This document shows positions 1-64,000 of a stretch of 64,000 nucleotides of DNA, piece after piece (positions within the stretch are counted from its first letter, which is position 1; the number at the start of each line of letters is the position of its first letter). Both the position numbers and the translations under genes were made by a program. Origin of the DNA: Candidatus Kapaibacterium sp. (lineage in GTDB: Bacteria; Patescibacteriota; Patescibacteriia; UBA9934); the NCBI GenBank assembly GCA_044350705.1, contig JBILHA010000001.1:244242-308241 (forward strand), read 5' to 3'. The notes under the pieces are model-generated. The model was given only the letters and a program-made list of their open reading frames with translations, was not told the origin of the DNA and did not search any database.

Positions 1-260
1 TTCTTGATCAATCGCAATTTGATCGCTTTAACGAAGGTGAAATTTTGGTGACCGGCATGACGCGACCGGAGTTTGTGCCACTCATGAAAAAAGCTGCAGC
101 GATTGTGACCAATGAAGGGGGAGTTACTTGCCATGCGGCAATTGTCTCCAGAGAACTCGGAAAGCCATGCATTATTGGAACAAAAAATGCAACATCGCTT
201 ATTCCCGATGGCGCAACCATTGAAGTGCGTGCAAATCATGGCACGGTTCGAGTATTGTAA
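1..260 (+). CDS. C-terminal fragment of a PEP-utilising enzyme (PEP synthase / rifampin-phosphotransferase-like); only the mobile phosphohistidine domain is in the window
   Basis: Translation ...[45 protein letters not shown]... shows the conserved [17 protein letters not shown] swivel-domain motif. The ORF is open to the window edge (codon phase starts at nt 3). Confidence 0.75.
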   Translation, partial: LDQSQFDRFNEGEILVTGMTRPEFVPLMKKAAAIVTNEGGVTCHAAIVSRELGKPCIIGTKNATSLIPDGATIEVRANHGTVRVL

Positions 261-351
261 TCTCCTATAAACGACAGAGACCCCGCATCTTGTCTCGCGC
301 CCCGATTGGGCGCGGAACAAGGCACGGGGCCACGGTCACCAGACAGGGTGA

Positions 352-948
352 CTAGCTGGAGAGACGCATCTCTCTCTCGAGGGTGGCGTTGCCATCCTCG
401 TCGATGGCCAGCGTGACGCCTTCGCCCGGCTTGAGGGCCGGGATGCTGACGCCGGTCAGCATCTTGATCGCCACCTCGGCGCAGGGCGAGTGACTGGCGA
501 CGAGCGCCATCTCGCCCATGGGGAGGTTGTTGATGATCTCCCGGAAGGTGTGAAGGATGCGGTCTCCGACGCTCTCGATGAAGCTCGGGTAAGCGGCCTC
601 GATCCTTTCGAGGGTCGAGCCCTTGTCGCAGTGGGCGATCCACTCCTCCATCGTGGCACCCATGAGATCCACCGTACGGGTGGCCTCGGCGACATTGAGG
701 TGCCCACCGGCGATCAAGGCCGCGATCATCTGGTGCGTCCGCATCAGCGCCGAGGCATAGCACCGGGTGATGGGCTGACCCAGGAGGTACTCGCCGCCGG
801 TGACCCTCGCGATCTCGATGCCCCGCGGAGACAGCATCTCCGGACGGCCGTTCTCCTCGTCCTTGAGGTCGTGCCGGAAGAGGAAGATGCCACGGCGGTT
901 GGGGTTGGTGGCGATGGGATCGTTCGAGTCGTCCTGAGGGATTGACAT
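352..948 (-). CDS. Histidine phosphatase superfamily protein (phosphoglycerate-mutase-like)
   Basis: N-terminal RHG-type motif (IFLFRHDLKDEENGRPEMLSPRG). Very GC-rich gene with overlapping spurious ORFs on both strands, typical of a high-GC insert in a lower-GC genome. Confidence 0.6.
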   Translation of the reverse strand: MSIPQDDSNDPIATNPNRRGIFLFRHDLKDEENGRPEMLSPRGIEIARVTGGEYLLGQPITRCYASALMRTHQMIAALIAGGHLNVAEATRTVDLMGATMEEWIAHCDKGSTLERIEAAYPSFIESVGDRILHTFREIINNLPMGEMALVASHSPCAEVAIKMLTGVSIPALKPGEGVTLAIDEDGNATLEREMRLSS

Positions 949-1102
949 GGTTGCTCCTTTGAGCGTCTGAGGTACGGGAAGGTTCTTACGAATTATTTAG
1001 TTTTTTGCCGCGTTGGCGCAAACTGATGATTTTTCAGAACGAATAATACAACCATGAACATGCTTCGCGGTCAATGTATTTGTTGTAGTTTTGGCACAAC
1101 AA

Positions 1103-1897
1103 CTAGCGTTTCGTGGGAGCGTTTACCGGAGGTTCGGAGATAGACCAAATGATGTCAAAGAGGCTGTTGAGGGTTTTGAAAACATCTGCAGATTCAAGGA
1201 CTGCAGCATAGGTATGCGTGGGACGTGCACTGATAAAAGCCACCTTCTCATCGTAGAGATAAATGAGTACGGGAAGATCTCCGGGGATGGGTGCATAGCG
1301 ATAGTCACGGAGAAATTCTTTCCCTATGCCAATAAAAAGTTTTGCGGTTTCATTTTGCGTTTCTTTCCAGGCGAGAGGACGGATGGATTGATGATCGACC
1401 CCGCGTGCGATGCGACGTTCAGCCCAGCTCATCATCCATTCTTCGGTGAAAATACGACGGAAGTCTTGCTGATTGAATCCTCCGATATGGCGATAGAATT
1501 TTTGATGTGATTCAAGGATCTCTTCAAGGATGAGTTTTACTCCTGCGGAATCGGTATAGTAACGAAAGGCTGGCTTTGCGGGAGATGCGGTTGCATAAAG
1601 CGTGAGAAGTGCGGGAATAATCATTTCTGATTCCTGCATTTTTTCTTTGATAATTTCTCCTAAAATACCTGGATTTGCAGGACTGAATATGCGCACGCCG
1701 CTCTCAACATTTACGTGCACTAAGCTCCGTTCTACGAGCTCTTCGAGATGACGATAAATAACTGTGCGATGCAGGCCGGCGCTTTTTGCAATGTCATTTG
1801 CTTTGCTCTTACCTAGCTTGAGACAGGCAAGATAGGTATTTGCTGTGTCGCAATCTAGGCCAAATATTGCGAGAGAATCTGCAAGATCTTTTTTCAT
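1103..1897 (-). CDS. TrmB-family transcriptional regulator
   Basis: N-terminal winged-HTH resembling TrmB (…DIAKSAGLHRTVIYRHLEELVERSLV…) followed by a TrmB-like C-terminal domain. Start chosen at MKKDL; the ORF track extends to 1921. Confidence 0.6.
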   Translation of the reverse strand: MKKDLADSLAIFGLDCDTANTYLACLKLGKSKANDIAKSAGLHRTVIYRHLEELVERSLVHVNVESGVRIFSPANPGILGEIIKEKMQESEMIIPALLTLYATASPAKPAFRYYTDSAGVKLILEEILESHQKFYRHIGGFNQQDFRRIFTEEWMMSWAERRIARGVDHQSIRPLAWKETQNETAKLFIGIGKEFLRDYRYAPIPGDLPVLIYLYDEKVAFISARPTHTYAAVLESADVFKTLNSLFDIIWSISEPPVNAPTKR

Positions 1898-1973
1898 ACT
1901 GTTGTGTTTTTGAGACAACAAAATCCTTGTTTTTCATTTATTTATGTGCTATTATGGCATTTAGTATCAATAA

Positions 1974-2924
1974 ATGCAACAGATTTTTATGTTTGTACAG
2001 TCGTTTCAGACGTTGTCAAAACATGACACGCGTCTTGCGGGAGGAAAAGGGGCGAGCTTGGGAGAAATGACGCAGGCGGGCATTCCGGTTCCTCCAGGAT
2101 TCGTTGTTCTCCGTACGGCATTCGATCGCTTTCTTGAAGACGCACAGCTGACTTTGGAAATTGAGGCCGTGCTTGATAAGGTGAATTGCGAAGATGTTGC
2201 TTCAGTTAATCGTGCTTCGCGAGTGATTCATGATCTTATTCATGACGTGTGTTTTCCTGAAGATCTCGAAAAAGAAATTTTATCAGCTTTTGATGAGCTT
2301 GGTTCAGAATTTGTGGCGGTACGTTCCTCTGCTACCGCTGAAGATTCTTCTACGGCAAGCTGGGCGGGCGAGTTAGAAAGTTATTTGAATACTACGCGTG
2401 AAGTACTTTTAGAGCATGTAAAGAAGTGTTGGGCCTCGCTGTTTACGCCTCGTGCCATTGTATACCGTAATGAAAAGGGTATGCGGAGTACGCGTGTTTC
2501 GGTTGCGGTCGTTGTACAGAAAATGGTGCAGTCAGAAATTTCTGGAGTGACGTTTACCGTACATCCGGTTACGCGTGATATGAATCAGATGATTTTAGAA
2601 GCATGTTGGGGGCTAGGAGAATATATTGTAGGGGGAGTGGTAACTCCTGATTCGTATATTTTCGATAAAAAAGACGGAACTATTTTGGATATGTATGTAG
2701 CTGATCAAGATCGCATGTTGATTCGGGGCGAAAAAGGAAATGAGGATGTTCCTGTACCGATTGAGAAAGTGAATGCACAAAAGCTTGATAGCAGACAGAT
2801 ACGTGAGTTTGGAGATATCTGTATACGCATTGAAAAGCATTACGGATTTCCTTGTGATATTGAATGGGCGATGGAGGGTGGGGCGTTTTACGTTGTTCAG
2901 AGTCGACCAATTACTACATTGTAA
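1974..2924 (+). CDS. PEP-utilising enzyme, N-terminal ATP/pyruvate-binding (PPDK_N-like) domain as a stand-alone ORF
   Basis: Hallmark [10 protein letters not shown] motif near the N-terminus. Ends ...[20 protein letters not shown], exactly at the domain boundary. Confidence 0.7.
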
Positions 2925-2932
2925 ATTTTTCT

Positions 2933-4006
2933 ATGCAAAAAGAACTTTCACTTATTTTTACTCGTGATTTTTCAATGTTTACTTGTGATTTTTGGCATAT
3001 ACTCATGACGGATGTTATCGCTCAGGCATATGGTGTTTCATTTTCTGGACAAGTTATTGCATTTAACGGTCGCGCTATAGAATGTTATCGACCTAGCGAT
3101 GAAATGCGTAATATAAAAGAACGCATCATTCATTTGCCTGAAAGTCACGATCTTTTTTCTCAGAAAAATCGCATTGCATTTGAATGTGCGGTGCGTGATG
3201 CCCGCGCAATCATTCAGCGCATAAAAGGATCTTCTCGAGAAGAGTATTTCGATCTTGTTTCTGACTTGCTTGATGCCTGGAAGCGCTTCTATCCGCATTA
3301 TATGCTCGCCAATTTTTTACCTGGACCTTGGCGAGAAGAATTTTTATCAATGGGTGATGCATGGAGAGATACTGTGATAAATGAATTCACGTATGATCGT
3401 CATGCATGTGAAGGGGTATTTGAAGCTGCCGATATTGCCATACGTGAAGCGTTGCGTTTGTGCCTTGAGAAGCTATCTGTTTCTGTAAAGTATGCAGAAT
3501 TTCTTTCTTTCAATGAGGCGATGGCTTTGTTACGAGAAGATCGCGTGCCGAATCTCCCTCATTTAGAAGAGCGGATGCGTGGTTATTTTATGATAGGAGA
3601 CGCGGTACATATGGACACCTCTTTTGATGTATTGATTTCGAAGTTTGGTTATTTTTATCGTGCTCCTGAAGTTGAAAAAGGACAGAGGGAGTTTAAGGGA
3701 GCTGTTGCGTTTTCCCATGCACCTGTTCGAGGTAAAGTATTTTGTATTTTTACTTACGATCAAGTAGGTAATTTTCCTGAAGGCGCAATTCTCGTAGCGC
3801 CGATGACCGCTCCTGAATATTTATCTGCAATGAAACGCGCACGTGCGGTCGTGACTGATGAGGGAGGTGTTACATGCCATGCAGCAATTGTGAGTCGAGA
3901 ACTTCAAATACCTTGTGTTATTGGTACCAAAGTAGCGACTCGGATTCTTAAAGAGGGTGATGAGGTAGAGGTAGATGCAGAGCATGGTATCGTGCGCATT
4001 CTTTAA
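2933..4006 (+). CDS. PEP-utilising enzyme, central domain plus C-terminal mobile phosphohistidine domain (second half of a split PEP synthase / rifampin-phosphotransferase-like enzyme)
   Basis: C-terminus ...[27 protein letters not shown]... is paralogous to the fragment at 1-260. Starts 9 nt after the stop of the preceding PPDK_N ORF, in a different frame. Confidence 0.65.
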
Positions 4007-4090
4007 GATCCGAAAAAGATATTTCATGTCATGATTGAGGAGTGGCGAGTTTGATTGCTTTTTTCTCCAATATTGGTTATCTTTTTGCGC

Positions 4091-5272
4091 ATGTCTGCAA
4101 AGAAAAAAGTACTCTTAGGTATGAGCGGGGGCGTTGACTCGAGTGTCAGCGCAGTTTTGCTTTTGGAGCAGGGGTACGAGGTTATTGGGGGGTTCATGAA
4201 GAATTGGAGTGGGGGGACGGATGGGATGGATGATGACGGATTAGACGGATCAAAAGACTGCGGATGGAAAAATGAGCGACGTGATGCAATGCGCGTTGCT
4301 GCGCAGTTAGGCATTCCGTTTCATACGTTTGATTTTGAAAAAGAGTATCGAGAGCGAGTGTACGAATACATGATCGCCGAGTATAAGGCGGGGCGAACGC
4401 CGAATCCTGATGTGCTTTGCAATAAGTACATGAAATTTGATTTGTTTTTGAAAGCCGCCGATGAACTTCAGTGTGATTTTGTAGCGACTGGTCATTACGC
4501 ACGAAAAACCGTAGATGAACGAGGGATTGCGCATTTACTCCCAGGGGTAGATACAAATAAAGATCAAAGTTATTTCTTGTGTCAGTTGACACAGTCACAG
4601 ATTGCTCGCGCATTGTTTCCGATTGGACACCTGCAGAAAAGCGAGGTGCGTGACATTGCCCGAAAGCATGATTTGTTTGTTGCAGAGAAGAAGGATAGCC
4701 AAGGTATTTGTTTTGTAGGCGCGGTTGCGATGAAAGATTTTCTTGGTGCGCGTATTGCGGAACATCCAGGAAATATTGTGACTACTGATGGAAAAGTGCT
4801 TGGGCAGCATTGCGGATTTGAGTTTTATACGATCGGGCAGCGAGAGGGGTTGGGTGTGGGAGGGAGAGGGAGTGATCCGGCGAGTAGCCGGACGGGAGGG
4901 AGTAAGGGGAGTAGAGGGAGTACGGAACCGCTTTATGTCGTAGAGCGTCGGCCTGAAACAAATGAAATTGTTGTTGCGGTGGGAGATGATGATCCGGCGC
5001 TGTATAAGTCGGTGCTGCGTGCCGGGAATATTACCGAGACGTACACGGGCGCACTTGCTACTTACGAAGGAAAGAACATTTCTGCGCGTATTCGCTATCG
5101 TCAGCCGCTCGCTGAATGCGGATTTGTGATACTTTCTTCGATGCAGGGAGGAGATGCAAAAGACGCGGTGGTTGAAGTGACCTTTTCCTCGCCTCAGCGA
5201 GCGATAGCGCCTGGACAATTTATTGCGTTTTATTACGGAGAAGAGTTGTTAGGCTCGGGGATTATTTCTTAA
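4091..5272 (+). CDS. mnmA: tRNA-specific 2-thiouridylase MnmA
   Basis: PP-loop SGGVDSS and conserved MnmA core (NPDVLCNKYMKFDLFL…ATGHYAR). Carries an in-frame G/S-rich insertion (…[18 protein letters not shown]…) in the linker before the C-terminal domain. Confidence 0.85.
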   Translation: MSAKKKVLLGMSGGVDSSVSAVLLLEQGYEVIGGFMKNWSGGTDGMDDDGLDGSKDCGWKNERRDAMRVAAQLGIPFHTFDFEKEYRERVYEYMIAEYKAGRTPNPDVLCNKYMKFDLFLKAADELQCDFVATGHYARKTVDERGIAHLLPGVDTNKDQSYFLCQLTQSQIARALFPIGHLQKSEVRDIARKHDLFVAEKKDSQGICFVGAVAMKDFLGARIAEHPGNIVTTDGKVLGQHCGFEFYTIGQREGLGVGGRGSDPASSRTGGSKGSRGSTEPLYVVERRPETNEIVVAVGDDDPALYKSVLRAGNITETYTGALATYEGKNISARIRYRQPLAECGFVILSSMQGGDAKDAVVEVTFSSPQRAIAPGQFIAFYYGEELLGSGIIS

Positions 5273-5973
5273 AATTGAGTAATCCATGCGGGTGCGTATT
5301 GCACGAGAAATTTTTCCATACGTTTAAACGTTCCCGTTGCAAGAAAGAGTGCAGTGATAATGAGGAGAGTGCCAAACGCTTTTTTGAGGAGCGGATTGTA
5401 TTTTTGAAATATTTCTTTTCCTTTGAGGACTTTTTGGCCGCCATAGGCAATAAGGAGCATGGGCAGACCGGCGCCGATTGCATAAAGCAAGAAAAGTATT
5501 CCTGCAAAGGGTGCGTTTTTTGCGGTTGAAGAGAGGATGATGATGGAACCAAGAACAGGGCCTGCGCAAGGCGCCCATACAAGACCGAGGAGCGCGCCAA
5601 GAAAGAATGCTTCACTTGGCTGATGTAATGCTGCGGCTTGTGGAGTTTTTTGAGAGAGTTTGGCAAAAAGTTGGCTTGTGAGCGCGGAAATTTTTGTTTC
5701 GAGAGGCGGGATGAGTAATATTACACCCATGAATGCAAGGAGCCAGTATGCGATTGTGTGGAGGATTCTTCTGTCAAAGGGAAGAAGGTCGCTGAAGATG
5801 CCGAAGAGCAATCCAAAGAAGGTGAATGCAGTCGCCATGCCAACTACCGCAATGAGGGGGTAGCGTTTGTCTTGTTTGAGTGCAGACCCGAGAATGATGG
5901 GTACAAGGGGAATGATGCAGGGAGAGGTGACGGTAATGATGCCCGCAAAAAATGCGAGGATGAGCATGTTCAT
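5269..5973 (-). CDS. ccdA: Cytochrome c-type biogenesis / thiol-disulfide transporter CcdA (DsbD transmembrane-domain family)
   Basis: Multi-TM protein with the CcdA signature ...TSPCIIPLVP... and a second Cys (WAPCAGP). Start set at MNMLIL (5973); the ORF track's 108-aa N-terminal extension is unlikely to be real. Confidence 0.7.
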   Translation of the reverse strand: MNMLILAFFAGIITVTSPCIIPLVPIILGSALKQDKRYPLIAVVGMATAFTFFGLLFGIFSDLLPFDRRILHTIAYWLLAFMGVILLIPPLETKISALTSQLFAKLSQKTPQAAALHQPSEAFFLGALLGLVWAPCAGPVLGSIIILSSTAKNAPFAGILFLLYAIGAGLPMLLIAYGGQKVLKGKEIFQKYNPLLKKAFGTLLIITALFLATGTFKRMEKFLVQYAPAWITQF

Positions 5974-6048
5974 AGCGGATGGGTTAATTATAAAAGAAGA
6001 AACCCCATCTAGCCATCGATGCTTTTCTTTGTTAGCATAGATGCGATT

Positions 6049-7848
6049 ATGATTCCTCAAGAGCGACTTCGAAACTTCTGCATTATTGCCCATATTGACC
6101 ACGGAAAGAGCACGCTCTCTGACCGGTTGCTTGAAGTTACGAAAACGGTTGAAACGCGGCAAATGAAGGATCAGTTGCTCGATTCCATGGATATCGAGCG
6201 CGAACGTGGGATTACCATTAAGCTCGCTCCTGCGCGCATGAAATGGACGAAGGACGGGCAGGAATACACGCTGAACCTCATTGATACGCCAGGGCATATC
6301 GATTTTAACTACGAAGTTTCCCGTTCTCTTGCGGCTGTAGATGGGGCAGTGCTTTTGGTGGATTCTACGCAGGGTGTCCAGGCACAGACGGTGGCCAACC
6401 TCTATTTGGCCATGGAAGAGAATTTGGAGATTATTCCCGTTCTTAACAAAATCGATCTTCCTGCTGCGGATGTTCCTCGTCGCAAGGCGGAGCTTGTGAA
6501 ATTGCTCGGATGTAGGGAAGAAGATATTCTCGCGGTTTCAGGAAAGACGGGTGAAGGCGTTCCTGCACTTCTTGATGCGGTAATTGCGCGCATCCCTTCA
6601 CCAAAAGGTGAAGCGCAAGATGCTCCGCGCGCGGTTGTTTTTGACTCCGCGTACGATGATTACAAAGGCGTTGTTGCGTATGTGCGCGTGGTTGATGGTG
6701 TTTTCCGTAAGCGAGAGAAGTTGCACATGATGGCAACTGATGCTGATGGAGAAATTTTAGAATTGGGCGCACTCAAGCCGAAGTTTTCCCCGCTGGACTA
6801 CTTAGAAACCGGACAGATCGGCTATATCGTGACGGGACTTAAGGATATTCGTGCATGTCGTGTGGGTGACACGCTCACGATCGGAAATAATATCGTGACG
6901 CCGCTTGAAGGATATCGTGAAGTGCGTCCGATGGTGTTTGCGGGTATTTTTCCGGCATCCGGCGATGAGTATTCTGCGCTTCGGGATGCGATGGATCGTT
7001 TGAAGCTCAATGATGCGGCGCTTGTATATGAGCCTGAGCATTCGCCTGCGCTCGGTTATGGATTCCGTTGTGGATTCCTCGGCATGCTTCACTTGGAAAT
7101 TCTCAAGGAGCGTTTGAATCGCGAGTACAATATTGATCTTGTCGTCACACTTCCTTCGGTTGCGTACCGTGTATTTAAAATGGGAGAAAGCGAGTATCAG
7201 GTTATTAAAGGCGCGCTTGATCTCCCGGATCCTTCGTTTATCGAAAAGATTGAAGAACCTTGGGCGAAAGTCGACATCATTACGCCTGCGGAATACATCG
7301 GAAACGTTATGCAGTTGTGTCAGGAGCGTCGAGGAACGTATCTCACAACCGAGTATCTTTCTGAAGGTCGTGCAATGCTGCACTACGAATTGCCGCTTTC
7401 TGCGATTATCGTTGATTTTAATGATCGTTTGAAGAGTGCGACGGCGGGGTATGCGTCGCTCACGTATGATGTGTTTGAATATCGCGAAGCGGATATTGTG
7501 AAGCTTGAAATTTCCGTTGCCGATTCTCCGGTTGATGCGTTTGCGTCACTTGTCTATCGCGATGAGGGAGAGCGTGTGGGTCGTCGTATTCTTGAGATTC
7601 TTCAAGAAACCATTCCGCGTACGCAGTTCGTTATTAAGTTGCAGGCATCAGTGGGAGGAAAGATTGTGGCTGGTGAACGTATTTCCGCGATGCGTAAAGA
7701 TGTCACTGGCGGACTCTACGGCGGTGACTATACGCGTAAGCTCAAGTTGTTGCAGAAGCAGAAAAAAGGAAAGGCAAAAATGATGGCGATGGGTGTAGGA
7801 AATGTGGAGATTCCTGGTGATGCGTATCTCAAAGTATTGAAACGGTAA
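6049..7848 (+). CDS. lepA: Elongation factor 4 (LepA)
   Basis: GTPase motifs AHIDHGKST, DTPGH, NKID and a LepA-specific C-terminal domain. An alternative start lies 30 nt upstream (6019). Confidence 0.9.
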   Translation: MIPQERLRNFCIIAHIDHGKSTLSDRLLEVTKTVETRQMKDQLLDSMDIERERGITIKLAPARMKWTKDGQEYTLNLIDTPGHIDFNYEVSRSLAAVDGAVLLVDSTQGVQAQTVANLYLAMEENLEIIPVLNKIDLPAADVPRRKAELVKLLGCREEDILAVSGKTGEGVPALLDAVIARIPSPKGEAQDAPRAVVFDSAYDDYKGVVAYVRVVDGVFRKREKLHMMATDADGEILELGALKPKFSPLDYLETGQIGYIVTGLKDIRACRVGDTLTIGNNIVTPLEGYREVRPMVFAGIFPASGDEYSALRDAMDRLKLNDAALVYEPEHSPALGYGFRCGFLGMLHLEILKERLNREYNIDLVVTLPSVAYRVFKMGESEYQVIKGALDLPDPSFIEKIEEPWAKVDIITPAEYIGNVMQLCQERRGTYLTTEYLSEGRAMLHYELPLSAIIVDFNDRLKSATAGYASLTYDVFEYREADIVKLEISVADSPVDAFASLVYRDEGERVGRRILEILQETIPRTQFVIKLQASVGGKIVAGERISAMRKDVTGGLYGGDYTRKLKLLQKQKKGKAKMMAMGVGNVEIPGDAYLKVLKR

Positions 7849-7857
7849 GTTCCTTGT

Positions 7858-8307
7858 TTACTTTTTCTTTTTTGCTGCGATTGTGGCGGGAAGAATAACG
7901 AAAGCGAATCCTGTCATTTCACCCATAACGCTTGTAAAAAATGGGAGAACGAAAGCTGCTCCTATCCAGTTGGCAACATTTGGGGCAAATGCGCTTGCTA
8001 TGACATATGCGGTCATAGCTGCCCCGAGATGCAGCACGAATGCTTTTGTGAGCGCTATTCCTGCAGGCATATAGTATTCATGGATGGGAAGTATGCGTTT
8101 TTCTTTTAAAAAGAGTTTTCCTTGTATGGCAATGGGAACGAGAAGGCTGTACCAAATGGCTATTGCCGTTCCCGTGTCCAGTTCGTTCATGAAGGAGAAA
8201 TTGTCTTCATGCATGCCGGCGAGGATGAGGAAAGAAAAAAGTATGCGGATGCCATGTTCTATTGCATAGAGTGAGAGGCGAGTGAGGTTTTGTACGGTGT
8301 TGGTCAT
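7858..8307 (-). CDS. Hypothetical integral membrane protein
   Basis: Four predicted TM helices; no recognisable motif. Confidence 0.35.
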   Translation of the reverse strand: MTNTVQNLTRLSLYAIEHGIRILFSFLILAGMHEDNFSFMNELDTGTAIAIWYSLLVPIAIQGKLFLKEKRILPIHEYYMPAGIALTKAFVLHLGAAMTAYVIASAFAPNVANWIGAAFVLPFFTSVMGEMTGFAFVILPATIAAKKKK

Positions 8308-8310
8308 AGC

Positions 8311-8340
8311 GAAAAACCACCCTCGAAAGAGGGTGGTTTT
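8311..8340 (-). terminator. Rho-independent terminator hairpin (ACCACCCTC-GAAA-GAGGGTGGT) flanked by A/T runs
   Basis: Perfect 9-bp stem with GAAA loop lying between two minus-strand genes. Confidence 0.6.
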
Positions 8341-8342
8341 AA

Positions 8343-8582
8343 TTAGGAATTCTTTTTTAGGGCGACGATCAGGGCTGCGATACCGAGTGGAATAGGAATC
8401 CAGAAGAGATCTGCGAGCTCTGAGAGATGTGAGGATCCGGATCCTACGACGTACATTATTCCCGAGGCCACGAACGCAAGGCCTGCGATAAGCGAGGCGA
8501 TATTTTTATTCATACCGCATAAGTATAGCGTTTTTTTGACCTTTGCACAGTCTTTTATTCGCTGCCCTTTTTCTATCTTCAC
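8343..8582 (-). CDS. Small hypothetical membrane protein
   Basis: Two TM helices; the true start is possibly MNKNIASL. Confidence 0.3.
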   Translation of the reverse strand: MKIEKGQRIKDCAKVKKTLYLCGMNKNIASLIAGLAFVASGIMYVVGSGSSHLSELADLFWIPIPLGIAALIVALKKNS

Positions 8583-8622
8583 AAATTTCTTCTTTTTTGG
8601 TATGCTCTTGGCGCTTCATTTT

Positions 8623-8697
8623 GCGCTGGTAGCTCAGTGGTAGAGCAAAGGCCTTTTAAGCCTGTGGTCGTGGGTTCGATCCCCACTCGGCGCACCA
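8623..8697 (+). tRNA. tRNA-Lys (anticodon TTT)
   Basis: Manual cloverleaf: acceptor GCGCTGG/TCGGCGC, D-arm GCTC-AGTGGTA-GAGC, anticodon loop cTTTTaa, T-arm GTGGG-TTCGATC-CCCAC, encoded CCA. Confidence 0.85.
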
Positions 8698-8935
8698 TAA
8701 AAATCTGACAGCATGTCTGTCGGGTTTTTATTTTATCTAAAATAATCGAACCCACGACGGTTCGATGGTCAAGCGAGTGAGTGGAGCTATAAAGCTGAAT
8801 CTATGCGCTTTATAGCTCCCGAACGAGCACCGACTCAATCCGGAGGCGTAGCCGAGATCCCCGCTCGGCGCACCACAAAATCCCGATCGCAGGTCTGTCG
8901 GGTTTTTGTTTTTGAAACAGGTATAATCTTGGTAT

Positions 8936-11413
8936 ATGGAGGAACGAGGGTGGCATGTCATGAGTGCAGAGGACGTTTTGCGGGTCGTACGAGGAACCCG
9001 AGAGGGACTGTCTCTTGCGCAAGTAGAAGAGCGACAGCGTACATATGGAAAAAACGTTTTGCCTGAGCGGGATCGCATTTCTCCCTTGCGTATTTTCTTT
9101 CGCCAATTTCTTTCTCCTTTAGTCGCTCTCTTGTTTATCGCGGGGGGAGTTTCTTTTTTTCTCGGAGACGTTGTTGATGTTATAAGCATTCTTCTCGTGC
9201 TCTTTTTTAATGCCCTTTTAGGATTCTTTCAGGAATATCGTGCTGATCAGCGCATGCGAGCGTTACGTGCAATGGTGGGGACTTTGGCAACGGTTGAACG
9301 TGCCGGACAGGTGCTGCAGATTCCTGCGGAAGAACTTGTGCCCGGAGATGTGCTTTTTTTACGTGCGGGCATGAAGGTAGGTGCTGATGCTCGTCTTTTT
9401 GCGGTGAATGACCTTGCGAGTCATGAAGCGGCGCTTACGGGAGAAAGTCGCGAAGTGGAAAAGCGTACTGAAGTTCTCCCTTCCCCCGTTCCTTTGTTTG
9501 AGCGATCGAATATGGTGTTTATGGGAACGGCGATCTCTCGGGGTACGGGAAAGGCTCTTGTAGTGGCTACTGCTGGACAAACCGTTTTTGCACGTATTGC
9601 GCATGAAACGCAGCAGACAACGGGGGGAGCGAGTGGTTTTGCGAAGGAATTGAAAAAGACGGGCTTTCTTCTCTCTGGCATCGTTCTTTTTCTTTCCGGA
9701 GGACTCTTTTTACTGGGGATACTTCGGGGTGAAGATGTTTTTTCCATGCTGCAAGTCAGTATTGCACTCGCTGTTGCGGCGATTCCTGAGGGTTTATTGA
9801 TCGCTACCACGGTTGCGCTTGCCGTCGCGCTTCAGCGTATGGCAAGGGAGAAGGTGCTTGTGCGTGAGTTGGGAGTCCCTGAACGTATGAGCGCCGTCAA
9901 TGTTCTTTGCGTTGATAAGACCGGTACTTTGACCGAAGGGAATATGAAGGTGGAGGTATGTGATACTTCTCGTCCTGAAACGGTTCGTTTAGCACTTTCT
10001 GCACTGACTGAGCAAAGTAGAAAGCATGCTTCTCTCGCGCTTTCACTTACCGAGCAGGCGTTGGCGCAGTATATTGTTCGTCAAGGTATCGAAGATGTTG
10101 CGGTTATTCAGAGCGTTCCTTTTTCTTCTGCGACAAAGTTCAGTGAAGCCACCATACAGCGCGAGCGTCATGTTCATACGTTTCGACTTGGTGCTCCTGA
10201 AATGCTCCTTGCTTTACTTTCTGAGGAGTCTTCCGTCGTCGTAGCTCTTCGAGAGCGAGCGAGCGCGCTCACACGAAAAGGGTATCGCGTGCTCACGCTT
10301 TTAGAACGTGAATCGGTTTCTGAGCACTTTGCTTTTCTTGCTTTTTTTGGAATCGCAGATCCTTTGCGTGACGATGCTCAAGAAATGGTCGCACGTATAC
10401 AAGAACAAGGAGTGCGTTTGCTTATGCTTACAGGGGATCATCGAGAAACTGCCCAAGCTGTCGCGCGCCGGTTAGGTATGGAAGGCGAGTGTGTTCATGG
10501 AGATGAGTTGCGGGGTTTATCTGACGCCGATCTTGCACGTCTGTTGCGGAAAGTGAGCGTTATTGCGCGTATGGTTCCTCAAGATAAACTTCGTATTGTG
10601 CGTGCTTTGCAGGCAGATGGTGCGGTGGTAGGTATGACCGGTGATGGGGTAAACGATGGCCCCGCGCTTGCGGCTGCGGATGTAGGCATCGCTCTTCACA
10701 GCGGTACCGATGTTGCGCGTGAAGTTGCCGATGTCGTACTTATGGACGATCGGCTTGCCACCATCTCCCATGCGCTGGAAGAGGGACGAGGAACTTTTTT
10801 GGCATTACAACGGATCTCCGCATATCTGCTCATGCTTTCTTTGGCAAAAATGGGCGTTTTTACGTTTGCGCTTTTATTTGGTGTTCCTGTGCCGCTTTCG
10901 CCAGTGCAATTGCTTTGGCTGAATGTCGTGACCGATGGGATTCTTGCGCTTGGGCTTGCCACGTTTGTTTCGTATGATGCGTTGGATGTCGCATTGCCTC
11001 GGAATAAGATGGAGGGTATTTTTTCTCTTCCTTTTCGACGATTCTTGGTTATTGCGGTGGGCATTCTTACGCTCCCCTTGTGTATGATGTTTCTTTTTAC
11101 CCTTTCACTTTCTGGGCCACAAGCTGCGGGAATATTTTTCGCAGCCTTTGTTTTAGATGCGCTTGTGATGCTGTGGTTTTTTGCACGAATCAAGTCGGTG
11201 CATTTGGGGGTTTTTTTGTTCGTTATCTCTTTTCTTTCTCTTGGAGCTTCATTTTTCCCCTACATTCTTTTTTCCCATGACCTGTCTTTTCCTTCGCCGG
11301 GGATATTTCTTCTTCTTTTCTTTATTTCGCTTCTGAAATGCGTTTTCCTCTGGGCTGTTTGGCGCGTTATCCTCGTACGTAAAGCGTCTCTTTCTCCCGC
11401 ACTGGTATCATAG
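8936..11413 (+). CDS. Cation-transporting P-type ATPase (P2-type, Ca2+/Mg2+-like)
   Basis: Motifs DKTGTLT (phosphorylation site), MLTGDH, GDGVNDGPAL, an N-terminal cation-ATPase-N domain and 10 TM helices. Confidence 0.85.
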   Translation: MEERGWHVMSAEDVLRVVRGTREGLSLAQVEERQRTYGKNVLPERDRISPLRIFFRQFLSPLVALLFIAGGVSFFLGDVVDVISILLVLFFNALLGFFQEYRADQRMRALRAMVGTLATVERAGQVLQIPAEELVPGDVLFLRAGMKVGADARLFAVNDLASHEAALTGESREVEKRTEVLPSPVPLFERSNMVFMGTAISRGTGKALVVATAGQTVFARIAHETQQTTGGASGFAKELKKTGFLLSGIVLFLSGGLFLLGILRGEDVFSMLQVSIALAVAAIPEGLLIATTVALAVALQRMAREKVLVRELGVPERMSAVNVLCVDKTGTLTEGNMKVEVCDTSRPETVRLALSALTEQSRKHASLALSLTEQALAQYIVRQGIEDVAVIQSVPFSSATKFSEATIQRERHVHTFRLGAPEMLLALLSEESSVVVALRERASALTRKGYRVLTLLERESVSEHFAFLAFFGIADPLRDDAQEMVARIQEQGVRLLMLTGDHRETAQAVARRLGMEGECVHGDELRGLSDADLARLLRKVSVIARMVPQDKLRIVRALQADGAVVGMTGDGVNDGPALAAADVGIALHSGTDVAREVADVVLMDDRLATISHALEEGRGTFLALQRISAYLLMLSLAKMGVFTFALLFGVPVPLSPVQLLWLNVVTDGILALGLATFVSYDALDVALPRNKMEGIFSLPFRRFLVIAVGILTLPLCMMFLFTLSLSGPQAAGIFFAAFVLDALVMLWFFARIKSVHLGVFLFVISFLSLGASFFPYILFSHDLSFPSPGIFLLLFFISLLKCVFLWAVWRVILVRKASLSPALVS

Positions 11414-11419
11414 GGGCAT

Positions 11420-12874
11420 ATGCAATTGGAACGTATTGAGCAATTTCAGGACGCGGCGGTTACGGTTATGGGTTTAGGAAAATATAAAGAGGGAAGTGGA
11501 TTTGTTACGGCGACTTGGCTCATCAAGCATGGAGCACAGACGGTGGTGACCGATTTAAAGACCGAAGCGGACTTGCAATCATCCTTACAGCTTCTTATGG
11601 AATGGTACCGAGAATATCGTACTGCCCATCCTGAGGCGAATGTCTATCCGCCGGTTTTTGTGTTAGGTGAGCATCGGAAGGAGGATTTTACTGATGTTGA
11701 TTATGTCGTTCAGAATCCAGGTGTTCCGAGCGAGACCGCGTACATGAAGGCTGCGGAAGAAGCTGGCGTCGATATTGAATCTGATACGAGTATTTTCCTT
11801 CGTTTCTACCCCTATAAAACTATTGCGGTCACGGGCACAAAGGGAAAAACGACAACGACAAAACTATTAGGGGAAATGCTTAAAACGCTTCATCCATCCG
11901 CAATTGTGGCAGGAAATGTGAAGGCATCGCCACTGCAGTTTTTAGATGGAGCGCTGGAGAAGAAGGAGGAAATTCCCGTCGTTTTAGAATTTTCTTCTTG
12001 GATGCTGTTAAGTTTGCCCTATGCTCTTCAGGATCTCGGTCGTGGTCCGGATATTGCGGTTTTAACGAATGTATACCCGGATCATATGGATCGTTATCCG
12101 GATTATGAGGCGTATAAAAAGTCTAAAGAGATCATCTTCGCCTACCAGACGCCTGATCAGGTTGCTATTCTCAATAAAGATCATGCAGAAGTACGAGAAA
12201 TGGCTTCCCGAGTTCCTTCTCGACTTCTCTGGTTTAGCACTGCACCCATGGAGGAAGATGGTTGTTTTATAGAAAATGGCATTGTGAAATATCGACGTGA
12301 AGGAGGTATACAAGACCTTTTAGCGGTTGATGATGTTGCCCTCAAGGGGGAGCATAATCTTTCTAATGCACTTGCTGCTGCGTGTGCCGCTTTGGTGCGT
12401 GGCGTGCCATTGGCAGGTGTAGCGGAGGTTCTGAAGCGCTTTTCAGGTATTGCGGATAGACAGGAGGTGGTGCGTGAAGTGGACGAGGTGACCTATGTGA
12501 ATGATACCGCTTCTACGGCACCTGAAGCGCTCAAAGCTGCTTTGGAGACGTTGGGTACTGAAAAGCGCATCGTTCTTCTTGCGGGCGGTGATTCCCGTGG
12601 CGTTTCGTTTGATGCGGTAGCGCCTGTTATTGCGCACATGTGTAAACAAGTGCTTCTTTTTCCTGGTACCGCAACAGAGGCCTTAGAGAAGGCCCTTTTA
12701 GGAAAGGTGATGGTAGATCATGTCCAAACCATGGAAGAAGCGGTGAAAATGGCGAGAAAATTTGCTGCTCGTGGCGATGTGGTGTTGTTTTCTCCTGGAT
12801 GTCCGGTGGGTCAGCCGTTTGCGAATGAATTTGAAGCAGGCGAAGCGTTTCGTGAAGAGGTGAGAAAGATATAG
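11420..12874 (+). CDS. murD: UDP-N-acetylmuramoylalanine--D-glutamate ligase MurD
   Basis: N-terminal Rossmann MurD-like domain, Mur-ligase P-loop VTGTKGKTTTT and a C-terminal Mur ligase domain. Confidence 0.8.
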   Translation: MQLERIEQFQDAAVTVMGLGKYKEGSGFVTATWLIKHGAQTVVTDLKTEADLQSSLQLLMEWYREYRTAHPEANVYPPVFVLGEHRKEDFTDVDYVVQNPGVPSETAYMKAAEEAGVDIESDTSIFLRFYPYKTIAVTGTKGKTTTTKLLGEMLKTLHPSAIVAGNVKASPLQFLDGALEKKEEIPVVLEFSSWMLLSLPYALQDLGRGPDIAVLTNVYPDHMDRYPDYEAYKKSKEIIFAYQTPDQVAILNKDHAEVREMASRVPSRLLWFSTAPMEEDGCFIENGIVKYRREGGIQDLLAVDDVALKGEHNLSNALAAACAALVRGVPLAGVAEVLKRFSGIADRQEVVREVDEVTYVNDTASTAPEALKAALETLGTEKRIVLLAGGDSRGVSFDAVAPVIAHMCKQVLLFPGTATEALEKALLGKVMVDHVQTMEEAVKMARKFAARGDVVLFSPGCPVGQPFANEFEAGEAFREEVRKI

Positions 12875-12890
12875 AGAAAGGATAAGGCGG

Positions 12891-14264
12891 GTGAAGACGG
12901 ATGTGGCGGATAATGGCCTCATTTGTTACTCTGAAAGAAAATGCTTATCTATGCTCCATGCTTTGAAAAAGGCTGTTCCACAGCCTTTGCTCCAGATTTA
13001 TCATGCTAGCCTTGGGTATTTGGCTGGTATGGTGTACCGGCATCCTTCTGATGAAATGGTGGTTATTGGGGTGACGGGGACAAATGGAAAATCCACGACT
13101 GTTCAGTTTATTGCTCAGCTTCTTTGTGAACTAGGTGAAAAAGTGGGATATACCTCTACCGCAGGTTTTTCTATTGCGGGAAGGTCGGTTGAGAATCGTA
13201 TGAAAATGACCATGCCGGGTCGTTTTGTGTTGCAAAAAATGTTGCGGGATATGCGCGATGCGGGCTGCACCTATGCCATTGTTGAAACTTCCTCGCAGGG
13301 ACTCGCGCAGTTTCGTCATGTAAGTATCAACTATGATGTTGCGGTATTTACGAACTTAACCCCTGAGCACATTGAGGCTCACGGAAGTTTTGATGCGTAT
13401 AAGCGCGCAAAGGGTCTTTTATTTTCTCATCTTACCGCTCGTGCGCACAAGGTTCTTGCGGGAAAGCGCATTGCGAAGCAAATCGTGGTGAATCGTGATG
13501 ATGAGCATTCTGCTTTTTATGCGCAGTTTCCCGCGGATCGTCATTGGTCTTTTGGATGGAATGTGCATCCGGAAGAAGGGGTGTATGCAGAAGATATTTC
13601 TGGAGATGGGGAAGGTGCGCGAGTGCGTGTAGCCGGGAAGGAGGTTTCTTGGCAACTTCCCGCGCATTTTTCTCGTCTTAATGCGCTTGCGGCGATTACC
13701 GCGGTGCATGCGTGTGGTTTTCCCCTCGCAGACGTTCTTCAAGCTTCAGAGAAACTCCATGATGTCGCAGGACGATTTGAGCGCATTGCGCTCGGGCAAC
13801 CTTTTACGGTGATTGTGGATTACGCCTATGAGCCGTATGCCTTGCGTGCGCTTCTTGATTCCTTGCCACCTTATACGGGAAAAGTTATTGGTGTTCATGG
13901 TTCAGCGGGGGGAGGGCGTGATAAGGCACGTCGTCCGCTTATTGGAAATTTGGCCGCAGAGCGTGAGGATGTAGTGATCGTAACGAATGAAGATCCGTAC
14001 GATGAAGATCCGCAGGTCATCATTGATGCGGTTGCTGCGGGCGCACGGGAGAAAGGGAAGCGTGAGGGAGAAGATTTGTTCCTTATTTCTGATCGAGGAG
14101 AAGCGATTCGCTTTGCGTTGCAACAGGCTGAGCCAGGGGATGTTGTTCTTATTACCGGAAAGGGGTCGGAGCCGGTTATGGCGGTTGCGGGCGGGAAAAC
14201 CATTCCTTGGGATGACCGACAGGTGGTTCGAAACGTGCTATCATCTTTAGGGTATGGCGCATAA
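12891..14264 (+). CDS. murE: Mur ligase, most like MurE (UDP-MurNAc-tripeptide synthetase)
   Basis: P-loop VTGTNGKSTT; C-terminal GDVVLITGKGSE…IPWDDRQVV resembles the MurE GKGHE…DDR ending. MurF cannot be excluded. Confidence 0.65.
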   Translation: MKTDVADNGLICYSERKCLSMLHALKKAVPQPLLQIYHASLGYLAGMVYRHPSDEMVVIGVTGTNGKSTTVQFIAQLLCELGEKVGYTSTAGFSIAGRSVENRMKMTMPGRFVLQKMLRDMRDAGCTYAIVETSSQGLAQFRHVSINYDVAVFTNLTPEHIEAHGSFDAYKRAKGLLFSHLTARAHKVLAGKRIAKQIVVNRDDEHSAFYAQFPADRHWSFGWNVHPEEGVYAEDISGDGEGARVRVAGKEVSWQLPAHFSRLNALAAITAVHACGFPLADVLQASEKLHDVAGRFERIALGQPFTVIVDYAYEPYALRALLDSLPPYTGKVIGVHGSAGGGRDKARRPLIGNLAAEREDVVIVTNEDPYDEDPQVIIDAVAAGAREKGKREGEDLFLISDRGEAIRFALQQAEPGDVVLITGKGSEPVMAVAGGKTIPWDDRQVVRNVLSSLGYGA

Positions 14265-14679
14265 TGCGCGAACACTTTCTCCTCGTACCTGGCTCACCGT
14301 TGCCGTTGTTGGCCTTCTTTTGTTTGTCGCGTTCGCATTTGTGCGTGAATACGTAAGAAATATCGACATTGCTACTGAGCTTGAGCGTATGGAAGCTGAG
14401 AATGCGGCACTCAATGCCCAGCATCTCGCTTCTCTTGAGCTCATCTCTCAGCTTTCTACTGAAACTGCCGTTGAAGGCGAGGCTCGTACGAAACTGAACC
14501 TCGCAAAGGAAGGAGAGACAATGTATGTCGTGCAAGATGGTGCACAAGAAATTGCCGGAGAAGGCGATGCTTCTGCGGAAGAAGCGCTTACCGTTGCTAC
14601 AGACCCTTCTCTGAGTAACCCTGCAAAGTGGTTTTATTATTTCTTCGCACCTCCTGAACATCGTGAAGGTGCGCTATGA
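14254..14679 (+). CDS. Septum-formation initiator family protein (FtsB/DivIC/FtsL-like)
   Basis: N-terminal TM helix followed by a coiled coil (ELERMEAENAALNAQ) and position after murE. Overlaps the murE stop. Confidence 0.5.
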   Translation: MAHNARTLSPRTWLTVAVVGLLLFVAFAFVREYVRNIDIATELERMEAENAALNAQHLASLELISQLSTETAVEGEARTKLNLAKEGETMYVVQDGAQEIAGEGDASAEEALTVATDPSLSNPAKWFYYFFAPPEHREGAL

Positions 14680-15479
14680 CCGATGCTCGAAAGGTTTGGT
14701 TGCGCCGTAGTGGCATAGGATTTCTTTTTTTGTGGTTTTCTCTCCAATTTGGAGCGATGTTTTTTCACGCAGGTGAAGGATTTTCTCGAAATTTTTCTCA
14801 TTTTGTTTTACCTCCTGCGTGGGTAGGTTTTTCACCGGTTTCCTATCGGCAAGTCGTTGAGACTGCGCATGCATTTGTTGCCCTTCAGATCGCTCCTTCT
14901 TATCAGGAAGCATTTCCCCTCGCTCTTGCTTTTGCGGTGCGTGACGAGCGGCTTCAGCGCCTTTTAGGAGATCGGGCGTTGGAATCTGAGGATGTTTTTA
15001 CAGAAGATGATCATGCGCTTTTGCGTGATGCGGGGCTTTCTCTTCATGAACAGGAGAAGTTTCTTATACTGCCTCTTCTTCGCTTTCGACAATCTTCGAC
15101 GTTACGTAATGAAATTCTCCCCTCCCAAGAAATGCGCATGCAGAGCGTGCTCGAGAAAATTCAACTTGATATGCCATTTGCGGATATCGCGCGCTATTAT
15201 TCGGAAGATAGTTCCGCGATGGATGGGGGGGATCTCGGTGTTTTTCTTCTTTCTGAGCTGCCTGATTGGGCGTGGCAGGTAGGTACCCTGGGGATTGGTG
15301 AGGTGCGATCAGATTTTGTAGGAGCGGATGCGCTTTGGGTGCTTAAGGTGGTGGATAAAGGGGGTATCGGGGATGAGGCTTGGGTGCATATCCGTGGAAT
15401 TGCTATTAATAAGCCGACTTTGGGCGCAATTTTGCGCGCCCATGCTGCGGAGTATCCCGCATGGGTTTTTGTGTGGTAA
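14676..15479 (+). CDS. Parvulin-type peptidyl-prolyl cis-trans isomerase (PpiC/SurA/PrsA-like)
   Basis: C-terminal rotamase motif ...FADIARYYSEDSSAMDGGDLGVF... Confidence 0.55.
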   Translation: MTDARKVWLRRSGIGFLFLWFSLQFGAMFFHAGEGFSRNFSHFVLPPAWVGFSPVSYRQVVETAHAFVALQIAPSYQEAFPLALAFAVRDERLQRLLGDRALESEDVFTEDDHALLRDAGLSLHEQEKFLILPLLRFRQSSTLRNEILPSQEMRMQSVLEKIQLDMPFADIARYYSEDSSAMDGGDLGVFLLSELPDWAWQVGTLGIGEVRSDFVGADALWVLKVVDKGGIGDEAWVHIRGIAINKPTLGAILRAHAAEYPAWVFVW

Positions 15480-15540
15480 AGGTGCTTTACGAAACTTCCT
15501 CTTTATGATTTACTATTTCCGCTTTTGAACGTTCGTTTTT

Positions 15541-15615
15541 GCGGGCGTGGTGTAGCGGTAACATGTTTGCTTCCCAAGCAAAAGATCGCCGGTTCGATCC
15601 CGGTCGCCCGCTCCA
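15541..15615 (+). tRNA. tRNA-Gly (anticodon CCC)
   Basis: Acceptor GCGGGCG/CGCCCGC, anticodon stem TTTGC/GCAAA with loop tTCCCaa, T-loop GGTTCGATCC, encoded CCA. Confidence 0.8.
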
Positions 15616-15666
15616 CGAAAAATTTATCTTCCTTATCCTTTTCTTTGTAAAGAGTGATGATAAGTG

Positions 15667-15793
15667 AAGATGTGCCACTAAGTTTGTTCAGATTCAAGGA
15701 GCCGACGAGCACGGCCGAGGCGTAGGTAAATCCTACGGTGAGGCCGCGCGCAGGAGGCGACGCCGAAGATGGACAAACTTGGGTGGCACATCT
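15667..15793 (+). ncRNA. Candidate structured RNA / long hairpin spacer between tRNA-Gly and tRNA-Thr
   Basis: About 20-bp imperfect inverted repeat (AGATGTGCCACTAAGTTTGT ... ACAAACTTGGGTGGCACATCT) enclosing a GC-rich ~85-nt interior with a perfect hairpin CGTAGG-TAAAT-CCTACG. Ends 2 nt before the tRNA-Thr 5' end. Family unknown. Confidence 0.4.
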
Positions 15794-15795
15794 GT

Positions 15796-15871
15796 GCCGA
15801 TGTAGCTCAGTTGGTAGAGCAGCGGTATCGTAAACCGCAGGTCACCGGTTCGAGCCCGGTCATCGGCTCCA
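15796..15871 (+). tRNA. tRNA-Thr (anticodon CGT)
   Basis: Acceptor GCCGATG/CATCGGC, D-arm GCTC-AGTTGGTA-GAGC, anticodon stem GCGGT/ACCGC with loop aTCGTaa, T-loop GGTTCGAGCC, CCA. Confidence 0.85.
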
Positions 15872-15886
15872 GAAAGATCGTCTGTC

Positions 15887-16612
15887 ATGCACAGGCGATT
15901 TTTCTTTTGTGCGCTATACTATTGGTATGTGATTACGCTTCGTAATGTCACGAAAGTTTATCCTCCTGATGTTCATGCCTTGCGTGGAGTAACTTTTCAT
16001 ATCGAGCCTGGAGAATTCGTGTCTATCGTAGGATCAAGTGGAAGTGGAAAGACGACCATTGCTAAACTTCTTTCGGCTGAAGAAAAGCCCACCGAGGGTC
16101 AAGTTATTATTGGAGAATGGGATATCTCGCGGATTCCTCATTATCAAGTTCCCACGCTTCGTCGTCAATTAGGGATGGTTTTTCAAGATTATAAACTTCT
16201 TCCTAAGAAGACTGCCTTTGAAAATGTTGCCTTTGCATTGGAAGTTGCGGGAGAACATTCAAAGCGTATTCAAGAGATCGTTCCCCAAGTGATGAAAATT
16301 GTTGGACTTGCGGATAAGGCACACCGTTATCCTCGACAGCTTTCAGGAGGTGAGCAGCAGCGTGTCTCGATTGCTCGCGCTTTAGTACATCGTCCAAAGA
16401 TCATGCTTGCGGATGAGCCTACGGGAAATTTGGATGCCGTCACCGCGCGAGAAATCATTGAGCTTCTCAAGCGTATCAATGAATTTGGTACGACGGTTGT
16501 GCTCGTTACGCATGATCGCGATATTGTGAATGCGCTCAACCGTCGAGTGATTACGGTACAAAAGGGGGAGATTGTTTCTGATGTTGCGAAAGGTAAGTAT
16601 CATCTTGGATAG
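15887..16612 (+). CDS. ftsE: Cell-division ABC transporter ATP-binding protein FtsE
   Basis: Walker A GSSGSGKTT, ABC signature LSGGEQQRV, Walker B MLADEPTGNLD. The real start may be the GTG about 40 nt downstream (VITLRNVTKVY). Confidence 0.85.
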   Translation: MHRRFFFCALYYWYVITLRNVTKVYPPDVHALRGVTFHIEPGEFVSIVGSSGSGKTTIAKLLSAEEKPTEGQVIIGEWDISRIPHYQVPTLRRQLGMVFQDYKLLPKKTAFENVAFALEVAGEHSKRIQEIVPQVMKIVGLADKAHRYPRQLSGGEQQRVSIARALVHRPKIMLADEPTGNLDAVTAREIIELLKRINEFGTTVVLVTHDRDIVNALNRRVITVQKGEIVSDVAKGKYHLG

Positions 16613-16615
16613 TCT

Positions 16616-17527
16616 ATGCGCGCTTTTTTTCGCATGGTGAAGTTTGCCTTCCAAGGCATTTTCCGGAATTTCTGGCTGTCGTTTGTTACGACGTCGGTGC
16701 TTTTTTTGACGCTTTTGACGATCAATGCCGTCATTATTCTCAATGTACTTGCTACGGCATCAGTGCGTGCTATTGAAGATCGTGTGCAGGTTGAGCTCTA
16801 TTTTGTACCAGGGACGAGTGAGGATGTTGTGAAATCGGTGCGAGGATATCTTATTGGCTTGCCGCAGGTAAAAGATGTTGCCACAGTTTCTGCCGAGGAA
16901 GCTCTTGTGTCGTTTCGGGAGCGGCATGCGAATGATGCAGAGATTCTCGCGGCACTTGATGAAGTGGAAGGAAATCCCTTCGGAGATGCCCTTCGTGTAC
17001 AGGCTGAAAATCCTGAAGATTTCCCTTTTATTCTTGAAGCGGTGAATAGTCCTGAATTTTCGCAATACATCAAAGACAAGGACTACGCTGACTATCAGAC
17101 GGTTATTGATCGGCTTTCTGTATTTACTGAACGTATCCGTTTAGGAGGCATTGGTCTTGCAGCCTTTTTTGGCTTGATTTCGGTGCTCATCGTCTTTAAT
17201 ACGATTCGTGTTGCTATTTATACGCATCGTGATGAGATTTCGGTCATGAAACTTGTTGGAGCAAAGGATTGGTTTATTCGCGCTCCTTTTTTGCTGGAGG
17301 CGGTTATCTATGCGTTTGCGGCAACGATGATCATGGGTATCGCGTTGGTATTGGTGTTGTTCTCTTTTGAACCTTTTGTTTCTCGATTCTTTTCAGGAGT
17401 TTCAGTAAGCCTTTCCCGTTTTTATTTAGAGAATGGCATCATGCTATTCTTTGCTCAATGGGCTGGCCTTTCATTCTTGGGTGTTATCACTACTGCTGGG
17501 GCGGTTAGAAAGTTCTTGAGAACCTAG
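16616..17527 (+). CDS. ftsX: Cell-division permease FtsX
   Basis: FtsX topology (TM1, large periplasmic loop, three C-terminal TMs) and immediately follows ftsE. Confidence 0.8.
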   Translation: MRAFFRMVKFAFQGIFRNFWLSFVTTSVLFLTLLTINAVIILNVLATASVRAIEDRVQVELYFVPGTSEDVVKSVRGYLIGLPQVKDVATVSAEEALVSFRERHANDAEILAALDEVEGNPFGDALRVQAENPEDFPFILEAVNSPEFSQYIKDKDYADYQTVIDRLSVFTERIRLGGIGLAAFFGLISVLIVFNTIRVAIYTHRDEISVMKLVGAKDWFIRAPFLLEAVIYAFAATMIMGIALVLVLFSFEPFVSRFFSGVSVSLSRFYLENGIMLFFAQWAGLSFLGVITTAGAVRKFLRT

Positions 17528-17599
17528 ATGAGTTGTGGGGTGTTACTTGGCAAAGTAAGGAATGTTTGGCATAGTGTTACGCGTCTTGTTTTTTCAAGA

Positions 17600-17735
17600 T
17601 AAGTCTCGAATTCCTCTTCATTTCGAGGCAGTTTGGACCTACAGAGGGAGGATTGCTGATCCGTACCTAAATGTACGGAGAGGCAACCGGACTGATAGGG
17701 GCTCCAAAATGACCGAAATGAAGAGGAATTCGCTT
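17600..17735 (+). ncRNA. Candidate structured RNA / long hairpin leader immediately 5' of tRNA-Gln
   Basis: Perfect 19-bp long-range helix (CGAATTCCTCTTCATTTCG ... CGAAATGAAGAGGAATTCG) closing a ~95-nt interior with a central hairpin CCGTAC-CTAAAT-GTACGG. The 3' strand of the helix ends 1 nt before tRNA-Gln. Same architecture as the element at 15667-15793. Confidence 0.4.
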
Positions 17736-17809
17736 TCCGAGATCGTCTAAAGGCAGGACAGCGGCCTTTGAAGCCGTGAATCATGGTTCGAATCCATGTC
17801 TCGGAACCA
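17736..17809 (+). tRNA. tRNA-Gln (anticodon TTG)
   Basis: Acceptor TCCGAGA/TCTCGGA, 3-bp D-stem, anticodon stem GCGGC/GCCGT with loop cTTTGaa, T-arm CATGG-TTCGAAT-CCATG, CCA. Confidence 0.8.
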
Positions 17810-17845
17810 AAAAAAGACTAGCTTTTTAGCTAGTCTTTTTTTGTC
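17810..17845 (+). terminator. Rho-independent terminator after tRNA-Gln
   Basis: AAGACTAGC-TTTTT-GCTAGTCTT perfect hairpin followed by a T7 run. Confidence 0.8.
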
Positions 17846-17900
17846 CTGAGCGCGGCATAGAAGTTGCACAAATTGGGATCTTTACGTTCTTTCGGGAGAC

Positions 17901-18827
17901 TTGTATGCTCCGAGTAATTCTATGGCTCATGTTACGTTGATTGCGGGCGAATTACGCCGAAATGCGGTGCGAGAGGCGGTTCACGGATTAGGTGAGGCCT
18001 TTCGTGATCGAGTAAAGATTGCGAAGAATATTTTTATTAAGCCCGATGTAGGGCACTATGAGTTGCAGCTTGCCGCAACCCATGTAGACGCACTCCGTGG
18101 GCTTCTCGATGTTTTGCGAGAGATTACCGATGCTCCTATTGTTATCGCTGATGCAGGTCATTATGGGACGCTTCCGGGTTTCCGCCATTTTGGCTATGAG
18201 CGTCTTTTGGGAGAGTATGCACATGTTACCCTTCGAGACTTACAAGAGGGCGAAACTGTTGAAGGAGAAATTCAAGGTGTGCATGGCCCTATTGTTGTTC
18301 GACGTGCAAAGGAGGCGCTTCAGGCGGATGTAACAATAAGCTTGGGCACGTTGAAGACGCATCGTCTCTATGGTGCATGTCTTTCTCTTGCGAATTGGGT
18401 AGAGGGAACGTGGATCGTTCCTCCTCGACAAACTATTTCTGGACGGGTTTTTACGCGTTCTCCCTGGCTTGCTGCTGATGGGGATCGGGGTGCGCATGAA
18501 ATTATCCGTCAGCTTTATGAGCAACATCCGGTTGACATTGCCGTATTAGATGGGTTTCTCGGGATGGAAGGGGACGGTCCTACAGATGGTACCGCCATTC
18601 ATGTGGGCGTTGCGATTGCAAGCATGGATGCGGTTGCAACGGATGCGATCGGTGCAACGCTTATGGGAATTGATCCTCGAGCGCTTGGATATCTTGATAG
18701 CCTTGCACAGGCGGGAAAGGGTATTATTGATATCGCAGATATGGATGTTCCTCTACAGCTCTTACGAGATCGAAGTCGTATGTTTCAATTACCGTTTGAG
18801 CAACGAGGATTGAGGAATGTTGGTTGA
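17901..18827 (+). CDS. DUF362-domain protein (function unknown)
   Basis: ...IFIKPDVGHYE... and overall resemblance to the DUF362 fold family. No cofactor motifs recognised. Confidence 0.45.
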   Translation: MYAPSNSMAHVTLIAGELRRNAVREAVHGLGEAFRDRVKIAKNIFIKPDVGHYELQLAATHVDALRGLLDVLREITDAPIVIADAGHYGTLPGFRHFGYERLLGEYAHVTLRDLQEGETVEGEIQGVHGPIVVRRAKEALQADVTISLGTLKTHRLYGACLSLANWVEGTWIVPPRQTISGRVFTRSPWLAADGDRGAHEIIRQLYEQHPVDIAVLDGFLGMEGDGPTDGTAIHVGVAIASMDAVATDAIGATLMGIDPRALGYLDSLAQAGKGIIDIADMDVPLQLLRDRSRMFQLPFEQRGLRNVG

Positions 18828-18912
18828 TGATGAACGTGAAGATTCCTCGGTCGACTTGGTCTCTCTCTCGGAATGACACTGAAAGTTTCCTTTATTCCCT
18901 TCCTTTTTTCTT

Positions 18913-19413
18913 ATGCCTACTCCTCTTTTTCCTGGTCGTTTTCAGCCGTTTCATCATGGGCATCTTTTAGTGATACAGGGCATGGTGAAAACGATGGGTG
19001 ATCCTGTTATTGTGATTTGTGATCCTGTAAAGCCCCAACCTGATGGCGATGATCTTTTTACGCTTGAAGAACGTCGAGAAATGATTTCTGCTGCGCTTCT
19101 TTCGGCAGATATCATGGATGCTACTATTGTGGTCGCGAAAGATGCGGGAAATGATGCGGATTGGGTAGAATATGTGCTTGATGCCGCAGAAAAAAAGAGT
19201 GATGTCGTGATGTGGTCTGGAAGAGAGGAGGTGCGCGCAGCGTTTGAGGCAAAGGGCATTGCTACAAAGAAAATCGTTCCTGTGCCGGGTATTGAGGGAG
19301 AAATGCTTCGTTCTCAAATGCGGGAAGGAAATGGAGAGTGGAGAAAGAAAGTACCTGCGGGAGCTCTCGATGTTATAGAAGAAGCACTTGTACGAAAGGG
19401 TATTTCTCAGTAA
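18913..19413 (+). CDS. nadM: Nicotinamide-nucleotide adenylyltransferase, archaeal/NadM-type (cytidylyltransferase fold)
   Basis: N-terminal (T/H)xGH nucleotidyltransferase motif PGRFQPFHHGHL and the expected ~165-aa size. Confidence 0.7.
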   Translation: MPTPLFPGRFQPFHHGHLLVIQGMVKTMGDPVIVICDPVKPQPDGDDLFTLEERREMISAALLSADIMDATIVVAKDAGNDADWVEYVLDAAEKKSDVVMWSGREEVRAAFEAKGIATKKIVPVPGIEGEMLRSQMREGNGEWRKKVPAGALDVIEEALVRKGISQ

Positions 19414-19430
19414 AAAGGTGATCCCTCCTT

Positions 19431-20504
19431 GTGGGATCTGTTATGCATCTTGTTCTCGTTCCGACCTACAATGAATATCAGAATATTCGGACTCTTCTTG
19501 ATGCATTATGTGTCATCCCTGATGTCCATGTTCTTGTTATTGACGACGCTTCACCGGACGGTACTGCTGAGGAAGTGAAATCACATGCGTTTTTTTTGGA
19601 GCGCGTTTTTTTATTAGAGCGAAAGGGGAAGGAGGGGTTGGGATCGGCCTATCGTGCGGGGTTTGCATGGGGGTTTGAGAAGGGGTATCACACACTTACG
19701 CAAATGGATGCAGACTTTTCTCATGATCCACAGGATCTCCCTCGGCTCCTGGCCGAGGTGATGGCAGGTGCTGATGTTGCTATTGGTTCGCGTAAGATTC
19801 CTGGAGGTGAAATTGTCGGATGGGGACCTTGGCGAACATTTTGTAGCTCTGGAGCGATGGGCGCTTCGCGATTATGCTTGGGACTGAAGACGCGTGATGT
19901 TACTGCGGGTTTTCGTACATGGAAGCGGAGTTTTGTTGAGCAGATTCCTGTACTGAGTCTGAAAAGTAATGGCTATGCTTTTCAAGAGGAGATGATTTTA
20001 GTGGCAGAGCTACGCGGTGCCCAGGTGAAAGAGGTGCCTGTCATTTTCCGTGACCGCATTCATGGGACCTCTAAGCTTGGTTTTAAAGATGTGCGCGAAT
20101 TTTTTTATACACTGAGCCGTCTTACGGCGATGCGAAGAAAGCGTTTTCTCGTGTATATCCTTATTGGCGGAGTTGGGGCGCTTATTGATTTGGGAGGATT
20201 TCTTTTTTTGCACCAGGTGGTAGGTCTTTTTCTTCTTCCTGCAAATATTATTGCTACGAGTATTGCCGTCATTCACAATTTTCTTTTTCATCACTATGTC
20301 ACTTTTAAGGAGCATGAGCAGGTGGCATCGGTTGCTTTTGCGCGTTTTGTCGGCGTATCTCTTGTGGGCATTGCCTTAAACTCAATTATTGTTTTGGCGG
20401 GAGTAGGTTCTGGAATGCTTCCTGCGTTTGCTAAAGTCCTGGCTATCGTTTGCGTCACTCTGTGGAATTACCTTATGAATGCACGAGTTACTTTTAAAGT
20501 ATGA
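19431..20504 (+). CDS. Family-2 glycosyltransferase (dolichyl/polyprenyl-phosphate mannosyl/glucosyl-transferase-like) fused to a C-terminal GtrA-like membrane domain
   Basis: GT2 motifs (LVPTYNE…VIDDASPDGT…DAD) and a four-TM GtrA-like C-terminus. Confidence 0.75.
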   Translation: MGSVMHLVLVPTYNEYQNIRTLLDALCVIPDVHVLVIDDASPDGTAEEVKSHAFFLERVFLLERKGKEGLGSAYRAGFAWGFEKGYHTLTQMDADFSHDPQDLPRLLAEVMAGADVAIGSRKIPGGEIVGWGPWRTFCSSGAMGASRLCLGLKTRDVTAGFRTWKRSFVEQIPVLSLKSNGYAFQEEMILVAELRGAQVKEVPVIFRDRIHGTSKLGFKDVREFFYTLSRLTAMRRKRFLVYILIGGVGALIDLGGFLFLHQVVGLFLLPANIIATSIAVIHNFLFHHYVTFKEHEQVASVAFARFVGVSLVGIALNSIIVLAGVGSGMLPAFAKVLAIVCVTLWNYLMNARVTFKV

Positions 20505-21838
20505 AGGAAAAGCAGGCGTGGAGAGATCGCATCTTGTATATTTTTGGAGTGGTGATCGCTGTTCTCTTTTTTGCTTTTCAAGTCCACCAGCTTCTCTCCT
20601 TTAATCCGTATTGGGGATATGACGGAGGCGCGCATGTCCATATTCTTGAGACCCTTCTTTTCGAGCGTCGCATCCCTTCTCTTGAAGAAAATTATCTTGC
20701 GTGGCATGAGCCATTTTACTATCTCGTCCTCGTAGGCTTTGGATTTCTTTCTGTACCTTTTTGGGTATCGCATTTGCTCATTGTTGCCGCGCTTGATGTA
20801 TTGGTATTTACGTTGTGGAGACGCATGGGGTTTTCTGCAGGTTATGCATTAGCTGGTGCTCTTGCGACACTTGGTCTTCCTGCCTTTTTGGAAGTCGGTA
20901 TGTTCTTTACCAATGAGGCGCTTAACTATGTTTTTGTCCTTGCGATCATCCATTTGGCCCTGACGATGTGGAGAGAAGAAAAATGGTCATGGAAATCTGC
21001 AGTTCTTCTAGCGCTGTGCGTGGGGCTGGGAGTGGTAACAAAGATAACGGCATTGGTTGCATTTGGGGTGACGGTTATTCTTTTGATAATAAAGATGATA
21101 CGGATAAGAAAGAAGAAGGCAGAAGTACTGAAATATACGGGAACCGTTCTCTTCACCATTGCGTTTGCAGTGCTTTGCTATATACCCTGGTATGTTGTGC
21201 GCAGCAATGGCCTTTCTCAGGCGTCTATCAACAATTACGACATGCTTCCGGCAAAGCCCTTGATGCTTGATGAGCGTGTGCAGTTCATGACTACTTTTGA
21301 TGCGAACATCTTCCTATTTCCTTTTTGGTATGCAGGGGGAGCGGGATTTTGGAGCATGTTATATGCCGATACGGTGAGCGATTATTTAGGAATTTTTGAA
21401 AATCAAGATCGAAAGAATGCATTGCCAGAAGAAGATCGAGTACTTACGACGCATAATGGAAATTTTGTGAGTGCGTATCGAAAACCACTGGCAACATGGG
21501 CTTTGCGATTAGGATTTATCCCGGTAGGAATCATGATTGTGGGTGTAATTTATGCCTTTGCGCAGCTGATCAAAGAAAAAGGCAAGGCATTTTCTGATGC
21601 TCTGCCCGTGCTTGGATTCTTTTCGGCATTTCTTTTAGCGCTCATGTATTACGCGTATCGCTATCCGTATTACGATCAAGGGGTGGTGAAGTCGATTTTT
21701 ATCGCTCCTGCATTTGTTCTTCCGCTTGCGATGGGTATGCGGGGTATCACGAAGCTCCCTTGGGGGGTGCAGGGAATGCTTTTTGTGGGATGGGGAGCGT
21801 ATATCGTTGTGGTGTTAATGCTCTTTTTTATCAATTAG
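20501..21838 (+). CDS. Polytopic membrane protein, likely glycosyltransferase of the PMT/ArnT (GT-C) type
   Basis: About 12 TM helices. Translationally coupled to the upstream polyprenyl-phosphate GT2 gene. No catalytic motif firmly recognised. Confidence 0.4.
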   Translation: MKEKQAWRDRILYIFGVVIAVLFFAFQVHQLLSFNPYWGYDGGAHVHILETLLFERRIPSLEENYLAWHEPFYYLVLVGFGFLSVPFWVSHLLIVAALDVLVFTLWRRMGFSAGYALAGALATLGLPAFLEVGMFFTNEALNYVFVLAIIHLALTMWREEKWSWKSAVLLALCVGLGVVTKITALVAFGVTVILLIIKMIRIRKKKAEVLKYTGTVLFTIAFAVLCYIPWYVVRSNGLSQASINNYDMLPAKPLMLDERVQFMTTFDANIFLFPFWYAGGAGFWSMLYADTVSDYLGIFENQDRKNALPEEDRVLTTHNGNFVSAYRKPLATWALRLGFIPVGIMIVGVIYAFAQLIKEKGKAFSDALPVLGFFSAFLLALMYYAYRYPYYDQGVVKSIFIAPAFVLPLAMGMRGITKLPWGVQGMLFVGWGAYIVVVLMLFFIN

Positions 21839-21843
21839 AAGTT

Positions 21844-22062
21844 TTACAACGATTTTTCTTCAAATAATGCTTCAACAGGAATACTGAAATAGTCAGCGAT
21901 TTTTAATACCGTTGTGATGCCGGGTTCAGAAATGTTTTTTTCAATCGCGCTGAGTGCTTGTCGTGACACACCTATGGCGTCCGCAAGTTCTTGAAGAGTG
22001 ATGCCATGATCATCACGAACTTCTGCAAGAGTGCAGAGATATACTTTTTCTGTCATAGACAT
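21844..22062 (-). CDS. XRE-family (Cro/cI-type HTH) transcriptional regulator
   Basis: HTH_3 signature ...ITLQELADAIGVSRQALSAIEKN...; 72 aa. Confidence 0.8.
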   Translation of the reverse strand: MSMTEKVYLCTLAEVRDDHGITLQELADAIGVSRQALSAIEKNISEPGITTVLKIADYFSIPVEALFEEKSL

Positions 22063-22151
22063 TGAGATGTCGGTTTAAGAGAAAAGGGAGGCATGATTGT
22101 GGAGAGGATTTTGGGTAATGGCGGGTTATTTATTTTAGTGTGAAAAACATG

Positions 22152-22232
22152 ACGTAAGTATACTTTACATTTTGCATTTCACGACGCAATAAACATTGGC
22201 GTTTTTAAAATGCATGTAAAGTATACTTACGT
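22152..22232. promoter_or_regulatory. Perfect 19-bp inverted repeat pair (ACGTAAGTATACTTTACAT / ATGTAAAGTATACTTACGT) separated by 43 nt; candidate operator upstream of the XRE regulator
   Basis: Read directly from the sequence. Lies between the XRE start (22062, minus strand) and the stop of the upstream minus-strand gene (22284). Confidence 0.5.
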
Positions 22233-22283
22233 TAGTTTTTTGACATAAAAAAGAAGAAGCATTTTCGTGCTTCCTCTCATTTC

Positions 22284-24005
22284 TCACCTCCTTCTTAGGA
22301 GAATCTTCCATTCATTATCTTCATGTGCCACCTCCCAATCTTGTAAACTGATCACTTCTTCTTTAAATCTCAATTCTCTACTTTCAGCACCGTTTGGCCA
22401 GGTATCTTCTTCGTAAAAGAAGGGGTAGTAGGTGTTTCCTTCCTCGTCTCTTGCCTTAAAGAGCAATAGCGCATCTATTCCTCTTTCATCAAAAGCTTGT
22501 GTTACTTTTGTTGCAGAAGAGAGTTCTGAAATACTTTTTATGTTATTCAAGCGCGTTTGCCAGTGTGCAGCAGGGTGGCTGAAGTGCGGATTCCATGCTA
22601 AGTAGTGGGTGAGTGGGAGTATGCCATTTATATCCTGGAGTCCACTCATCAACCATGTCCGTTCTTTATAATCAGGAACAAAAACTCTGATATTTTCTGC
22701 AACGAATGCGCTGGTCTTCTTTATCTTGTTTTGTTCGAGTTGAGCTTGAATTTTTATATCTTCTAAAAAGATTCCCTGAGGAAAGAGAGGTGCAGTGAGC
22801 AGTATTCCTGCTGCGAACATGCGTTGTACCGTTTTGGGATGGGTGACTTGTTTTTTCTCGACCATTTCTGCTATCCATTCAACTGCCGGCAAAAAGAGTG
22901 TCACGGTTCCGAGAAAAAGAAACGGTTTGCTCAGCATTACTGATTTTCCTCCCGTTGCAAGTACGGTCATTTGCACGATGTGCCAGAGAAGAATACTCCC
23001 TCCCAACGCAAGGCTTGCCTTTTGTGCCGACGTAAGTTCTTCTTTTCTGAAGAAAGAAAAAAGGCTCGCAATGATGAGGATCCCGGCGGGAGTAAAGGCC
23101 ATCCAGGGTGCGTAAATATTGATATCCGTGTGATAGAAATACACGGCTTGGAAATTTTCTTGTCCGAGCGTGATGAGATCATGAAGGTAGGGAAGAAGGA
23201 AAGGGGACGAGATGAGGGTAACGATGATACCGATTGAGACAAAGGAGAGAGCGTTTTCTTTCAATGAGCTTCCTGTCAGACGGAGCCATATGATCAGCCC
23301 TATCATTGCAGGGATGAGCAGGACGAACCAGAAATAGTAGAGAAGGAAGATGATCCCTCCCGTCATGCCAAGTATGATTCTGAGACGATGAGTAGGGGAT
23401 TGAAGGAGTTTATAGAATCCCCAGAGCCAGAGGACGCTTAACAGTGCTGCTGCAACCTCATAGGGTTTTAAGAGCAGGGATTCTGTATTCATGCATAGGA
23501 GCGTAGCGACTGAAAGAAAGAGTGCGGTTTTTTGTTCGTTTTGAGGCCATCGACACCATTTTGCAAAAAATACCGAGATCAGCGGAAGCGACGCGTAGGT
23601 AATCATTGTTCCCCATTGCGCTGCAGAAATGCCGTCCCAATTAAAGAGGCGGCCAAGGGTTCCGAAAATCCAGAAGTAGAGCGGGGGATAAAAAACGGAA
23701 AGACCTTCATAGAAGAAATCGCTGAATGGCTGTCCGGCGATAACGCGTTCCATGAATGCGATTTGAAACGTTTCATCGCCTTGGTTTCCCCAGAGAAGGG
23801 TATGTCCTGGAAGGAGAATGATTGCAGCTCCCAGTGACCAGACTAGCCCTATCGCGAGCGCCCAAAAAGAGAGTGCAATTTTCTTTTTATAAAGTGCAAG
23901 AAAGAGCAGAATACCTGTTCCTAAGAAAAGAAGCATGCGTGCAATGGCGATATGTTGAAGAAGATCTGCGGATAACATAAGTGTTCGCTTTTTGTTTGGT
24001 AGCAT
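22284..24005 (-). CDS. Large polytopic membrane protein (possible GT-C-type glycosyl/arabinosyl-transferase)
   Basis: About 13 TM helices plus a soluble C-terminal domain. No firm motif. Confidence 0.3.
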   Translation of the reverse strand: MLPNKKRTLMLSADLLQHIAIARMLLFLGTGILLFLALYKKKIALSFWALAIGLVWSLGAAIILLPGHTLLWGNQGDETFQIAFMERVIAGQPFSDFFYEGLSVFYPPLYFWIFGTLGRLFNWDGISAAQWGTMITYASLPLISVFFAKWCRWPQNEQKTALFLSVATLLCMNTESLLLKPYEVAAALLSVLWLWGFYKLLQSPTHRLRIILGMTGGIIFLLYYFWFVLLIPAMIGLIIWLRLTGSSLKENALSFVSIGIIVTLISSPFLLPYLHDLITLGQENFQAVYFYHTDINIYAPWMAFTPAGILIIASLFSFFRKEELTSAQKASLALGGSILLWHIVQMTVLATGGKSVMLSKPFLFLGTVTLFLPAVEWIAEMVEKKQVTHPKTVQRMFAAGILLTAPLFPQGIFLEDIKIQAQLEQNKIKKTSAFVAENIRVFVPDYKERTWLMSGLQDINGILPLTHYLAWNPHFSHPAAHWQTRLNNIKSISELSSATKVTQAFDERGIDALLLFKARDEEGNTYYPFFYEEDTWPNGAESRELRFKEEVISLQDWEVAHEDNEWKILLRRR

Positions 24006-24091
24006 GATAGTATTGTTGTATTCCCGTATAGAGCGGGTATATACCCCCTAAGAAGGCCATCCTTCTTGGGACGTTTTTGCTGATTAGCCTT

Positions 24092-26155
24092 ATGTCTTCA
24101 TTTGAACTGCAGTCATCATACAAGCCCGCAGGCGATCAGCCAAAAGCGATTCAGGGTTTGGTTGAGGGTCTTCAAAAGAAAGAGCGTTTTCAAACGCTGC
24201 TTGGTGTTACGGGATCTGGAAAGACCTTTACGATGGCAAATGTTATTCAAGAGGTGCAACGCCCAACGCTTGTTATTGCACATAATAAGACGCTTGCCGC
24301 GCAGCTCTGTAATGAGTTTCGTGAATTCTTTCCAAATAACACCGTAGAATATTTCGTTTCGTACTACGACTATTATCAGCCAGAGGCGTATATGCCTCGT
24401 ACCGATACGTACATTGAAAAAGAGGCAACGATTAATGACGAGATTGATCGTTTGCGCCATGCGGCTACACAGGCGCTTCTTTCGCGTCGAGATGTCATTA
24501 TTGTTGCGTCGGTTTCTTGTTTATATAGCTTAGGTTCCCCTGAAGCGTATCAGCGTGAAGTTATTTATCTTCGTGTCGGGGATGGGCAGTCTCGAGAAGA
24601 TATTCTTCGTCGTATGATTGATCTTCATTTTGAACGCACTTCTGCGGATGTTTTCCGAGGCCAACTTCGCGTGCGAGGAGATGTTTTAGAATTCATGCCT
24701 GCAAACGAAGAAATGCTGTATCGGGTAGTTTTTGGTCCTCTCGGAGCAGAAGAAATTTTTCAGCTTGATCCTATTACTCGGTCAATGAAGAAAACGATGA
24801 AAGACGTATGGGTATTTCCGGCCAAGCACTTCATGTCCTCAAGTGATGAACGTGAACGCGCGCTCAAGTCTATTGAATTTGAACTTGAAGAGCGATTAAA
24901 AGAACTTGATAAAGAAGGGAAGATTTTAGAATATGAGCGATTACAGCGTCGGACGAAATACGATCTTGAAATGATTCGCAATATTGGTTTTTGTTCTGGG
25001 ATTGAAAACTATTCTCGTCATTTTGACGGACGCTCGCCAGGTGAGCCTGCATACACACTCCTTTCCTATTTCCCTAAGGATTTCTTAACGATTATTGATG
25101 AAAGCCATGTGACCATTCCTCAAATTGGAGGGATGTATGCAGGAGATCAGGCACGTAAACAAACGTTGATTGATCATGGATTCCGTTTGCCTTCCGCGAA
25201 AGATAATCGTCCGCTCACGTTTGATGAATTTATGGGAACTGTCGGGCAAACCGTGTTTGTTTCTGCGACGCCTGGTCCTTTTGAGAAACAGCATTCTGAT
25301 CGAGTTGTAGAGCAGATTATTCGTCCTACGGGTCTTATTGATCCTGAAACGCTGGTGCTTCCGGTTACCGCTACTGATGAAGGTCCAGATGGAAAGCCTT
25401 TTGACGGCCAGGTTCCCGACATTATTCGTCGTGTCAGAGAACGTATTGCACAAGGTGAGCGCGCACTGATCACTACTCTTACGAAAAAGATGTCTGAAGA
25501 TCTGGCAGAATATCTTAAGCAAGAAGGGGTGAAGGTTGCGTATCTGCACTCAGATGTGGAAACACTCGATCGCATCGCCATTCTTACCGACCTTCGTAAG
25601 GGCGTCTACGACGTAGTAGTTGGTGTCAACTTGTTGCGTGAAGGTCTCGACCTTCCCGAAGTTTCTCTTATTGGTATTTTGGATGCAGATAAAGAGGGAT
25701 TCCTTCGTTCTGAAACGTCGCTTATCCAGACGATTGGTCGTGCAGCGCGCCATCTTCATGGACTTGTTGTGCTTTATGCAGACAATATGACGGGTTCACT
25801 TGAACGCGCCCTTCAGGAAACTGCGCGTCGTCGTGCGATTCAAATTGCGCATAACCAGGAGCACGGTATCACTCCGCAATCAGTGAAAAAGAATATTTCT
25901 GATATTCGTGTCATGCTCGGAGATGATGCGGATCGTACCGAGGAGATTAAGAAAGTGCTTGATATTGAGCTCACTGCTTCTCCCAAAGAACTTGCTGAAG
26001 TCATTAAGGAAAAGAAAGTGGAGATGGAAAAGGCAGCAGAGCTCCTCATGTTCGAGACTGCGGCGATTTTGCGCGATGAAATTAAAGTGCTTGAGGTTGA
26101 ATTGGCGGCAAAGAAATTAGTGAAGGCTGATAAAGTTAAAAAGCGTAAGAAATAA
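24092..26155 (+). CDS. uvrB: Excinuclease ABC subunit B (UvrB)
   Basis: N-terminus [13 protein letters not shown], Walker [11 protein letters not shown], helicase motifs, C-terminal UvrB/UvrC interaction coiled coil. Confidence 0.9.
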
Positions 26156-26156
26156 T

Positions 26157-28736
26157 ATGCGGGATGAAATTGTTATCAAAGGTGCTCGTGAGCACAATCT
26201 CAAAAATATTTCCCTTTCCATTCCTCGAAATAAGCTCGTATGTTTTACGGGACTTTCAGGAAGTGGAAAATCATCGCTTGCGTTCGATACGATTTTCGCG
26301 GAGGGGCAGCGACGTTACGTAGAATCTTTGTCGGCTTATGCGCGACAGTTTTTGGGGAACATGCAAAAGCCTGATGTCGATGAGATTGAAGGTCTTTCTC
26401 CTGCGATTTCTATTGATCAAAAGGCACATGGTCGTAACCCACGTTCCACCATTGCTACGATTACAGAAATTTACGACTACCTCCGTGTGCTTTATGCGCG
26501 TATTGGAAAGCCGCACTGTCCGATTTGTGGGAAGCCTATTGAACGTTTGTCAGTTGATGAGATGGTTGATGTCGTGATGCGGGGATTGAAAGAGGGGAGT
26601 AATCCGGCGAGTAGCCGGACGGGAGGGAGTGAAGGGAGTGGGGGGAGTGGAAGACTCCGACGAAAGGAGGAGTCTCAAGGGAGAGGTGAAGAGGTTTTGG
26701 TTCTTGCGCCGGTTGTTCGAGGAAGAAAGGGGGAGTATTACCAGTTGCTTTATGATTTGTATAATGCGGGGTATGCAAAGGTGCGGGTTGATGGAGAAAT
26801 GCATCGCTTGAGTGAGAAGATTGAGCTCTCTCGTTACAAGCAGCACACGATTGAAGTGGTGATTGATACCATTCCTGTGGTGTTGTTGTCTTCAAAAGAT
26901 GGTCGTCAGCGTTTGGCTGATGCGCTTGAGCAGGCAATTGCGAAAGGAGAGGGAGTTGCACAGGTGGTGACGCCGTACGAAGATCGGACGCTTTCTTCAA
27001 AATTTAGTTGTGCGGATGATGGATTCTCTTTCCCAGAAATTGAACCTCGTTTGTTCTCTTTTAATAGTCCGTATGGGGCATGCCCTGCGTGTTCTGGGTT
27101 GGGAACGGTAGATTTATTCTCCGACAAGCCGTGTGAGGTGTGCCATGGAGATCGCTTACGCAAAGAGGCGTTGCATGTTTTGATTGAAGGGAAGTCCATT
27201 GTTGATGTGGTGAGGTTTTCTGTTGATGAAGCGGTACATTTTTTCTTGTCGATTGAGCTTTCTGACCGCGATAAAGAGATTGCGGCAACGATTCTTAAAG
27301 AAGTAGAAAATCGTCTTGGCTTCATGCTTGATGTAGGTCTTCATTATCTAACGCTCAATCGAACTGCGGGAACCTTGTCTGGAGGTGAGGCGCAGCGTAT
27401 TCGTTTGGCATCTCAGATTGGCTCACATCTTGTAGGAGCGATGTATGTACTTGATGAACCAACGATTGGATTGCATCAGCGAGATAACGAAAAGCTTATT
27501 CGTACGCTTGAAGAGCTTCGTGATCTTGGCAATACGGTTCTTGTGGTTGAGCATGATGAGGATACGATTCGTCGTTCTGATTACATGGTAGAGATTGGTC
27601 CTGGCGCGGGTATTCATGGTGGACATGTTGTGGCGGCAGGAACAACGCCTGAAGTGTTTAAAGATAAAAATTCTCGGACGGGGGCATATCTTCGAGGAGA
27701 TGTAGAAATTGAGGTTCCCAAAGAACGTCGGAATCGCGATGCGGGAGCGATAAAAGTAAAAGGTGCTACGGGAAATAACCTCAAGAATGTTGATGTTGAT
27801 TTTCCGCTGAAGAAATTTGTGTGTGTTACCGGGGTTTCGGGAAGTGGAAAGTCGACGCTTGCGCATGACACGATGTATGTAGCGGTTGCGAAAAAGCTGT
27901 ATGGCAGTTCTGAACAACCTGCGCCGCATCAGGCTATTCTTGGTATTGAATATATTGATAAAGCGATTCTTATCGATCAGTCAGCTATTGGTCGAACGCC
28001 TCGTTCTAATCCTGCTACCTATACGGGTGCATGGGGTCCGATTCGCGAACTCTTTACGCAAACGGAAGAAGCGCGTGTACGCGGTTATAAACCAGGACGT
28101 TTTAGCTTTAACGTTGCGGGAGGTCGTTGTGAACACTGTGAGGGGCATGGCGTGATTGCGATCGAGATGCATTTTTTGCCGACCGTGTATGTAACGTGTG
28201 AGGTATGTAAAGGTAAGCGCTTTAATCGTGAAACCCTTGAGGTGACCTTCAAAGAGAAAAATATTTCTCAGGTGCTTGACATGACGATTGAAGAGGCTGC
28301 TGAATTTTTTGTAGACATTCCTGAAATTCATGTAAAGCTCAGGGCGCTGAATGAGGTAGGATTGGCGTATATTACGTTAGGACAAAGTGCGACAACTCTC
28401 TCGGGAGGTGAGGCGCAGCGTGTAAAACTTGCTTCCGAGCTTTCCAAGCGTCAGACGGGAAAGACGCTGTATCTCCTTGATGAACCTACTACCGGTTTGC
28501 ATTTTGATGATGTGAAGAAACTTTTGGAAGTGCTCCATCGTTTAGTTGATAAGGGAAATTCAATGGTGATCATTGAGCATAACTTAGACGTGATTAAAAC
28601 TGCTGACTGGATTATTGATATGGGTCCCGAAGGAGGAACAGAGGGCGGGACAGTAGTAGTTACCGGTACTCCTGAAGATGTTGCGCGTCATGCGAAGAGT
28701 CATACAGGTCAATATCTCAGAAAATATTTGAAATAG
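26157..28736 (+). CDS. uvrA: Excinuclease ABC subunit A (UvrA), short form with an in-frame G/S-rich insertion
   Basis: Two ABC modules ([14 protein letters not shown] / [14 protein letters not shown]), two LSGGE signatures and zinc-finger cysteines. About 35-aa insertion [31 protein letters not shown] where E. coli UvrA has about 8 aa. Confidence 0.9.
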
Positions 28737-28746
28737 GGATGGAGCT

Positions 28747-30141
28747 ATGATTCCCGAACATATCGTTATTAAAAATAATGAACTCCCTGAATCGCCTGGG
28801 ATTTATTTTTATTACGATCAAGAAGGGAAGTTGCTTTATATTGGAAAGGCGACGAGTTTAAAAAAACGCGTGAGTTCCTATTTTACGAAAGCGCATGATG
28901 CACGGATTGAAGATCTCGTACGGAATATTGCAAAGATTGAGTATATTGAAACGCCGACGGTTATTGAGGCGCTGGTTCTTGAAGCAAATCAAATTCGTGC
29001 GCATCAACCGCCATATAATATTTTGGAAAAGGATGATAAAAGCTTCTTGTATTTTTGTTTGACGAATGAGCAGTATCCGCGTCCACTGTTGCTTCGCGGG
29101 CGAGACTTGGAGCGTTTGGGTATTCAGCCATTTTCTCGGAAATTATCGGATAAAGCGAAGAGATATTTTTTGGCAGTGTATGGACCGTATACCAATGGTC
29201 GCGCGATTAAGCTTGCGCTTGATTTGTTGCGACCCGTGATGCCGTGGTCGGTGTGTACGCCACCGGGAGGATCGAATTTTCCGATTGAATTGTTTACTGG
29301 CCAACGATCATTTGGATTTAAAAAAGGAAATAAAGATGGGAAGCCGTGTTTTGATGCGCAGGTCAAAAAGTGTCCTGGAGTGTGTAGGGGTGAGATGACG
29401 GTTAGGGAATATCGTCGAGGGATTGCGCGACTCATGCGTTTCTTTGAGGGAGAGAAAACGAGTGTGCTTTCTGAGCTTGAGCGCAATATGAAGCGGGCCG
29501 CAAAGAACCATCAGTTTGAAGAGGCGGCTGCATATCGTAATAGAGTTCAAGCACTTGAACATATTAATGATGTTGCGCTTATTTTACGGGATGATGACGT
29601 GCCATCGCTTCCTTTTTCAAAGGTAGAAGGCGTTTCCGGAGCGGATCTCTTGGGCCGCATTGAAGCCTATGATATTGCGCACATCAGTGGCTCTGCCGCA
29701 GTCGCTTCGATGGTGGTTTTTGAAGGTGGACGCCCTGCGAAAGAAAACTATCGTCGATTCCGTATTAAAGTTGCTCAAGGAGGAGATGATGTCGCTTCCA
29801 TGGAAGAGGTGATGCGACGACGTTTGGCACGTGCGCAGCATCAGCCGATCGCGTGGCCTCTTCCTGATTTATTCGTCATTGATGGGGGAGAGGGGCAGGT
29901 GAATCGTGTACAAGATGTTATTGAATCACTTGGCGTGAAGGTGCCGGTTATCGGTATTGCAAAGGGGTTTGATCGAAAGCAGGATCGTTTAGTGAGCGTT
30001 GTTTCACAACCGGAAGTGTTGCGTGCAGCAAATGCGTATAAGGAGGTTTTGCAACGGGCGCGTGATGAAGCGCACCGTTTTGCAGGAGCATATCATCGAA
30101 ATTTGCGCGCGAGACTGAGCGGATTGAAGAAACAGAGGTAG
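28747..30141 (+). CDS. uvrC: Excinuclease ABC subunit C (UvrC), lacking the C-terminal (HhH)2 domain
   Basis: GIY-YIG N-terminus (GIYFYYDQEGKLLYIGKA), UvrC RNase H-like endonuclease domain (YDIAHISG…EAHRFA). Ends right after the endonuclease domain at 464 aa. Confidence 0.8.
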   Translation: MIPEHIVIKNNELPESPGIYFYYDQEGKLLYIGKATSLKKRVSSYFTKAHDARIEDLVRNIAKIEYIETPTVIEALVLEANQIRAHQPPYNILEKDDKSFLYFCLTNEQYPRPLLLRGRDLERLGIQPFSRKLSDKAKRYFLAVYGPYTNGRAIKLALDLLRPVMPWSVCTPPGGSNFPIELFTGQRSFGFKKGNKDGKPCFDAQVKKCPGVCRGEMTVREYRRGIARLMRFFEGEKTSVLSELERNMKRAAKNHQFEEAAAYRNRVQALEHINDVALILRDDDVPSLPFSKVEGVSGADLLGRIEAYDIAHISGSAAVASMVVFEGGRPAKENYRRFRIKVAQGGDDVASMEEVMRRRLARAQHQPIAWPLPDLFVIDGGEGQVNRVQDVIESLGVKVPVIGIAKGFDRKQDRLVSVVSQPEVLRAANAYKEVLQRARDEAHRFAGAYHRNLRARLSGLKKQR

Positions 30142-30155
30142 CTTTCGAAAAACCA

Positions 30156-30191
30156 TAAAAAATCTGCGCGTTTTTCCGCGCAGATTTTTTT
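30156..30191. terminator. Bidirectional rho-independent terminator between uvrC and the convergent helicase gene
   Basis: ATCTGCGCG-TTTTTC-CGCGCAGAT hairpin flanked by an A-run and a T-run. Confidence 0.75.
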
Positions 30192-32004
30192 AGAGAAGAG
30201 ATGAAGCAAGGGTTTTTAGAGGCACTTTTCCGAAGATATAGAGCTCCTCAATGGCACGAGTAAGCGCCACGTAGAGTAAATCTTTTCTTATTTTTTTCAG
30301 ATTTTTTTCTAGTTCCTGTGGGATGTTTTTCTCAGAGATGAGCATTTCTGCTGCTATTCCTACGAGGAATACTCGATCGAATTCTACGCCTTGCGCCTGC
30401 TGTGCGGTCATGATATGGAAATGGGGAATATGTGTGAGTTCTTTTTTGAAGATCTCCAGGTATTCTTCTGAAAATCCGATGATTCCTGTCTGGAGTTTAT
30501 CATCAGGCTCTCGTGATATTTCTTTGATGCGTTGGAGTTCTGATGTTTCGTTTTCGTGATGTTCTTCTTGGACTGCTTGGCCGTCGCGCATTCCGTCGGG
30601 AATGCTCGTCGCAAAGCCGAGGTCGTTGATGAATGAAAGAATGCGCTTCGTGCTCCGATAGACTTTCTCAAGTTCAACTTTTCTTTCAGGGGTGAATGAT
30701 TCGCTTGCTTCTTCCCAGGTGGTAAGCGTTCCTAAAAGTATTTGTTGGCGAAGGTCTCCTACGTAGAGCATGGCGTTCGTATCTTTGCTGATACATGACC
30801 GTAGGATGTTTATTTGTTCTGGAAGGTAGTTTTGAACTTCGTCAATAACGATGAACGCGTATGAAAGGGGGATTTTTCGTTTTTTTCTCATGACTTCGAA
30901 TTCTTTTTTCCTCTCAAAATATTCTTCCTCTTTTTTTAATTTTCCTTCTTGTTTTATGAGTCCATTGAGGAGGAGGGTGATATCGAAACGGTCAAATGTT
31001 TTTGTTCGCTTTTGTTCCTCAAAAAGAAGCATGTCTTCTGGGGAGAAGAAGGGGGCATATGCTTCCCCAAGCGCAGCGAAAGGGTTTTTGTGATTGCAGG
31101 AATGTATCTTGCGAAGTGCGAGAAGTTTATGGTGTTCGTGCGTATCGATGGCGATGTTGGTTCCGTTTTGTCGTCTTACGAAACTTGCATTATTGATGTG
31201 GAGTTGTTCGCATGCCCAAGCAAAAAAAGTCGTAACATTTACTTGGTGAATGCCGAGTTCGGGGAGAAGTTTTGAGAAGTATGCTCGTGTGTTTTCGTCC
31301 TGGACGAAAACGATAATGTTGTCATCTGAAAATTGCGCTGCATGTTCGGGTGATTGTAGGAGGTAGGCAATGCGATGGAATGCGAGGGTGGTTTTTCCTG
31401 ATCCGGCGGGTCCTGAAATGAGAAAAGATCCTTGCGCTTCAGCGCGAATAACGTCATCTTGTGCTCGTTCCATGCGTGCAATAATTTCCGGGAGCATGAA
31501 ATCGGTTTTTCTTTTGGAGAGTTGTTCTTGATAGACGAGGGTTCGTCCCTCTTTTGCCGTTTCGCTGGTCATGAAGCGGATTTCTCCGCCCGCGATCATG
31601 AATTGATCTTTGCGGCTTAAAGTTCCGGACCACGTTCCCTGATCTGGGATTGTGTAGGTAATGGGTCCGAGGTCTGCGAAGCGTAGCCGTGCTGCGGGCG
31701 AAGTCCAGGAAAAAATTCCTTCTGAGATGAGGGGGAATTTTGCAAAGTGGATGGTTTGTATTTTTCCGTCGGTATGCGTGATATCTCCGCGGAAAAAGAA
31801 GGGGCTTGGGAAGAGATGATGTAATTGATCGAGTCGCTCATGAAAATGCGTGAGGAGCTTTTGTTGGACAAATTGATCGGTTTGTCCGGGTTGTTCGTAT
31901 CGCTCGATTGTTTTTTCGGTCGTTTGTATTTCCTGCACGATACTTTTTCGTGCGTTTTCCACGTTTGATTTTGCCTCCCTGAGAAGAATTTCTTTCTTGG
32001 ACAT
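30190..32004 (-). CDS. SF1 DNA helicase, HelD (helicase IV)-like member of the UvrD family
   Basis: Walker A SGPAGSGKTT, motif VI LLYVALTRAIEELYI. The N-terminal domain resembles HelD rather than UvrD/PcrA. Confidence 0.65.
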   Translation of the reverse strand: MSKKEILLREAKSNVENARKSIVQEIQTTEKTIERYEQPGQTDQFVQQKLLTHFHERLDQLHHLFPSPFFFRGDITHTDGKIQTIHFAKFPLISEGIFSWTSPAARLRFADLGPITYTIPDQGTWSGTLSRKDQFMIAGGEIRFMTSETAKEGRTLVYQEQLSKRKTDFMLPEIIARMERAQDDVIRAEAQGSFLISGPAGSGKTTLAFHRIAYLLQSPEHAAQFSDDNIIVFVQDENTRAYFSKLLPELGIHQVNVTTFFAWACEQLHINNASFVRRQNGTNIAIDTHEHHKLLALRKIHSCNHKNPFAALGEAYAPFFSPEDMLLFEEQKRTKTFDRFDITLLLNGLIKQEGKLKKEEEYFERKKEFEVMRKKRKIPLSYAFIVIDEVQNYLPEQINILRSCISKDTNAMLYVGDLRQQILLGTLTTWEEASESFTPERKVELEKVYRSTKRILSFINDLGFATSIPDGMRDGQAVQEEHHENETSELQRIKEISREPDDKLQTGIIGFSEEYLEIFKKELTHIPHFHIMTAQQAQGVEFDRVFLVGIAAEMLISEKNIPQELEKNLKKIRKDLLYVALTRAIEELYIFGKVPLKTLASSLL

Positions 32005-32320
32005 AAGAAAAGAATATCAAGTATTTTGTCATGCAAAGAGAATGACCCCTTGGTGGGGTCATAGAAGGGGCTTTTGGGAAATGGAATTGAGATGATGATA
32101 AAGGAGAAGACGGCTTTTGTGAAGGCATATAGATGAAACACCTTTTTCTCAAGGCTCCTTCTTTTTTACTTGCAGTTGAGTCGGTCTGCAGGGAATGGCA
32201 GATTTATGCACAGATTTCGAGTATTTTCTCGAAAGTGGAAAAAAAGTGGTGTAAAGTGGTTACAAATGGCAAAAAGTGGGGAATTGCCATTTCTCCTCAA
32301 AAATCTCCACCACAACCACC

Positions 32321-32752
32321 ATGTTCATTGGCGAATTTCATCTCACCATCGACGACAAGGGGCGGCTCGCTGTCCCGGTGAAGTTTCGTTCTGCTCTCGC
32401 GACGGGGGCGGTTGTGACGCGAGGGCTGGACACTTCATTATTTGTACTTACGAAAGAGGCTTGGGAACGCTTGGCTGCCAAGATTGCTGAATTACCGCTT
32501 GGGTCTGCAGCGTCCCGTTCATTCGCCCGGTTCATGCTTGCGGGTGCAATGGACGTGACACTGGATGCCCAAGGACGTTTTGTGGTGCCCGAATATCTTC
32601 GGAGCTACGCGAAATTGCAAAAAGATGCCGTGCTTGTTGGCATCAATGATCGTTTGGAGCTTTGGGATAAAGCAACGTGGGATGCATATGCTCGCGAAGC
32701 TGAGCAGAATGCAGAGGCGATTGCTGAATCTTTGGGAGGATTAGGTATATGA
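32321..32752 (+). CDS. mraZ: Transcriptional regulator MraZ
   Basis: Duplicated MraZ motif (MFIGEFHLTIDDKGRLAVP… and …LDAQGRFVVP). Start set at the internal ATG (32321); the ORF track extends to 32276. Confidence 0.85.
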   Translation: MFIGEFHLTIDDKGRLAVPVKFRSALATGAVVTRGLDTSLFVLTKEAWERLAAKIAELPLGSAASRSFARFMLAGAMDVTLDAQGRFVVPEYLRSYAKLQKDAVLVGINDRLELWDKATWDAYAREAEQNAEAIAESLGGLGI

Positions 32753-33606
32753 ACGTCACACACATTCCGGTGCTTGCAAGAGAGGTTATGGATGGGTTGC
32801 ATATTGCTCCTGGCATGACTGTGGTCGATGGAACGTGTGGGCTCGGTGGGCATACCGCACTTTTGGCGGATGCAGTTGGTCCAACGGGAAAGGTGTTTGC
32901 ATTCGATAAAGATGCAAGGAACCTTGCCATTGCGCGTGAACGATTGGCGCCATATCAGGATCGTGCGCAGTTTGTGCATGATTCGTATGTGCATGTTTCT
33001 GAGTATGTTCAGCAGGCTCACGCTGTTCTTTTAGATCTTGGATACTCGTCTGCGCATGTGGATGATCCTTCGCGAGGTTTTTCTTTTCAGGCGGATGGAC
33101 CGTTGGATATGCGGTATGACACTCGAGAAGGGGTTACGGCTGCGGACATCGTGAATAGTTGGTCGCGTGATGACCTTGCGACAATTTTCCGTCGGTATGG
33201 CGAAGAGCCTCGAGCGCCCCAGGTCGCGAAAGCGATTTTTGAAGCGCGAAGAAAGGAGCGCATCACGCGTACCTTGCAGCTCGCGGATATCGTTTCATCG
33301 ATTATCCCCCGCATGGGAAAAATTCATCCTGCAACACGCGTCTTTCAAGCGTTGCGTATTGCGGTCAATGATGAATTCGGTGCAGTCGAGCAAGGTATTC
33401 AGGCAGCGCTTTCCGTGCTTGTTTCTGGAGGGAGGTTGGCGGTTATCACCTTTCATTCTCTTGAGGATCGTTTGGTGAAGCGCGCATTTTTACAAAGTGA
33501 AGGAGCTATTGTACTTACCAAAAAACCGATGATTGCGACGCATGAAGAGCAGCGAGAAAATCCTCGTTCTCGGAGTGCAAAGCTTCGGGTGATAGAAAAA
33601 CAGTAA
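32749..33606 (+). CDS. rsmH: 16S rRNA (cytosine1402-N4)-methyltransferase RsmH (MraW)
   Basis: Conserved HIPVL, VDGTCGLGGH, LDLGYSS and FHSLEDR motifs. Confidence 0.9.
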   Translation: MNVTHIPVLAREVMDGLHIAPGMTVVDGTCGLGGHTALLADAVGPTGKVFAFDKDARNLAIARERLAPYQDRAQFVHDSYVHVSEYVQQAHAVLLDLGYSSAHVDDPSRGFSFQADGPLDMRYDTREGVTAADIVNSWSRDDLATIFRRYGEEPRAPQVAKAIFEARRKERITRTLQLADIVSSIIPRMGKIHPATRVFQALRIAVNDEFGAVEQGIQAALSVLVSGGRLAVITFHSLEDRLVKRAFLQSEGAIVLTKKPMIATHEEQRENPRSRSAKLRVIEKQ

Positions 33607-33930
33607 GTGATTCGTATGGAGGAACGAAGAAACTTTTTTCACCATTCAGCTTCAACCGTGCAACTGATTGTTGCGGGGGGTATTTTTCTCGTCTTGCTCG
33701 CAGGATACATTATGCAAGTCAATGCTTCCTCAACAAAAGCTTATGCGCTGCGTGATGCACAAAATCATCACGAGGAACTTGTTCGGGCGAATGATCGACT
33801 CGCTGCGGAAATTGATCGCTTGCGTTCACTTTCAAGTGTGATGGAGCGGCAAGCGTTTTTAGATCTGGTTCCTGTGCGCGATATTGCTTATATTTTCGAT
33901 GATCAATCGGAAACCGTTGCTATTAAATAG
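33607..33930 (+). CDS. Cell-division protein FtsL-like (single TM helix plus coiled coil)
   Basis: Position after rsmH, N-terminal TM helix and leucine-zipper-like coiled coil. Confidence 0.5.
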   Translation: MIRMEERRNFFHHSASTVQLIVAGGIFLVLLAGYIMQVNASSTKAYALRDAQNHHEELVRANDRLAAEIDRLRSLSSVMERQAFLDLVPVRDIAYIFDDQSETVAIK

Positions 33931-33989
33931 GCCACTTCTCAGTGTAGGTACTCTCTTTTTGGTTTTTTATTCTGCTATACTTTCCTCGT

Positions 33990-35597
33990 ATGGCAGCTGT
34001 TGGTTCTTCAGGAAATACTCGCAGGCCGCGTCCGGCCGTTTTGCTTGTCCTCGATGGATTTGGTATTGCCCCGAATGGAGAGGGGAATGCGATTGCCCGA
34101 GCTCGTACGCCCCATTTGGCGAAATGGACTCAACGCTATCCGGTGGTTACGCTGAAATCTTCGGGAGAAGAGGTGGGTTTGTCGTGGGGGGAAATGGGAA
34201 ATTCTGAAGTGGGGCATTTAGCGATCGGTGCTGGTCGGGTGTATAGCCAGACGCTTCCTCGTATTAACAAAGCAATGACTGATGGTTCGTTTGCGACCAA
34301 CTCCGCGTTTGCTCAGGTCTTCGCCCAGGTGAAAGAATCGGGAGGAACGCTTCATTTACTGGGTATTATTTCTTCAGGAAAAGTACATGGATTTGATGAA
34401 CACGGTATTGCGCTTTTGAAAGCTGCGAAGTCTGCAGGAGTCAAGCGCGTTGCAATACACGGCATCCTTGATGGACGTGATACCTTGTATAACTCGGGGC
34501 GAGAATTCATTGCCTCTTTTGAAGCGAAGATGAAGGAATTGGGGATCGGTTTTTTTGCTTCTCTTTCCGGTCGATACTATGCCATGGATCGAGATAACCG
34601 TTGGGATCGTGTGGAAAAGGCGTATCGAGCGATTGCTGAGGGGGTTTCTCCTCTTACTGCAGAGAGCCCCGACGAGGCGCTTGCGCAGTCGTATGCAAAA
34701 GAGACGTATGATGAAGAATTCATGCCTACGGTTATTGTGCGAAAAGGAAAACCCGTAGCTCCTATAGCATCGGGAGATGGAGTGATTTTTTTCAATTTTC
34801 GTCCTGATCGGGCACGAGAACTCACAAAAGCTTTTGTATTACCTGCATTTGATGCTTTTGAGCGTACGCACATCCCTCGTCTCTCTTTTGTGACCATGAC
34901 TGAGTATGAAAAGAATTTGCCTGTCCTGGTCGCATTTCCTCCCGTTGAGATTACTCGTCCGCTCGCAGAAGTGATCGCAGACGCGGGACTTGTTCAGCTG
35001 CATGTCGCGGAAACAGAGAAATATGCGCATGTCACGTTCTTTTTAAACGGTACCCGTGAAGAGCCTTTTCCCCATGAGGATCGCGTGCTCATTCCTTCGC
35101 CGCATGTTGCTTCTTATGCTGTAAAGCCTGAAATGAGCGCATATGCAGTTGCGGATCGTATTGTGCAAGAAGTACAGCGAGGAAACTACGATGTTATCAT
35201 TGCGAATTTTGCCAATCCAGATATGGTGGCGCATACGGGGAATGTTGACGCAACTATTCGTGCTATTGAAGTTACTGATGAATGCTTAGGACGCATTGTT
35301 GATGCGGTTCTCGAGGAAGACGGGGTTGTATGTATTACCGCTGATCATGGAAACGCTGAGGAGGTACTCAACCTGCAAACGCATGCTATGGATAAAGAGC
35401 ACAGTACGAATCCCGTGCCTTTTTGGATTATTGCTCGTGAGTTTGAGGGAAAGGCCGGTATTTCCGGAGATGTCCCAGAGGGCGATCTCTCCCTTCTTCC
35501 GCCGGTGGGTATGCTTGCTGATGTTGCCCCCACTTTTTTGGCGCTCTTAGGTATTCCTCAGCCGCCTGAAATGACCGGTACCTCCCTTCTTCCTTAA
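33990..35597 (+). CDS. gpmI: 2,3-bisphosphoglycerate-independent phosphoglycerate mutase (iPGM)
   Basis: N-terminus VLLVLDGFG, the catalytic Ser region and C-terminal metal-binding ADHGNAE. Confidence 0.9.
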   Translation: MAAVGSSGNTRRPRPAVLLVLDGFGIAPNGEGNAIARARTPHLAKWTQRYPVVTLKSSGEEVGLSWGEMGNSEVGHLAIGAGRVYSQTLPRINKAMTDGSFATNSAFAQVFAQVKESGGTLHLLGIISSGKVHGFDEHGIALLKAAKSAGVKRVAIHGILDGRDTLYNSGREFIASFEAKMKELGIGFFASLSGRYYAMDRDNRWDRVEKAYRAIAEGVSPLTAESPDEALAQSYAKETYDEEFMPTVIVRKGKPVAPIASGDGVIFFNFRPDRARELTKAFVLPAFDAFERTHIPRLSFVTMTEYEKNLPVLVAFPPVEITRPLAEVIADAGLVQLHVAETEKYAHVTFFLNGTREEPFPHEDRVLIPSPHVASYAVKPEMSAYAVADRIVQEVQRGNYDVIIANFANPDMVAHTGNVDATIRAIEVTDECLGRIVDAVLEEDGVVCITADHGNAEEVLNLQTHAMDKEHSTNPVPFWIIAREFEGKAGISGDVPEGDLSLLPPVGMLADVAPTFLALLGIPQPPEMTGTSLLP

Positions 35598-35608
35598 GGC
35601 GTGCGTGT

Positions 35609-37069
35609 ATGCGATATACGCTGGAGGAATTTGTACGAGCATTTGCCATGCAAGTGGCAGATGAACCCTTGCGCGGAGAACAGCCTCCCCGTGCTTTTTT
35701 TGTGGGAGGGACGGTTCGCGATATGGTGCGGGGAGAGGATGAGGTACGGGATATTGATATAGAGGTATATGGTGTTGAGTCGGTACGCGTGCAGGAAATT
35801 CTTGAAGCGCTTGCGGGAAGACCGGTCGATGTCTTTGGTGCCGCGTTTGGGGTTTATAAGATTTCCTTTGATGAAGGGGTGATCGATGTTGCTTTGCCTC
35901 GGCGAGAGTCGAAAAAAGGGAGGGGGCACAAAGGATTCTCTATTACCGGAGATCCTCATTTGTCGTTTACCGATGCACTTCGTCGTCGAGATTTCACCAT
36001 GAATGCCATGTTGCGCGATGTTCTTACTGATGAACTCATTGATCCTTATCACGGACAGGATGACTTGGTTCAGGGATTATTGCGTGTGGTAGATGAGCGT
36101 ACTTTTCCTGAGGATCCTTTGCGTGTTTATCGAGGCATGCAGTTTGTTGCTCGATTTGGACTTCGGGTTGAAGAAAACAGCAAGAAGCTTTTTGCGCGCA
36201 TGGTGCGATCCGGTGAGCTTGAAACGCTTTCATCGGAACGCGTTACCGAGGAGTGGAGGAAGTTTCTTGCGGGTGCTTATCCTGTTTTTGGATTGCGATT
36301 TCTTGAAGATACGGGACTGATTACGCATTATCCAGAATTGGATGCGCTTCGTGAAATCCCACAGGATCCTCAATGGCATCCAGAGGGTTCGGTATGGGAG
36401 CATACGGTGCGGGCCGTAGAGGCTGCGTCGCAAGAGGCTCTTTCTGCGCATGGGGGAGTTTTGCGGCTTGCACTTTTGCTCCATGATGTTGGCAAGGCTG
36501 TTGCAACGCGAAAGGTGAATGGAAAGATTTTTGATGAGGGGCATGGTCAGGCGGGGGTGCCTCTCGCTCGTTCTTTTTTCCGTCGTTTGCATTTTTCTGA
36601 ACGGGATGAGCGTGATGTGCTTGCATGCGTTGCGCATCACGAGCGCCTTCCAGAGCTCTATAAGAAAGCGAAATACGAAGATTGGACTGAGCAACGCGCT
36701 GCTAACGAGCTTCGTATATTGTGGCGTGACGTCGGGGTTGAGCGAGTGCCTTTTTTCTTAGCGGTTTGCGAAGCAAACGCGCGGGGAAGGGATCTCCCGC
36801 TTGATTATCGAGAATATCCCGTACGGGTATGGGCAGAAGATCTTTCTTCGCGGCATCATCTTTTCCAGGCAGCTTCTGCCCCCTTGCTTTCAGGTCAAGA
36901 TGTCCAGCATATTGCCATGCGCTTGCGTGCGCCTCTGCCTCTTGGTAAAGCATTTGGTATGCTTTTGGAGCGTATTGAAGCAGCTCGAGATCGTGGAGAA
37001 ATTGCGACCCGGAATGAGGCTATTTTATATGCGGAAGGTCTCCTCGAACGGCAGGATGATTGTTCCTAA
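35609..37069 (+). CDS. cca: CCA-adding tRNA nucleotidyltransferase / poly(A) polymerase family with an HD domain
   Basis: PolyA_pol head domain (GGTVRDMV…DIDIEV…RRDFTMNAM) and HD motif LLHDVGK. Confidence 0.8.
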   Translation: MRYTLEEFVRAFAMQVADEPLRGEQPPRAFFVGGTVRDMVRGEDEVRDIDIEVYGVESVRVQEILEALAGRPVDVFGAAFGVYKISFDEGVIDVALPRRESKKGRGHKGFSITGDPHLSFTDALRRRDFTMNAMLRDVLTDELIDPYHGQDDLVQGLLRVVDERTFPEDPLRVYRGMQFVARFGLRVEENSKKLFARMVRSGELETLSSERVTEEWRKFLAGAYPVFGLRFLEDTGLITHYPELDALREIPQDPQWHPEGSVWEHTVRAVEAASQEALSAHGGVLRLALLLHDVGKAVATRKVNGKIFDEGHGQAGVPLARSFFRRLHFSERDERDVLACVAHHERLPELYKKAKYEDWTEQRAANELRILWRDVGVERVPFFLAVCEANARGRDLPLDYREYPVRVWAEDLSSRHHLFQAASAPLLSGQDVQHIAMRLRAPLPLGKAFGMLLERIEAARDRGEIATRNEAILYAEGLLERQDDCS

Positions 37070-38007
37070 TACTCTTCTCTATGTATAACCCTATTCCCCC
37101 TGAGAAAACGACAAAGAAAACGATTGCTTTTGCATTGCTCGCGTGCATCACCTTGGTCAGCGTTATTGCTGCAGGATATTTTGCCTTTTTAGCGAAGGAT
37201 TTACAGGGGAGATTAGATGTACGAGAAATCGTCAAGGCAGTTGAAGGGGATGGCCGCGTTCAGGAAGAAGCGCAGAAAGAGCCTCCTGTCCCTCTTTTTA
37301 CTCACCCTGTCCCTCTCCAAGTTCCTCTCGTAGTTGATGAAGATACTACGACCCTTGGGGCGACGCTTCGCAGTTGGAATCAGGTAAATGCAGAGGCGGG
37401 CATTGAGTACTGCGTTCATCTTCCTCAGTATGCCGCAGATGAAAAGATACGCGCTCATGAGCTTACCTCTTTCTCTTCTTTTATTTCGGATGAAGGAATA
37501 CGACGTGCACTTCTTTCTTATTTCTCAATTTCTTCTGAGAACGAGGCGGTTTTCTTTGCGGATATTGATCAGATTACTGATGAAAATGATTACCTTCACC
37601 CAGGATATACGGCATGTTCAGATGGAAAGGGCAAAAAGTTTCTTCTTCTCGAAGAGGAAATCGCGGTCATGTATCCTGAGACATCTCGCGTTCAGCAGGA
37701 GCACTTCCCCCTGGTTCTTCAGTGGAGTGAGGTTGGTGAAGAATATGCATGGACCGTCTTTCGAGGACAGTATCGCGCGATGGATGGATATGGTTTGATT
37801 CCGGATTGGGAGGGTAACGTTATTCTTACTACGGGATATGGAGATGCGGGGTTTGCGCATTGGCAGCATGAGCAACTTGAGGTACAAGAAGGGGCGGCGG
37901 TCATTACTACCCTTGAAAAATGTACTGTAGTGCCGAATGACATAGAGATTACGGAAGAATATGAATCGCTCCAGGAATGTGAGATTGAATACCAGCGCTC
38001 ATCGTAA
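37060..38007 (+). CDS. Hypothetical protein with an N-terminal signal/TM anchor
   Basis: ORF only; acidic extracytoplasmic domain with no recognised motif. Confidence 0.3.
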   Translation: MFLILFSMYNPIPPEKTTKKTIAFALLACITLVSVIAAGYFAFLAKDLQGRLDVREIVKAVEGDGRVQEEAQKEPPVPLFTHPVPLQVPLVVDEDTTTLGATLRSWNQVNAEAGIEYCVHLPQYAADEKIRAHELTSFSSFISDEGIRRALLSYFSISSENEAVFFADIDQITDENDYLHPGYTACSDGKGKKFLLLEEEIAVMYPETSRVQQEHFPLVLQWSEVGEEYAWTVFRGQYRAMDGYGLIPDWEGNVILTTGYGDAGFAHWQHEQLEVQEGAAVITTLEKCTVVPNDIEITEEYESLQECEIEYQRSS

Positions 38008-38728
38008 ATCAGAAACCATACGAAAGACGCTCGCCATTTTGCGCGAGCGTTTTCCTGAATCGGGTGCTCTGGATATGGGTACCCCGTTTCAGATGCTCGT
38101 CGCGGTAGTACTTTCTGCACGTACCAAGGATGAACAGGTACTTAAGGCACTTCCTGGGCTGTTTGCCGCATATCCTGATGCAGCGCGGCTTGCGAAAGGA
38201 ATCCCTGATGATGTGGGGAGGCACATTTCGAGCATCGGACTTTATAAGAGCAAAGCAAAATATATTATTGCTTTGGCACAAAAGATACGTGATGAGTTTG
38301 ATGGAGAAGTGCCGCGTACTATGGGAGAATTGGTTACCTTGCCAGGAGTAGGGAGAAAGACGGCAAGCGTGCTTTTGGCCGCCCGCTTTTCAATGCCTGC
38401 GATTGCGGTAGATACCCACGTATTTCGGATTGCACAGCGGTTAGGATGGGCAAAGACAGCGTCCGTTTCTCGTCTTGAAGAGGAGCTTTTGCGTCGAGTT
38501 CCTGTTGATATACAAGCTGATGTAAATACCACGATGGTTCCTTTTGGTCGTGCAATCTGCATTCCTCGGACTCCTCGTTGTTGGATGTGTCCAGTTGTTC
38601 ATCTTTGCGCATATCCGAACAAGCTGCTTACTCCTCCGCCAGACGCGAAAGACATTCAGCGAAAGATCGAGATACAGCGAAAAGAAATTGCACGGTTAAA
38701 AGAAGGAGCGACCTATGCAAAGCATTGA
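37961..38728 (+). CDS. nth: Endonuclease III (Nth)
   Basis: HhH-GPD motifs (LPGVGRKTASVLL), the catalytic Lys/Asp region and the 4Fe-4S cluster loop C-x6-C-x2-C-x5-C at the C-terminus. Overlaps the upstream ORF by 47 nt. Confidence 0.85.
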   Translation: MNRSRNVRLNTSAHRKSETIRKTLAILRERFPESGALDMGTPFQMLVAVVLSARTKDEQVLKALPGLFAAYPDAARLAKGIPDDVGRHISSIGLYKSKAKYIIALAQKIRDEFDGEVPRTMGELVTLPGVGRKTASVLLAARFSMPAIAVDTHVFRIAQRLGWAKTASVSRLEEELLRRVPVDIQADVNTTMVPFGRAICIPRTPRCWMCPVVHLCAYPNKLLTPPPDAKDIQRKIEIQRKEIARLKEGATYAKH

Positions 38729-39206
38729 TCATCACATCACCGAGCTGTTACGTAAGCAGGGGAAGCATCGCCTTCATTTTTGGAAAAAGGTTGCTGCGTA
38801 TGGCATGTATCTTTTTGCAATTGTTTGGGTAGGGGTGAGTTTGGCGGGGTGGATGTCTTGGTGGCGTCCGTTGATTCCTTTCCTGCTTAGCTATATTACG
38901 CTTTTGGTGGTTCAGGCAATTATTAAGCGGGAACGACCTAACTTTGAGAAAATTTCGGGATATCGCATGTGGGTGCGCACGTATTCTTTTCCGTCAGGCC
39001 ACTCTACAGAGAGTGCGGCACTGGCGGGAGCACTTCTTTTTTATCCTCTTTATCCTTCCCTTGAAATGATGGTCGTCGCTGGGGTTTTTTTGAGCGTTGT
39101 TGCAGGTATGGTGATGTATTCACGCATTGCGGTTGGGGTGCATTATGTGACTGATGTGATTGCAGGTTTTTGTTTGGGAATTGTGTATGTACTCGCATTC
39201 TTATAA
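38715..39206 (+). CDS. PAP2-family phosphatase (undecaprenyl-diphosphatase-like)
   Basis: PAP2 motifs KRERPNF, PSGHS and SRIAVGVHYVTD; membrane-embedded. Confidence 0.75.
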   Translation: MQSIDHHITELLRKQGKHRLHFWKKVAAYGMYLFAIVWVGVSLAGWMSWWRPLIPFLLSYITLLVVQAIIKRERPNFEKISGYRMWVRTYSFPSGHSTESAALAGALLFYPLYPSLEMMVVAGVFLSVVAGMVMYSRIAVGVHYVTDVIAGFCLGIVYVLAFL

Positions 39207-39221
39207 GATGAGGCTACGTTT

Positions 39222-40316
39222 TTGAGCAACGTAAAAGCATGTATGCGTGTCGTTATTCTTGCGGGTGGGGTCGGAACGCGTTTGTGGCCCATGAGCCGGT
39301 CTACCAAGCCAAAGCAATTTTTTGATGTTCTTTCTGACCAACCACTTTTGCGTGATACCTTCGATCGTGTTGCGCGCGTTTATCCGTTGGAAGATATTTT
39401 TGTTTCCGTTTCACCTACGTTTGCAGAGCATGTGCGAGGTGTTCTGCCAGAGTTGAGTGAAAAGCAGATTATTATCGAACCAGAGCGACGAGATACAGGT
39501 CCGGCGATGGGTTTTGCGGCTGCGGTGCTCTCGCTTGATAAGCCGGATGAGCCCACCATGTTTCTTCCGTCCGATCACTATATTCGAGATACTGAACGTT
39601 TTCTCACTCTTCTTCAGGTAGCTGATGAGCTCATTAAAGAAGAGGGCGTTCTTGTGGATATTGGTGTTCCTCCCACGTTTCCTTCTACTGCGCTTGGATA
39701 CACCAAGGTAGGGAGCGTTGTTGCTGAACGGCGAGCCGTTTCTGTTTTGGCGTTTGCTGGCCATACAGAAAAACCTCCGTATGAGATCGCGAAAAAATAC
39801 GTGGAGGATGGTTCTCATTTATGGCATGCAAATTATTATGCCTGGACTCCTGCAAAGTTTTTAGAAGCTTTTGAGAAATATGCGCCTGATATGTTCGAGA
39901 CGCTTATTGCGCTTCGGGATGCGTATGGAGAGGGGGACCGGGAGCGTGTAGCGGCATTGTTTAGCACTCTTCCGAGTAAAGCGTTTGATTATCTCGTCAC
40001 TGAAAAGATGGATCATGATCGGGTGCGTATTTTGCGAGGAGATTTTGGGTGGAGTGATATTGGAACGTGGGATACCTTGCACGATCGACTTTCTGATCAG
40101 GGAAATAATGTAGTAAAAGGGACGGTCATCGCGAAAAATACCCATGGATCTTTGGTGTATGCCGCTGGAGATCGTTTGGTTGCGGCATTTGGTTTGCAGG
40201 ATGTTATGATAGTCGACACTCCTGATGCGCTTTTGGTGTGTCATAAACGGTCTGCTGAACATTTGAAAGAGTTGCTTGCAGAGATTAAAGAGCAAACGGG
40301 AGAAAAATACTTATAA
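39222..40316 (+). CDS. manC: Mannose-1-phosphate guanylyltransferase (GDP-mannose pyrophosphorylase)
   Basis: N-terminal nucleotidyltransferase motif ILAGGVGTRLWP and a ManC-like C-terminal fold. Confidence 0.75.
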   Translation: MSNVKACMRVVILAGGVGTRLWPMSRSTKPKQFFDVLSDQPLLRDTFDRVARVYPLEDIFVSVSPTFAEHVRGVLPELSEKQIIIEPERRDTGPAMGFAAAVLSLDKPDEPTMFLPSDHYIRDTERFLTLLQVADELIKEEGVLVDIGVPPTFPSTALGYTKVGSVVAERRAVSVLAFAGHTEKPPYEIAKKYVEDGSHLWHANYYAWTPAKFLEAFEKYAPDMFETLIALRDAYGEGDRERVAALFSTLPSKAFDYLVTEKMDHDRVRILRGDFGWSDIGTWDTLHDRLSDQGNNVVKGTVIAKNTHGSLVYAAGDRLVAAFGLQDVMIVDTPDALLVCHKRSAEHLKELLAEIKEQTGEKYL

Positions 40317-40400
40317 AAGTGAGAAAAAGACCTAGACCCCCCAAGGGCCTTACTCGGGAATGCTTTGACATTTCTTTTTAACTTGTGAAAATGGAGGTGT

Positions 40401-41453
40401 ATGTTATTTCGTAAGCAGCAGTATAGTTATCGTCCCCGCCAAAAGCGATCTCGATTGCCGGTTATTGCTGTTCTCTTATTGGTCACCGGAGGACTTTTTG
40501 CGTATCGTCAGTTCCATCAATACTTTTTAGCTTCTTCGGATTTTCCAGAGACTTCTTTCACGATTTCGGAAGGGGAATCACTCGCGAGCATCGCACGGCG
40601 TTTGGAGGAAGCGGAGATCGTTCCGAGTGCATTTTGGTTTCGACTCGCGGCAAAATTTGCAGGTTTAGATGATGATATTCGTTCTGGGACGACTCTTCTT
40701 ATCCCGGGAGATCGCACGGCGGATATTTTAGGAGCGCTCATATATCCTTCGGGAGAAACAGAAGTAAGCGTTACTATCCCGGAAGGATATACGCTTGCAC
40801 AAATCGGTGCCACGATTCGCGCCGCACTTCCTCACATCTCTGAAGAGGATTGGCAGCGGGCGACGGATGCATCTTCTGCTCTTGCGGCTGACCGTTTTGT
40901 AAAGGAAGCGCAAAAACCCGCAGATGTTGATTTAGAAGGATATCTTTTTCCTGATACCTATCGCTTTTACGAACATGCAACTGCGGAAGATGTCGCTTCC
41001 CGCATGCTTCGTACTATGGAAAGTCGTGTGAATACGCTTGGTAAACCCACGGGAGACGCAGAGGGCATGACGATGCACGAACTTCTTACGCTTTCTTCGA
41101 TTATTGAGCGTGAAGTGCGGAAATCTGATGAGATGCGAGAAGTAGCAGATATTTTTTTGAAGCGCTTAGAAATTGGCATGGCATTGCAGTCTGATGCGAC
41201 GGTCAATTACGTGACCGGTGGCAAGGATCCGTCCATTTCTCTTACTGATCGTGATCTTGATTCTCCTTATAACACGTATCAATATCCTGGTCTTCCTCCA
41301 GGACCGATAAGTAATCCTGGCATGAACGCCCTTCGCGCAGTTTGGAATCCTGCCGAGAATCCGTATTACTATTTTCTCACTGATATGCAAGGAAAAGTGT
41401 ATTACGCCGAAACGCATGATGAGCATGTGCTCAATAAGGCAAGATATTTATAA
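40401..41453 (+). CDS. mltG: Endolytic murein transglycosylase MltG (YceG family)
   Basis: N-terminal TM helix, LysM-like region and the YceG catalytic domain (…YYFLTDMQGKVYYAETHDEH). Confidence 0.75.
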   Translation: MLFRKQQYSYRPRQKRSRLPVIAVLLLVTGGLFAYRQFHQYFLASSDFPETSFTISEGESLASIARRLEEAEIVPSAFWFRLAAKFAGLDDDIRSGTTLLIPGDRTADILGALIYPSGETEVSVTIPEGYTLAQIGATIRAALPHISEEDWQRATDASSALAADRFVKEAQKPADVDLEGYLFPDTYRFYEHATAEDVASRMLRTMESRVNTLGKPTGDAEGMTMHELLTLSSIIEREVRKSDEMREVADIFLKRLEIGMALQSDATVNYVTGGKDPSISLTDRDLDSPYNTYQYPGLPPGPISNPGMNALRAVWNPAENPYYYFLTDMQGKVYYAETHDEHVLNKARYL

Positions 41454-41481
41454 AAAAATAGCTTATATTAGCGAAATAATA

Positions 41482-41510
41482 TTGACAAAAAGTCATTTTT
41501 TTGCTATACT
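41482..41510 (+). promoter_or_regulatory. Sigma70-type promoter (TTGACA, 17-nt spacer, TATACT) upstream of uvrD/pcrA
   Basis: Canonical -35/-10 hexamers with 17-nt spacing read directly, about 80 nt before the start codon. Confidence 0.55.
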
Positions 41511-41589
41511 TAATATTGTGTCTTTGCGTATATTCATCCCCAGTATTTTGTCTTCTTTTTAGGAGAATTTTGTTACACTCTGGGGTGCT

Positions 41590-43746
41590 ATGAAAGATTT
41601 TTTCCTGACCGGCATGACCGGAGAAGCCGCGCCTTTTTGCGATTATCGGGCTGAGCTCAATGATGAGCAATATGCGGTCGTTGCCTCAGGAGATGGTCCC
41701 CAGCTTGTTCTTGCGGGGGCGGGAAGTGGAAAGACGCGCGTGGTGACCTATCGCGTTGCATGGCTTTTGGAGCATGGGGTGCAGCCGGAAGAGATTCTTT
41801 TGCTTACGTTTACGAATAAGGCGGCAAAAGAGATGATCACCCGCGTGGAGTCTTTGCTCAAGGTCTATCCTACGGGATTGTGGTCGGGAACGTTTCATTC
41901 TATTGCGAATCGCCTGCTTCGTATGTATGGCGATCGCACGCCGTATGGACGAGATTTCTCTATTTTGGATGAGGAAGATGCGCATGATCTTATTAAACTT
42001 TGCGTAAAAGAAGTAAAAGCGGATTCGTTTGGAAGGAAATTCCCTTCTGCTTCGGTGATTAAATCCGTTACGTCCTTTGCGCAGAATGCCCGTCTTTCTC
42101 TTCAGGAAGCGCTTGAGCGTCGTGCGCCCATGCACGAACCCTTGGCGGGAGAGATCGAGAAAGTGTTAAAAAAATATCAAGAAGAAAAAGTGCGGCAGCG
42201 ATCCATGGATTTTGATGACCTGTTGCTGGAGCTTTACCGTCTTCTTTCAGAAGATGAGCATGTACGGACCTCCCTTGCTCGTCGTTTTCGCTATCTCATG
42301 GTTGATGAGTTTCAAGATACGAATCTCATTCAGGCGGATCTCGTAGACCTTCTCTCTTCACATCACCGGAATATTCTTGCGGTTGGAGATGATGCGCAAA
42401 GCATTTACTCTTTCCGCGCTGCGGAAATTCAAAATATTCTTGATTTTTCCGGACGATATCCCGGTGCCGTGATTCATCGCCTTGTGACGAATTATCGTTC
42501 AACGCCTCAGATTCTTGCGGTTGCGAACGCGGTTATTGCAAATAACCAGGATCAATATGAAAAAGAGTTAGTTGCTGTGGCGCGCGAGGGAGAGCGTCCT
42601 TTTGTTGTTCCTGCGGCTGATGATCGGCAAGAGGCGCAATATGTTGCCGAACAAATTCTTTCTTTACTGAATGAGGGCGTTCGCCTCAGAGACATTGCCG
42701 TTCTTTTTCGTGCGGCGTTTCATTCCCAAGCGCTTGAATTTGAATTGATGCGTCGTGCTATTCCCTATGAGTACCGAGGCGGAATGAAATTCTTTGAGCG
42801 TGCGCATGTGAAGGATGCGTTGGCGCATTTGAGAATTCTGAGAAATGTAAAAGATGGTGTGGCGTGGATGCGGGCGCTCCAGATTCAGCCTGGAATGGGG
42901 CTTGCGACTGCGGCAAAGGTTGCCAATCATGTGAGCACGCAAGATACGGTTGTTGATGCGATCGTCTCTCCTCCAAAACTTGGCGATAAGGCGCAACAAG
43001 GGTGGTCGCGTACGGCAACCCTTTTAGGAGCAATGGCTTCTGAGCAACTTCCTGCACATATGCTTCGAGCGTTTGCGGGGAGTGATATCTATCGAGAATA
43101 CTTAGATGCTGAATATCAGAATTCGCGAGAGCGTCGAGAGGATTTGGAGCAATTTGCGCTCTTTGCTGAGCAATATCAGGATCTGGGAGCGTTTTTAGAT
43201 GCCGTCACGCTCACGGGAGATTTTGGAGGCCTCATGGATCCGGAATTAGAAAAGCGCGATGAAGGATATTCCGAGGAAAAGATGATTCTCTCGACGATCC
43301 ATCAAGCAAAAGGACTTGAGTGGGAGAATGTTTTCGTTATTAACGTTGCTGAAGGGGCGTTTCCGAGTGATAAATCATTTGCCAATCCCAAAGAGATTGA
43401 GGAGGAGCGTCGATTGTTTTATGTGGCAACAACCCGCGCGAAGAAGCGTTTGTTTTTGACGTATGGCATTACTTCGGGATATGAAAATATCACCATTCGC
43501 CAGCCTTCCACCTTCCTCGATGAGATTCCAAAAAATCTTATTGAAGAAATTCGTCTTCGTCACCAGGCTGGATGGGGTGGGGGATATGGGGGTTATGCGG
43601 CTTCTCGGTCCTCTGCCCCCAAGAAACGGCTTCAAGATGAGTGGGGAGACGGATATAATGAGCCCACGATTGTTCTTGATGATTCCGGCGAGTCTTCCTC
43701 GGAGAAGAAGAAGCCGTTTCCTAAATCTTTTCTCATAGACGTATAA
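41590..43746 (+). CDS. uvrD: ATP-dependent DNA helicase PcrA/UvrD
   Basis: Motifs AGAGSGKT, DEFQDTN, VGDDAQSIYSFRAA and a Gly/Tyr-rich disordered C-terminal tail. Confidence 0.9.
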   Translation: MKDFFLTGMTGEAAPFCDYRAELNDEQYAVVASGDGPQLVLAGAGSGKTRVVTYRVAWLLEHGVQPEEILLLTFTNKAAKEMITRVESLLKVYPTGLWSGTFHSIANRLLRMYGDRTPYGRDFSILDEEDAHDLIKLCVKEVKADSFGRKFPSASVIKSVTSFAQNARLSLQEALERRAPMHEPLAGEIEKVLKKYQEEKVRQRSMDFDDLLLELYRLLSEDEHVRTSLARRFRYLMVDEFQDTNLIQADLVDLLSSHHRNILAVGDDAQSIYSFRAAEIQNILDFSGRYPGAVIHRLVTNYRSTPQILAVANAVIANNQDQYEKELVAVAREGERPFVVPAADDRQEAQYVAEQILSLLNEGVRLRDIAVLFRAAFHSQALEFELMRRAIPYEYRGGMKFFERAHVKDALAHLRILRNVKDGVAWMRALQIQPGMGLATAAKVANHVSTQDTVVDAIVSPPKLGDKAQQGWSRTATLLGAMASEQLPAHMLRAFAGSDIYREYLDAEYQNSRERREDLEQFALFAEQYQDLGAFLDAVTLTGDFGGLMDPELEKRDEGYSEEKMILSTIHQAKGLEWENVFVINVAEGAFPSDKSFANPKEIEEERRLFYVATTRAKKRLFLTYGITSGYENITIRQPSTFLDEIPKNLIEEIRLRHQAGWGGGYGGYAASRSSAPKKRLQDEWGDGYNEPTIVLDDSGESSSEKKKPFPKSFLIDV

Positions 43747-43754
43747 TATTTTGT

Positions 43755-44909
43755 ATGAATTATTCTGAAGAAGCATTGAAACAGCATAAAGAGAAGCAGG
43801 GGAAATGGGCGATTACCTCTCTTATGCCACTTGAGACGAAAGATGATTTGTCCGTGGCTTATACGCCGGGTGTTGCTGCGCCTTGTGAGGCAATTGCTGC
43901 GAATCCTGATGACGCGTATCTCTATACCATGAAGGGACGTACGGTTGCGGTCGTTTCTGATGGAACTTCAGTATTGGGTTTGGGAGATATTGGTCCTATG
44001 GCCGGACTTCCTGTTATGGAAGGGAAGGCGGTGCTTTATAAAAAGTATGCCAATATTGATGCAGTGCCGATTGTTCTTGCGAGTAAAGAAGTTGATGATA
44101 TTGTCCAGGCGGTAAAAATGATCGCTCCTACGTTTGGAGGTATTCATTTGGAGGACATCGCTGCACCTGCGTGTTTTGCGGTTGAAGAGCGTCTTTCTCG
44201 AGAATTAGATATACCCGTGATGCATGATGACCAGCATGCAACGGCAATTGTGACGCTTGCGGCGCTTTACAACGCGCTTCGCATTGTAGAGAAAGAAATT
44301 GCGGATATACGAGTAGTTATCAATGGAGTGGGAGCTGCTGGAGTTGCCATTGCAGACCTTCTTCGTGCTGCCGGTGTTGTGCGTATCGATATGGCGGACT
44401 CGAAAGGTATTATTGCGGTTGGTCGTGCAGGTATGAATGCGGAAAAAGATCGTCTTGCACGTCTTCTGAATCCTGCAGGAAAAACAGGCTCTCTTGCTGA
44501 GGTCATGCAGGACGCGGATGTGGTGATTGGGGTGAGTAAGCCAGGCGTCATTACGCGCGAGATGGTGAGCAGCATGGCTTCTCGGGCTATTGTTTTCGCG
44601 CTTGCAAATCCCGTTCCTGAAATCATGCCGGATGAAGCGAAAGCAGCGGGAGCGGCCGTGGTTGCTACGGGACGTTCGGATTTTGCTAACCAAGTGAATA
44701 ACGTTTTGGTATATCCTGGAATTTTTCGAGGTTTGCTCGATGCGCATGCGCATACGCTCACGATGGCTATGAAGCTTGCAGCGGCACGTGCGCTTGCGCA
44801 GATGGTTGATCAGCCTACGGCAGAAAAGATCATCCCCTCAATCCTCGATGTCAATCCTGCGCCTTTTCTTGCGGCTGCCGTTGCTGAGGAGGCGAGGAAA
44901 ATGGCGTAG
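43755..44909 (+). CDS. NAD(P)-dependent malic enzyme (short bacterial form)
   Basis: Malic enzyme N-terminal (…YTPGVA…) and NAD-binding (VINGVGAAGVA) domains. Confidence 0.85.
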   Translation: MNYSEEALKQHKEKQGKWAITSLMPLETKDDLSVAYTPGVAAPCEAIAANPDDAYLYTMKGRTVAVVSDGTSVLGLGDIGPMAGLPVMEGKAVLYKKYANIDAVPIVLASKEVDDIVQAVKMIAPTFGGIHLEDIAAPACFAVEERLSRELDIPVMHDDQHATAIVTLAALYNALRIVEKEIADIRVVINGVGAAGVAIADLLRAAGVVRIDMADSKGIIAVGRAGMNAEKDRLARLLNPAGKTGSLAEVMQDADVVIGVSKPGVITREMVSSMASRAIVFALANPVPEIMPDEAKAAGAAVVATGRSDFANQVNNVLVYPGIFRGLLDAHAHTLTMAMKLAAARALAQMVDQPTAEKIIPSILDVNPAPFLAAAVAEEARKMA

Positions 44910-44915
44910 CCTTGT

Positions 44916-45446
44916 ATGATGCGATCGATTCGTCCACGCTCACGTAGTATGGGTTCCGCTCTTCTTATAGGGGTGGTGGTTCTTGGTGGGGCGGGTGCCT
45001 TTTGGACGGGCCTTCAGGCTTTTCGTGCGCAGGCAAAGAATCGTCAAGCTGAAGAAGCACGGCGTTCGGAGGGCGTGGGTGAGGAGAGTGTGTTTCAGGA
45101 ATTGTCTGCGGTTGCTTCACTTGTTTCAGGGGGAGTAAACGTAGGCAGGGTGACGCGTGTGATGCAGGACGAAGGCGCGGTGCTTGAGGTTTTAGTCACG
45201 CTCCCTCCTCTTGATTCCCAGGTATATGAGTACCATGTGTGGTTGGTAAAAGAGGGTTTGGCTGATGTGGTGGATCTTGGTGCACTTACTGCTCGTGCTG
45301 ATGGTACGTGGACTGGGGTTTTTGTGGCGAGTCCTGCGACGGGTATTATTGATCCGATGCTTTTTTCTCGTGTCGTGATTATGCTCGAGCCTCGTGATGG
45401 TAACCCTGCTCCTTCCGGGAATAAGATTGTTGAGGGATCTTGGTAA
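44916..45446 (+). CDS. Hypothetical protein, N-terminal TM anchor (possibly anti-sigma-factor-like extracytoplasmic domain)
   Basis: ORF only. Confidence 0.25.
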   Translation: MMRSIRPRSRSMGSALLIGVVVLGGAGAFWTGLQAFRAQAKNRQAEEARRSEGVGEESVFQELSAVASLVSGGVNVGRVTRVMQDEGAVLEVLVTLPPLDSQVYEYHVWLVKEGLADVVDLGALTARADGTWTGVFVASPATGIIDPMLFSRVVIMLEPRDGNPAPSGNKIVEGSW

Positions 45447-45452
45447 GAGGGT

Positions 45453-46652
45453 ATGCGTATTCATGTTGTGGGTGCAGGCTGGGTGGGATTGGTGAGTGCG
45501 GGTGCTTTTGCGCAGTATGGACATGAGATTGCGGTTGTAGATGCGAATGAGGAGCGAATCGCACTTCTTACTCGAGGGGAGCTCCCTTTCTTTGAGGCAG
45601 GTCTTGCGGATCTTTTAGGAGAAGGAAAGCGACAGGGGCGTTTTACGGTTTCTTCATATGCGCAGATTCCTTTTGCACCCGAGGTGGTTTTTTGTTGCGT
45701 GGGAACGCCTCAGGGCGTATTGGGACACGCGGATGTTTCCGCGGTTTTTTCTGCCGCAACGTGGTATGCGGAGCATTTTCCTCATACGCTGTTTGTCGTT
45801 AAATCTACGGTTCCTCCGGAAACAGGAAAAAAACTGAGCGAAGCCTTTCCTTCTTTGTTTTTTGCTGCAAATCCAGAATTTCTTGCGGAGGGTACGGCAG
45901 TACGTGATGCGCTTTTTCCTGCGCGTATTGTTTGCGGTGTAGAAGATGAGCAGGCGGCGGAGATGATGAAGCGGGTGTATGCTCCTTGGGTTGCTCGAGA
46001 GGTTCCTCTGCTCATCACCGATCGCGTCACCGCTGAACTTGCCAAGTATGCGGCAAATGCATTCTTGGCTACCAAGATTAGTTTTGTGAATGAGCTTAGT
46101 GAATTTGCAGAATTGCTCGGCGCAAATATGGAAATGGTTTCAAAGAGCATGGGATTTGATCCGCGCATCGGGGCAAAATTTCTTGCGCATGGTATTGGGT
46201 ATGGAGGGAGTTGTTTTCCGAAGGATACCCAGGCGCTTCTTTCGGTTGCTCAGGAACGGGGCATTGATTTGCCCCTTGTGCGTGAAGCTGAAAAAAGAAA
46301 TCTTCGTCAGCGTGATCGTTATGTGCAGAAGATCCTTCAGGCTTATGAGATGCAAGGGGGAAGGGGGCACGTTGCTTTACTTGGGATGGCGTATAAGCCC
46401 GGCACTGATGATACGCGTTCTTCACCGGCGGTAGCGATTTTTCTTCGTTTGCAACAAGAGGGAGTTCCCGTCAAATGGTACGATCCCCGTGTGCACGTTT
46501 ATGAAGGAAGCAGGGGTGAGGAGAGCGTGGATATGGCTTGTAAAGAAGCTGCGGTTGTTTTTGTTGCAACGGACTGGCCGGAGATTGAAATATTTGCAAA
46601 GACTCTTCCCGTTGATCGGGTTCTTTGGGGGCGTGCGCGTGGTACACTATAG
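45453..46652 (+). CDS. UDP-glucose/GDP-mannose dehydrogenase family (likely UDP-glucose 6-dehydrogenase)
   Basis: N-terminal Rossmann VVGAGWVGL and the catalytic Cys motif GGSCFPKD. Confidence 0.8.
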   Translation: MRIHVVGAGWVGLVSAGAFAQYGHEIAVVDANEERIALLTRGELPFFEAGLADLLGEGKRQGRFTVSSYAQIPFAPEVVFCCVGTPQGVLGHADVSAVFSAATWYAEHFPHTLFVVKSTVPPETGKKLSEAFPSLFFAANPEFLAEGTAVRDALFPARIVCGVEDEQAAEMMKRVYAPWVAREVPLLITDRVTAELAKYAANAFLATKISFVNELSEFAELLGANMEMVSKSMGFDPRIGAKFLAHGIGYGGSCFPKDTQALLSVAQERGIDLPLVREAEKRNLRQRDRYVQKILQAYEMQGGRGHVALLGMAYKPGTDDTRSSPAVAIFLRLQQEGVPVKWYDPRVHVYEGSRGEESVDMACKEAAVVFVATDWPEIEIFAKTLPVDRVLWGRARGTL

Positions 46653-46657
46653 CCACT

Positions 46658-47407
46658 ATGCGAAAGTTGTTTGGAGGAGGAAAACAGGATGTGGAGTGTG
46701 TTGATGGTGTGTGCAAAGTTCCCCTTTCTTCTGAAGAAAAGCAGATGTGTAAAGAGGGTGTCCGTGCGCCCCGCATGTCTGATCTTACGTGGCGGATTTT
46801 CCGCATGATGTCTGAATTTGTTGAGGGTTTCCAATTTCTTTCCACCATGAATAAGGAGGTTTCGTTGTTTGGTTCTGCACGCATTCCTCCCACGAGTCCT
46901 TGGTATAAAGAAGCTGAGCGTCTGGGAAAAATGCTTGCGCAGAAAGGATTTACAGTTATTACTGGCGGCGGTCCCGGGATTATGGAAGCGGCAAATAAAG
47001 GGGCGTTTGAGGGAGGAGGGCGTTCGGTGGGATTAAATATTCAGCTTCCGCATGAGCAGCGTCAGAATAAGTATGTGACGCATGGCATTTCTTTCCATTA
47101 TTTTTTCACGAGAAAGGTCATGTTTGCAGCCAGCGCGCAGGCATACGTTTATTTTCCCGGAGGTTTTGGTACGCTTGATGAACTTTTTGAGATTCTCACG
47201 CTTATTCAAACGAAAAAATCCGAGAGTATTCCTGTGGTTTTGGTAGGAAAGGAATATTGGACCCCTCTTGTACAGTTTCTTGAAGAAACTGTGTATGGCA
47301 GGTACGATGCTATCGATCGTATGGATATGCGTTTGTTTACGGTAGTCGATACTGCTGAAGAGGCGTTTACTATTCTCGCAAAATCCACGGAGCGATCACT
47401 CTTCTAG
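46658..47407 (+). CDS. LOG-family protein (cytokinin riboside 5'-monophosphate phosphoribohydrolase-like, TIGR00730)
   Basis: LOG motifs …FGSAR…, GGGPGIMEA and …YFPGGFGTLDELFE…. Confidence 0.75.
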   Translation: MRKLFGGGKQDVECVDGVCKVPLSSEEKQMCKEGVRAPRMSDLTWRIFRMMSEFVEGFQFLSTMNKEVSLFGSARIPPTSPWYKEAERLGKMLAQKGFTVITGGGPGIMEAANKGAFEGGGRSVGLNIQLPHEQRQNKYVTHGISFHYFFTRKVMFAASAQAYVYFPGGFGTLDELFEILTLIQTKKSESIPVVLVGKEYWTPLVQFLEETVYGRYDAIDRMDMRLFTVVDTAEEAFTILAKSTERSLF

Positions 47408-47417
47408 TCTCCGTTGT

Positions 47418-48989
47418 ATGTCTGATGTCCTCAAAAAACTCGCTCCTCAATTACGTGCCCAATTGCCTTTTTCGCAAAGCGTCGGGGATGAGCTTCTTGA
47501 GGTCAGTGTACCCGCTTCTTCTGCGGCGACCGTTTACGAGAAAATTCGTAATACATTTGATTACCAGGAAGATCATCTTCTTCGCCGGAATGCTATTTTG
47601 CGCATTTTGAAACGATACGCAGGGGCTGAGCGTGATCTCTCCACGCATGCTCCTGACTTGCTTCGTGAACTTGTTTGGGCGAAATATTTGCCGAATAAAT
47701 CCATTCCTCTTGCGTTTTCGGAGGTCATTGCAAAAACTATTCAGAAATATGAAGTTCTTCTTGCGGCTGCCGCTCGTCAGCCTGCGCAGGAGCGTGAAGA
47801 GCTTTATCGTTGGATTTTCGATGTTCTTGCAACTGATATTGACCACGTTCTTTCGCCTACCCAGCATGAAGAGGCGCTTGCGGCGTTCATGTATGATGCG
47901 CTTAAAAAGCGTATGGATTGGGATCCTGCGCTCATCATGAATGATGAGGAGAAGGATCTGCGTTTGTATACCGCAGTGCATCGCATTTTGTTGAAATCGG
48001 ATGTTGGCGTTATGCGTTTTCGTCTGCTTACGTTGTATTTTCCTGCATGGACAAAGGATGATGCACAGTGTGTGGAACAGGTTGCTCAGCAGTTGCCGCG
48101 TGTCATTCGTGCTATTGAGCAAGACATTGTTCATCCGCTTGCCGATCGACTCATGCGGCTCATCCGTCGTAAGGCGGGAGTTTTTCGTGTTCTTTTTGAT
48201 GTTCTTCGTGATGCAAAGCCGGACGCTGCGCTTTTTACACATCCCCATGAGCTTGATCGTGCAGTTGCGCGCGCCCTTGAGGCGCGCACGAATGATTTTC
48301 GCGTACGCATTCGGCGATCAGTTATTCGCTCCGTTCTTTTTCTTTTCTTTACAAAAACCATCATTGCTTTGTGTATTGAAGCGCCTTTCGATTACTTTTT
48401 TTACGATGGGCATATTCCCCTTACGCCTCTTCTGGTAAATATTTTCTTCCCCCCCTTTCTCCTCTCTATTATTGGCTTGAGCGTTCGCTTTCCCGGACCT
48501 GATAATGTGGACCATTATAAGGCGGCAATTCGTGCCTTAAGTGTTGGCGCCGATTACCCGTATCTTCATACTCGCGTGAAATATCAGCCGCGAACGTCCT
48601 GGTCTACCGTCTTCGCGGTGCTTTATGCGCTGCTTTTTGTGGCTATTTATGGTATTTTTGCCGCCTTTTTGCATACTGTCGGGTTTAATGGTCTTGCGAT
48701 TGGGCTTTTCCTCTTCTTCCTTTCGTTGGTTACCTTTTTTGGTATTCGTATTCGGTATTCCACTCGTGACATTGTTCTTTCCGATCAACGCGCGGGGATT
48801 CTTGGATCTTTCCTTGATGTCGCGCTTCTTCCTATTGCGCAGGCGGGGTCATGGCTTTCTTCGAAAGTTTCCAAGATTAACGTTTTCATTTATTTCTTTG
48901 ACTTCATTATTGAAGCTCCATTGAAAGTTGCGATTGAATTTGTAGAGGGTTGGTTAACTTTTGTGCGCGAAAAGAAAGAAGAAATTTGA
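47418..48989 (+). CDS. Hypothetical membrane protein (soluble N-terminal half, about 6 TM helices C-terminal)
   Basis: ORF only. Confidence 0.3.
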   Translation: MSDVLKKLAPQLRAQLPFSQSVGDELLEVSVPASSAATVYEKIRNTFDYQEDHLLRRNAILRILKRYAGAERDLSTHAPDLLRELVWAKYLPNKSIPLAFSEVIAKTIQKYEVLLAAAARQPAQEREELYRWIFDVLATDIDHVLSPTQHEEALAAFMYDALKKRMDWDPALIMNDEEKDLRLYTAVHRILLKSDVGVMRFRLLTLYFPAWTKDDAQCVEQVAQQLPRVIRAIEQDIVHPLADRLMRLIRRKAGVFRVLFDVLRDAKPDAALFTHPHELDRAVARALEARTNDFRVRIRRSVIRSVLFLFFTKTIIALCIEAPFDYFFYDGHIPLTPLLVNIFFPPFLLSIIGLSVRFPGPDNVDHYKAAIRALSVGADYPYLHTRVKYQPRTSWSTVFAVLYALLFVAIYGIFAAFLHTVGFNGLAIGLFLFFLSLVTFFGIRIRYSTRDIVLSDQRAGILGSFLDVALLPIAQAGSWLSSKVSKINVFIYFFDFIIEAPLKVAIEFVEGWLTFVREKKEEI

Positions 48990-48997
48990 GACTGAGC

Positions 48998-49978
48998 ATG
49001 CATGGAGGACGATTCATTCGATGTGCGGCAATTTTCAGTGCACTAGGTGCATTCGTGTTGTTTTCTTCTGCCATTTTTCGAGAAGCTACTTCTTCGCCAG
49101 GGGTGGGTTTCACGTTTTCAACGGAGTATGCGCGCTCTTTGGGATTAGAACCGCAAGAGGTGCTTTCTGCGGCTCTTGAAGATTTTGATCCTGCTTTTGT
49201 GCGGGTGCCTCTTTATTGGAAGGATATAGAGCCTGCTCGGGGTGTATTTTCATGGGAAGAGATGGATGAAGTAGTGGAGCTGATTCGTGCAGAGGAGCGC
49301 ACTATTCATATGGTGATGGGGGCGAAAGTGCCTCGATGGCCGGAATGTTTTATTCCTTCCTGGGTGATGACTCATGATCGCCCTGCTTATGAGGAAACGC
49401 TTCTTTCCTCATTTCGTATCATGGTGAGTCGATATGCCTCGTCGGTAGATGTTTGGCAAATCGAGAATGAACCTTTTTTCTCATTCGGTGATTGTCCTGA
49501 GACGTCCTTAGCACTTCTTCGGGAAGAGGTTGCTTTAATTCGGGAGCTTGATCCTTCCGCATCTCTTCAATTTACGGTGAGTGGAGAACAGCAGATGTGG
49601 ACATCGGTCGCTCCGCTTGCGGATCGGGTTGGAGTAAGTATGTATCGCAGCGCACAGAGTGCGTGGTTTGGAGCGTTCACTTTTCCTGTTCCTTCCTGGT
49701 GGTACATTTTGATGCGTTTTCCGCTTTTGCACACGCATGAAGTGGTTATTTCGGAGTTGCAGATGGAGCCTTGGTTTGTGAGCCATCCGCGTTTTATTGA
49801 TCCTGGAGTTGCAGCGTCGTACTTTACTCCTCGTCATGCTCGGGATGCTTTTGCGTATGCGCGCTCAACGGGCTTTTCTGAAATAAGCTTTTGGGGAGTA
49901 GAGTGGTGGTATTATCTGCGTGAGCATGGATATCCTGGCTTGTGGGATGCAATGAAAGATTTGATAGGCGATCTATGA
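48998..49978 (+). CDS. Glycoside hydrolase, TIM-barrel clan GH-A (GH5-like)
   Basis: Signal/TM anchor followed by the conserved acid/base motif WQIENEP and a downstream nucleophile region (ISELQMEPW). Confidence 0.55.
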   Translation: MHGGRFIRCAAIFSALGAFVLFSSAIFREATSSPGVGFTFSTEYARSLGLEPQEVLSAALEDFDPAFVRVPLYWKDIEPARGVFSWEEMDEVVELIRAEERTIHMVMGAKVPRWPECFIPSWVMTHDRPAYEETLLSSFRIMVSRYASSVDVWQIENEPFFSFGDCPETSLALLREEVALIRELDPSASLQFTVSGEQQMWTSVAPLADRVGVSMYRSAQSAWFGAFTFPVPSWWYILMRFPLLHTHEVVISELQMEPWFVSHPRFIDPGVAASYFTPRHARDAFAYARSTGFSEISFWGVEWWYYLREHGYPGLWDAMKDLIGDL

Positions 49979-51306
49979 AGAAAGCGTACGATTATGATGT
50001 GGTAGTGGTAGGGGGTGGATCTGCAGGCATTGCGGCTGCTGAGCGCGCTGCAGAAGCGGGGGTATCCGTTTGTCTTATCGAAGAAGCGCAGCTTGGAGGA
50101 GAATGTTCTTTTTCGGCGTGTACACCCACGAAGGCCTTGCTTCATGCTGCGCGTTTGTACTATTCGCTTCAACACGATGCGCCTCATCTCGGAATCTTTG
50201 CAGATCGTGTGCGATTTGATCTTTCCTCGATGCAGAAGCGTAAAGATGCCCTTCTCGAAACGCTCTATCGGCAAGGATTTCTTGCAAAAAAGTTTTTGCA
50301 AGAGCGAGGGGTAGATGTCGTGAAGGGGCGTGGAAGATTTTTTGATGACCACACGATTTTGGTGGGGGCATCAAAAAAGATTACCGGAAAGGCCTTTGTT
50401 ATTGCTACGGGGGCAGTAGATGCACCTCTTTCTTTTCCTTGTGAAGAAGATGTTCCTGTTTTGCGTTATCGAGATGTGGTAAGCATGAGAACGTTACCTC
50501 GGTCGGTGATCGTCATTGGAGGTGGTCCCATTGGCTGTGAATTTACTACGCTTCTGAATTTCTTAGGGGTGAAGGTTACTTTACTGCAGCATGCTCCGCA
50601 TATTCTTGTACGTGAAGAGGCTGATCTCGCTGCGCTTGCGGAGGCTTCATTGCGCGAGCGGGGAGTGCAGGTTGTATGCGGCGTTCAGGTGCTTGGCGTG
50701 AAAAGAAAAAAGAAGCGCGTTGAAGTGGTGTATCAAGTGGGAGAATCTCCACGATGTCGGGGAGAAGCTGATGCGCTTTTTGTCGCAACTGGACGTATTC
50801 CTCATACGGCAGGACTTCAGCTGGAAGGATTGAAAACACAGAAGCATATTTTTTTTGCGGGAGATGTAACGGGAAGTATGCAATTCACCAGTGTTGCCGC
50901 AACAGAGGGGAGTATTGCGGGATGGAATGCGGCGCATGTAGGGAGCGTAAAGCTTTATGAGACGTTTGATGATCGTGTTACTCCGCGAGTCACGTTTGTG
51001 TTTCCTGAGCTCGCAAGCGTAGGCCTTACCCTCCGTGATGCGAAGAAAAAAGATAAAAAGGCGTTTGCATATTCGGTTCCTGTGCGTACGCTTGCACGTG
51101 CGGCTATTGATGATCGTCGTGGGGGCATGCTGAAGGTCGTGCTTGCAGGAGATGGTGAAAGAATTTTGGGAGCACATTTGCTTGGCGAACGAGCGGGGGA
51201 GGTTATTCATGAGTATGCTCTTGCGATGCGAGCAGGAGTATCGTGGTCAATGATGCGTACCATGCTTCGCGCCTACCCGACCTATTCAGAAATTGTAGGA
51301 ATGTAA
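49975..51306 (+). CDS. Class I pyridine nucleotide-disulfide oxidoreductase (dihydrolipoamide dehydrogenase / glutathione reductase family)
   Basis: FAD motif VVVVGGGSAG, redox-active disulfide GGECSFSACTPTK, NAD motif VIGGGPIG and a C-terminal dimerisation domain. Confidence 0.75.
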   Translation: MKKAYDYDVVVVGGGSAGIAAAERAAEAGVSVCLIEEAQLGGECSFSACTPTKALLHAARLYYSLQHDAPHLGIFADRVRFDLSSMQKRKDALLETLYRQGFLAKKFLQERGVDVVKGRGRFFDDHTILVGASKKITGKAFVIATGAVDAPLSFPCEEDVPVLRYRDVVSMRTLPRSVIVIGGGPIGCEFTTLLNFLGVKVTLLQHAPHILVREEADLAALAEASLRERGVQVVCGVQVLGVKRKKKRVEVVYQVGESPRCRGEADALFVATGRIPHTAGLQLEGLKTQKHIFFAGDVTGSMQFTSVAATEGSIAGWNAAHVGSVKLYETFDDRVTPRVTFVFPELASVGLTLRDAKKKDKKAFAYSVPVRTLARAAIDDRRGGMLKVVLAGDGERILGAHLLGERAGEVIHEYALAMRAGVSWSMMRTMLRAYPTYSEIVGM

Positions 51307-51332
51307 AACATCGGCTCCGTGGAGCCGATGTT

Positions 51333-52001
51333 TTACTTAGGTCGTACGGTGAGTTTTACGAATGCTCCCATCTCTGACGGTGCTTTTCCTGCCATGATTT
51401 GTTTTGCTCCGTAGTCTGCTGGTATAACTGCAGCAACGGTAAGTCGGGCATCGTGGCCGCTCCAGCGTGCTGACTGACTTGTATCGACTTTAAATGTCCA
51501 GCCGTATGCATGGGCATCTCCTGGCATCTTTGCATTGAAACTTTGTTCTTGCACTTTTTTTGCTGCGATTTTCACTTTTTCTTGGAAGCTTCGTTCTTCT
51601 TTATCAGGATGGCTTTCCGGTTTTTTCTCGCGTGATGTTTCGGTTACCAGTCCGATAGCTTCCCGGGTTTGATCTCCCGTGTGCTTTGCGACTAATTCGT
51701 AGGTTGCATCTTCAATGGGGAGATCTTCGAGGTCTGGAAGGGGAATGGAGGATTCTCCTACCTTTTCTCCCTGCTCGTTCACCCAGGCAACGTCGCAGTG
51801 CATTTCGCTATCAGGCGCTGCTTCTACCGTCTGTTCTCGTTCTCCGGCAAATGCAGGCCCTCCTAAAGCGATTGCGGGTCCTAAGATGCACATTACTCGC
51901 TTTCCTTGTTCTCTCAGCGAGTTTTCAAAGCGCTCAAGAGCTTTTCTTACATTAAATTTTCTCGCTTCAACTTCTTCTGGTGATTTTCCACGTTCCATCA
52001 T
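51333..52001 (-). CDS. Hypothetical protein (weak FKBP-like C-terminus)
   Basis: ORF only; Lys/Glu-rich. Confidence 0.25.
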   Translation of the reverse strand: MMERGKSPEEVEARKFNVRKALERFENSLREQGKRVMCILGPAIALGGPAFAGEREQTVEAAPDSEMHCDVAWVNEQGEKVGESSIPLPDLEDLPIEDATYELVAKHTGDQTREAIGLVTETSREKKPESHPDKEERSFQEKVKIAAKKVQEQSFNAKMPGDAHAYGWTFKVDTSQSARWSGHDARLTVAAVIPADYGAKQIMAGKAPSEMGAFVKLTVRPK

Positions 52002-52134
52002 AAAAGATTTTATAATGGATACATTTTACTCTTTTTTCATCTTTTTACATGGGCATAGGGTGGATATCTCTGATTATTCTATCCACGATCTCGCTGTATC
52101 ATTTTTTCATCTTCCTTTATCATCTTTTCACGGT

Positions 52135-52710
52135 ATGAACAATGATGTTGTCCTCGATATTGAAACCCAAAATACATTTGATGATGTAGGGGGTTATTTT
52201 ACTGACAAATTGAAGGTTTCTTTGGTTGGGTGTTATTTTTACGAAACCGATACGTACGAGTCCTTCTTGGAGGCGGATTTGCCTCAGTTATTTGCACGTT
52301 TGGAGAAAAGCGGTCGCATTATTGGGTATAACAGTATTGGTTTTGACATGCCGGTACTGAATAACTACTATGCGGGTGATTTGTTGACTTTGCCTCAACT
52401 CGATATTTTGGATCATGTGGTTCGAGAGCTTGGTTATCGTATTAAGCTCGATGATGTTGCGAAGGCTACCCTTGGCACGCAGAAGTCTGCACATGGATTA
52501 CAGGCGGTTGCGTGGTGGAAAGAGGGGAAGATTGATGAAATCCGAGAGTATTGTCTTCAAGATGTGAAGGTGACGAAGGAAGTGTACGAATTTGGGCTCA
52601 AAAACAACTATATTCTCTTTGATACGAAGCGTGGTGAGCGTCAGGCGGTGAGTGTTGATTTTGCTCCCCAGACAATCAGCCCCGCAGTAAATTTCACCCT
52701 CGGTTTTTAG
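52135..52710 (+). CDS. DEDD-family 3'-5' exonuclease (RNase H-like fold)
   Basis: Exo I motif VVLDIETQN and downstream Exo II/III-like segments (YNSIGFDMPVL…YCLQDV). The ORF track's upstream extension to 51715 overlaps the divergent gene and is rejected. Confidence 0.55.
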   Translation: MNNDVVLDIETQNTFDDVGGYFTDKLKVSLVGCYFYETDTYESFLEADLPQLFARLEKSGRIIGYNSIGFDMPVLNNYYAGDLLTLPQLDILDHVVRELGYRIKLDDVAKATLGTQKSAHGLQAVAWWKEGKIDEIREYCLQDVKVTKEVYEFGLKNNYILFDTKRGERQAVSVDFAPQTISPAVNFTLGF

Positions 52711-52903
52711 GAATTTTGCGACGCAAGAGAAGAATTCCGCGAAGGTTAAAAACAAATTTTACTTACCCACATAAAGATCTGTCGAACACTATCCCTAGTG
52801 GTATGATCTGCAGGCAGCACACAATATGTTGTGTGCATCGTCGATGGTGGGAAGGAGGAGAAAATAGCCTTTCCAACCTGGCTATTTTTTTGTTGTCACA
52901 TTT

Positions 52904-53902
52904 ATGCACCAAACAACGCTCCAAACATTTGTTACTTCCGAAGCAACAATAAAGCAGTCGCGATTGTTAACGCCTCGCGCCGTATTTCGTCCTTTTGAGT
53001 ACCCTCATTTTTATGAGTACTTCCAAAAGCAGAATCAGGCACACTGGCTTCCTACTGAAGTCCCCATGGAGTCCGATATCGCAGACTACCGTTTTCGTCT
53101 TACGGCAGAGGAGTCGAATTTGATTATTCAAATTTTGCGATTCTTCACGCAGGGCGATATTGAGGTGAATAACAACTATAACCAGCATCTTATCCCCGCA
53201 TTCAACAAGCCGGAGATTAAAATGATGCTTTCTGCGTTTGCGGCCATGGAGTCCATTCACGTGTGGGCATATTCCTATCTTAACGATTCCCTCGGACTTC
53301 CAGAGAAAGAATATTCTGCATTCATGGATTACGAAGCCATGCGTGCAAAATACGACTATATTCACAAGTTCAACGTGCATGATATTAAAGATCTTGCGTT
53401 GAACATGGCGGTTTTTGGCGGTTTCCTTGAAGGCGTTTCGCTCTTTTCTTCATTTGCCATTCTCATGAACTTTCCCCGCATGGGCAAAATGAAGGGTGTT
53501 GGGCAGATTGTTACGTGGTCTATCCGCGATGAGTCGTTGCATAGCAAGGGCGTTTGTCACTTATTCCGCGATCTTATTTCCGAGAATAAGTATCTCTGGA
53601 CACCGCAGTTTCAAGATACGCTTCGCTCTGCTTGTGACGATATGGTGAAGCTTGAAGATGCGTTTATCGATACCTGTTTCGCCATGGGTGCGGTTCCTGG
53701 ACTTAAGCCAGAAGAGGTAAAGCAGTACATTCGCTTTATCGCCGATCGACGATTGAATGACCTTGGACTTGATGCGATGTATAACAAGGCAAATCCTCTC
53801 GAATGGCTCGATGTCATGATCAATGCCAAAGAGCATGCAAACTTCTTTGAGACTCGTGCGACGGAATATTCGAAAGGTTCGGTGCTTGAAGATTGGGTGT
53901 AG
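52904..53902 (+). CDS. nrdB: Ribonucleotide reductase class I small (beta) subunit
   Basis: Ferritin-like diiron motifs (…FTQGDIEV…, …MESIHVWAYSY…, …RDESLH…) and the conserved C-terminal tail. Confidence 0.85.
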   Translation: MHQTTLQTFVTSEATIKQSRLLTPRAVFRPFEYPHFYEYFQKQNQAHWLPTEVPMESDIADYRFRLTAEESNLIIQILRFFTQGDIEVNNNYNQHLIPAFNKPEIKMMLSAFAAMESIHVWAYSYLNDSLGLPEKEYSAFMDYEAMRAKYDYIHKFNVHDIKDLALNMAVFGGFLEGVSLFSSFAILMNFPRMGKMKGVGQIVTWSIRDESLHSKGVCHLFRDLISENKYLWTPQFQDTLRSACDDMVKLEDAFIDTCFAMGAVPGLKPEEVKQYIRFIADRRLNDLGLDAMYNKANPLEWLDVMINAKEHANFFETRATEYSKGSVLEDWV

Positions 53903-53907
53903 GGAGT

Positions 53908-54186
53908 ATGTCTGAACTAAATGATAATCATCCTACAGTGCGTCCTGGCGATCAGGTAATAATTGGTCATAGAGCCTTAGGACAGGCGCCGTTAAAGGGT
54001 ATTGTTACTGACAATATTCACGATCATGAAGTGGAGGTGGTTTATTTAGATCATCTGGATAGAGCAATAAATGAAAATATTTATTGGCATAACGATCAGT
54101 GGAATCTGAAAGATGCGTTAGGAGGTGGATATGCTGATCATTTTCCAAGGTTGCGAGATTTTGTTTACATTTTAAGGTCAAAATAG
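53908..54186 (+). CDS. Small hypothetical protein inserted between nrdB and nrdA
   Basis: ORF only; markedly AT-rich relative to its neighbours. Confidence 0.3.
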   Translation: MSELNDNHPTVRPGDQVIIGHRALGQAPLKGIVTDNIHDHEVEVVYLDHLDRAINENIYWHNDQWNLKDALGGGYADHFPRLRDFVYILRSK

Positions 54187-54194
54187 TAATAATT

Positions 54195-56102
54195 ATGCCC
54201 TACTCGACAGTTATTGATGCGCTTTCAGCTAATGATCTCGTCGCTGCACGTGACATTCTTCTTGATGAAATTTTGCAAGATACTGCTGGAAAGGGAAGTT
54301 GGGATTCTGAATATTACATGCAAGAGTATAAGGAGATTCAGCAATCGCTTACGCTCGCTCCAGAACGCAATAAGAATTTTACCTATTTTGGTCTTGAAAA
54401 CTTCCGCGATCGTTATGCGCTTCGCAATGTTGCGGGAGATTCGGTAGAAGATCCGCAGATGTTTTTTGCGCGTATTGCGGTGGGAATGGCACGCGGCGAA
54501 AAAGAACATGCGCAGTTTTTGTACGACATCATGAGTAAGAACTGGTTCCTTCCTTCTTCGCCAACGCTCATGAACATTGGAACGAAAAAGGGACTTCCTA
54601 TTTCTTGTTTCCTCAATACCGTTCCTGATGATCTTGGAGGCATTTTCGATATTTATCGAGAGAACGCCTTCCTCGCGAAGTTCGGGGGAGGTATTGGAAC
54701 GGATTGGTCACAGCTTCGCGGACAGAATGCGCCGCTTATTTCTTCCGGTTTGAAGTCCTCGGGTGTTATTCCGTTCCTCAAGATCATGGATTCTGAAACG
54801 GTGGCTATTGCGCGTAACGGCGTTCGTCGTGGTGCGGCGGCAGCGTACTTGCGTATTGATCACCCAGATATTGAAGACTTTTTGGAAGTTCGCAAGCCAA
54901 CTGGTGGTGACCAAGACCGTAAAACGTTGAACATTAATATTGGTATTACGATTACCGATGAGTTCATGCGTGCGGTAGAAGAGGGAACGACGTATAAGCT
55001 TATTGATCCGCATTTTAAGACAGTCACGAAGGAGCTTGATGCAACAACTATGTGGCGCAAGATTCTTTCCATGCGCGCGGAAACGGGTGAGCCGTACATT
55101 CTTTTTATCGATACCGTCAATCGCGCGATTCCTCCTCACCACCAGGCGAAGGGATTGCAAGTTCGTCAGTCGAATCTGTGTACGGAGATTGTGCTTCCTA
55201 CTGATAATGATCGCACGGCTGTTTGCTGTTTGGCATCGATCAACCTTGAAAAGTGGGATGAATTTGCCGATCAAATTGATGACATTTGTTATGCCGCGGT
55301 AAAGGGATTGGATAACAATTTGGAAACGTTCTGCGACATGGCTGATCCGAAGGAATACAAGAAAGCGGTCTTTTCGGTGAAGAGTGAGCGTTCCATTGGA
55401 TTTGGCACAATGGGATACCACGGTTATCTCATGTCTAAGGGTATTCCGTTTGAAAGTGTTGCGGCACGAACTATCAATAAGACGATTTTCAAAACGTTTG
55501 GCGAGGCGGCGCGTAAGGCGTCGGCACGTTTGGGAGAAGAGCGAGGACTTCCTCTTGATGGTGGAACGCAGCGCAACAGTTATGTGACTTCTATTCAGCC
55601 AACGGCTTCCACGGCGTTCCTTTGTGGTGAGGCAACGCCTGCTATCGAGCCTATTGCGGGAAATGCGTATTTGCAAAAAACCCTTTCCGGAAGCTTCTTG
55701 GTGAAAAATCGTCATTTGGAAAATTTCCTAGAAACGAAGGGCATGAATACATCGGAAGTATGGAAGAAGATTATTGCTGACAAGGGCAGTGTGATGAATC
55801 TCGACTTCCTTACTGAAGAAGAAAAGGCGATTTTCCGTACAGGTTACGAAATGAACATGCGCGAGCTTGTGCAGCAAGCCGCTGATCGTCAGCCCTATAT
55901 CGACCAGGCGCAGAGCTTAAACCTCTTCTTCCAAACTCCGGTTTCTGGAAAATACATGAATGAGGTGCATATGCAGGCGTGGAAGAGCGGGGTAAAGTCG
56001 TTGTACTATTTCCGTTCGAGTGCTCCTATTCAGGCCGATTCTATTGGTGTGGGCACGCAAAAGCGTGATGTTGCGAATGAAGAATGTGCGGTTTGTCAGT
56101 AA
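54195..56102 (+). CDS. nrdA: Ribonucleotide reductase class I large (alpha) subunit, short form without an N-terminal ATP-cone
   Basis: Catalytic motifs …NLCTEIVLPT…, the C-terminal thiyl/cysteine pair region and ~635 aa length. Confidence 0.85.
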   Translation: MPYSTVIDALSANDLVAARDILLDEILQDTAGKGSWDSEYYMQEYKEIQQSLTLAPERNKNFTYFGLENFRDRYALRNVAGDSVEDPQMFFARIAVGMARGEKEHAQFLYDIMSKNWFLPSSPTLMNIGTKKGLPISCFLNTVPDDLGGIFDIYRENAFLAKFGGGIGTDWSQLRGQNAPLISSGLKSSGVIPFLKIMDSETVAIARNGVRRGAAAAYLRIDHPDIEDFLEVRKPTGGDQDRKTLNINIGITITDEFMRAVEEGTTYKLIDPHFKTVTKELDATTMWRKILSMRAETGEPYILFIDTVNRAIPPHHQAKGLQVRQSNLCTEIVLPTDNDRTAVCCLASINLEKWDEFADQIDDICYAAVKGLDNNLETFCDMADPKEYKKAVFSVKSERSIGFGTMGYHGYLMSKGIPFESVAARTINKTIFKTFGEAARKASARLGEERGLPLDGGTQRNSYVTSIQPTASTAFLCGEATPAIEPIAGNAYLQKTLSGSFLVKNRHLENFLETKGMNTSEVWKKIIADKGSVMNLDFLTEEEKAIFRTGYEMNMRELVQQAADRQPYIDQAQSLNLFFQTPVSGKYMNEVHMQAWKSGVKSLYYFRSSAPIQADSIGVGTQKRDVANEECAVCQ

Positions 56103-56235
56103 AGATAATATAAAAAAGAGGCGTAAAATCTGCGCTTCTTTTTTATTTTTTGTGTTTTGTGGACATTCTTTCCCACATACGCTCTTGATAAGGTAAACTG
56201 CGATGTGTTATCAGTTTCCGGTATTTATTTCCTTT

Positions 56236-56661
56236 ATGACTATTGCAGAAGCATTAAAAACACTTCAAGAAGAACGGGCGATTATTGTTCGTGACAAAAC
56301 CTTTGAACCTCAGCGGCTTGATGAAGTCGTATTGGAATCAGGGGAGACGGTTTTTTGGGTGCATGCCAAGGATGGAACGTGGCTCTCTCTTGATGCTGAA
56401 GGTGAAGAGGTTATTCAGTTTGAAGATATCGTAGAGGAATTGGAGCCCGAGGATGATATCGTGGTATATGGTGGACAGGATTACGAATTTTCGTACGAGA
56501 GTAAGATTACTCTTCTTACTGACGATGGAGGCACGATGATGATGATGCGGGAGTTTGAAGGCCCTTCCGCGATTATTCGTCTTATTGAGGATGAAAGTAC
56601 AGGAGATACCACGGCGTCTTATGGTCGTAAGGTGAATGAGGAGGAGCTGCAGGAAGCGTAA
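56236..56661 (+). CDS. Acidic hypothetical protein (DUF1292-like)
   Basis: Highly acidic with a …DYEFSYE… core; an alternative start lies at 56203. Confidence 0.3.
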   Translation: MTIAEALKTLQEERAIIVRDKTFEPQRLDEVVLESGETVFWVHAKDGTWLSLDAEGEEVIQFEDIVEELEPEDDIVVYGGQDYEFSYESKITLLTDDGGTMMMMREFEGPSAIIRLIEDESTGDTTASYGRKVNEEELQEA

Positions 56662-56667
56662 GGCCGT

Positions 56668-58677
56668 ATGGTCGGCGGAGGAATACGCAAAGCTGAACGA
56701 GGAAGCGGACGGCGCTTGCGCATGTTCCGTTTCTTCTTTTTGTTTTTTTGCTCTGCCATTATTTTACGTCTAGCAGTGCTTCAACTTCTTGACGCTGATT
56801 ATTATCGAGCGGTTGCGGAGAGTCAGCATGCGCTTTATGAGGAGCTCGTGCCGCGTCGAGGAACGGTGTATGTTCAGGATTACGGTGATCCTGCATGGTA
56901 TCCCGTCGCAACTACTGAGCCTCGCGCTGCCATTGAGGCAGATCCTCGTAAAATTACCGATCCAGTTGCTGTTGCACGTCAAATTGCCAGTATCGTTCAG
57001 ATGAATGGATTAGAGGAATATGATCGTCTTTCCGCAGCACTTCAATTGCGTGCTTCGGGGCGTATCGAAGAAGCTCAAGCGCTTGAAGCGCTTGTTATTG
57101 CAGCGCGTGCTGAGGATGTGCGAGAGCTTTCTTCGGAAGCAGGTCTCCCCCCTCCCTTAGATGCTGCAGAGGCACTGGTAGAGGGAGAATATGTGCCGTT
57201 AGCGCAGGAAGGAGAGAGCGTAGCGGTCGTTGCTCCCGTGCCTTCGCTGGAAAATAATCCGGTTGCAAAGCTTATTGCTCGTCTTTCGAAGAAAGAAGAT
57301 CCGTGGGAGCCGGTAGCGCAAGGAGTTACCGAAGAGCAGCTTCGTTTAGTGGAAGCATTGAACTTGGAGGGCATTTTTTATCGTATTGAAAATCAGCGTT
57401 CTTATCCGGAGCCTCAATTTGGAGGACAGGTTATTGGTTTTCTCGGTCGTAATGAACGAGGGGAGTTGCATGGAAACTATGGCGTTGAAGGATATTTTGA
57501 TGATTTTCTTTCGGGTACCCCGGGTTCTCTTTATGCGCAAGCAGATGTTACTGGGAGTTGGGTAGGGGTAGGTGATCGAGAATTTACCCCCGCGATTGAT
57601 GGGGGAAATTTGTATCTTACTCTCGATCGTACGCTCCAGATTGTTGCCTGTGGTCTTCTCGAAGAAACGGTGAAGGAACATCAGGCTGATAGCGGTGCCT
57701 TGGTTGTTCTTGAGCCTTCTACGGGGAAAGTACTTGCCATGTGCGGCTCCCCAGATTTTTACCCAGAGGAATATGGAACGGTGGATGATCTAGGCGTGTA
57801 TGTAAATCCAACGATATTTACTCCGTATGAACCGGGTTCTATCTTTAAGCCACTGACTATGGCCGCGGCTATTGATACGGGGGCGGTAACACCCAATTCA
57901 ACGTATTATGATACCGGTTCTCTTGATGTGGGATGGGTTCGTCCTATTAAAAATGCTGCAGATGGGGTGTTTGGAACGGTGACTATGATTCAGGCGTTGG
58001 AAGAATCGGTGAATACTGCCATGGTTTGGGTTATGCGTCAGCTTGGGCAGGGTCGTTTTAAAGAGTATGTGGAAAAATTTGGTTTTGGAAAGTTGACGGG
58101 TATCGAGCTGAACACCGAAGTCGCGGGTACAATTGCTTCTTTAGAAAATAGTGCTGAGGTGTATTCTGCAACAGCGTCTTATGGGCAAGGTATTACTGTG
58201 ACGCCTCTGCAAATTGCAGCAGCATATGCGGCACTGGCAAACGACGGAAAATACATGAAGCCTTATATCGTGGAACGAAAGGAATATCCTGATGGGACGG
58301 TAGAGGATATTGCTCCCACTTTTTTGCATCAAGTGATTACTCCTGAGACTGCCGAAAAAATCGCAGGAATGTTGGTCGCGGTAGTTGAATATGGGCATGG
58401 GAAGCGTGCAGGCGTGCCCGGGTACTATATTGCGGGGAAGACGGGTACTGCACAGATTGCGGAGAATGGCGTCTATTCTGCAACTGCATTTAACGGATCG
58501 TTTGCTGGATTTGGTCCGGTGGAAGATCCTCGTTTTGCCATGGTGGTAAAAATTGAAAATCCGAAGTCGGGAGTGATTTATGCGGAGAGTACCGCTGCGC
58601 CGCTTTTTGGTGAGATTGCGGATTTTTTACTGACGTATTACAACGTTCCTCCTACCCGAGCGATGAAGGCGGAATGA
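56668..58677 (+). CDS. ftsI: Class B penicillin-binding protein (FtsI/PBP2-type transpeptidase)
   Basis: N-terminal TM anchor, dimerisation domain, and transpeptidase motifs SIFK (SxxK), SVN (SxN), KTGTA. Confidence 0.8.
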   Translation: MVGGGIRKAERGSGRRLRMFRFFFLFFCSAIILRLAVLQLLDADYYRAVAESQHALYEELVPRRGTVYVQDYGDPAWYPVATTEPRAAIEADPRKITDPVAVARQIASIVQMNGLEEYDRLSAALQLRASGRIEEAQALEALVIAARAEDVRELSSEAGLPPPLDAAEALVEGEYVPLAQEGESVAVVAPVPSLENNPVAKLIARLSKKEDPWEPVAQGVTEEQLRLVEALNLEGIFYRIENQRSYPEPQFGGQVIGFLGRNERGELHGNYGVEGYFDDFLSGTPGSLYAQADVTGSWVGVGDREFTPAIDGGNLYLTLDRTLQIVACGLLEETVKEHQADSGALVVLEPSTGKVLAMCGSPDFYPEEYGTVDDLGVYVNPTIFTPYEPGSIFKPLTMAAAIDTGAVTPNSTYYDTGSLDVGWVRPIKNAADGVFGTVTMIQALEESVNTAMVWVMRQLGQGRFKEYVEKFGFGKLTGIELNTEVAGTIASLENSAEVYSATASYGQGITVTPLQIAAAYAALANDGKYMKPYIVERKEYPDGTVEDIAPTFLHQVITPETAEKIAGMLVAVVEYGHGKRAGVPGYYIAGKTGTAQIAENGVYSATAFNGSFAGFGPVEDPRFAMVVKIENPKSGVIYAESTAAPLFGEIADFLLTYYNVPPTRAMKAE

Positions 58678-58689
58678 TATACTTTTCCT

Positions 58690-60180
58690 ATGTCTTTGAA
58701 GCGTTCCCCCTGGATTCATCAGTTGCCTTCTCGCGCTCCCTTTTCTTCGTTCGAGAAGTCATTTGACGCTGATGTTGTCGTGGTTGGTGCCGGTATTGCT
58801 GGTGTAAGTACCGCCTATTTTTTACTTACGCAAACATCGCGTTCTGTGGTCGTGCTTGAGGCATCCATGATTGCCCATGGAGCAACTGGGCATAATGCCG
58901 GGCAGGCGGTTCGATATTTTGAGCGATCATTTGCTGACATGATTGAGGAATTCGGTGCTGATGCAGTGGCTGAAGGACAGCGATTGGTCGATGATGCATT
59001 CTTGGATTTAGAGCGCATTGCGCACGATGAGCAGTTGTCGGTACGACTATCCGTAGTCACCGGTTACGCAGGTTTACAAGATCGAGCGACGATTGAGCGC
59101 ATGGCGAGCGATATTCTCGTGCAAAAGCGTCTCGGATTGGAGACCGAGGAACTTTTACTTGCAAAAGGTGTTGCTTCCTTGAGGGGTTTGCCTCGAGAAA
59201 TTCATGATCTTGCAACATGGCTTCCAAAAAAAGATCTTCTCTCTCTCCTGGGAACGACGAATAGTGCCTACATTGGAGCATTGGCGGGAAAGAAGGGCTG
59301 TTTAAATAGCGCGCTGTTTACTGAAGATCTTTTTCACATACTCCTTAAAAAATATCCTCAACGGTTAAAGATTTTTGAACAGTCACCCGTTTCTCGTGTA
59401 TCTATTCACTCGCGTCGTATAGAGCTTGAAGTTGGTAAAAAGAAGATACGTGCGCGTGATGTGGTGTTGTGTACGAACGGATTTGAGCACTTCTCTTTGC
59501 AGGATGGCAATGGTGATGTGCTTAATCGTTGGTTTCATCGAACGGTACGGGGATCGATAGGATATATGGCGGGGTATTTAGAGGAGCGAAGCGCTTCTCC
59601 GGCGATTGTGAGTTTTTTGCCGCCGTATAAGGAATCTTCCAATGTACAGGAAACCGATCCGTACATGTATGTCACTCGGCGTCCCTATGAGTACTCTCCT
59701 GGCGCTCATGCAAATCTTGTATGTGTGGGAGGGCCGGAACGAATTCTTGATAATACCGCTTCGTATAAACGAGAGCATGCCTATCCTGTAGCGGCATCAC
59801 GACAGATATCCTCGTTCTTGCAAGAGACCTGGAGACGTTCGGGGAGAAGAAAGGGTTTTGATTTTTTGTGGCACGGACTCATGGGTTACACGCCGAATGG
59901 TGTTCGTCTGGTCGGTCCTGATATTGAACATCCGCATCTTTGGTATAACTTAGGATGTAATGGCGTAGGTATCCTTACATCTGTCATGGGAGGGAAGCGT
60001 ATTGCATTGCAGATGCGAGGAGATCATCTCGCGCCTTCAATGTTTGATGTAGTTCATGAGAGGGGTTTGCAGAAGCTGCACATTGGTCAGCGAATTTTTG
60101 TCTATACGTTATTTGTTTTTGGCTTGGTATTAGGGTTAGGATTGGGGGGATTTTTATCCATCAGCCTCTTTTTTAGGTGA
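58690..60180 (+). CDS. FAD-dependent oxidoreductase (DAO family) with a C-terminal TM anchor
   Basis: N-terminal dinucleotide motif VVVVGAGIAGVSTAYFL. Confidence 0.55.
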   Translation: MSLKRSPWIHQLPSRAPFSSFEKSFDADVVVVGAGIAGVSTAYFLLTQTSRSVVVLEASMIAHGATGHNAGQAVRYFERSFADMIEEFGADAVAEGQRLVDDAFLDLERIAHDEQLSVRLSVVTGYAGLQDRATIERMASDILVQKRLGLETEELLLAKGVASLRGLPREIHDLATWLPKKDLLSLLGTTNSAYIGALAGKKGCLNSALFTEDLFHILLKKYPQRLKIFEQSPVSRVSIHSRRIELEVGKKKIRARDVVLCTNGFEHFSLQDGNGDVLNRWFHRTVRGSIGYMAGYLEERSASPAIVSFLPPYKESSNVQETDPYMYVTRRPYEYSPGAHANLVCVGGPERILDNTASYKREHAYPVAASRQISSFLQETWRRSGRRKGFDFLWHGLMGYTPNGVRLVGPDIEHPHLWYNLGCNGVGILTSVMGGKRIALQMRGDHLAPSMFDVVHERGLQKLHIGQRIFVYTLFVFGLVLGLGLGGFLSISLFFR

Positions 60181-60562
60181 TCTGTTTTATTATGAGTGTT
60201 GCGATGATGGCGGTAGCGGCGCTGACGAATGTTCCCCATGTGATGTCGACGAGTGTCATTGAGAGCGGCCAATTTTTGAGAGTTGCGTGATTTGTGAGAT
60301 CATAGGTTGCATAGGCGATAAATCCAAAGCAAGCTCCAGTGAACGCAATCTTGCTTAAGGGTTCATCATATTTCTGTATTATGACAAAATAGGTGAGACC
60401 ACCGGCATAGATCGGGTAAAATAGGAGAATGGGCCACCAGGTGGGTTCAGTGGCCATGAGATGGCCGATGCGGGAATTGTAGAAATGTTTCGCAACGAGT
60501 ATGAGCCAGCATGCATCGAGGAGAATGAGCGGAATAAGAGTTGCGAAATAATGGAGAATCAT
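60173..60562 (-). CDS. Small integral membrane protein (DUF2177-like)
   Basis: Four TM helices. Confidence 0.35.
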   Translation of the reverse strand: MILHYFATLIPLILLDACWLILVAKHFYNSRIGHLMATEPTWWPILLFYPIYAGGLTYFVIIQKYDEPLSKIAFTGACFGFIAYATYDLTNHATLKNWPLSMTLVDITWGTFVSAATAIIATLIIKQIT

Positions 60563-60585
60563 ATATTGCTAGCATAGCACTTTTT

Positions 60586-61089
60586 ATGCGACTTCCTACG
60601 CGTAAATCAGAAAAAGAACGCGATCTTCGTGAGGATGATCCGCATATTACTCAAGCTGCGTTCGATCGAATGACGCGCGAGCTTGCTCGACTGCAAAAAG
60701 AGCGTATTCCCGCTGCTGAAGAAGTTGCTCGTACGGCAGCGATGGGGGATTTGTCTGAGAATGCAGCGTATCAATATGCCAAGCAGCAGCTTCGGAGTAT
60801 GCTCAGTCGAATTACTCGGTTGGAGTTGATGCTCGCACGTGCGGTGATTATTCCCGAGAACGTTTCTGAGGATGGGGTGATTCGTTTAGGGAGTACCGTG
60901 ACTGTCCGAACGGGAGAAAAAGAATATACTTGGAAAATTCTGGGAGAACGTGAAGTGCGTCCTGGGGCAGGGCAGATTTCTTATCATTCCCCGGTCGGGA
61001 ATGCCCTTTTAGGGCATCGCGTGGGGGAAGAGGTTCTTGTGCGCCTTGGTGACCGAACGGTTGTTTATTTTGTTCTTTCCGTTTTGTAA
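60586..61089 (+). CDS. greA: Transcription elongation factor GreA
   Basis: Coiled-coil N-terminus with the conserved acidic tip …DLSENAAYQYAKQ… and FKBP-like C-terminal domain …SYHSPVGNALLGHRVGEEV…. Confidence 0.85.
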   Translation: MRLPTRKSEKERDLREDDPHITQAAFDRMTRELARLQKERIPAAEEVARTAAMGDLSENAAYQYAKQQLRSMLSRITRLELMLARAVIIPENVSEDGVIRLGSTVTVRTGEKEYTWKILGEREVRPGAGQISYHSPVGNALLGHRVGEEVLVRLGDRTVVYFVLSVL

Positions 61090-61091
61090 GT

Positions 61092-62030
61092 ATGATCCCC
61101 CCTCCTCTTCAAAGATCTTTGCTCCGTGGTGAAATTGCTGATTATCGATTGTATTGCTCGCTTGAACGGCATGCCGGTCCTGAATTTCAGAAGATGCTTC
61201 GTGGATTTATTGCTACCGAAGAAGCACATATCGCATTTTGGAAAAAACGTTTTGCGCTTGATGTCGTTTCTTTGCGTTTTGAGGATCGGTTTCGTAATGC
61301 GGTTATTTTGTTTTTTGTTCGATGCTTGGGTGATAGGGCGGGATATGTTTTTTTGGAGGCGGTAGAGACGCATGGAATAAAAAAATATTTGGATTTATGG
61401 GCGGGTGTTGAAGATCGCGAAGTTCGAGAGGGATTGCGCTCGATTCTTACTGATGAATTGCTTCACGAAGATGAGGCTGCAACGGGAGGGAAGAGGACGG
61501 TGCGTGCTGACGTTGTACGGAATGCATTTTTAGGCTTTAACGATGGCTCGGTAGAAATTTTAGGTGCGGTTACTGGGCTTGTGGCGGCACTTGGGCGTCC
61601 GGATCTTGTTTTTCTTTCGGCGCTCACGGTTTCTGTGGCGGGAAGTCTTTCCATGGCAGCAGGAGCATTCCTTGCTGCTCACGGAGAGCGTGAAATGCGC
61701 ATTCTCGAACAGCAGAAAGATCTCTTTTTGGGAAATGAAGGCGCGCATGCTGATGACATAGGGTCGCCACTTGGTTCGGCGGCTATTGTTGGCATTGGAT
61801 ATTTGTTTGGCGCCGCAGTGCCGGTATTGCCGTTTGCGTTTGGCGCAGCAACTCCGGTATGGTCAATTTTCTTTTCCGGTGCGCTTATCCTCATTGTTTC
61901 GGCATGTCTCGCTTTTTTGTCGGGCATGAGCATACGTCGTCGTCTTTTTTTGAACGGCATGATTATTGCCGTGACCGTTTGCATTTCTTTGGTTATCGGG
62001 ATGCTTCTTGACCGTTTTTTGGTTGTGTAA
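61092..62030 (+). CDS. VIT1/CCC1-family Fe/Mn transporter with an N-terminal ferritin-like (rubrerythrin-type) domain
   Basis: Ferritin-like EE…H motifs N-terminally, a five-TM VIT family C-terminal half. Confidence 0.65.
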   Translation: MIPPPLQRSLLRGEIADYRLYCSLERHAGPEFQKMLRGFIATEEAHIAFWKKRFALDVVSLRFEDRFRNAVILFFVRCLGDRAGYVFLEAVETHGIKKYLDLWAGVEDREVREGLRSILTDELLHEDEAATGGKRTVRADVVRNAFLGFNDGSVEILGAVTGLVAALGRPDLVFLSALTVSVAGSLSMAAGAFLAAHGEREMRILEQQKDLFLGNEGAHADDIGSPLGSAAIVGIGYLFGAAVPVLPFAFGAATPVWSIFFSGALILIVSACLAFLSGMSIRRRLFLNGMIIAVTVCISLVIGMLLDRFLVV

Positions 62031-62050
62031 GGCTAAAAACAGCGCAGCTT

Positions 62051-62079
62051 GCTTTCTCCTTGCTTCTTTTAGAAAAATA
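62051..62079 (+). promoter_or_regulatory. Candidate sigma70 promoter (TTGCTT, 17-nt spacer, TATAGT) giving a ~170-nt 5' UTR for the DEAD-box helicase gene
   Basis: Hexamers and spacing read from the sequence. Confidence 0.4.
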
Positions 62080-62250
62080 AGCTATAGTAAGCGTAATCTT
62101 GGGACTTCGCGAGAATCTTCTCAAGTACCCGTTTTCTGCAAACCCCGACGTCTTGGATGCGTGTGGTGCCGGAAACGGACCATATTCATCGACGTTTTTT
62201 GTTTTGTCATTTTCAATGATCGTGAGCAAAGGACGTTCTAGTCTTTTTTT

Positions 62251-63615
62251 ATGACGTCTTCTTCGGAAACTACGTTTGGCATGCTTGGCATGCATCCGTC
62301 ACTTCTTACTCATTTAACGGCCATGGGTTTTGTTACTCCCACTCCTATTCAGGCACAGGCTATTCCTGTTGCGCTTACGGGAGTTGATGTCCTCGGCATC
62401 GCTCAAACTGGAACGGGTAAAACGCTTGCGTTTGCGCTTCCCATGATTGAGCGCCTGGCAAAGACCAAGGGTCGTGGCCTTGTCCTTCTTCCTACTCGCG
62501 AACTTGCGGTACAGGTGGAAGAAACCATGCGTAAAGTTGCATCAAAATTCGGTGCGCGTACCGCGCTTCTTATTGGTGGTGTTGCAATGGGTCCTCAAGA
62601 AAAACTTTTGCGTACTAACCCGCATATTATTGTTGCAACTCCTGGTCGCTTAATTGATCATCTTTCACAAAAAACGGTAAAGCTCGATCAGATCGAAGTA
62701 CTGGTTTTCGATGAAGCAGATCGCATGCTTGATATGGGATTCGCTCCTCAGATCGAACGAATTCTTACAACCGTTCCTCCTCAGCGTCAGACCATGCTCT
62801 TTTCTGCAACCATGCCGGTGGAGATTGCGCGTATTGCAAGTAAATATATGCGTCAGCCGGTACGTATTGAAGTAGCTCCCCCTGGACTTACCGTTGATAA
62901 AATTGCACAAGAGATTATTGTTACTGAAAAGCAGAATAAACAGGCCATGCTCGAACAAGTACTTAAAGAGCATGCGGGTACTATTATTGTTTTTTCTCGC
63001 ACCAAGCATGGTGCAAGCCGTATTGCTCGTAACTTAAACGCTGCAGGAATTTCTGCTGCAGAAATGCACTCAGATCGTTCTCAGTCTCAACGCCAGCGTG
63101 CGCTTGATGGATTCAAGCGTGGGCAACACCGTGTGCTTGTCGCGACGGATATTGCTGCGCGTGGTATTGATGTTTCGAATATTACCGTTGTCGTAAACTT
63201 TGATCTTCCTGATAATCCTGAAGATTACGTACATCGTATTGGTCGTACGGGTCGTGCAGGACGTGATGGATTGGCTATTACCTTCGTAGAGCCTCAGCAA
63301 GCACGTGATGTTCAGGTGATCGAACGCCTTATTAAAAAGACGCTTCCTGAACGTGCAGGAACGCCCGTGCTTTCACGAGGTTTCTCATCATCAGCTTCTC
63401 GAGGAGGTTTCCAGAAGCGTGGAGGATTCTCTCGTGGCCCTCGTCATAATGATCGCTTTGGTCGTCGTGATAGTGGTGTCGGTCGTCCGTCACGTGGCTT
63501 TGCTTCTTTTGATGGACGTCCTACGCGCACGCAGCAGCGCTCTGCTCCTGTTGCTCCTTCCTCTTCTGCAGCTTCTGGTGGAGCGCGTCCACGTCGTGTG
63601 CATCTTGATGACTAA
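62251..63615 (+). CDS. DEAD-box ATP-dependent RNA helicase with an RGG/Arg-rich C-terminal tail
   Basis: Q-motif, AQTGTGKT, PTRELA, DEAD, SAT and HRIGRTGRAG motifs. Confidence 0.9.
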   Translation: MTSSSETTFGMLGMHPSLLTHLTAMGFVTPTPIQAQAIPVALTGVDVLGIAQTGTGKTLAFALPMIERLAKTKGRGLVLLPTRELAVQVEETMRKVASKFGARTALLIGGVAMGPQEKLLRTNPHIIVATPGRLIDHLSQKTVKLDQIEVLVFDEADRMLDMGFAPQIERILTTVPPQRQTMLFSATMPVEIARIASKYMRQPVRIEVAPPGLTVDKIAQEIIVTEKQNKQAMLEQVLKEHAGTIIVFSRTKHGASRIARNLNAAGISAAEMHSDRSQSQRQRALDGFKRGQHRVLVATDIAARGIDVSNITVVVNFDLPDNPEDYVHRIGRTGRAGRDGLAITFVEPQQARDVQVIERLIKKTLPERAGTPVLSRGFSSSASRGGFQKRGGFSRGPRHNDRFGRRDSGVGRPSRGFASFDGRPTRTQQRSAPVAPSSSAASGGARPRRVHLDD

Positions 63616-63695
63616 GAATAACCAAAAACGACATGAAAGTGTCGTTTTTGGTTATTGCAGTTTTGTTTCATTTTGATACCATTTTGGTATTTTGT

Positions 63696-64000
63696 ATGCA
63701 GACTCTTCTTGAAAAAGCTACTCGTCATGTCGCGGATGTTATTCGTGACGCGATCAAGCATTCTTCCGGCGCAAAGGCTTTGGTGGTTTTTGATCGTGAT
63801 TCCGGATTATCCTCGCTTCTTGCAGATGCGTATCAGTATGCTCTTCCGCAAGCGCAGATGATGGACTTTCGCGCTACTACTCCTGTAGAGGTACGGCAAA
63901 CTATTGATGCGCTTTCCCCCGGTGACTTAGTGGTTCTCGTGCAGTCGACGAGTTTTCGCTTAAATGAATTTCGTTTTCGTTTAGAGCTTTTTAACCGCAG
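63696..64000 (+). CDS. Hypothetical protein, 5' part only (runs off the window)
   Basis: ORF open to the window end; no motif recognised. Confidence 0.3.
   Translation, partial: MQTLLEKATRHVADVIRDAIKHSSGAKALVVFDRDSGLSSLLADAYQYALPQAQMMDFRATTPVEVRQTIDALSPGDLVVLVQSTSFRLNEFRFRLELFNR

Follow-up and report, generated by a model that had tools for sequence, protein, structure and literature searches.

Enterobacterial O-antigen (rfb) clusters are hypervariable cassette loci with conserved flanks and a persistently low GC content, and phage 'morons' are autonomous promoter-gene-terminator units of deviant composition that are found inserted between two genes. Horizontally acquired islets, as treated in the amelioration framework of Lawrence and Ochman, provide a third point of comparison for the locus analyzed here, which lies near the start of a 64,000-nt stretch of DNA (the window) and shares features with all three. 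With such islets it has in common a discontinuity of GC content and codon usage that is confined to one gene, presence/absence polymorphism among near relatives and some phylogenetic incongruence; it differs from them in that the homologues occupying the same slot in other lineages are also GC-rich, lie behind a homologous promoter and adjoin a gene that is saturated at synonymous sites, with no visible donor, mobility genes or repeats. The compositional deviation of the island behaves as a persistent rather than as a transient property. As in the O-antigen loci, conserved flanks are combined with highly divergent alleles, with histories discordant with those of the flanks and with a compositional offset common to all alleles, but here a single small cytoplasmic enzyme gene is involved, the offset is towards high GC and there is no obvious reason for diversifying selection. 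The moron comparison is apt in that one such unit of deviant composition is exactly what is gained or lost at this site. There is, however, no prophage context, and no homologue was found among 50,697 phage records, plasmids or IMG/VR viral contigs.

As regards the encoded protein, the closest described system is SixA of E. coli (PDB 1ujb/1ujc), a branch-1 histidine phosphatase that dephosphorylates the phosphohistidine of NPr and the catalytic intermediate of Ndk (PMC7948535, PMC6282199, PMC12934123). Both proteins are of minimal single-domain type and conserve an R-H nucleophile motif, a second arginine and a second histidine, and the gene described here adjoins genes for proteins with a catalytic phosphohistidine, the known SixA substrates being phosphohistidine carriers or intermediates (PMC7948535, PMC12934123). 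The differences are nonetheless substantial: identity in structural alignment is about 17%, the motif is RHD or RHS instead of RHG, and our protein presents an extra helical insert (residues ~85-140), a C-terminal beta-hairpin and, in this genome, an 18-residue N-terminal extension of low confidence.

Composition and integrity of the GC-rich segment

Positions 262-960 of the window have a GC content of 64.2%, against 47.1% in the remaining 63 kb. The most GC-rich 700-bp interval of the whole 64 kb (281-980) reaches 64.7%, with the runner-up at 55.3%, and the island stands at z=6.3 with respect to all other 700-bp intervals. The sharp shift at about 260-960 noted in the first-pass annotation is thus real and bounded. 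With approximate edges, the GC-rich segment (64%; no strand) can be placed at 271-975, where it spans the leader proximal to the Shine-Dalgarno sequence, the coding sequence and a 3' hairpin. The windowed analysis of GC, GC3 and codon usage that had been suggested there also reveals a strong deviation of the phosphatase gene (352-948, minus strand), which has GC1, GC2 and GC3 values of 0.60, 0.45 and 0.89, the corresponding means for the 49 other long ORFs being 0.59, 0.41 and 0.42 (GC3 sd 0.047, maximum 0.56). Since GC3 lies at z=10 while GC1 and GC2 fall inside the host range, the GC signal of the island is almost purely synonymous. Codon choice is the inverse of that of the host, with ATC accounting for 100% of isoleucine codons (19% in the host) and GCC for 70% of alanine codons (11%), and with C in 55% of third positions as compared to 14%. 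The proportion Arg/(Arg+Lys) is 0.78 for the phosphatase and 0.57 for the host.

Four mutually overlapping ORFs (236-763, 352-948 and 456-707 on the minus strand, 490-945 on the plus strand) do exist in this segment, as had been reported. The accompanying claim that all six frames stay open applies to three of them, with 0, 1 and 2 stops, but not to the other three, in which 5, 8 and 13 stops occur where the background is about 8 per 705 nt. The openness of the antisense frames was not counted as evidence for an antisense gene, because it follows from the avoidance of A-ending codons in the phosphatase gene. Genes of this kind are easily mis-annotated: in the homologous island of one related lineage (L094), the gene caller missed the phosphatase and called a spurious antisense ORF instead.

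Such an abrupt change of composition could also have arisen from a chimeric join or from contamination of the contig by a fragment of high-GC DNA, as the first-pass annotation had proposed as one of two options. Beyond the abruptness itself nothing speaks for this explanation, to which we give practically no credence. Nine contigs, assembled from different samples by three pipelines (JGI, Logan and ENA), encode the exact phosphatase protein with constant neighbours. DNA could be retrieved for seven of them, and it shows 100% identity to the window over the two junctions. A matching gene order recurs in other species and lineages.

The phosphatase and its family

The island encodes on the minus strand a 198-aa protein of SixA-like size, a divergent branch-1 histidine phosphatase. 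It passes the gathering cutoff of Pfam PF00300 (His_Phos_1) marginally, with 23.7 bits against 21.7 (E=4.4e-5, residues 39-172), and has the alpha/beta fold of the phosphoglycerate-mutase type. Across 25-42 family members, the core residues R25, H26 and R70 never vary, and conservation of H153 is 90% or more. The original assignment to the histidine phosphatases accordingly stands in terms of family, fold and catalytic core; the RHG motif on which it had been based does not, the residues being R25-H26-D27. The family consensus is RRHS, and the third position of the motif is occupied by D in this protein and by S in the majority of relatives, but by G in neither. No NCBIfam model, SixA included, matches the protein at E<=0.01. 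When the family profile was compared to solved structures, the best match was a putative SixA (4hbz, E=4e-11), while the match to E. coli SixA (1ujb; E=3.5e-4) was confined to the 60 N-terminal residues. The protein is, hence, a genuine member of branch 1 of the histidine phosphatases, as small as SixA, and lies outside the SixA orthologous group.

Relatives of the phosphatase are sparse. A word-indexed search of 5.8 billion clusters returned only the protein itself, and phmmer, run exhaustively with the single sequence against 1.84 billion representatives, yielded 46 matches at E<=1e-3, the best of them (41% identity) encoded in the same genomic slot. These matches define a very sparse and previously undescribed SixA-like phosphatase subfamily, which a profile search enlarged to at least 89 members, with Uhrbacteria, Patescibacteria, Eisenbacteria and Acidimicrobiales as the named taxa among the few labelled ones. 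No homologue above 43% identity was found among the 1.84 billion representatives, and a scan of the whole GTDB collection of species genomes with the protein detected no close relative. Contrary to the expectation that the best matches would come from other, high-GC taxa, they come from the lineage of the neighbouring genes (29-43% identity) and from the slot following trmB.

Organization of the locus

The window opens with the 3' end (1-260, plus strand) of a gene coding for a 559-aa protein with HTH_26 and PEP-utilizers (phosphohistidine swivel) domains (Pfam PEP-utilizers, E=1e-22), of which a full-length copy is visible on a sister contig and which is convergent with the phosphatase gene. 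On the opposite side, upstream of the phosphatase gene and co-directional with it, lies trmB (1103-1921, minus strand; called start 1897, 264 aa), encoding an HTH regulator of the TrmB family (Pfam TrmB, E=2.7e-10) with orthologues at 65-82% identity; the two neighbours had been correctly named from the outset. Divergent from trmB is a gene (1974-2924, plus strand) for a PPDK_N protein, the ATP-grasp nucleotide-binding domain of the PEP synthase/rifampicin-phosphotransferase type (Pfam PPDK_N, E=7e-98), whose NCBIfam matches to PEP synthase and RPH-type models cover the N-terminal third only and fall below the cutoff. It is followed by a gene (2864-4006, plus strand) for a 380-aa protein composed of an uncharacterised N-terminal region and a C-terminal PEP-utilizers swivel domain (Pfam E=2.8e-27, residues 304-375), which aligns with the RPH/PRK06241 models at their C-terminal ends. 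Judging from this domain content, the PPDK_N and swivel proteins appear to be the split ATP-grasp and phosphohistidine parts of an RPH/PpsA-like phosphotransferase. The product of lepA, 5 kb from the island, is 82-89% identical to proteins from MAGs of Patescibacteria and Candidatus Uhrbacteria.

The island would constitute a complete gene unit, with its own promoter, leader, coding sequence and long terminator hairpin. A Shine-Dalgarno sequence, AAAGGAG (954-960, minus strand), can be read directly 5 nt 5' of the ATG at 948. Further upstream, a promoter-like element (1043-1074, minus strand) consists of a -35 hexamer TTGACC (1074-1069), a 17-nt spacer and TTGTAT (1051-1046), with TATTAT (1048-1043) as an alternative second hexamer at 20 nt. 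Strict consensus promoter and terminator scans of positions 200-2100 called nothing, and the promoter is thus assigned by homology across lineages: in L094, L095, L096, L098 and L099, TTGACC is followed after 17 nt by TATATT, TATGTT, TATCTT or TACCTT, at an equal distance from the hairpin that follows trmB. The latter, a short inverted repeat located right after the trmB stop codon (1077-1105, minus strand; arms 1077-1086 and 1096-1105), folds weakly in the window (-6 kcal/mol, z=-1.45) and has homologues of the form TGTTG..CAACA in L090 and L094-L099.

A much longer, GC-rich hairpin (264-347, minus strand) is revealed by inverted-repeat and minimum free energy (MFE) analysis in the gap that separates the stop codon of the phosphatase gene from that of the convergent PEP-utilizers gene. 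Its MFE is -49.7 kcal/mol (z=-5.1), with none of 200 shuffles as stable, and it is single-copy in the window and followed by a T-rich, terminator-like tail. A motif shared by this 3' hairpin was found, within 1.4 Mb of fetched sequence, only after phosphatases of the type designated A below. The hairpin is probably a terminator, possibly a bidirectional one, which the consensus scan did not pick up because its U-tract is weak. A search for known RNA elements in the leader and the 3' hairpin gave a chance match to mir-52 only (E=0.27).

A conserved slot downstream of trmB

The TrmB orthologues were located on their contigs in order to compare the slot across lineages; a metagenome scan with TrmB added only relatives at 20% identity. 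A phosphatase homologue lies directly 3' of trmB and on the same strand in L094, L095, L096, L098 and L099, the TrmB proteins of which are 65-80% identical to that of the window, and the more distant L100 presents the same arrangement of the two genes with a post-trmB region that is only loosely similar. In all five contexts of sufficient length, trmB has divergent genes on its other side, one for a PPDK_N protein and between one and four for PEP-utilizers proteins. Across the window and L094-L099, the post-trmB hairpin, the TTGACC-17 nt-TAxxxT promoter, the leader and the Shine-Dalgarno sequence are homologous, and the spacing between hairpin and promoter is fixed. The 3' hairpins of L094 and L096 are likewise 85-93% identical and include a compensatory pair change, although the coding sequences that they follow share only ~58% nucleotide and 41% amino-acid identity. 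These comparisons establish the phosphatase unit as a resident of the trmB slot in at least six lineages of these ultra-small bacteria.

The picture is mixed, since the phosphatase is present in five or six related lineages and absent from the sister lineage L090-L093 (TrmB 79%), which displays an empty site. In L090, where the hairpin is retained, only this hairpin and 7 nt separate the trmB stop from that of the convergent HTH_26/PEP-utilizers gene, a gap of 29-30 nt. With respect to this site, the indel comprises exactly one promoter-gene-terminator unit of ~812 bp (~261-1072, no strand). The window and L090 are the closest pair by TrmB distance, and their outgroups carry the gene, so that the empty site is best read as a loss. 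On parsimony applied to the distances of one gene, the unit was probably lost by deletion in L090-L093.

These data bear directly on the idea, also advanced in the first-pass annotation, that this genome has recently acquired the gene in a single horizontal transfer from a high-GC donor. The extreme GC3, the inverse codon usage, the sharp boundaries and the raised Arg/(Arg+Lys) proportion all point in that direction, as do the absence of the gene from the closest TrmB relative with a visible slot and the lack of a close relative in the GTDB scan. The gene is also absent from 80 GTDB loci around lepA (61 from Patescibacteria, the rest from Chloroflexi) searched by tblastn and with the profile, although lepA lies in a different genomic region in these relatives, and an Acidimicrobiales MAG carries a family member that is compositionally native. 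Against this, five or six lineages that branch outside the window/L090 pair carry homologues in this slot, preceded by a homologous promoter, which makes presence the ancestral state and the L090 site a loss; the nearest relatives are these slot genes and not proteins of high-GC taxa; and the slot homologues are just as GC-rich, beside trmB genes that have reached synonymous saturation. In addition, a recent import that keeps a GC3 of about 0.9 should have a near-identical homologue in its donor, and none was found in protein collections, GTDB species genomes, phages, plasmids or viral contigs. The foreign look of the composition is therefore upheld, whereas a recent import specific to this genome is improbable.

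Signatures of mobility are missing as well. Neither an integrase nor convincing flanking repeats, target duplications or terminal repeats were detected around the island, the neighbours of which are a regulator and metabolic genes, with the nearest tRNA at 8623. Insertion sequences, integrons and MITEs were discarded on the lack of terminal repeats and target duplication and on the hairpin not being a dispersed repeat. An integron gene cassette was rejected in view of the single-copy, terminator-like hairpin and of the lack of an integrase or array nearby, the attC consensus having been compared by eye only. A diversity-generating retroelement was also dismissed, as there is no reverse transcriptase or repeat in the vicinity and divergence extends over the whole coding sequence. 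Related genomes contain, roughly once every 130 kb, other single genes with an elevated if milder GC3 (0.68-0.84), indicating that foreign high-GC genes do enter these genomes, which counts against the maintenance reading preferred below.

Origin of the high synonymous GC content

Every lineage with a slot homologue shows the synonymous GC richness of the phosphatase gene. Its GC3 exceeds that of its own trmB in the window and five other lineages. The respective values are 0.89 and 0.42 in the window, 0.96 and 0.48 in L094, 0.75 and 0.60 in L095, 0.94 and 0.55 in L096, 0.82 and 0.56 in L098, and 0.86 and 0.52 in L099. The phosphatase is also GC-richer than its own locus in L100, L102, L104 and L105, the last of which has a 64% GC gene with sharp edges inside a 50% GC locus, and it is compositionally native only in the Acidimicrobiales MAG locus L103, with surroundings of 64% GC. 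For TrmB, each of the 15 pairs has an NG86 dS that is 2 or more (2.3 for L095/L098) or cannot be calculated, and four-fold identity ranges from 0.20 to 0.47, chance being 0.28, so that synonymous sites are saturated in every lineage pair. Under the amelioration model, neutral decay over such distances should have erased a shared foreign signature. An ancient foreign origin of the gene is possible, but it cannot by itself explain the present GC3.

The history of the phosphatase is, on sequence evidence, partly non-vertical. Its coding sequence diverges much faster than the flanks, nucleotide identity falls sharply at the cassette borders, and there is no correlation between the distances of the phosphatase and those of TrmB (Spearman 0.14-0.28). 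L095 and L098 are the clearest case, with 83% identity between their TrmB proteins, 36% between their phosphatases and a phosphatase/TrmB dN ratio of 6.1, where most pairs show ~2-2.8. A crude NJ tree resolves three deep types, A (window, L094 and L096), B (L095 and L099) and C (L098), and places the clade with the Acidimicrobiales member among the CPR types. Together, the dN-ratio outlier and the tree incongruence make it likely that alleles have been exchanged at least once while the flanks were conserved.

Such exchange is the basis of the main rival to a GC content maintained in place, namely that a conserved slot has been repeatedly refilled with cassettes from high-GC donors, each copy being young and un-ameliorated. 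The donors could be GC-rich relatives within the clade or the host organisms of the episymbionts. Apart from the L095/L098 incongruence, the three deep cassette types, the drop of identity at the cassette borders and the native high-GC member in Acidimicrobiales are in agreement with this proposal. So are the existence of Uhrbacteria relatives reaching 60% GC and a GC3 of 0.78, enough to account for L095 and L098, and the well-documented horizontal transfer in Patescibacteria, most detected cases of which are between Patescibacteria (PMC12455944). The homology of promoter, fixed trmB-hairpin spacing and terminator across lineages counts against it, because donors would need the same flanks and should then belong to the same clade, where the GC content would again need to be maintained. 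Moreover, a same-clade high-GC donor was considered and rejected, given that the GC-richest relative examined does not exceed the above GC3 of 0.78 and that the 0.89-0.96 of the extreme copies lies above anything observed in the clade. No near-identical donor is found among the 1.84 billion representatives, GTDB species genomes, plasmids or phages, and an integrase, a target duplication and an attC-like site are all absent. We regard serial replacement as rather unlikely.

The explanation that we favour, with modest confidence, is that the phosphatase gene is a resident and independently transcribed member of a module of Uhrbacteria-type Patescibacteria, the high synonymous GC of which is maintained within these genomes and the product of which resets or opposes the adjacent kinase module. 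We infer maintenance from the combination of lineages that are saturated at synonymous sites and the lack of a close donor. The high GC3 would be held up by a force specific to the gene: the GC content of the transcript or of the DNA may itself be under selection, or the locus may recombine and be subject to GC-biased repair or conversion. A cause in selected global mRNA structure is not convincing, since synonymous permutations of four homologues gave weak and mixed results (z=-0.7, -2.05, -2.2 and -0.6). A gene standing, in several lineages, some 45 GC3 points above its genome over more than saturating divergence may, we suggest tentatively, reflect selection or GC-biased conversion working against mutational drift, or else re-capture from high-GC hosts. 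No description of a persistently GC-rich gene in a conserved slot was found in the literature searched.

Predicted function and significance

The module would be made up of trmB followed by the small SixA-like histidine phosphatase, with the split phosphotransferase, composed of a single ATP-grasp protein (PPDK_N) and between one and four proteins with a PEP-utilizers swivel domain, divergent on the other side of trmB. With H26 as the predicted nucleophile, assisted by R25, R70 and H153, the phosphatase would strip phosphohistidine from the neighbouring swivel proteins, in the manner of SixA, or hydrolyse their phosphorylated small-molecule product, and either activity would reset or oppose the adjacent kinase module. 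From its gene neighbourhood alone, the substrate is most plausibly the swivel phosphohistidine or the phosphorylated product. Family members outside the trmB slot (L102-L105) do not adjoin PEP-utilizers genes, so that the link with the phosphotransferase holds only for the trmB-slot subgroup.

Compositional outliers are routinely read as recent transfers or as binning or assembly errors, especially in CPR MAGs, and this one appears to be neither. The comparisons between lineages suggest that a gene can keep a deviant base composition as a stable property. What favours G+C at bacterial synonymous sites is a long-debated question and, if maintenance is true, the locus would offer a natural system of ~600 bp, replicated in several independent lineages and with a matched neighbour as control, for the forces that favour synonymous G+C in bacteria. 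If the hosts were instead the source of re-captured copies, the cassette would act as a molecular signpost to the hosts of Uhrbacteria episymbionts. Finally, a phosphatase subfamily tied to TrmB and to split PEP-utilising phosphotransferases in Patescibacteria is a lead, open to testing, towards a so far uncharacterised phosphotransfer module of bacteria with a minimal metabolism.

Genomic context and related populations

Gene orientation in the window is strongly biased, with 43 of the 50 long ORFs on the plus strand (1-64000), and the GC skew is positive over almost the entire stretch, which makes it probable that the whole window belongs to a single replichore; among its few minus-strand genes are those for the phosphatase and TrmB. 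Contigs derived from seven or more different samples and runs (L001-L007) match window 1-3000 at 100% identity over 1.2-3 kb, and this identity points to a single near-clonal population that has been repeatedly sampled or is widely spread.

Compared with window 1-5300, the closest GTDB relatives (L008-L012, LepA 82-89%) retain the MnmA-LepA synteny, and the module of trmB, PPDK_N and PEP-utilizers genes is entirely absent from them within 10 kb upstream. Hence, close relatives differ in where the module lies or in whether they have it. Many GTDB records, including L008, L009 and L011, are titled 'uncultured Gammaproteobacteria bacterium'. Given that the LepA of these records is 85-89% identical to that of this Patescibacteria genome and that the MnmA-LepA synteny is shared, such titles look like placeholder mislabels.

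GC-rich genes and gene calls

High GC at third codon positions (GC3) opens antisense frames and thereby misleads gene callers. In the GC-rich island of L094, a related locus with a phosphatase homologue after trmB, the public gene call is an antisense ORF of 221 aa (6854-7519, minus strand) for which no homologues were found. The real gene of this island is the phosphatase homologue on the plus strand (6896-7474), the product of which has the GATMEEWIAHC motif in common with the window protein.

In L105, where the family member lies outside the trmB slot, a second GC-rich island comprising a single gene (7795-9423, minus strand) is found some 1.2 kb away from this phosphatase homologue. The surrounding locus has a GC content of about 50%, and the encoded protein (about 509-543 aa, GC3 0.84-0.86) has no Pfam match. 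Related Patescibacteria loci with a GC content of 45-49% contain further genes of elevated GC3 (0.68-0.75), roughly one in every 130 kb: L068:9014-9910, L011:18174-19034 and L011:165-752, all on the minus strand, and L022:11265-12671 on the plus strand. Of these four, one appears to encode an orotidine-5'-phosphate decarboxylase and another encodes an Asp-rich repeat protein.

Composition of the module

Between PPDK_N and trmB, the related locus L100 carries an unannotated gene of 323 aa (5040-6011, minus strand), with a counterpart at L101:120-1091. The phosphatase family profile matches its product weakly (E=2e-5). Possibly, the module has in this protein a second, highly diverged histidine-phosphatase-like member.

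In the window, the PPDK_N ORF (1974-2924) and the ORF after it share 61 nt (2864-2924) if the latter is read at its greatest length (2864-4006). One public call has this second gene start further downstream (357 aa), which leaves its actual start uncertain.

In the module, a single PPDK_N gene precedes PEP-utilizers swivel-domain paralogues arranged in tandem, the number of which varies from four (L094:1-5906) to two (L100:1380-5015 and, in the related locus L095, 2438-5887) and one (window 1974-4006). The N-terminal regions differ among the paralogues of these arrays, as if several substrate modules were served by one ATP-grasp partner.

Follow-up and report, generated by a model that had tools for sequence, protein, structure and literature searches.

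The same 21-nt palindromic unit, which we refer to as E1, sits in frame in mnmA and uvrA, two unrelated essential genes of an uncultured Patescibacteria bacterium that lie within the 64,000-nt stretch of DNA analysed here (the window). In both genes E1 is a discrete insertion, nested in the same register within a pre-existing array of GGGAGT repeats and, by parsimony, gained recently. We favour the reading, at a probability of about 0.45, that E1 passed from one array to the other through non-reciprocal copying of a short tract, either by ectopic gene conversion or by template switching, with the GGGAGT repeats as guide; both this mechanism and its direction are inferred.

The window holds exactly two copies of the 29-mer ATCCGGCGAGTAGCCGGACGGGAGGGAGT, at positions 4875-4903 and 26602-26630, both on the plus strand, and 0 of 100 dinucleotide-preserving shuffles contained any match to it. 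The initial annotation had pointed out this shared core in mnmA and uvrA. The mnmA sequence that it quoted is indeed at 4866-4915, and the uvrA coordinates given with it, 26601-26629, were one base low. With the flanks included, the similarity grows to a direct repeat of 54 nt, 49/54 identical (91%), that links 4868-4921 in mnmA to 26595-26648 in uvrA, 21.7 kb apart. Both copies are translated in one frame as GS[D/N]PASSRTGGS[K/E]GS[R/G]GS, and both ORFs remain intact despite the inserts. The 54-nt repeat consists of two nested layers, namely an outer array with a 9-nt period, (GGGAGTNNN)n, and E1 as the inner palindromic unit. The element previously described as ~45 nt long is thus real and composite: only 21 nt of it (4876-4896 and 26603-26623) are discrete, and the GGGAGT repeats around them are the older array. 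The features of the two loci are the following:

4091..5272, plus strand: mnmA (tRNA 2-thiouridine synthase), host of copy 1, assigned from its translation and Pfam tRNA_Me_trans domains
4868..4921, plus strand: composite repeat copy 1, array with nested 21-nt unit, from repeat finding, alignment and TRF (period 9)
4876..4896, plus strand: E1 copy 1, stem 4876-4881 / 4887-4892, loop 4882-4886, tail 4893-4896
26157..28736, plus strand: uvrA (excinuclease ABC subunit A), host of copy 2, assigned from its translation and Pfam UvrA_inter/ABC_tran
26595..26648, plus strand: composite repeat copy 2, array with nested 21-nt unit, encoding 18 residues, from repeat finding, alignment and TRF
26603..26623, plus strand: E1 copy 2, identical over 21 nt to copy 1, stem 26603-26608 / 26614-26619

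The mnmA product has 8000 homologues, among which the named ones are MnmA proteins of Patescibacteria or Uhrbacteria, and it matches solved MnmA structures with E = 3e-97; the uvrA product matches solved UvrA structures with E = 0. Named homologues are labelled 'Patescibacteria group' or 'Candidatus Uhrbacteria'. Copy 1 of the composite repeat encodes 18 residues, 260-277 of MnmA. In an alignment of 30 MnmA sequences, no sequence at 70% identity or less has anything inserted at the corresponding site (GLGVGG...EPLYVV), and closer relatives carry inserts of varied length and sequence there. The AlphaFold2 model of MnmA has pLDDT below 50 over residues 248-276, and solved MnmA structures have a shorter, unaligned segment at this site, with no counterpart of copy 1. 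Copy 2 is held in a 29-residue stretch of UvrA (residues 148-176) that has no counterpart in the solved UvrA structure 9gxk and that is hypervariable across 120 homologues. Both inserts are therefore located in variable, disordered loops, in agreement with the earlier proposal that the insert is tolerated as a linker. A search of Rfam at the two repeat sites gave no family match.

E1 has the sequence TCCGGC-GAGTA-GCCGGA-CGGG, that is a 6-bp stem closing a 5-nt loop. The hairpin noted at first, CCGGC-GAGTA-GCCGG, is present and its stem is one pair longer than was described. Folded as DNA, the E1 hairpins reach -7.0 to -7.4 kcal/mol with z = -2.6 to -3.6 (TCCGGC-GAGTA-GCCGGA: -7.4 kcal/mol, z = -3.3 to -3.6; copy 1: -7.4 kcal/mol, z = -3.6), in contrast to empty-allele arrays, which show no secondary structure (0 to -0.8 kcal/mol). 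Five of the six frames through E1 are free of stop codons by inspection.

Empty sites in orthologues had been set beforehand as the test of insertion, and they were found in both genes. The relative L005 (ENA ERZ28575898, SAMN10254658) is 94-97% identical to the window over 17.8-36.7 kb, and its uvrA carries the array intact and without E1: GGGAGTAA is followed directly by GGGGAGTGAAGGGAGTGGGGGGAGT. The window reads GGGAGTAA, then the inserted TCCGGCGAGTAGCCGGACGGG, then AGGGAGTGAA and onwards, which is a clean 21-nt indel relative to L005 and the only indel longer than 3 nt within genes called intact in both genomes over the 18.8 kb compared. The same empty uvrA allele is found in an independent NCBI protein, P0245 (NBS69276.1). 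For mnmA, the empty site is provided by L006 (SRR31051142), whose array lacks E1 and whose flanking DNA is ~93% identical to the window. When the 21 nt of E1 are removed from the window mnmA, GGGAGTGA becomes joined to AGGGAGTAAGGGGAGT, and 24 nt across this junction are identical to the L006 mnmA array. An origin of E1 within mnmA itself, from the L006 variant unit GGCGAGTAC, had also been entertained; it was dropped in view of this perfect 24-nt match. In both genes the register is the same, GGGAGT-RA^R-GGGAGT, and target-site duplication is absent. Because of these clean empty sites in L005 uvrA and L006 mnmA, E1 is a discrete insertion at one shared register, and because relatives have the empty sites, it is not ancestral. 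The UvrA outgroup series orders the layers, from L010 (92% amino acid identity) with no array, through L005 with an array lacking E1, to the window with array and E1. The base that follows E1 in uvrA is A, as in mnmA, the putative donor, versus G in the empty allele of L005; this A/G difference falls on a synonymous Lys position (AAA/AAG) in a lineage that is about 5% diverged.

The outer layer has a history of its own. TRF reports period 9 at 4897-4922 and 26622-26651, and arrays of (GGGAGTNNN)3-6 are found in frame in loops of at least three housekeeping genes, namely mnmA, uvrA and an RluA-like pseudouridine synthase gene. The array of the latter in this genome (L007:13820-13852, ~3 kb upstream of the window) is free of E1 and encodes EGSRGSEGSKGSEGS. 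L006 has E1-free arrays in the orthologous rluA and mnmA loops and, in a second mnmA loop, an array read in another frame, as GGVRGVGGVGGVG; in all, the array unit is seen at four separate loci and in two reading frames. Unit numbers vary between genomes: mnmA has 4 units in the window (with E1 removed) versus 6 in L006, uvrA has 4 in the window versus 0 in L010, and rluA has 5 in both L007 and L006, with different spacers. Head-to-tail arrangement, a period that is a multiple of 3 and variation in unit number are the marks of a coding tandem-repeat array, and the outer layer, taken alone, shows them all. In L010 uvrA the array is absent and only a proto-repeat, GGAGATAAGGGAAGA, is present, which is a plausible seed for slippage. 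Outside the arrays, Gly is written GGG in 19% of cases and Ser is written AGT in 11%, and 4/53 GS dipeptides are spelled GGGAGT; inside the arrays all units are. Given these non-preferred codons and the second reading frame in L006, the arrays are DNA-level repeats rather than independently selected Gly-Ser linkers. The GGGAGT repeats that flank E1 are accordingly a pre-existing, older layer, separate from E1. Concerted evolution is not evident, since an array does not clearly resemble the other arrays of its genome more than it resembles its orthologues. IMG/VR contains 42 contigs with (GGGAGTNNN)x4, which are probably Gly-X-Y collagen-like repeats.

We extended the view of this genome by 8.9 kb on the upstream side of the window and by 9.6 kb on the downstream side, to 82.5 kb in total or about 8% of its ~1 Mb. 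No further copy of E1 with up to 5 mismatches was found in these 82.5 kb. An exact search with the 22-mer CCGGCGAGTAGCCGGACGGGAG across 185,579 GTDB species-representative genomes and JGI metagenome contigs returned only three chance matches, all in high-GC DNA without array context (an Agrobacterium genome and two metagenome contigs), and the E1 21-mer gave no match in IMG/VR; these representative-genome, metagenome and viral collections do not include the source genome. A peptide query that concatenated the open frames of E1 gave 179 word candidates, none at E <= 10, and missed the known host proteins as well, so that it carries no information on copy number. With the relative's RAYT-like protein (see below) as tblastn query, no RAYT-like gene was detected in the 82.5 kb. 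As far as seen, E1 is strain-specific and, in the 82.5 kb examined, confined to arrays. The reading of the initial annotation, a mobile or gene-converted mini-element, is supported in that empty sites in both genes bear out the insertion itself; with no further copies in the 82.5 kb or in the searched collections, a mobile family is not demonstrated for this unit.

The filled alleles recur in independent material. L004, L007 and L008 are 100% identical to the window wherever they overlap it, and the independent assemblies Logan SRR27421204, Logan SRR27428177 and JGI 3300042340 are identical, including the mnmA copy. Exact window proteins are also present in the NCBI MAG GCA_041445565.1 and in JGI sample 3300059473, and at least three contigs from JGI and NCBI code for a UvrA identical to that of the window.

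Related genomes hold other palindromes in the same loops. Among 240 homologues retrieved, the variable loops of MnmA and UvrA share four further modules of 7-11 identical residues, and 2/4 were verified on DNA: E2 in GCA_964414795.1 and E3 in JGI 3300014205. E2, GTAG-GGGCGGGTTT-A-AAACCCGCCC-GTAC, is GTAG-tagged with a 10-bp stem (-14 kcal/mol, z = -5.1) and is present in 4 copies, in both orientations, within 37 kb of GCA_964414795.1. The host genes are mnmA, uvrA, a DUF8128 gene and a RAYT-like gene (L015:11093-11671), the last of these containing its copy within the ORF. The RAYT-like gene passes the Pfam Y1_Tnp cut-off (26.7 bits, cut-off 23) and stays below that of NCBIfam REP_Tyr_transpos (54.9 bits, E = 8.5e-15, cut-off 80). 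E3, CGTC-G-GGGTCGGC-TCCTAT-GCCGACCC, is CGTC-tagged with an 8-bp stem; of its 3 copies in 43 kb of JGI 3300014205, two lie in mnmA and face opposite ways, and the third occupies the same uvrA loop. Flanking homology is absent for both E2 and E3, which makes them discrete insertions; their contexts vary, they occur in either orientation, and their density is about one copy per 9-14 kb. Local alignment of E1 with E2 and E3 was no better than shuffled or hairpin-preserving controls, and with the alignment not significant we do not claim homology of E1 to either.

On the basis of three genomes verified on DNA (the window, GCA_964414795.1 and JGI 3300014205) and two more pairs of MnmA and UvrA that share peptides, we tentatively suggest that Uhrbacteria-like Patescibacteria keep lineage-specific REP-like palindromes of 21-32 nt, mainly in disordered loops of essential genes, that the mnmA and uvrA loops are recolonised by different elements in different lineages, and that the palindromes are sometimes accompanied by a RAYT-like transposase gene which itself carries the element. 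This suggestion takes as its premise that these bacteria have almost no intergenic space, and under it E1 with its GGGAGT arrays would be one local instance. The wider pattern across relatives, with E2, E3 and the shared modules, would be a more interesting lead than E1 itself.

How the identical unit came to be in both window genes can be weighed against this background. E1 itself is best read as a REP-like mini-insert. According to the copying model that we favour, the outer array would change by unit gain and loss in disordered surface loops; E1 would have entered one array once, possibly as a REP-like insertion, and, with the GGGAGT repeats on either side of it as guide, would then have been copied into the second array, at a distance of 21.7 kb. 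The seven extra residues would be tolerated since the loops are unstructured and 5/6 frames of E1 are open. Copying guided in this manner would explain why the two copies share register, orientation and frame, and it is consistent with same-register empty sites (GGGAGT-RA^R-GGGAGT) in both genes, with the low copy number and strain specificity of E1 and with a third array, in the rluA-like gene of the same genome, that lacks it. It also agrees with the finding of E1 only inside arrays within the 82.5 kb, unlike E2 and E3 with their varied contexts and orientations. The base after E1 in uvrA, which matches mnmA, points the same way, weakly, as a synonymous Lys site. Several observations speak against such copying. 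The flanking homology consists of perfect blocks of 6-7 nt with variable 3-nt spacers, 21.7 kb apart, which is far below the usual need of RecA-type conversion; the arrays of one genome show no clear concerted evolution; and the first origin of E1 is left unexplained. In addition, relatives hold palindromes inserted without flanking homology, so a transposition-like route exists in the clade. By that route, E1 could be a miniature non-autonomous REP-like element moved as single-stranded DNA by a Y1 transposase (RAYT or IS200-IS605 type) encoded elsewhere, with independent insertions 3' of GGGAGT-RA of which only those in loops survive. Its anatomy would fit, a 21-nt unit whose GC-rich stem of 6 bp closes a loop of 5 nt and has GACG at its foot, read as CGTC on the opposite strand, and so would the clean indels without target-site duplication, the discrete E2 and E3 palindromes in the same loops of relatives, including one E2 inside a RAYT-like gene, and the intragenic REPs, some of them in uvrA, documented in passages of PMC3733652. 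Yet only two copies exist in 82.5 kb, both in arrays and in one orientation and register, with no RAYT-like gene in that span; bar the high-GC chance matches, the 22-mer is absent from GTDB representatives, JGI metagenome contigs and IMG/VR, the source genome not being among them. Moreover, CGTC overlaps the stem instead of standing unpaired as a tag, the CGTC families described in those passages have longer stems, and E1 has no significant similarity to E2 or E3. We regard independent transposition as plausible, though somewhat less probable than array-guided copying.

Alternatively, the hairpin or the encoded peptide could be a selected functional module, for instance a structure in the mRNA or DNA with an effect on translation or replication, a G-quadruplex combined with a hairpin, or a binding or modification peptide. 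The identical frame and peptide in MnmA and UvrA would suit this idea, as would a hairpin significantly more stable than shuffled sequence and arrays that by inspection fit the G3+N1-7 quadruplex pattern. We nevertheless consider it unlikely: close relatives lack E1 in both genes, both the length and the sequence of the loops are hypervariable in the clade, Rfam gives no match, array DNA is read in another frame in L006, and the insert is in low-confidence disordered loops. It is even less probable that Gly/Ser-rich runs with similar codons evolved independently in the two loops, or that the sequence is ancestral. Both loops are Gly-rich, and the proto-repeat in L010 uvrA indicates that local slippage could build GGGAGT arrays; but slippage cannot produce an identical, non-repetitive 21-nt palindrome at both sites, which was matched in none of the 100 shuffles, the arrays are written in non-preferred codons, and the empty sites refute ancestry for the 21-nt unit. 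The initial annotation had likewise argued against convergent low complexity, and the empty sites in relatives together with the identical palindrome uphold its view. Chimeric reads joining the two loci are conceivable a priori in any metagenome-assembled genome, which is the sole argument for an assembly or sequencing artefact. Since independent assemblies carry the filled alleles (the mnmA copy identically in the NCBI MAG, several JGI samples and Logan assemblies of two SRA runs, and the exact UvrA protein on at least three JGI and NCBI contigs), we take an artefact to be excluded.

We then compared the repeat with known systems. Rickettsia palindromic elements (RPEs) are selfish DNA of a reduced genome, lying in frame within its essential genes. 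RPEs add surface peptide segments to proteins whose function is kept; RPE-1 is about 100-150 bp long, encodes tens of residues and is present in dozens of copies. E1 resembles RPEs in being palindromic DNA in frame in essential genes with function retained, and it combines an in-frame position, a loop location and insertion-free orthologues as expected of such in-frame selfish DNA. It differs from RPE-1, having 21 nt, seven residues and two known copies against the ~100-150 bp and multiple copies of the RPE-1 type, with no sequence relationship. REPs are dispersed through a genome in tens to thousands of copies, and in Pseudomonas what moves is a REP doublet, the REPIN. Like the REP/RAYT system (REPtron; IS200/IS605 Y1 family), E1 is hairpin-based, without target-site duplication and with clean presence or absence, and a RAYT-like gene is found in the relative that carries E2. 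Unlike that system, E1 is a singlet with no RAYT gene in this genome's 82.5 kb, and the relative's RAYT-like gene has E2 inside its ORF rather than flanking it. The outer array resembles slippage-type coding tandem repeats in its 9-nt period, in-frame position, loop location and unit number varying between close relatives; it departs from them in that the array unit is present at four loci, in two frames and with non-preferred codons, and the nested palindrome is not made by slippage. Short-tract ectopic gene conversion likewise involves non-reciprocal transfer of a variant between dispersed repeat copies in the same register and orientation, but here the flanking homology is limited to 6-7 nt blocks and, beyond one adjacent base at a synonymous site, no direct sign of a conversion tract was seen.

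RPEs (Ogata et al., 2000, cited in PMC1166351 and PMC1458961) include two, RPE-4 and RPE-6 of R. conorii, that are equated with CGTC REPs in passages of Di Nocera, De Gregorio and Rocco (2013; PMC3733652). The same passages describe the closest precedent of E1, intragenic REPs of the GTAG and CGTC superfamilies, as GC-rich stem-loops of 20-40 bp, in frame in known protein genes and presumed neutral owing to their position in flexible loops, with DNA-repair genes including uvrA as recurrent hosts, and place tagged REPs in more than 80 species of 8 phyla. At 21 nt, E1 has the size of such a small stable stem-loop. Like those REPs it is an in-frame, loop-located and presumably neutral palindrome, and the tags of E2 and E3 adjoin their stems; unlike them, it has two known copies, is nested in a tandem array, is very small and has CGTC overlapping the stem. 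Its minus strand reads CC-CGTC-CGGC-TACTC-GCCG-GA, in which CGTC is present with its TC paired to GA, and on the plus strand GTAG spans the loop/stem boundary; either tag could be chance. As described in those passages of PMC3733652, CGTC families 1-4 have an 8-9 bp stem with A/T in the first two positions, a 4-5 nt loop and a 3-nt tail, CCA. The 5-nt loop of E1 fits, but its stem is 6 bp, all G/C bar the terminal T-A pair, and the tail on the CGTC strand is TCA. As stem length, first stem positions and tail depart from these families, and as two copies and no transposase gene were found in the 82.5 kb, E1 is not filed as a CGTC-family REP member.

The phenomenon is a known one, palindromic repeats within genes, of which E1 is a small variant with a CPR host; it is not a new kind of system. 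Compared with the precedents in the passages of PMC3733652, where the phyla named do not include Patescibacteria, the differences are a host from that phylum, a very small unit nested in a coding tandem array, and the same two genes being struck repeatedly by different lineage-specific units. Literature and full-text searches for in-frame palindromes in CPR bacteria found no prior report in the library searched, an absence that is no proof of novelty. The intragenic REP/RPE phenomenon is hereby extended to Patescibacteria and to a unit of 21 nt and seven residues, and the bias towards DNA-repair genes such as uvrA that those passages describe recurs here. The filled and empty alleles show at base-pair resolution how essential CPR proteins gain loop residues, from selfish or slippage-derived DNA rather than by adaptive protein evolution, and such allele pairs are natural markers for telling transposition from repeat-guided conversion. 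Inserts of this type also make proteins seem more divergent than they are, and in CPR genomes they can cause assemblies to break or orthologue alignments to go wrong.

A second hairpin, older and weaker, lies outside the repeat in uvrA:

26652..26675, plus strand: hairpin AGACTCC-N10-GGAGTCT

It shares with copy 2 one insertion-prone loop of UvrA. Its predicted fold of -5.5 kcal/mol is not significant (z = -1.7), and its counterpart in L010, AGAATCC...GGATTCT, shows one compensatory pair change.

The relative GCA_964414795.1 carries a perfect palindrome with a GTAG tag, which we call E2 and which reads GTAG-GGGCGGGTTT-A-AAACCCGCCC-GTAC. It lies in frame within four genes (a DUF8128 gene, mnmA, uvrA and a RAYT-like gene), and the four copies, spread over the loci L013 and L015 of this genome, include both orientations.

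E2 copies (both orientations represented) and the RAYT-like gene in GCA_964414795.1
L013:5176-5208, E2 copy
L013:9703-9736, E2 copy
L015:6858-6891, E2 copy
L015:11384-11412, E2 copy
L015:11093-11671, RAYT-like Y1 transposase gene of 192 aa, between uvrA and uvrC (related Patescibacteria)

Because the sequence of the palindrome is the same in both directions, E2 contributes the peptide AGLKPA at every copy, whichever way it is inserted. The RAYT-like ORF is itself broken in frame by E2 together with a half-copy close by; judged by eye, the HxH and Tyr motifs look intact.

Another element, E3, is found at two loci of JGI 3300014205, L016 and L017. It is a hairpin with a CGTC tag, CGTC-G-GGGTCGGC-TCCTAT-GCCGACCC. 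The mnmA and uvrA copies share 32 identical nt, and a second mnmA loop holds a third copy in inverted orientation.

E3 copies in JGI 3300014205
L016:10124-10156, E3 copy
L016:10979-11005, minus strand, E3 copy
L017:10433-10464, E3 copy

At the peptide level, KGGSASGG and APSDSSM are identical peptides common to the variable loops of MnmA and UvrA homologues (P0021/P0154/P0155 and P0070/P0198). Also at this level, PLxEGESEGE is present twice inside a single MnmA (P0050) and HPREGGDP is found in three MnmAs.

The N-terminal variable loop of the window mnmA (4214-4250) contains another 9-nt tandem repeat, four units of GGGACGGAT encoding GGTDGMDDDGLDG; in the relative L006 this loop has a GGGAGTNNN array instead, in a different reading frame. 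The pattern (GGGAGTNNN)x4 was also found in 42 viral contigs of IMG/VR (L020-L061), where it probably represents Gly-X-Y collagen-like repeats of structural genes. Only one of the 42, L040, has the pattern three times in tandem. In every GGGAGT array the coding strand is the G-rich one, which is also the presumed leading strand. All 2-kb bins of the window have positive GC skew, mostly between +0.08 and +0.31, with the lowest value (+0.015) in the final bin (62001-64000). Almost all of the long ORFs lie on the plus strand.

The uvrA loop of the window holds a second hairpin, AGACTCC-N10-GGAGTCT (26652-26675), whose counterpart in the relative L010, AGAATCC...GGATTCT, differs by one compensatory pair change. 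Folded alone, the window hairpin is not significant (z = -1.7); it may be a leftover of an older palindromic insert. The encoded UvrA (26157-28736, 859 aa) is without about 115 residues matching roughly 305-422 of the solved UvrA structure 9gxk, the alignment passing from 318 to 320 in the query while the chain passes from 305 to 422. The missing segment may correspond to the insertion domain.

A UvrD-like helicase is intact at 30190-32004 of the window (minus strand), whereas in the 94%-identical relative (L005:12986-14706) it is broken into five short ORFs, with indels of 1-2 nt; the gene there is a pseudogene or has been misassembled. An intergenic AT-rich inverted repeat with 45-nt arms (window 22126-22258), located upstream of the AftA-like gene, is kept in the same relative. 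At 17607-17732, directly upstream of tRNA-Gln, is another inverted repeat, whose 19-nt arms match perfectly and are separated by 88 nt. Finally, the last ~20 nt of tRNA-Lys(TTT), including CCA, are duplicated 178 nt downstream (8623-8697 and 8856-8912), accompanied by a similar terminator-like hairpin and T-run. The pair is likewise present in L006, and the arrangement resembles a partial tRNA duplication of the att type, or else what remains of a tRNA gene since lost.

Follow-up and report, generated by a model that had tools for sequence, protein, structure and literature searches.

Copies of the Correia element of Neisseria carry conserved 26-bp terminal repeats, a TA duplication, promoters and an IHF site. 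When these MITEs are transcribed, the inverted repeats of their hairpins are the site of cleavage by RNase III (PMC10969869). A second kind of bacterial hairpin repeat, the REP sequence, is summarised as a palindrome of 20–40 nt carrying GTAG or CGTC as a tag at its end (PMC3733652). Neither a 2024 review of MITEs nor a 2024 survey covering 183,232 genomes speaks of tRNA targeting or of Patescibacteria, and tRNAs are not mentioned in the review at all.

The genomes of Patescibacteria are tiny and packed, and very few regulatory RNAs or mobile elements are known from them, which makes a 125-nt element in a tRNA leader conspicuous. Here, we describe such an element, called E1, in a window of 64 kb (the whole stretch of DNA analysed); no description of the element was found in the literature. 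E1 belongs to a conserved family of strand-specific foldback rods of about 125 nt, which lie at the borders of Patescibacteria tRNA genes.

Results

Position and Fold of E1

A first-pass annotation of this DNA had proposed a long hairpin filling the whole 180-nt spacer between a tRNA-Gly and a tRNA-Thr gene. We found that the hairpin before tRNA-Thr is real and that it forms an unbranched rod of 126 nt, the helix of which ends 2 nt before the 5′ end of the tRNA, as had been stated (15793 versus 15796). It does not fill the spacer, the first 52 nt of which are a linker. The features of this region are as follows:

15541–15615, + strand: tRNA-Gly(CCC) (ARAGORN; Rfam tRNA, 65.4 bits)
15616–15667, + strand: A+T-rich linker from tRNA-Gly to the hairpin, weakly structured and not conserved
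15668–15793, + strand: element E1, a single rod of 126 nt without branches (folding, covariance model R1)
15668–15679, + strand: 5′ arm of the E1 distal helix, pairing with 15782–15793; the sequence is copy-specific and the pairing alone is kept
15680–15690, + strand: 5′ arm of the E1 inner helix, (C)UAAGUUUGUUCA, pairing with 15770–15780 (UGGACAAACUU)
15691–15769, + strand: conserved core of E1, with short helices and tandem G.A or purine-purine 2x2 loops
15721–15737, + strand: apical hairpin of E1, CGUAGG-UAAAU-CCUACG, read from the sequence
15770–15793, + strand: 3′ arm of the E1 outer helix, stopping 2 nt short of tRNA-Thr
15796–15871, + strand: tRNA-Thr(CGU) (ARAGORN, Rfam)

The long-range outer helix had been recognised correctly, but its length of about 20 bp had been underestimated, since 15668–15690 pairs with 15770–15793 over 23 bp with one bulged G (15781). 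In what had been described as a GC-rich interior, helices of 1–5 bp form a regular ladder, the intervening 2x2 loops reading GA on both strands, and the core contains CGAG-N7-GA-NN-CGUA...UACGG-U-GAG. The + strand of E1 folds at −74 to −75 kcal/mol, compared to −38 to −39 ± 3.3 kcal/mol in dinucleotide shuffles (z = −10.6 to −11.2), none of the 200 shuffles being equally stable. The − strand is less stable, with −61 kcal/mol, which is 14 kcal/mol worse than the + strand.

Since a second, independently made assembly of this strain (L136, Logan SRR27421204) has an identical sequence at positions 15480–15900, E1 is not an assembly artefact. The only ORFs over E1 (15769–15945 on the + strand and 15733–15888 on the − strand) both extend through the tRNA gene and are spurious. 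Nor does E1 look like an intrinsic terminator: there is no U run after the stem, which is followed by GU and then by the tRNA, and the terminator scanner was silent there.

E1 Lies Within a Predicted tRNA Transcription Unit

We then considered the signals around E1 and around a second element, E2, which lies in the leader of tRNA-Gln. The first two features listed here were read directly from the letters:

15486–15514, + strand: promoter-like TTTACG-N17-TTTACT, upstream of tRNA-Gly
15877–15908, + strand: terminator-like hairpin ATCGTCTGT-CATGC-ACAGGCGAT, followed by TTTTTCTTTT
17547–17575, + strand: promoter-like TTGGCA-17-CATAGT with extended TG, ahead of E2 and tRNA-Gln (promoter scan)
17607–17732, + strand: element E2 (E2 subtype), in the tRNA-Gln leader, stopping 3 nt before tRNA-Gln
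17736–17809, + strand: tRNA-Gln(UUG) (ARAGORN, Rfam)
17808–17843, + strand: terminator after tRNA-Gln, with perfect arms of 16 nt and then a T run (inverted repeat I4)

The site at 15486–15514 is the likely start of a transcript running through tRNA-Gly, E1 and tRNA-Thr. Its hexamers and their spacing are also present before tRNA-Gly in the related loci L004 and L005 and before tRNA-Thr in L002, and the consensus promoter scanner did not call it, the second hexamer having a T at position 2. The hairpin and T run at 15877–15908, which the terminator scanner did not list, are the predicted end of the tRNA-Gly/tRNA-Thr operon. Nothing terminator-like was found between the two tRNA genes, either in the sequence or by the scanner, so that the element is contained in a predicted tRNA-Gly/tRNA-Thr unit, as had been proposed. 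As no U run follows E1 or E2, both would belong to the leader or spacer of a tRNA precursor.

E2 Is a Diverged Copy of the Same Element

The first-pass annotation had also noted a second element before tRNA-Gln, which is indeed present at 17607–17732 (folding z = −8.3 to −10.2), and had called it sequence-unrelated. We searched for it with a covariance model, R1, built from 12 E1-type copies of other contigs together with E1 itself, with E2 excluded, and run with filters off. The model finds E2 with 49.5 bits (E = 4e-10), compared to 120.8 bits for E1, which is a training member, and gives no other match on either strand of the 64 kb. The label of sequence-unrelated was hence wrong, because a model made without E2 recovers it at this E-value, and this match shows E1 and E2 to be homologous. 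The core common to the two reads CGAG/GGAG-N7-GA-NN-CGUA-loop-UACGG-N-GAG, with further shared blocks. A 7-mer, GATAAGT, lies just 5′ of both copies in the window and was considered as a −10 box or as an element end; it was rejected, as it matches a −10 box poorly and is missing from other genomes.

One Strand of the Element Folds and Its Core Is Conserved

RNAalifold on 12 copies gave 35 pairs, 20 of them with compensatory changes. Among 57 distinct copies, in an alignment (A4) that was fitted to the model and so favours the structure somewhat, 88.7% of the cells are paired, compared to 59.3% after shuffling, and double changes occur in 30 of the 35 pairs, including all 17 pairs of the outer helix. 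The covariation score is 0.609, compared to 0.148 for shuffled alignments and at most 0.123 for slid registers, and the apical closing pair covaries (GC in 22 copies, CG in 31). Within the pairs, G.U outnumbers A.C by 4.5-fold (140 versus 31), and purine-purine mismatches outnumber pyrimidine-pyrimidine ones (151 versus 27). These two biases imply that it is one specific strand that folds. Whether this strand is RNA or single-stranded DNA, the strand-specific pairing fits equally well.

In its core, E1 shares 84% identity with the copy of locus L010 and 60–73% with those of other genomes. The distal arms are only 27–46% identical between copies, yet they are paired in each. That the core stays 60–84% identical beside neutral flanks and distal arms of randomised sequence suggests that selection acts on the element where it lies, unlike what would be expected of a purely selfish relic, and both the sequence of the core and the pairing of the arms are under purifying selection. 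The orthologous copies before tRNA-Thr cluster by host lineage (76–84% identity), with a paralogue on the same contig at 72%, and for this reason the Patescibacteria copies look like old, vertically inherited residents.

Known RNA Families

Rfam 15 at the gathering threshold found only tRNAs in the whole window, and at E ≤ 10 nothing overlapped E1 or E2, which agrees with the earlier remark that E1 matches no SRP, 6S, tmRNA or RNase P RNA consensus. There was no Rfam match on 15 related loci either, and L014 and L025, two of the GC-rich relatives described below, gave none with the threshold set to E ≤ 5. Several resemblances were followed up and rejected: the GGAA loop and AGCA motifs of SRP domain IV are missing; 6S RNA would have a central bubble, which is missing, and the element has many copies; the GUGAUGA that could be read as a C/D box lies only upstream of E1 and is not conserved; the CUGAUGA of E2-type copies, which recalls a hammerhead ribozyme, has neither stem II nor GAAA and no Rfam match; GAGCCGUAC resembles group II intron domain V, but its GAG arms are unpaired; and the loops of the hairpin ribozyme are missing.

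These motifs (CUGAUGA in E2-type copies and GAGCCGUAC) are superficial resemblances and the only points in favour of E1 being a chance palindrome or a diverged SRP, 6S, tmRNA, RNase P or Y RNA or self-cleaving ribozyme. With no shuffle as stable, covariation in dozens of loci and an empty Rfam 15 scan, this explanation is extremely improbable, and it is refuted as far as Rfam 15 represents the known families. The first-pass annotation was therefore right to reject a chance palindrome.

Distribution, tRNA Linkage and Gain or Loss

We collected syntenic loci through FtsX, the relatives of which came from Patescibacteria and Uhrbacteria MAGs and so place the window in a Patescibacteria genome, and added further copies by scanning metagenomes with the apical motif, followed by model searches. 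The syntenic loci are, with their FtsX identity:

L001 (FtsX 84%): both elements present, with compensatory changes in the E2 outer stem
L004 and L005 (FtsX 86% and 83%): Gly-Thr spacer of 15–17 nt, hairpin absent
L004 and L005, tRNA-Gln leader: promoter TTGGCA-17-CATACT at 12–13 nt from tRNA-Gln, hairpin absent
L003 (FtsX 45%): Gly-Thr spacer of 41 nt, hairpin absent
L006 (FtsX 67%): E2-type copy at the site before tRNA-Thr
L008 and L010 (FtsX 61%): E1-type copies at the site before tRNA-Thr

Orthologues of E1 occupy the Gly-Thr site in L010, L008, L036, L085, L111 and L072. Empty sites were found in the Gly-Thr spacer and the tRNA-Gln leader in L004, L005 and L003, the closest of the element-free relatives having an FtsX 83–86% identical to that of the window, and the promoter ahead of E2 is common to the E2-less L004 and L005. 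In related Patescibacteria contigs, forward copies end 0–15 nt before Thr, Gln, Arg, Lys, His, Ala and Gly tRNAs, those before tRNA-Arg(GCG), Lys(UUU), His(GUG), Ala(CGC) and Gly(GCC) having been added by the scans. Copies are thus dispersed, with two in the 64-kb window and others ahead of at least seven different tRNAs in related contigs. In L064 and L105, low-GC copies stand alone, with terminator-like hairpins after them.

Four loci, L010, L036, L078 and L085, also contain a distinct, reversed subtype, the distance of which to the 3′ end of the upstream tRNA is −3 to +2 nt, and in L010, L036 and L085 such a copy occupies the position of the linker at 15616–15667. The arrangement of reversed and forward copies is head to head in L010, L036, L078, L085 and L105. 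The sense strand of the reversed subtype is antisense to the tRNA operon, and at 9 of 9 independent sites, it is the 3′ end of the element that faces the tRNA. The inner-helix sequence UAAGUUYG...CRAACUUGG recurs in L010, L018, L027, L078 and L096, and the L096 copy is preceded by a remnant fragment. The apical loops were first thought to be genome-specific, which was dropped, as UAAAU recurs in several genomes. The first-pass annotation had suggested a class of tRNA-linked structured elements and had named conservation and covariation in other genomes as its test; both are found.

No target-site duplication was recognisable around E1, E2, L018, L027 or L078, and there are no conserved termini between the Patescibacteria copies, the ends of which are formed by the outer helix. 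A transposase is absent from the 35 kb of the window that was scanned, where the 20 surrounding ORFs are all housekeeping genes, and there is no RAYT gene in the scanned part. Clustering of ORFs revealed no recurrent protein beside the element, as it gave only spurious ORFs overlapping the element and syntenic cell-division genes. BLAST of plasmids and phages and motif scans of viral contigs yielded nothing usable.

The position of E1 raises the question of a role in cis, as a processing or stability element that tunes the maturation or level of the downstream tRNA, either as an entry site for RNase III or as a 5′ protective hairpin. The element lies flush against the 5′ end of many tRNAs, it sits in leaders directly behind promoters, and its near-perfect stem of 20–23 bp is long enough for RNase III. 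However, close relatives express the same tRNAs from the same promoters without the hairpin, a processing stem needs no conserved core of 80 nt, and the reversed copies at tRNA 3′ ends and the stand-alone copies do not fit, so that we regard such a role as quite improbable.

E1 could also be the gene of a small RNA acting in trans, the purine-rich loops of which bind a cellular protein, with the RNA as a sponge, scaffold or regulator; the tRNA, or the terminator in stand-alone copies, would then merely be its 3′-end signal, by way of RNase P in the case of the tRNA. The long-term purifying selection on the core together with the covarying arms, the strand-specific fold and the vertical inheritance of orthologous copies would all be expected of such a gene, as would forward copies that are always co-oriented with and flush against a tRNA, and the terminator-like hairpins after L064 and L105. 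It is harder to reconcile with close relatives that manage without the element, with several diverged copies and subtypes per genome, with the absence of a linked partner protein gene among the neighbouring ORFs, and with the reversed subtype, for which an RNA role would need antisense transcription. We consider this explanation a possible one that is on balance doubtful.

GC-Rich Relatives With the Same Apical Module

Most of the matches to the apical motif are rods of 180–200 nt in contigs of 60–73% G+C, which fall into three families, G1, G2 and G3, with 11–18 loci each. Within a family, the copies are more than 90% identical and have sharp inverted-repeat ends, formed by the hairpin arms, in unrelated flanks. 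The termini differ between G1, G2 and G3, and the apical module is the same; GUAG motifs lie in internal loops on both arms. The ends of the G2 family, the hosts of which are Deferrimicrobiaceae-like, are GCCCGCATTTCTCACCAGG...CCTGGTGAGAAATGCGGGC. The flanks of G2 are mostly TA, often within CTAG, and those of G3 are mostly 3-bp TNA repeats, and the junction at L019 is ambiguous with regard to a target-site duplication. Two kinds of matches from the metagenome scan were dropped as false positives, namely an identical human-gut sequence and a coding motif of a glycosyltransferase.

The GC-rich copies are randomly oriented relative to the flanking genes, as judged with a GC1 > GC2 filter (antisense frames also have a high GC3) and with L019 as a control. 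In L019, a copy of 196 nt lies exactly within the 13-nt overlap of larC and radA, the inserted segment being precisely the hairpin. The overlap is intact in L132, L133 and L135 (RadA 96%, 87% and 78% identical), and the L019 copy is hence a clean, recent insertion. Apart from the apical module, which was itself the search pattern, about five conserved columns are common to the GC-rich and the Patescibacteria types. The proposed link between the two is based on the apical module atop a GA-laddered rod, together with their common architecture.

If the GC-rich rods are indeed relatives, they count against a trans-acting RNA gene, as they carry the apical module in random orientation to genes and behave as insertions. 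They are also what would be expected if E1 were purely a miniature inverted-repeat element at the DNA level, the RNA fold being incidental and free of selection on the single strand: their ends are sharp inverted repeats in mostly TA or TNA flanks, their orientation to genes is random, and one insertion is clean. Presence and absence among the Patescibacteria relatives would agree with this as well. However, the excess of G.U over A.C and the purine-purine mismatches on one strand, the covariation of the arms in place, and a conserved interior with variable termini, which is the reverse of transposase-bound inverted repeats, make an explanation by DNA alone improbable.

Discussion

The empty sites, the reversed subtype and the dispersed GC-rich foldbacks show that the family behaves like a mobile element. 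This behaviour in populations means that a dedicated RNA function is not the only reading of the conserved fold, and perhaps not the best one. The reading that we prefer, and to which we give about an even chance of being right, is that E1 is a foldback module of the mobile-element type that resides in tRNA precursors, is removed from them by tRNA processing, and keeps its core for recognition as a single strand.

The element would be transcribed within the tRNA-Gly/tRNA-Thr precursor, where its RNA is expected to pair with itself into an autonomous rod. Given the known preference of RNase P, a cut at the 5′ end of tRNA-Thr would set the 3′ end of E1, and on the 5′ side, the rod could be freed by processing of the tRNA-Gly 3′ end and/or by an RNase III cut of the stem of about 23 bp, for which the Correia hairpins are a precedent. 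Being severed on both sides, the rod should do no harm to the tRNAs. Compensatory evolution, which keeps the outer arms paired, would ensure that the insert stays self-contained beside the tRNA. As a non-autonomous mobile element, the family may be spreading, or may have spread in the past, by insertions in which the 3′ end of the element points toward a tRNA gene. The purine-rich core, with its tandem sheared G.A pairs and loop-E-like loops, could then be the recognition module for a protein acting on single strands, and this putative core-binding protein might be a mobilising enzyme or an RNA-binding partner.

Points against the preferred reading are the lack of a transposase in the 35 kb scanned, the lack of target-site duplications and conserved termini in the Patescibacteria copies, the selection in place on their core and their resemblance to old, vertically inherited residents.

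In a further proposal, the rods are structure-specific mobile elements of a kind not recognised before, and the tandem-G.A core, as RNA or as single-stranded DNA, is the recognition or catalytic module of a mobilisation pathway that targets the base of the tRNA cloverleaf from either side. This would explain why the 3′ end faces the tRNA, why the core and not the termini is conserved across phyla, and why the presence of the element is patchy; we consider it unlikely all the same. In a variant, the released rod may be an abundant, Patescibacteria-specific small RNA that binds protein and is matured by RNase P on sense or antisense tRNA folds.

If the rod is released from the precursor, organisms that cannot be cultured alone would have in it a candidate for an abundant small RNA. 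If the element is mobile, the polar position at both ends of tRNA genes suggests a rule of targeting that the MITE review and survey cited above do not mention. A conserved interior with free termini inverts the usual MITE pattern, and the family thereby offers a test of selection on RNA, on single-stranded DNA or on the host. In annotation, such elements will mislead, for example through 'ncRNA' calls in high-GC intergenic regions and through spurious ORFs.

Comparison With Known Systems

Like the Correia/NEMIS elements of Neisseria, the rods are non-coding foldbacks of 100–200 bp with many copies in intergenic or leader positions, present in only some of the related genomes; they share with them the long hairpin and the co-transcription with neighbours, which would apply here too. 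In contrast to Correia, to which the rods were compared by description, the rod termini differ between copies, the interior is conserved and has tandem G.A mismatches on one strand, and the Patescibacteria rods are polar and flush against tRNA borders. With the REP/REPIN sequences mobilised through RAYT, they have in common the strand-specific hairpin repeats (REPs are thought to act as single-stranded DNA), the inverted pairs and, in the GC-rich families, the GUAG motif. The rods are, however, 125–200 nt long with an internal GUAG, which sets them outside the definition of a REP, and G3 has 3-bp direct repeats, which are not a product of HUH transposition.

The 3′ end of an RNA can be defined by a tRNA, as in MALAT1-mascRNA, the tRNA-miRNA units of gammaherpesvirus 68 and plant tRNA-snoRNA genes. 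In these cases, as proposed for the rods, a structured non-tRNA RNA lies beside a tRNA fold, and its end is set by a tRNA-processing nuclease. These systems are eukaryotic or viral and have demonstrated products, whereas the rod product is a predicted one and the reversed copies face an antisense tRNA.

In Neurospora mitochondria, GC-rich palindromes flank tRNA genes, and fungal mitochondria contain mobile GC clusters and double-hairpin elements. These resemble the rods in being G+C-rich within a compact and A+T-richer genome, in lying at tRNA borders, and in their suspected mobility and removal by tRNA processing. The fungal elements are short and have no such conserved structured core, and the likeness implies no homology. 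Homing introns of groups I and II also combine a structured core with variable peripheral helices, occur sporadically in close relatives, and repeatedly occupy the same conserved sites inside or beside stable-RNA genes. The rod differs from them in that it has no intron core motifs, Rfam intron match or ORF and lies outside the mature tRNA.

In summary, as a foldback repeat or transcribed hairpin, the element is of an already known kind. New are its conserved core, built as a GA ladder between termini that are free to vary, its polar association with tRNA genes at either border, and the group of hosts in which it occurs.

A reversed subtype of the tRNA-border hairpin

Among the related contig loci, we found that the rod hairpin family also includes a reversed subtype, which was present at four loci:

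L010 2887-3012, minus strand, reversed-subtype copy
L085 4552-4674, minus strand, reversed-subtype copy
L036 2226-2339, plus strand, reversed-subtype copy
L078 119-241, minus strand, reversed-subtype copy

These copies have a separate conserved core of their own (..CAAGGAG..GAGGAGCGAAG..CGAGCACC..), enclosed by the outer helix AUUUAAAC. In every case, the reversed copy adjoins the 3′ end of the upstream tRNA and stands head to head with a forward copy, the 3′ end of which faces the downstream tRNA.

Sequences adjacent to the hairpins and tRNA genes

At a further locus, L096, the fragment CTGCTAAGTTTGGTCAG (oriented coordinates 3322-3345) lies about 25 nt 5′ of the element. It is a repeat of the 5′ helix motif conserved in E1-type copies and looks like the remnant of a second, degraded copy. 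In the window, the 7-mer GATAAGT is found in identical form 1-3 nt upstream of both hairpins (15660-15667 and 17597-17603), and its occurrence before the hairpins is confined to this genome.

In two FtsX-containing relatives (L001 2111-2200 and L005 5114-5195), a conserved G+C-rich segment of about 85 nt, ATCTAGTACCCGTTCTGGGCGACCTG...GGGCACTGGTCCAAGCAAAACCCCCAAGTCGTAAGACTCGGGGG, immediately follows tRNA-Gln and may be another structured RNA; the window lacks it and has a plain terminator at that place. Another such relative, L002 (CAYPWV010000004.1), is deposited as 'uncultured Gammaproteobacteria bacterium'. Its FtsX is 84% identical to that of the Patescibacteria window and its gene order is similar, and the bin is probably mislabelled.

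Other features of the window

An A+T-rich inverted repeat at 22126-22258 (45-nt arms, 80% complementary, 43-nt spacer) is flanked by glycosyltransferase-type genes, convergent or divergent. A search of this region with R1, the covariance model built from E1-type copies, gave no match to the element family, and the repeat is unrelated to the rod hairpins. At 1974-4006, the pyruvate phosphate dikinase domains are divided between two overlapping ORFs, which could reflect a frameshift, a programmed shift or a split gene:

1974-2924, PPDK_N domain
2864-4006, PEP-utilizers domain

GC-rich relatives of the element

Some copies of these GC-rich foldback repeats carry an additional hairpin-forming insertion, of 58 nt in family G2 (L013, L022, L075 and L112) and of 22 nt in family G1 (L122). 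These insertions share one position in the 3′ arm, which suggests modular or nested variants.

We compared the copy inserted into the larC/radA overlap (L019 3849-4044) with the empty site of a relative (L135, around 1501-1513). The insertion newly provides both the larC stop, a UAG within the conserved CGUAGCGAG motif, and the AUG start of radA, which lies in its 3′ arm. Hence, both larC and radA remain intact.

Follow-up and report, generated by a model that had tools for sequence, protein, structure and literature searches.

Palindromic elements adjoining tRNA genes in Patescibacteria and their resemblance to ERIC repeats

Palindromic repeats between bacterial genes

For over 30 years, palindromic intergenic repeats such as ERIC have been used to type strains. 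The ERIC sequence, also called IRU or RU-1, measures 127 bp (about 125 nt) and is an imperfect palindrome over its whole length, which folds into one long stem-loop; it lies between genes, has been described only from Enterobacteriaceae and Vibrionaceae, and has terminal inverted repeats flanked by the TA that it duplicates as its target (PMC2229807, PMC3184786, PMC10969869). ERIC hairpins are co-transcribed and cut by RNase E, and Correia hairpins likewise by RNase III (PMC3184786, PMC10969869, PMC2229807). The reviews of ERIC consulted here name no transposase, and the functional evidence they cite consists only of an effect on mRNA stability. Correia or NEMIS repeats of Neisseria are small, co-transcribed palindromic repeats whose paired ends make the long RNA duplex that RNase III cleaves (PMC10969869, PMC3184786), and their inverted ends, of 24-26 bp, are conserved; they also carry an IHF site and a TA duplication, and have no known tRNA association. 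REPs, together with BIMEs and REPINs, are extragenic palindromes that occur in many copies and in both orientations, and their RNA hairpins alter transcript stability; REPs, which are 20-40 bp long, are marked by a GTAG or CGTC tag and associated with RAYT transposases (PMC3733652, PMC3116915). Rickettsia palindromic elements (RPEs), of about 100-150 bp, reside in reduced genomes, where they are tolerated in or beside tmRNA and RNase P RNA genes (PMC2229807). They insert within genes, often in frame, and have no known polarity toward tRNA boundaries.

Here we describe a hairpin directly upstream of tRNA-Gln in a 64-kb stretch of DNA (hereafter, the window) from a Candidatus Uhrbacteria-like Patescibacterium. 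With slightly better than even confidence, we regard it as a copy of a multi-copy, MITE-like palindrome family, with ERIC as the nearest known kind, whose 3′ end lies flush with tRNA and tmRNA boundaries in Patescibacteria. An ERIC-like architecture is here found in a very distant phylum, in reduced genomes that have little spare DNA, and the strict positional rule offers a testable link between repeats of this type and the transcription or processing of tRNA. Literature searches for hairpins or MITEs flanking tRNA genes in Patescibacteria yielded nothing relevant.

The tRNA-Gln hairpin and its family

The element is a 126-nt hairpin on the forward strand (17607-17732), closed by a perfect 19-bp helix whose 5′ arm spans 17607-17625 and whose 3′ arm spans 17714-17732. 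The first-pass annotation had recognized this perfect inverted repeat (CGAATTCCTCTTCATTTCG / CGAAATGAAGAGGAATTCG), which ranks as the second-longest within 250 nt when the whole window is scanned, but it had set the arms at 17605-17623 and 17715-17733 and the end of the helix 1 nt before tRNA-Gln; the actual distance is 3 nt, formed by a CTT linker (17733-17735), and tRNA-Gln starts at 17736. The 35/18/35 layout of the interior was correctly described, and consists of a purine-rich 5′ strand of 35 nt (17626-17660), the apical hairpin CCGTAC-CTAAAT-GTACGG (17661-17678) and a 3′ strand of 35 nt (17679-17713) with a conserved (A/U)GAGG motif beside the apical stem. The two 35-nt strands, which had been said to pair in part, do pair with each other, mainly via tandem G.A/A.G mismatches that break up the Watson-Crick pairs (G.A-aware arm alignment, family alignment). 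These mismatches are G.A on the given strand, and covariance models score the reverse strand far lower. The interior also has a four-base periodicity of GAGT/GAAC repeats. Folded as RNA, the hairpin reaches -65.1 kcal/mol, whereas 200 dinucleotide-shuffled versions give -36.2 +/- 4.0 and none is as stable (z = -7.2). Among all 140-nt windows of the 64 kb (mean -36.4, sd 7.4), it is the fourth most stable, and the first place is taken by a second element at 15669-15792. The 62-aa open reading frame at 17562-17750 is spurious, as had been suspected, and is not conserved, its ortholog in L089 containing stop codons in 3/3 frames.

The second element (15669-15792, forward strand) lies in the spacer between tRNA-Gly and tRNA-Thr (CGU; 15796-15871, forward strand), ends 3 nt before the latter, and has a fold z of -9.2 and covariance-model matches of 112 and 106 bits; its orthologs 5′ of tRNA-Thr occur in L003, L006, L007, L085, L089 and others. 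The proposal that the two window elements belong together holds: model R1, a covariance model of five tRNA-Thr-type copies from which the tRNA-Gln element was excluded, gives the tRNA-Gln copy a score of 49.3 bits, with E about 9e-8 over 1.3 Mb. Two details of that proposal have to be revised. The elements had been thought to have no primary-sequence identity, but a sequence-only profile finds the core of the tRNA-Gln copy with E = 8e-5, and the TAAAT loop, once taken as a common feature, is incidental, other copies carrying CCAGAT, TAGACC, TGAAAG, ATGCA and others. More than 140 sequence-detectable members are present in the DNA sampled, two of them in the window and up to three per contig elsewhere. 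They are built alike, from a variable, compensated basal stem, a conserved interior with tandem G.A mismatches and a CGTAC-loop-GTACGG tip; across the family, conservation is highest in the stem of this tip (CGTAC/GTACG), while its loop varies. The basal stems are perfect and 19-23 bp long; between the two window copies they show no sequence relationship, and only the sub-terminal boxes, CTAAGTTTG / CAAACTTGG or ATTTAAA, recur in other copies. Further relatives were found in other uncultured lineages, and high-GC relatives in Gammaproteobacteria (Wenzhouxiangellaceae), which adjoin no tRNA, share inverted ends that are conserved and are flanked by repeats of 3-5 bp.

Strong covariation bears out a conserved structure common to both window elements. 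Of the cells in the alignment fitted to the model, 91.7% pair, compared with about 40% when the partners are slid by 1-3 columns, and changes on both sides occur in 36 of 39 pairs, a number reached by none of 500 shuffles. Even at short distance, the basal stem differs from that of the L089 ortholog (FtsX 84%) by three fully compensated substitutions and one change of G:C to G.U. Such compensatory changes show that selection maintains the self-pairing. The family of about 120-nt palindromic elements is previously uncatalogued. Rfam, searched at gathering and permissive thresholds in the window and relatives, returned only tRNAs and one tmRNA, and no Rfam 15 family matches the element even with the cutoff relaxed to E = 10. 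Several known RNA and DNA motif classes were considered and set aside: K-turns would require a 3-nt bulge that the element lacks; SRP RNA, 6S RNA, Y RNA and T-box stem I have different motifs and no Rfam match; domain V of group II introns is similar at GAGCCGUA..UACGG, but the closing strand here is UGA, not UUC; in integron attC sites the conserved part would be wrongly placed; a retron msd lacks its reverse transcriptase nearby; and the sarcin-ricin loop resembles one strand only.

Position at tRNA boundaries

A consensus scan detects a sigma-70-like promoter upstream of the element (TTGGCA-17 nt-CATAGT, with TG before the -10 box; 17547-17575, forward strand). This promoter, as TTGGCA-N17-CATA[C/G]T, is kept upstream of tRNA-Gln both in L089, which carries the element, and in L084, where the site is empty and the promoter stands 12 nt before tRNA-Gln +1 with no element between. 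tRNA-Gln (UUG) itself encodes its CCA (17736-17809, forward strand; ARAGORN; Rfam tRNA, 62.1 bits), and it is followed by a 16-bp hairpin between A and T runs (17808-17843, forward strand; inverted-repeat scan and sequence), the likely terminator of the element-tRNA-Gln unit. Because the element lies between the conserved promoter and tRNA-Gln +1, it is probably transcribed as the 5′ leader of the tRNA, with the promoter probably driving both in a single transcript. A different role in transcription would be to terminate or attenuate transcripts of the ftsEX operon upstream, since the hairpin is very stable and starts 80 nt past the ftsX stop codon. However, no U-run follows the hairpin, which continues into CTTTCCGAG, a terminator scan reports nothing there, the conserved promoter separates ftsX from the element, and the same family precedes many unrelated tRNAs. 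This role is scarcely credible, and so is a chance palindrome, which the fold z of -7.2 and the covariation over dozens of copies exclude.

On the reading that we favour, an element of selfish origin would be co-transcribed in the tRNA-Gln leader and would fold on itself into a long hairpin that is perfectly paired over the 19 bp of its base, is stiffened further up by tandem G.A pairs and ends in the conserved CGTAC/GTACG tip. Judging from the sequence, RNase P would cut 3 nt past the hairpin and so free tRNA-Gln from the element, and the 19-bp perfect duplex might be a substrate of RNase III. In our view, self-pairing has been kept mainly because a self-folded insert spares the folding and processing of the pre-tRNA. 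By analogy with ERIC and Correia hairpins, the element could also modulate leader or tRNA processing or transcript stability. Pre-tRNA leaders of roughly 120 nt would matter for tRNA annotation, for promoter placement and, in uncultured lineages, for any study of what RNase P and RNase III cleave.

A tRNA or tmRNA is found within 60 nt of 38 of the 73 low-GC copies and, in all 38, on the 3′ side of the element, 31 lying on the same strand as the tRNA or tmRNA and 7 on the opposite one. Gaps between element and tRNA range from 0 to 13 nt among the tRNA-adjacent copies listed in the metagenome set, and both orientations relative to neighbouring genes occur. The first-pass annotation had offered two readings, an ncRNA family of conserved structure or a hairpin insertion element with tRNA 5′ flanks as its target. 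Its tie to tRNA boundaries stands, but elements are also found in the opposite orientation at tRNA and tmRNA 3′ ends, and some lie at the ends of protein genes; the target is therefore not simply the 5′ flank. The opposite-orientation copies, which face the 3′ end of a tRNA, are unaccounted for by a leader role. In one metagenome, a 272-nt module of two elements recurs with 98.5% identity at two different tRNA junctions (L121, L142), where identity begins right after CCA and stops at +1, that is, exactly at the tRNA processing sites.

These positions raise the possibility of a free-standing functional non-coding RNA, the hairpin of which would bind a protein or an RNA through its tandem G.A platforms, and for which a tRNA or an antisense tRNA-like fold would be the signal for 3′-end formation by RNase P. 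The association with tRNA would then reflect the way the RNA is produced rather than a site of insertion. There is precedent in MALAT1-mascRNA, tRNA-snoRNA and gammaherpesvirus tRNA-miRNA units, in which a tRNA or tRNA-like fold defines the 3′ end of the upstream RNA; these are eukaryotic or viral, and the likeness would be one of mechanism only, that of a structured RNA adjoining a tRNA fold, with its end made by a tRNA-processing enzyme. The absolute polarity (38 to 0), the small gaps, the upstream promoter, the exact bounds of the 272-nt module, the core common to distant phyla and the unpaired purine motifs that are conserved beside freely covarying stems all favour such an RNA. Indeed, the conserved purines and the polarity suggest something beyond a neutral passenger. 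We nevertheless consider a free-standing RNA unlikely, as the element is missing from both sites in very close relatives, each genome holds several divergent copies, no associated gene recurs nearby, and the high-GC relatives lie away from tRNAs and, with their inverted ends and the short repeats that flank them, have the look of transposon-type repeats.

Relatives were compared at both tRNA sites, and occupancy proved polymorphic, as expected for an insertion element. Among relatives whose FtsX is 83-86% identical to that of the window, L088/L089 have both elements and L084 has neither; in L087 the Thr site is empty and the contig stops 197 nt past ftsX, and L082 lacks the element, tRNA-Gly and tRNA-Gln also being gone from its rearranged locus. 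The empty sites in close relatives show that the element can be dispensed with. At greater distance, a Gln-site copy is present in L004 (FtsX 56%) and Thr-site copies in L003, L006, L007 and L085 (FtsX 51-67%). Similarity is greater between same-site copies from different genera than between the two copies of the window genome, which points to long vertical residence and not to recent hopping.

The same observations bear on a DNA-level explanation, in which a single-stranded or cruciform hairpin is the site where a transposase or recombinase acts for insertion at tRNA gene ends, the conserved interior being the binding site of the enzyme and the RNA hairpin a by-product. Elements in either orientation, sites occupied or empty among close relatives, the near-identical two-element module at two junctions, and the gammaproteobacterial relatives with their inverted ends and 3-5-bp flanking repeats are all consistent with this. 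HUH-type proteins bind repeated sites, which the GAGT/GAAC periodicity may recall. On the contrary, no transposase or recombinase is located near any copy examined, Patescibacterial copies have no target-site duplications, the G.A mismatches are confined to one strand, usually the transcribed one, and the greater likeness of same-site copies across genera indicates that most are old and vertically inherited. We judge such action at the DNA level distinctly unlikely.

Comparison with ERIC and other repeats

Among known systems, ERIC is the closest kind, although the link is marginal and the resemblance may reflect either homology or convergence. The tRNA-Gln element is likewise a palindrome over its whole length (126 nt, -65 kcal/mol, z = -7.2), lies between genes, and has a conserved promoter upstream and a tRNA and putative terminator downstream; both ERIC and the Patescibacterial family are intergenic, apparently co-transcribed, and have G.A mispairs in the stem. 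Moreover, the order of motifs along the hairpin is the same in ERIC (TTCGAGTTG..CAG..AAGG..GAG.GA..helix..GAG-CTTAC-loop-GTAAG-TGA..helix..GAGCG..CAACTTGAAG) and in the copy 5′ of tRNA-Thr (CTAAGTTTG..CAG..AAGGAG..GACGAG..GGCC-GAG-GCGTAGG-loop-CCTACG-GTGA-GGCC..CAAACTTGGG). Model R2 recovers 8 of 10 ERIC copies at full length and on one strand only, with the caveat that generic hairpins reach about 20 bits; the ERIC link therefore rests on strand specificity and on reciprocal, marginal E-values. In the reverse direction, the ERIC model R3 gives three matches with E < 1 in 504 kb, all of them tRNA-flanking elements with E < 0.01, and no false matches. In 11 kb of the window, its top two matches are the two elements, on one strand only (tRNA-Gln copy, 12.2 bits, E = 0.13; tRNA-Thr copy, 17.1 bits, E = 0.005). 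Aligned pairwise with the ERIC consensus, the tRNA-Gln copy scores z = 1.3, and other copies score up to 4.5. Sequence-only nhmmer profiles, single-pass and iterated, find no link to the ERIC family in either direction, and since only the structure models cross-detect, homology is unproven. Unlike ERIC, the tRNA-Gln copy (...AAGTCT / element / CTTTCC...) has neither TA flanks nor a target-site duplication (TCT / element / CTT), and no consistent TA or duplication was found in 27 tRNA-adjacent Patescibacterial copies. A position at tRNA boundaries with 3′-side polarity is not reported for ERIC in the literature examined.

A bolder proposal, to which we give little credence, is that the hairpin and ERIC are one ancient structured-RNA module crossing phyla, with ends cut by tRNA-processing enzymes, namely RNase P at +1 of the next tRNA and 3′-end maturation at the CCA of the previous one, and spreading between tRNA junctions as an excised spacer, possibly via an RNA intermediate. 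It would account for the 3′-side polarity, the 0-13-nt gaps and the 272-nt module bounded by CCA and +1. If it were true, it would offer a mechanism by which the long-unexplained ERIC repeats arose and spread. Should the resemblance to ERIC be convergence only, the family is still an uncatalogued structured element.

For the MITE-like palindrome family that we prefer, the general features of MITEs are present: the elements are small and non-coding, occur in several copies per genome, and have occupied and empty sites among close relatives. However, typical MITEs have conserved inverted terminal repeats, whereas the basal stems of the Patescibacterial family differ between copies, terminal repeats are not common to them, and neither an insertion sequence with matching ends nor a cognate transposase was found for the family. 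The first-pass annotation had held that its view would fall if the two window elements derived from a known MITE that makes target-site duplications; this holds at most in part, the nearest known family being ERIC, with a marginal link, and duplications not being seen. The perfect basal stems of 19-23 bp would suit RNase III as in Correia repeats, which have no sequence similarity to the family. The family resembles REPs, BIMEs and REPINs as multi-copy extragenic palindromes in either orientation, but differs from REPs in its length of about 120 nt, its conserved G.A-rich interior and the lack of a RAYT gene seen nearby; RPEs have no evident sequence similarity to it. Viral contigs contain nothing that matches the core pattern, which speaks against a phage origin, and blastn of two high-GC relatives against PLSDB gave no plasmid matches. 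All-against-all comparison of the ORFs within 3 kb of 62 non-tRNA copies revealed no recurrent transposase, reverse transcriptase or nuclease. One cluster did emerge around these 62 copies, formed by EF-Tu-type GTPase-like ORFs at 5 loci, which we do not regard as meaningful.

A long hairpin 5′ of tRNA-Gln and its family

The feature located directly 5′ of tRNA-Gln (window 17607-17732) is real and no chance palindrome. The first-pass annotation had correctly recognized a perfect 19-bp helix at its base but misplaced the arms, which occupy 17607-17625 and 17714-17732; only one other inverted repeat within 250 nt is longer anywhere in the window. The 35/18/35-nt layout described there was confirmed, with the tip CCGTAC-CTAAAT-GTACGG at 17661-17678, whereas the gap to tRNA-Gln (UUG) is 3 nt (CTT) and not 1 nt, since the tRNA starts at 17736. 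The 139-nt RNA folds at -65.1 kcal/mol, against -36.2 ± 4.0 kcal/mol for 200 dinucleotide shuffles (z = -7.2), and the fold of the opposite strand is almost equally stable. Among all 140-nt windows of the 64 kb, the sister element in the tRNA-Gly-tRNA-Thr spacer (15669-15792, the Thr-site element) ranks first in fold stability and the Gln-site element fourth. Rfam 15 assigns no family to the latter, either at the gathering score or with E-values up to 10.

Elsewhere in the window, a hairpin with a ~19-bp stem (13591-13730, -63 kcal/mol in a 140-nt window) lies inside a Mur ligase ORF (12891-14264). The most stable folds after the sister element fall in the region 352-948, which has no Rfam match and carries on its minus strand a 198-aa ORF of ~66% GC (the genome has 47% GC, and the other genes lie on the plus strand), probably a foreign gene.

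Arm-against-arm alignment allowing G.A pairs describes the family hairpin as a nearly continuous helix of four parts: a basal stem of ~19-23 bp with variable sequence, an interior of tandem G.A/A.G mismatches alternating with Watson-Crick pairs, a conserved GAG/(U)GA loop, and a conserved CGTAC/GTACG tip whose loop is variable, the TAAAT previously taken as a shared feature being just one loop among many. In the copy at locus L003, the interior 5′-GGAGTGAGTGAG stands opposite GGAACGAACGAC of the 3′ side, with the unit "G.A, A.G, then two pairs" occurring three times. Read on the given strand, the mismatches are purine-purine; on the complement they would become pyrimidine-pyrimidine, and both covariance models score the reverse strand far lower. 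Such asymmetry is what a single-strand function, either as RNA or as single-stranded DNA, would predict.

Long hairpins of the same build are found 5′ of tRNA-Thr in the loci L003, L006, and L007, and 5′ of tRNA-Gln in L004. In a 1.3-Mb search, a covariance model made from five Thr-site copies (R1) scores the Gln-site element at 49.3 bits (E about 9e-8), and therefore the earlier statement that the two window elements have no primary-sequence identity is wrong. A second model, made from 14 copies (R2), detects 18 copies in FtsX-anchored loci, L004 and a Falkowbacteria locus among them. In the 14-copy alignment, which leans towards the structure of the model because it was fitted to it, 91.7% of cells hold standard pairs compared to 32-42% with partners slid by 1-3 columns, 36 of the 39 pairs have changed on both sides, and none of 500 shuffles matches these values; regardless of this fitting, basal stems are near-perfect in individual sequences. 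The Gln-site element belongs to a family, so far uncatalogued, of palindromic, MITE-like repeats forming RNA hairpins.

In the window, an AT-rich inverted repeat at 22126-22258 (45-nt arms, 80% complementary, 43 nt apart) behaves as a generic hairpin, because R2 scores both of its strands alike at about 20 bits. In the region 8698-8915, a repeat of the final 21 nt of tRNA-Lys and of its terminator lies ~180 nt downstream with ~80% identity by eye, and between the two copies lie an inverted T-arm copy (8745-8758) and a hairpin (about 8775-8840) with the tandem-G.A motif of the family at its foot, CGAGTGAG opposite CGAACGAG, to which R2 gives no score (E up to 5). A second hairpin type directly 5′ of tRNA-Thr in locus L002 (8930-9035, feet GCAAGTGAGGGTG..CACCCGAACGA) carries the same G.A motif with another tip, and resembles this hairpin after tRNA-Lys.

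The ftsEX locus and the history of the element

Named homologs of the window FtsX belong to Patescibacteria, mainly Candidatus Uhrbacteria, and the gene order tRNA-Gly(CCC), tRNA-Thr(CGU), ftsE, ftsX, tRNA-Gln(UUG) is widely conserved in this phylum, with spacers flanking the tRNAs from 1 nt to more than 500 nt. A promoter-like site, TTGGCA-17-CATAGT, is located at 17547-17575, its -10 box 160 nt before tRNA-Gln, and a 16-bp hairpin with flanking A and T runs lies 3′ of the tRNA. Judging from this layout, the Gln-site element is probably included in the tRNA-Gln primary transcript as its 5′ leader. The promoter is conserved in the relative L089, where the element is present, and is also kept in L084, which is without the element and has the promoter 12 nt before tRNA-Gln +1.

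Close relatives were compared whose FtsX is 83-86% identical to that of the window. The ftsX-tRNA-Gln junction, which the first-pass annotation had proposed to inspect in related genomes, contains the element in L088 and L089, both of which also have the Thr-site element, and lacks it in L084, whose Gly-Thr spacer is 17 nt. In L087 this spacer is 15 nt, and the Gln site is uncovered because the contig stops 197 nt past ftsX; L082 has no element, in a rearranged locus without tRNA-Gly and tRNA-Gln. In a comparison of the window with L089, the basal stem of the Gln-site element shows three substitutions, all fully compensated, plus a G:C to G.U change. Moreover, same-site copies of distant genera are recognizably orthologous, resembling each other more than the two window copies do. 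Vertical inheritance over a long time, with sporadic losses and with selection maintaining self-pairing, is the simplest history, and repeated site-specific insertion may be an alternative.

The rearranged L082 locus (10968-20912, FtsX 84% identical to that of the window) has no tRNA-Gln downstream of ftsX. The block found there holds an OLD-family ATPase/TOPRIM gene beside a UvrD-type helicase, a Gabija-like pair, together with ParB-fused DNA methyltransferases, suggesting that a defence island was inserted at the junction downstream of ftsX.

The Gln-site element lies between the promoter and tRNA-Gln +1, folds on itself, is dispensable, and has been kept paired. Transcribed as the leader of tRNA-Gln, the hairpin would stop its extra 126 nt from disturbing tRNA folding; the tRNA would be released by RNase P, 3 nt downstream of the hairpin, and RNase III could also cut the perfect 19-bp base.

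Copies at tRNA boundaries

A core-pattern scan of metagenome contigs collected at least 120 loci, and R2, applied to the first 100, detected 88 copies. In the 28 tRNA-near copies listed, the tRNA always stands 0-13 nt off the 3′ side of the element, and the neighbors include tRNAs for Val, Thr, Ala, Leu, Phe, Ile, Gln, His, Tyr, Gly, and Arg. An iterated profile that uses sequence alone, run on every locus, gives 73 copies at low-GC loci; of these, 38 lie within 60 nt of a tRNA, a frequency biased by the choice of metagenome loci through the core pattern, and all 38 tRNAs are on the 3′ side with none on the 5′ side, a polarity that this choice leaves unbiased. Thirty-one of these tRNAs are on the same strand as the element, which places the copy in the 5′ leader, and seven are on the opposite strand, so that the copy abuts the tRNA 3′ end. 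In L012, 9 nt separate a copy (434-550) from the 3′ end of a tmRNA gene on the opposite strand (560-945), and orthologous copies in L010 and L015 lie 2-4 nt past the stop codon of a convergent ORF.

One main rival explanation regards the hairpin as a functional RNA in its own right, with the tRNA co-opted for 3′-end formation; the polarity and the conserved purines speak for this reading. The other main rival takes the hairpin as a DNA-level recognition site for an unnamed enzyme. It is favored by the occurrence of copies in both orientations and by a 272-nt two-element module shared, with 98.5% identity, by two different tRNA junctions from a single metagenome, Gly-Thr(CGU) in L121 (4555-4815) and Tyr-Thr(GGU) in L142 (1750-2010). 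In the module, a reversed element is followed, after a 28-nt spacer, by a forward one, and the identity starts exactly past the upstream tRNA's CCA and ends at the downstream tRNA's +1.

Family copies in L110 (679-799), L150 (4204-4325), and L164 (2787-2906) lie 20-26 nt upstream of translation-GTPase genes, two SelB-like and one EF-Tu-like from reading of their N-termini, and would be 5′-UTR hairpins of translation genes.

Comparison with ERIC and with high-GC elements

Besides the strict tRNA-boundary polarity, the point of interest is that the family may have a deep link with ERIC. This MITE, described from Enterobacteriaceae and Vibrionaceae, has short inverted ends and TA flanks, is co-transcribed with adjoining genes, and in Yersinia changes the decay of mRNA by way of an RNase E site; the Correia elements are cleaved by RNase III (PMC2229807, PMC3184786, PMC10969869). 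The Gln-site element may be merely tolerated or, by analogy with ERIC and Correia hairpins, may tune processing or stability. Our literature searches found no report of ERIC/Correia-type elements in Patescibacteria or at tRNA boundaries.

The 127-bp ERIC has the same tip order as the family (helix, GAG, 5-bp stem, loop, stem, TGA, helix), and the motif order agrees over the whole length. R2, whose 14 copies are all Patescibacterial, gives full-length alignments with eight of ten independent ERIC copies from E. coli, Citrobacter, Klebsiella, and Salmonella, with 14-27 bits on the forward strand (E 5e-5 to 0.03) and at most about 8 bits on the reverse. Conversely, in 504 kb of mixed loci a model from seven ERIC copies (R3) gives only three matches with E below 1, each a Patescibacterial tRNA-flanking element on the correct strand, and its search of 11 kb of the window with filters off ranks the two elements highest (17.1 and 12.2 bits), above noise of no more than 7.6 bits. 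However, R2 scores unrelated hairpins at 11-21 bits on both strands, nhmmer profiles found no connection to ERIC even when iterated to 141 members, and pairwise alignments to the ERIC consensus reach only z = 1-4.5. Unlike ERIC, the Gln-site element has no TA flanks, and it shows no target-site duplication; by strict criteria it does not qualify as an ERIC. Given this mixed evidence, we call it ERIC-like, with true homology about evenly balanced against its absence.

About 60 weaker matches, assigned to a wider superfamily, lie in other contigs, often of 60-75% GC (L097, L111, L120, L135, L157, and L169 among others, e.g., L169 6150-6400), of which L169 belongs to Wenzhouxiangellaceae (Gammaproteobacteria) by its EF-Tu. 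They have the same tip and G.A-rich interior as the Patescibacterial family and show no tRNA adjacency. Their core is embedded in longer hairpins of ~200 nt with conserved, group-specific inverted ends such as AACCCGG.TTATTCATGACC, conserved CGTAGCGA / GCAGTAG boxes, and by eye 3-5-bp repeats on both flanks (TCA, TTA, TTAAG, CTCAG, CTAG). Inverted ends with flanking repeats are the signature of transposon-derived miniature elements, and these high-GC relatives look like active or recent MITEs.
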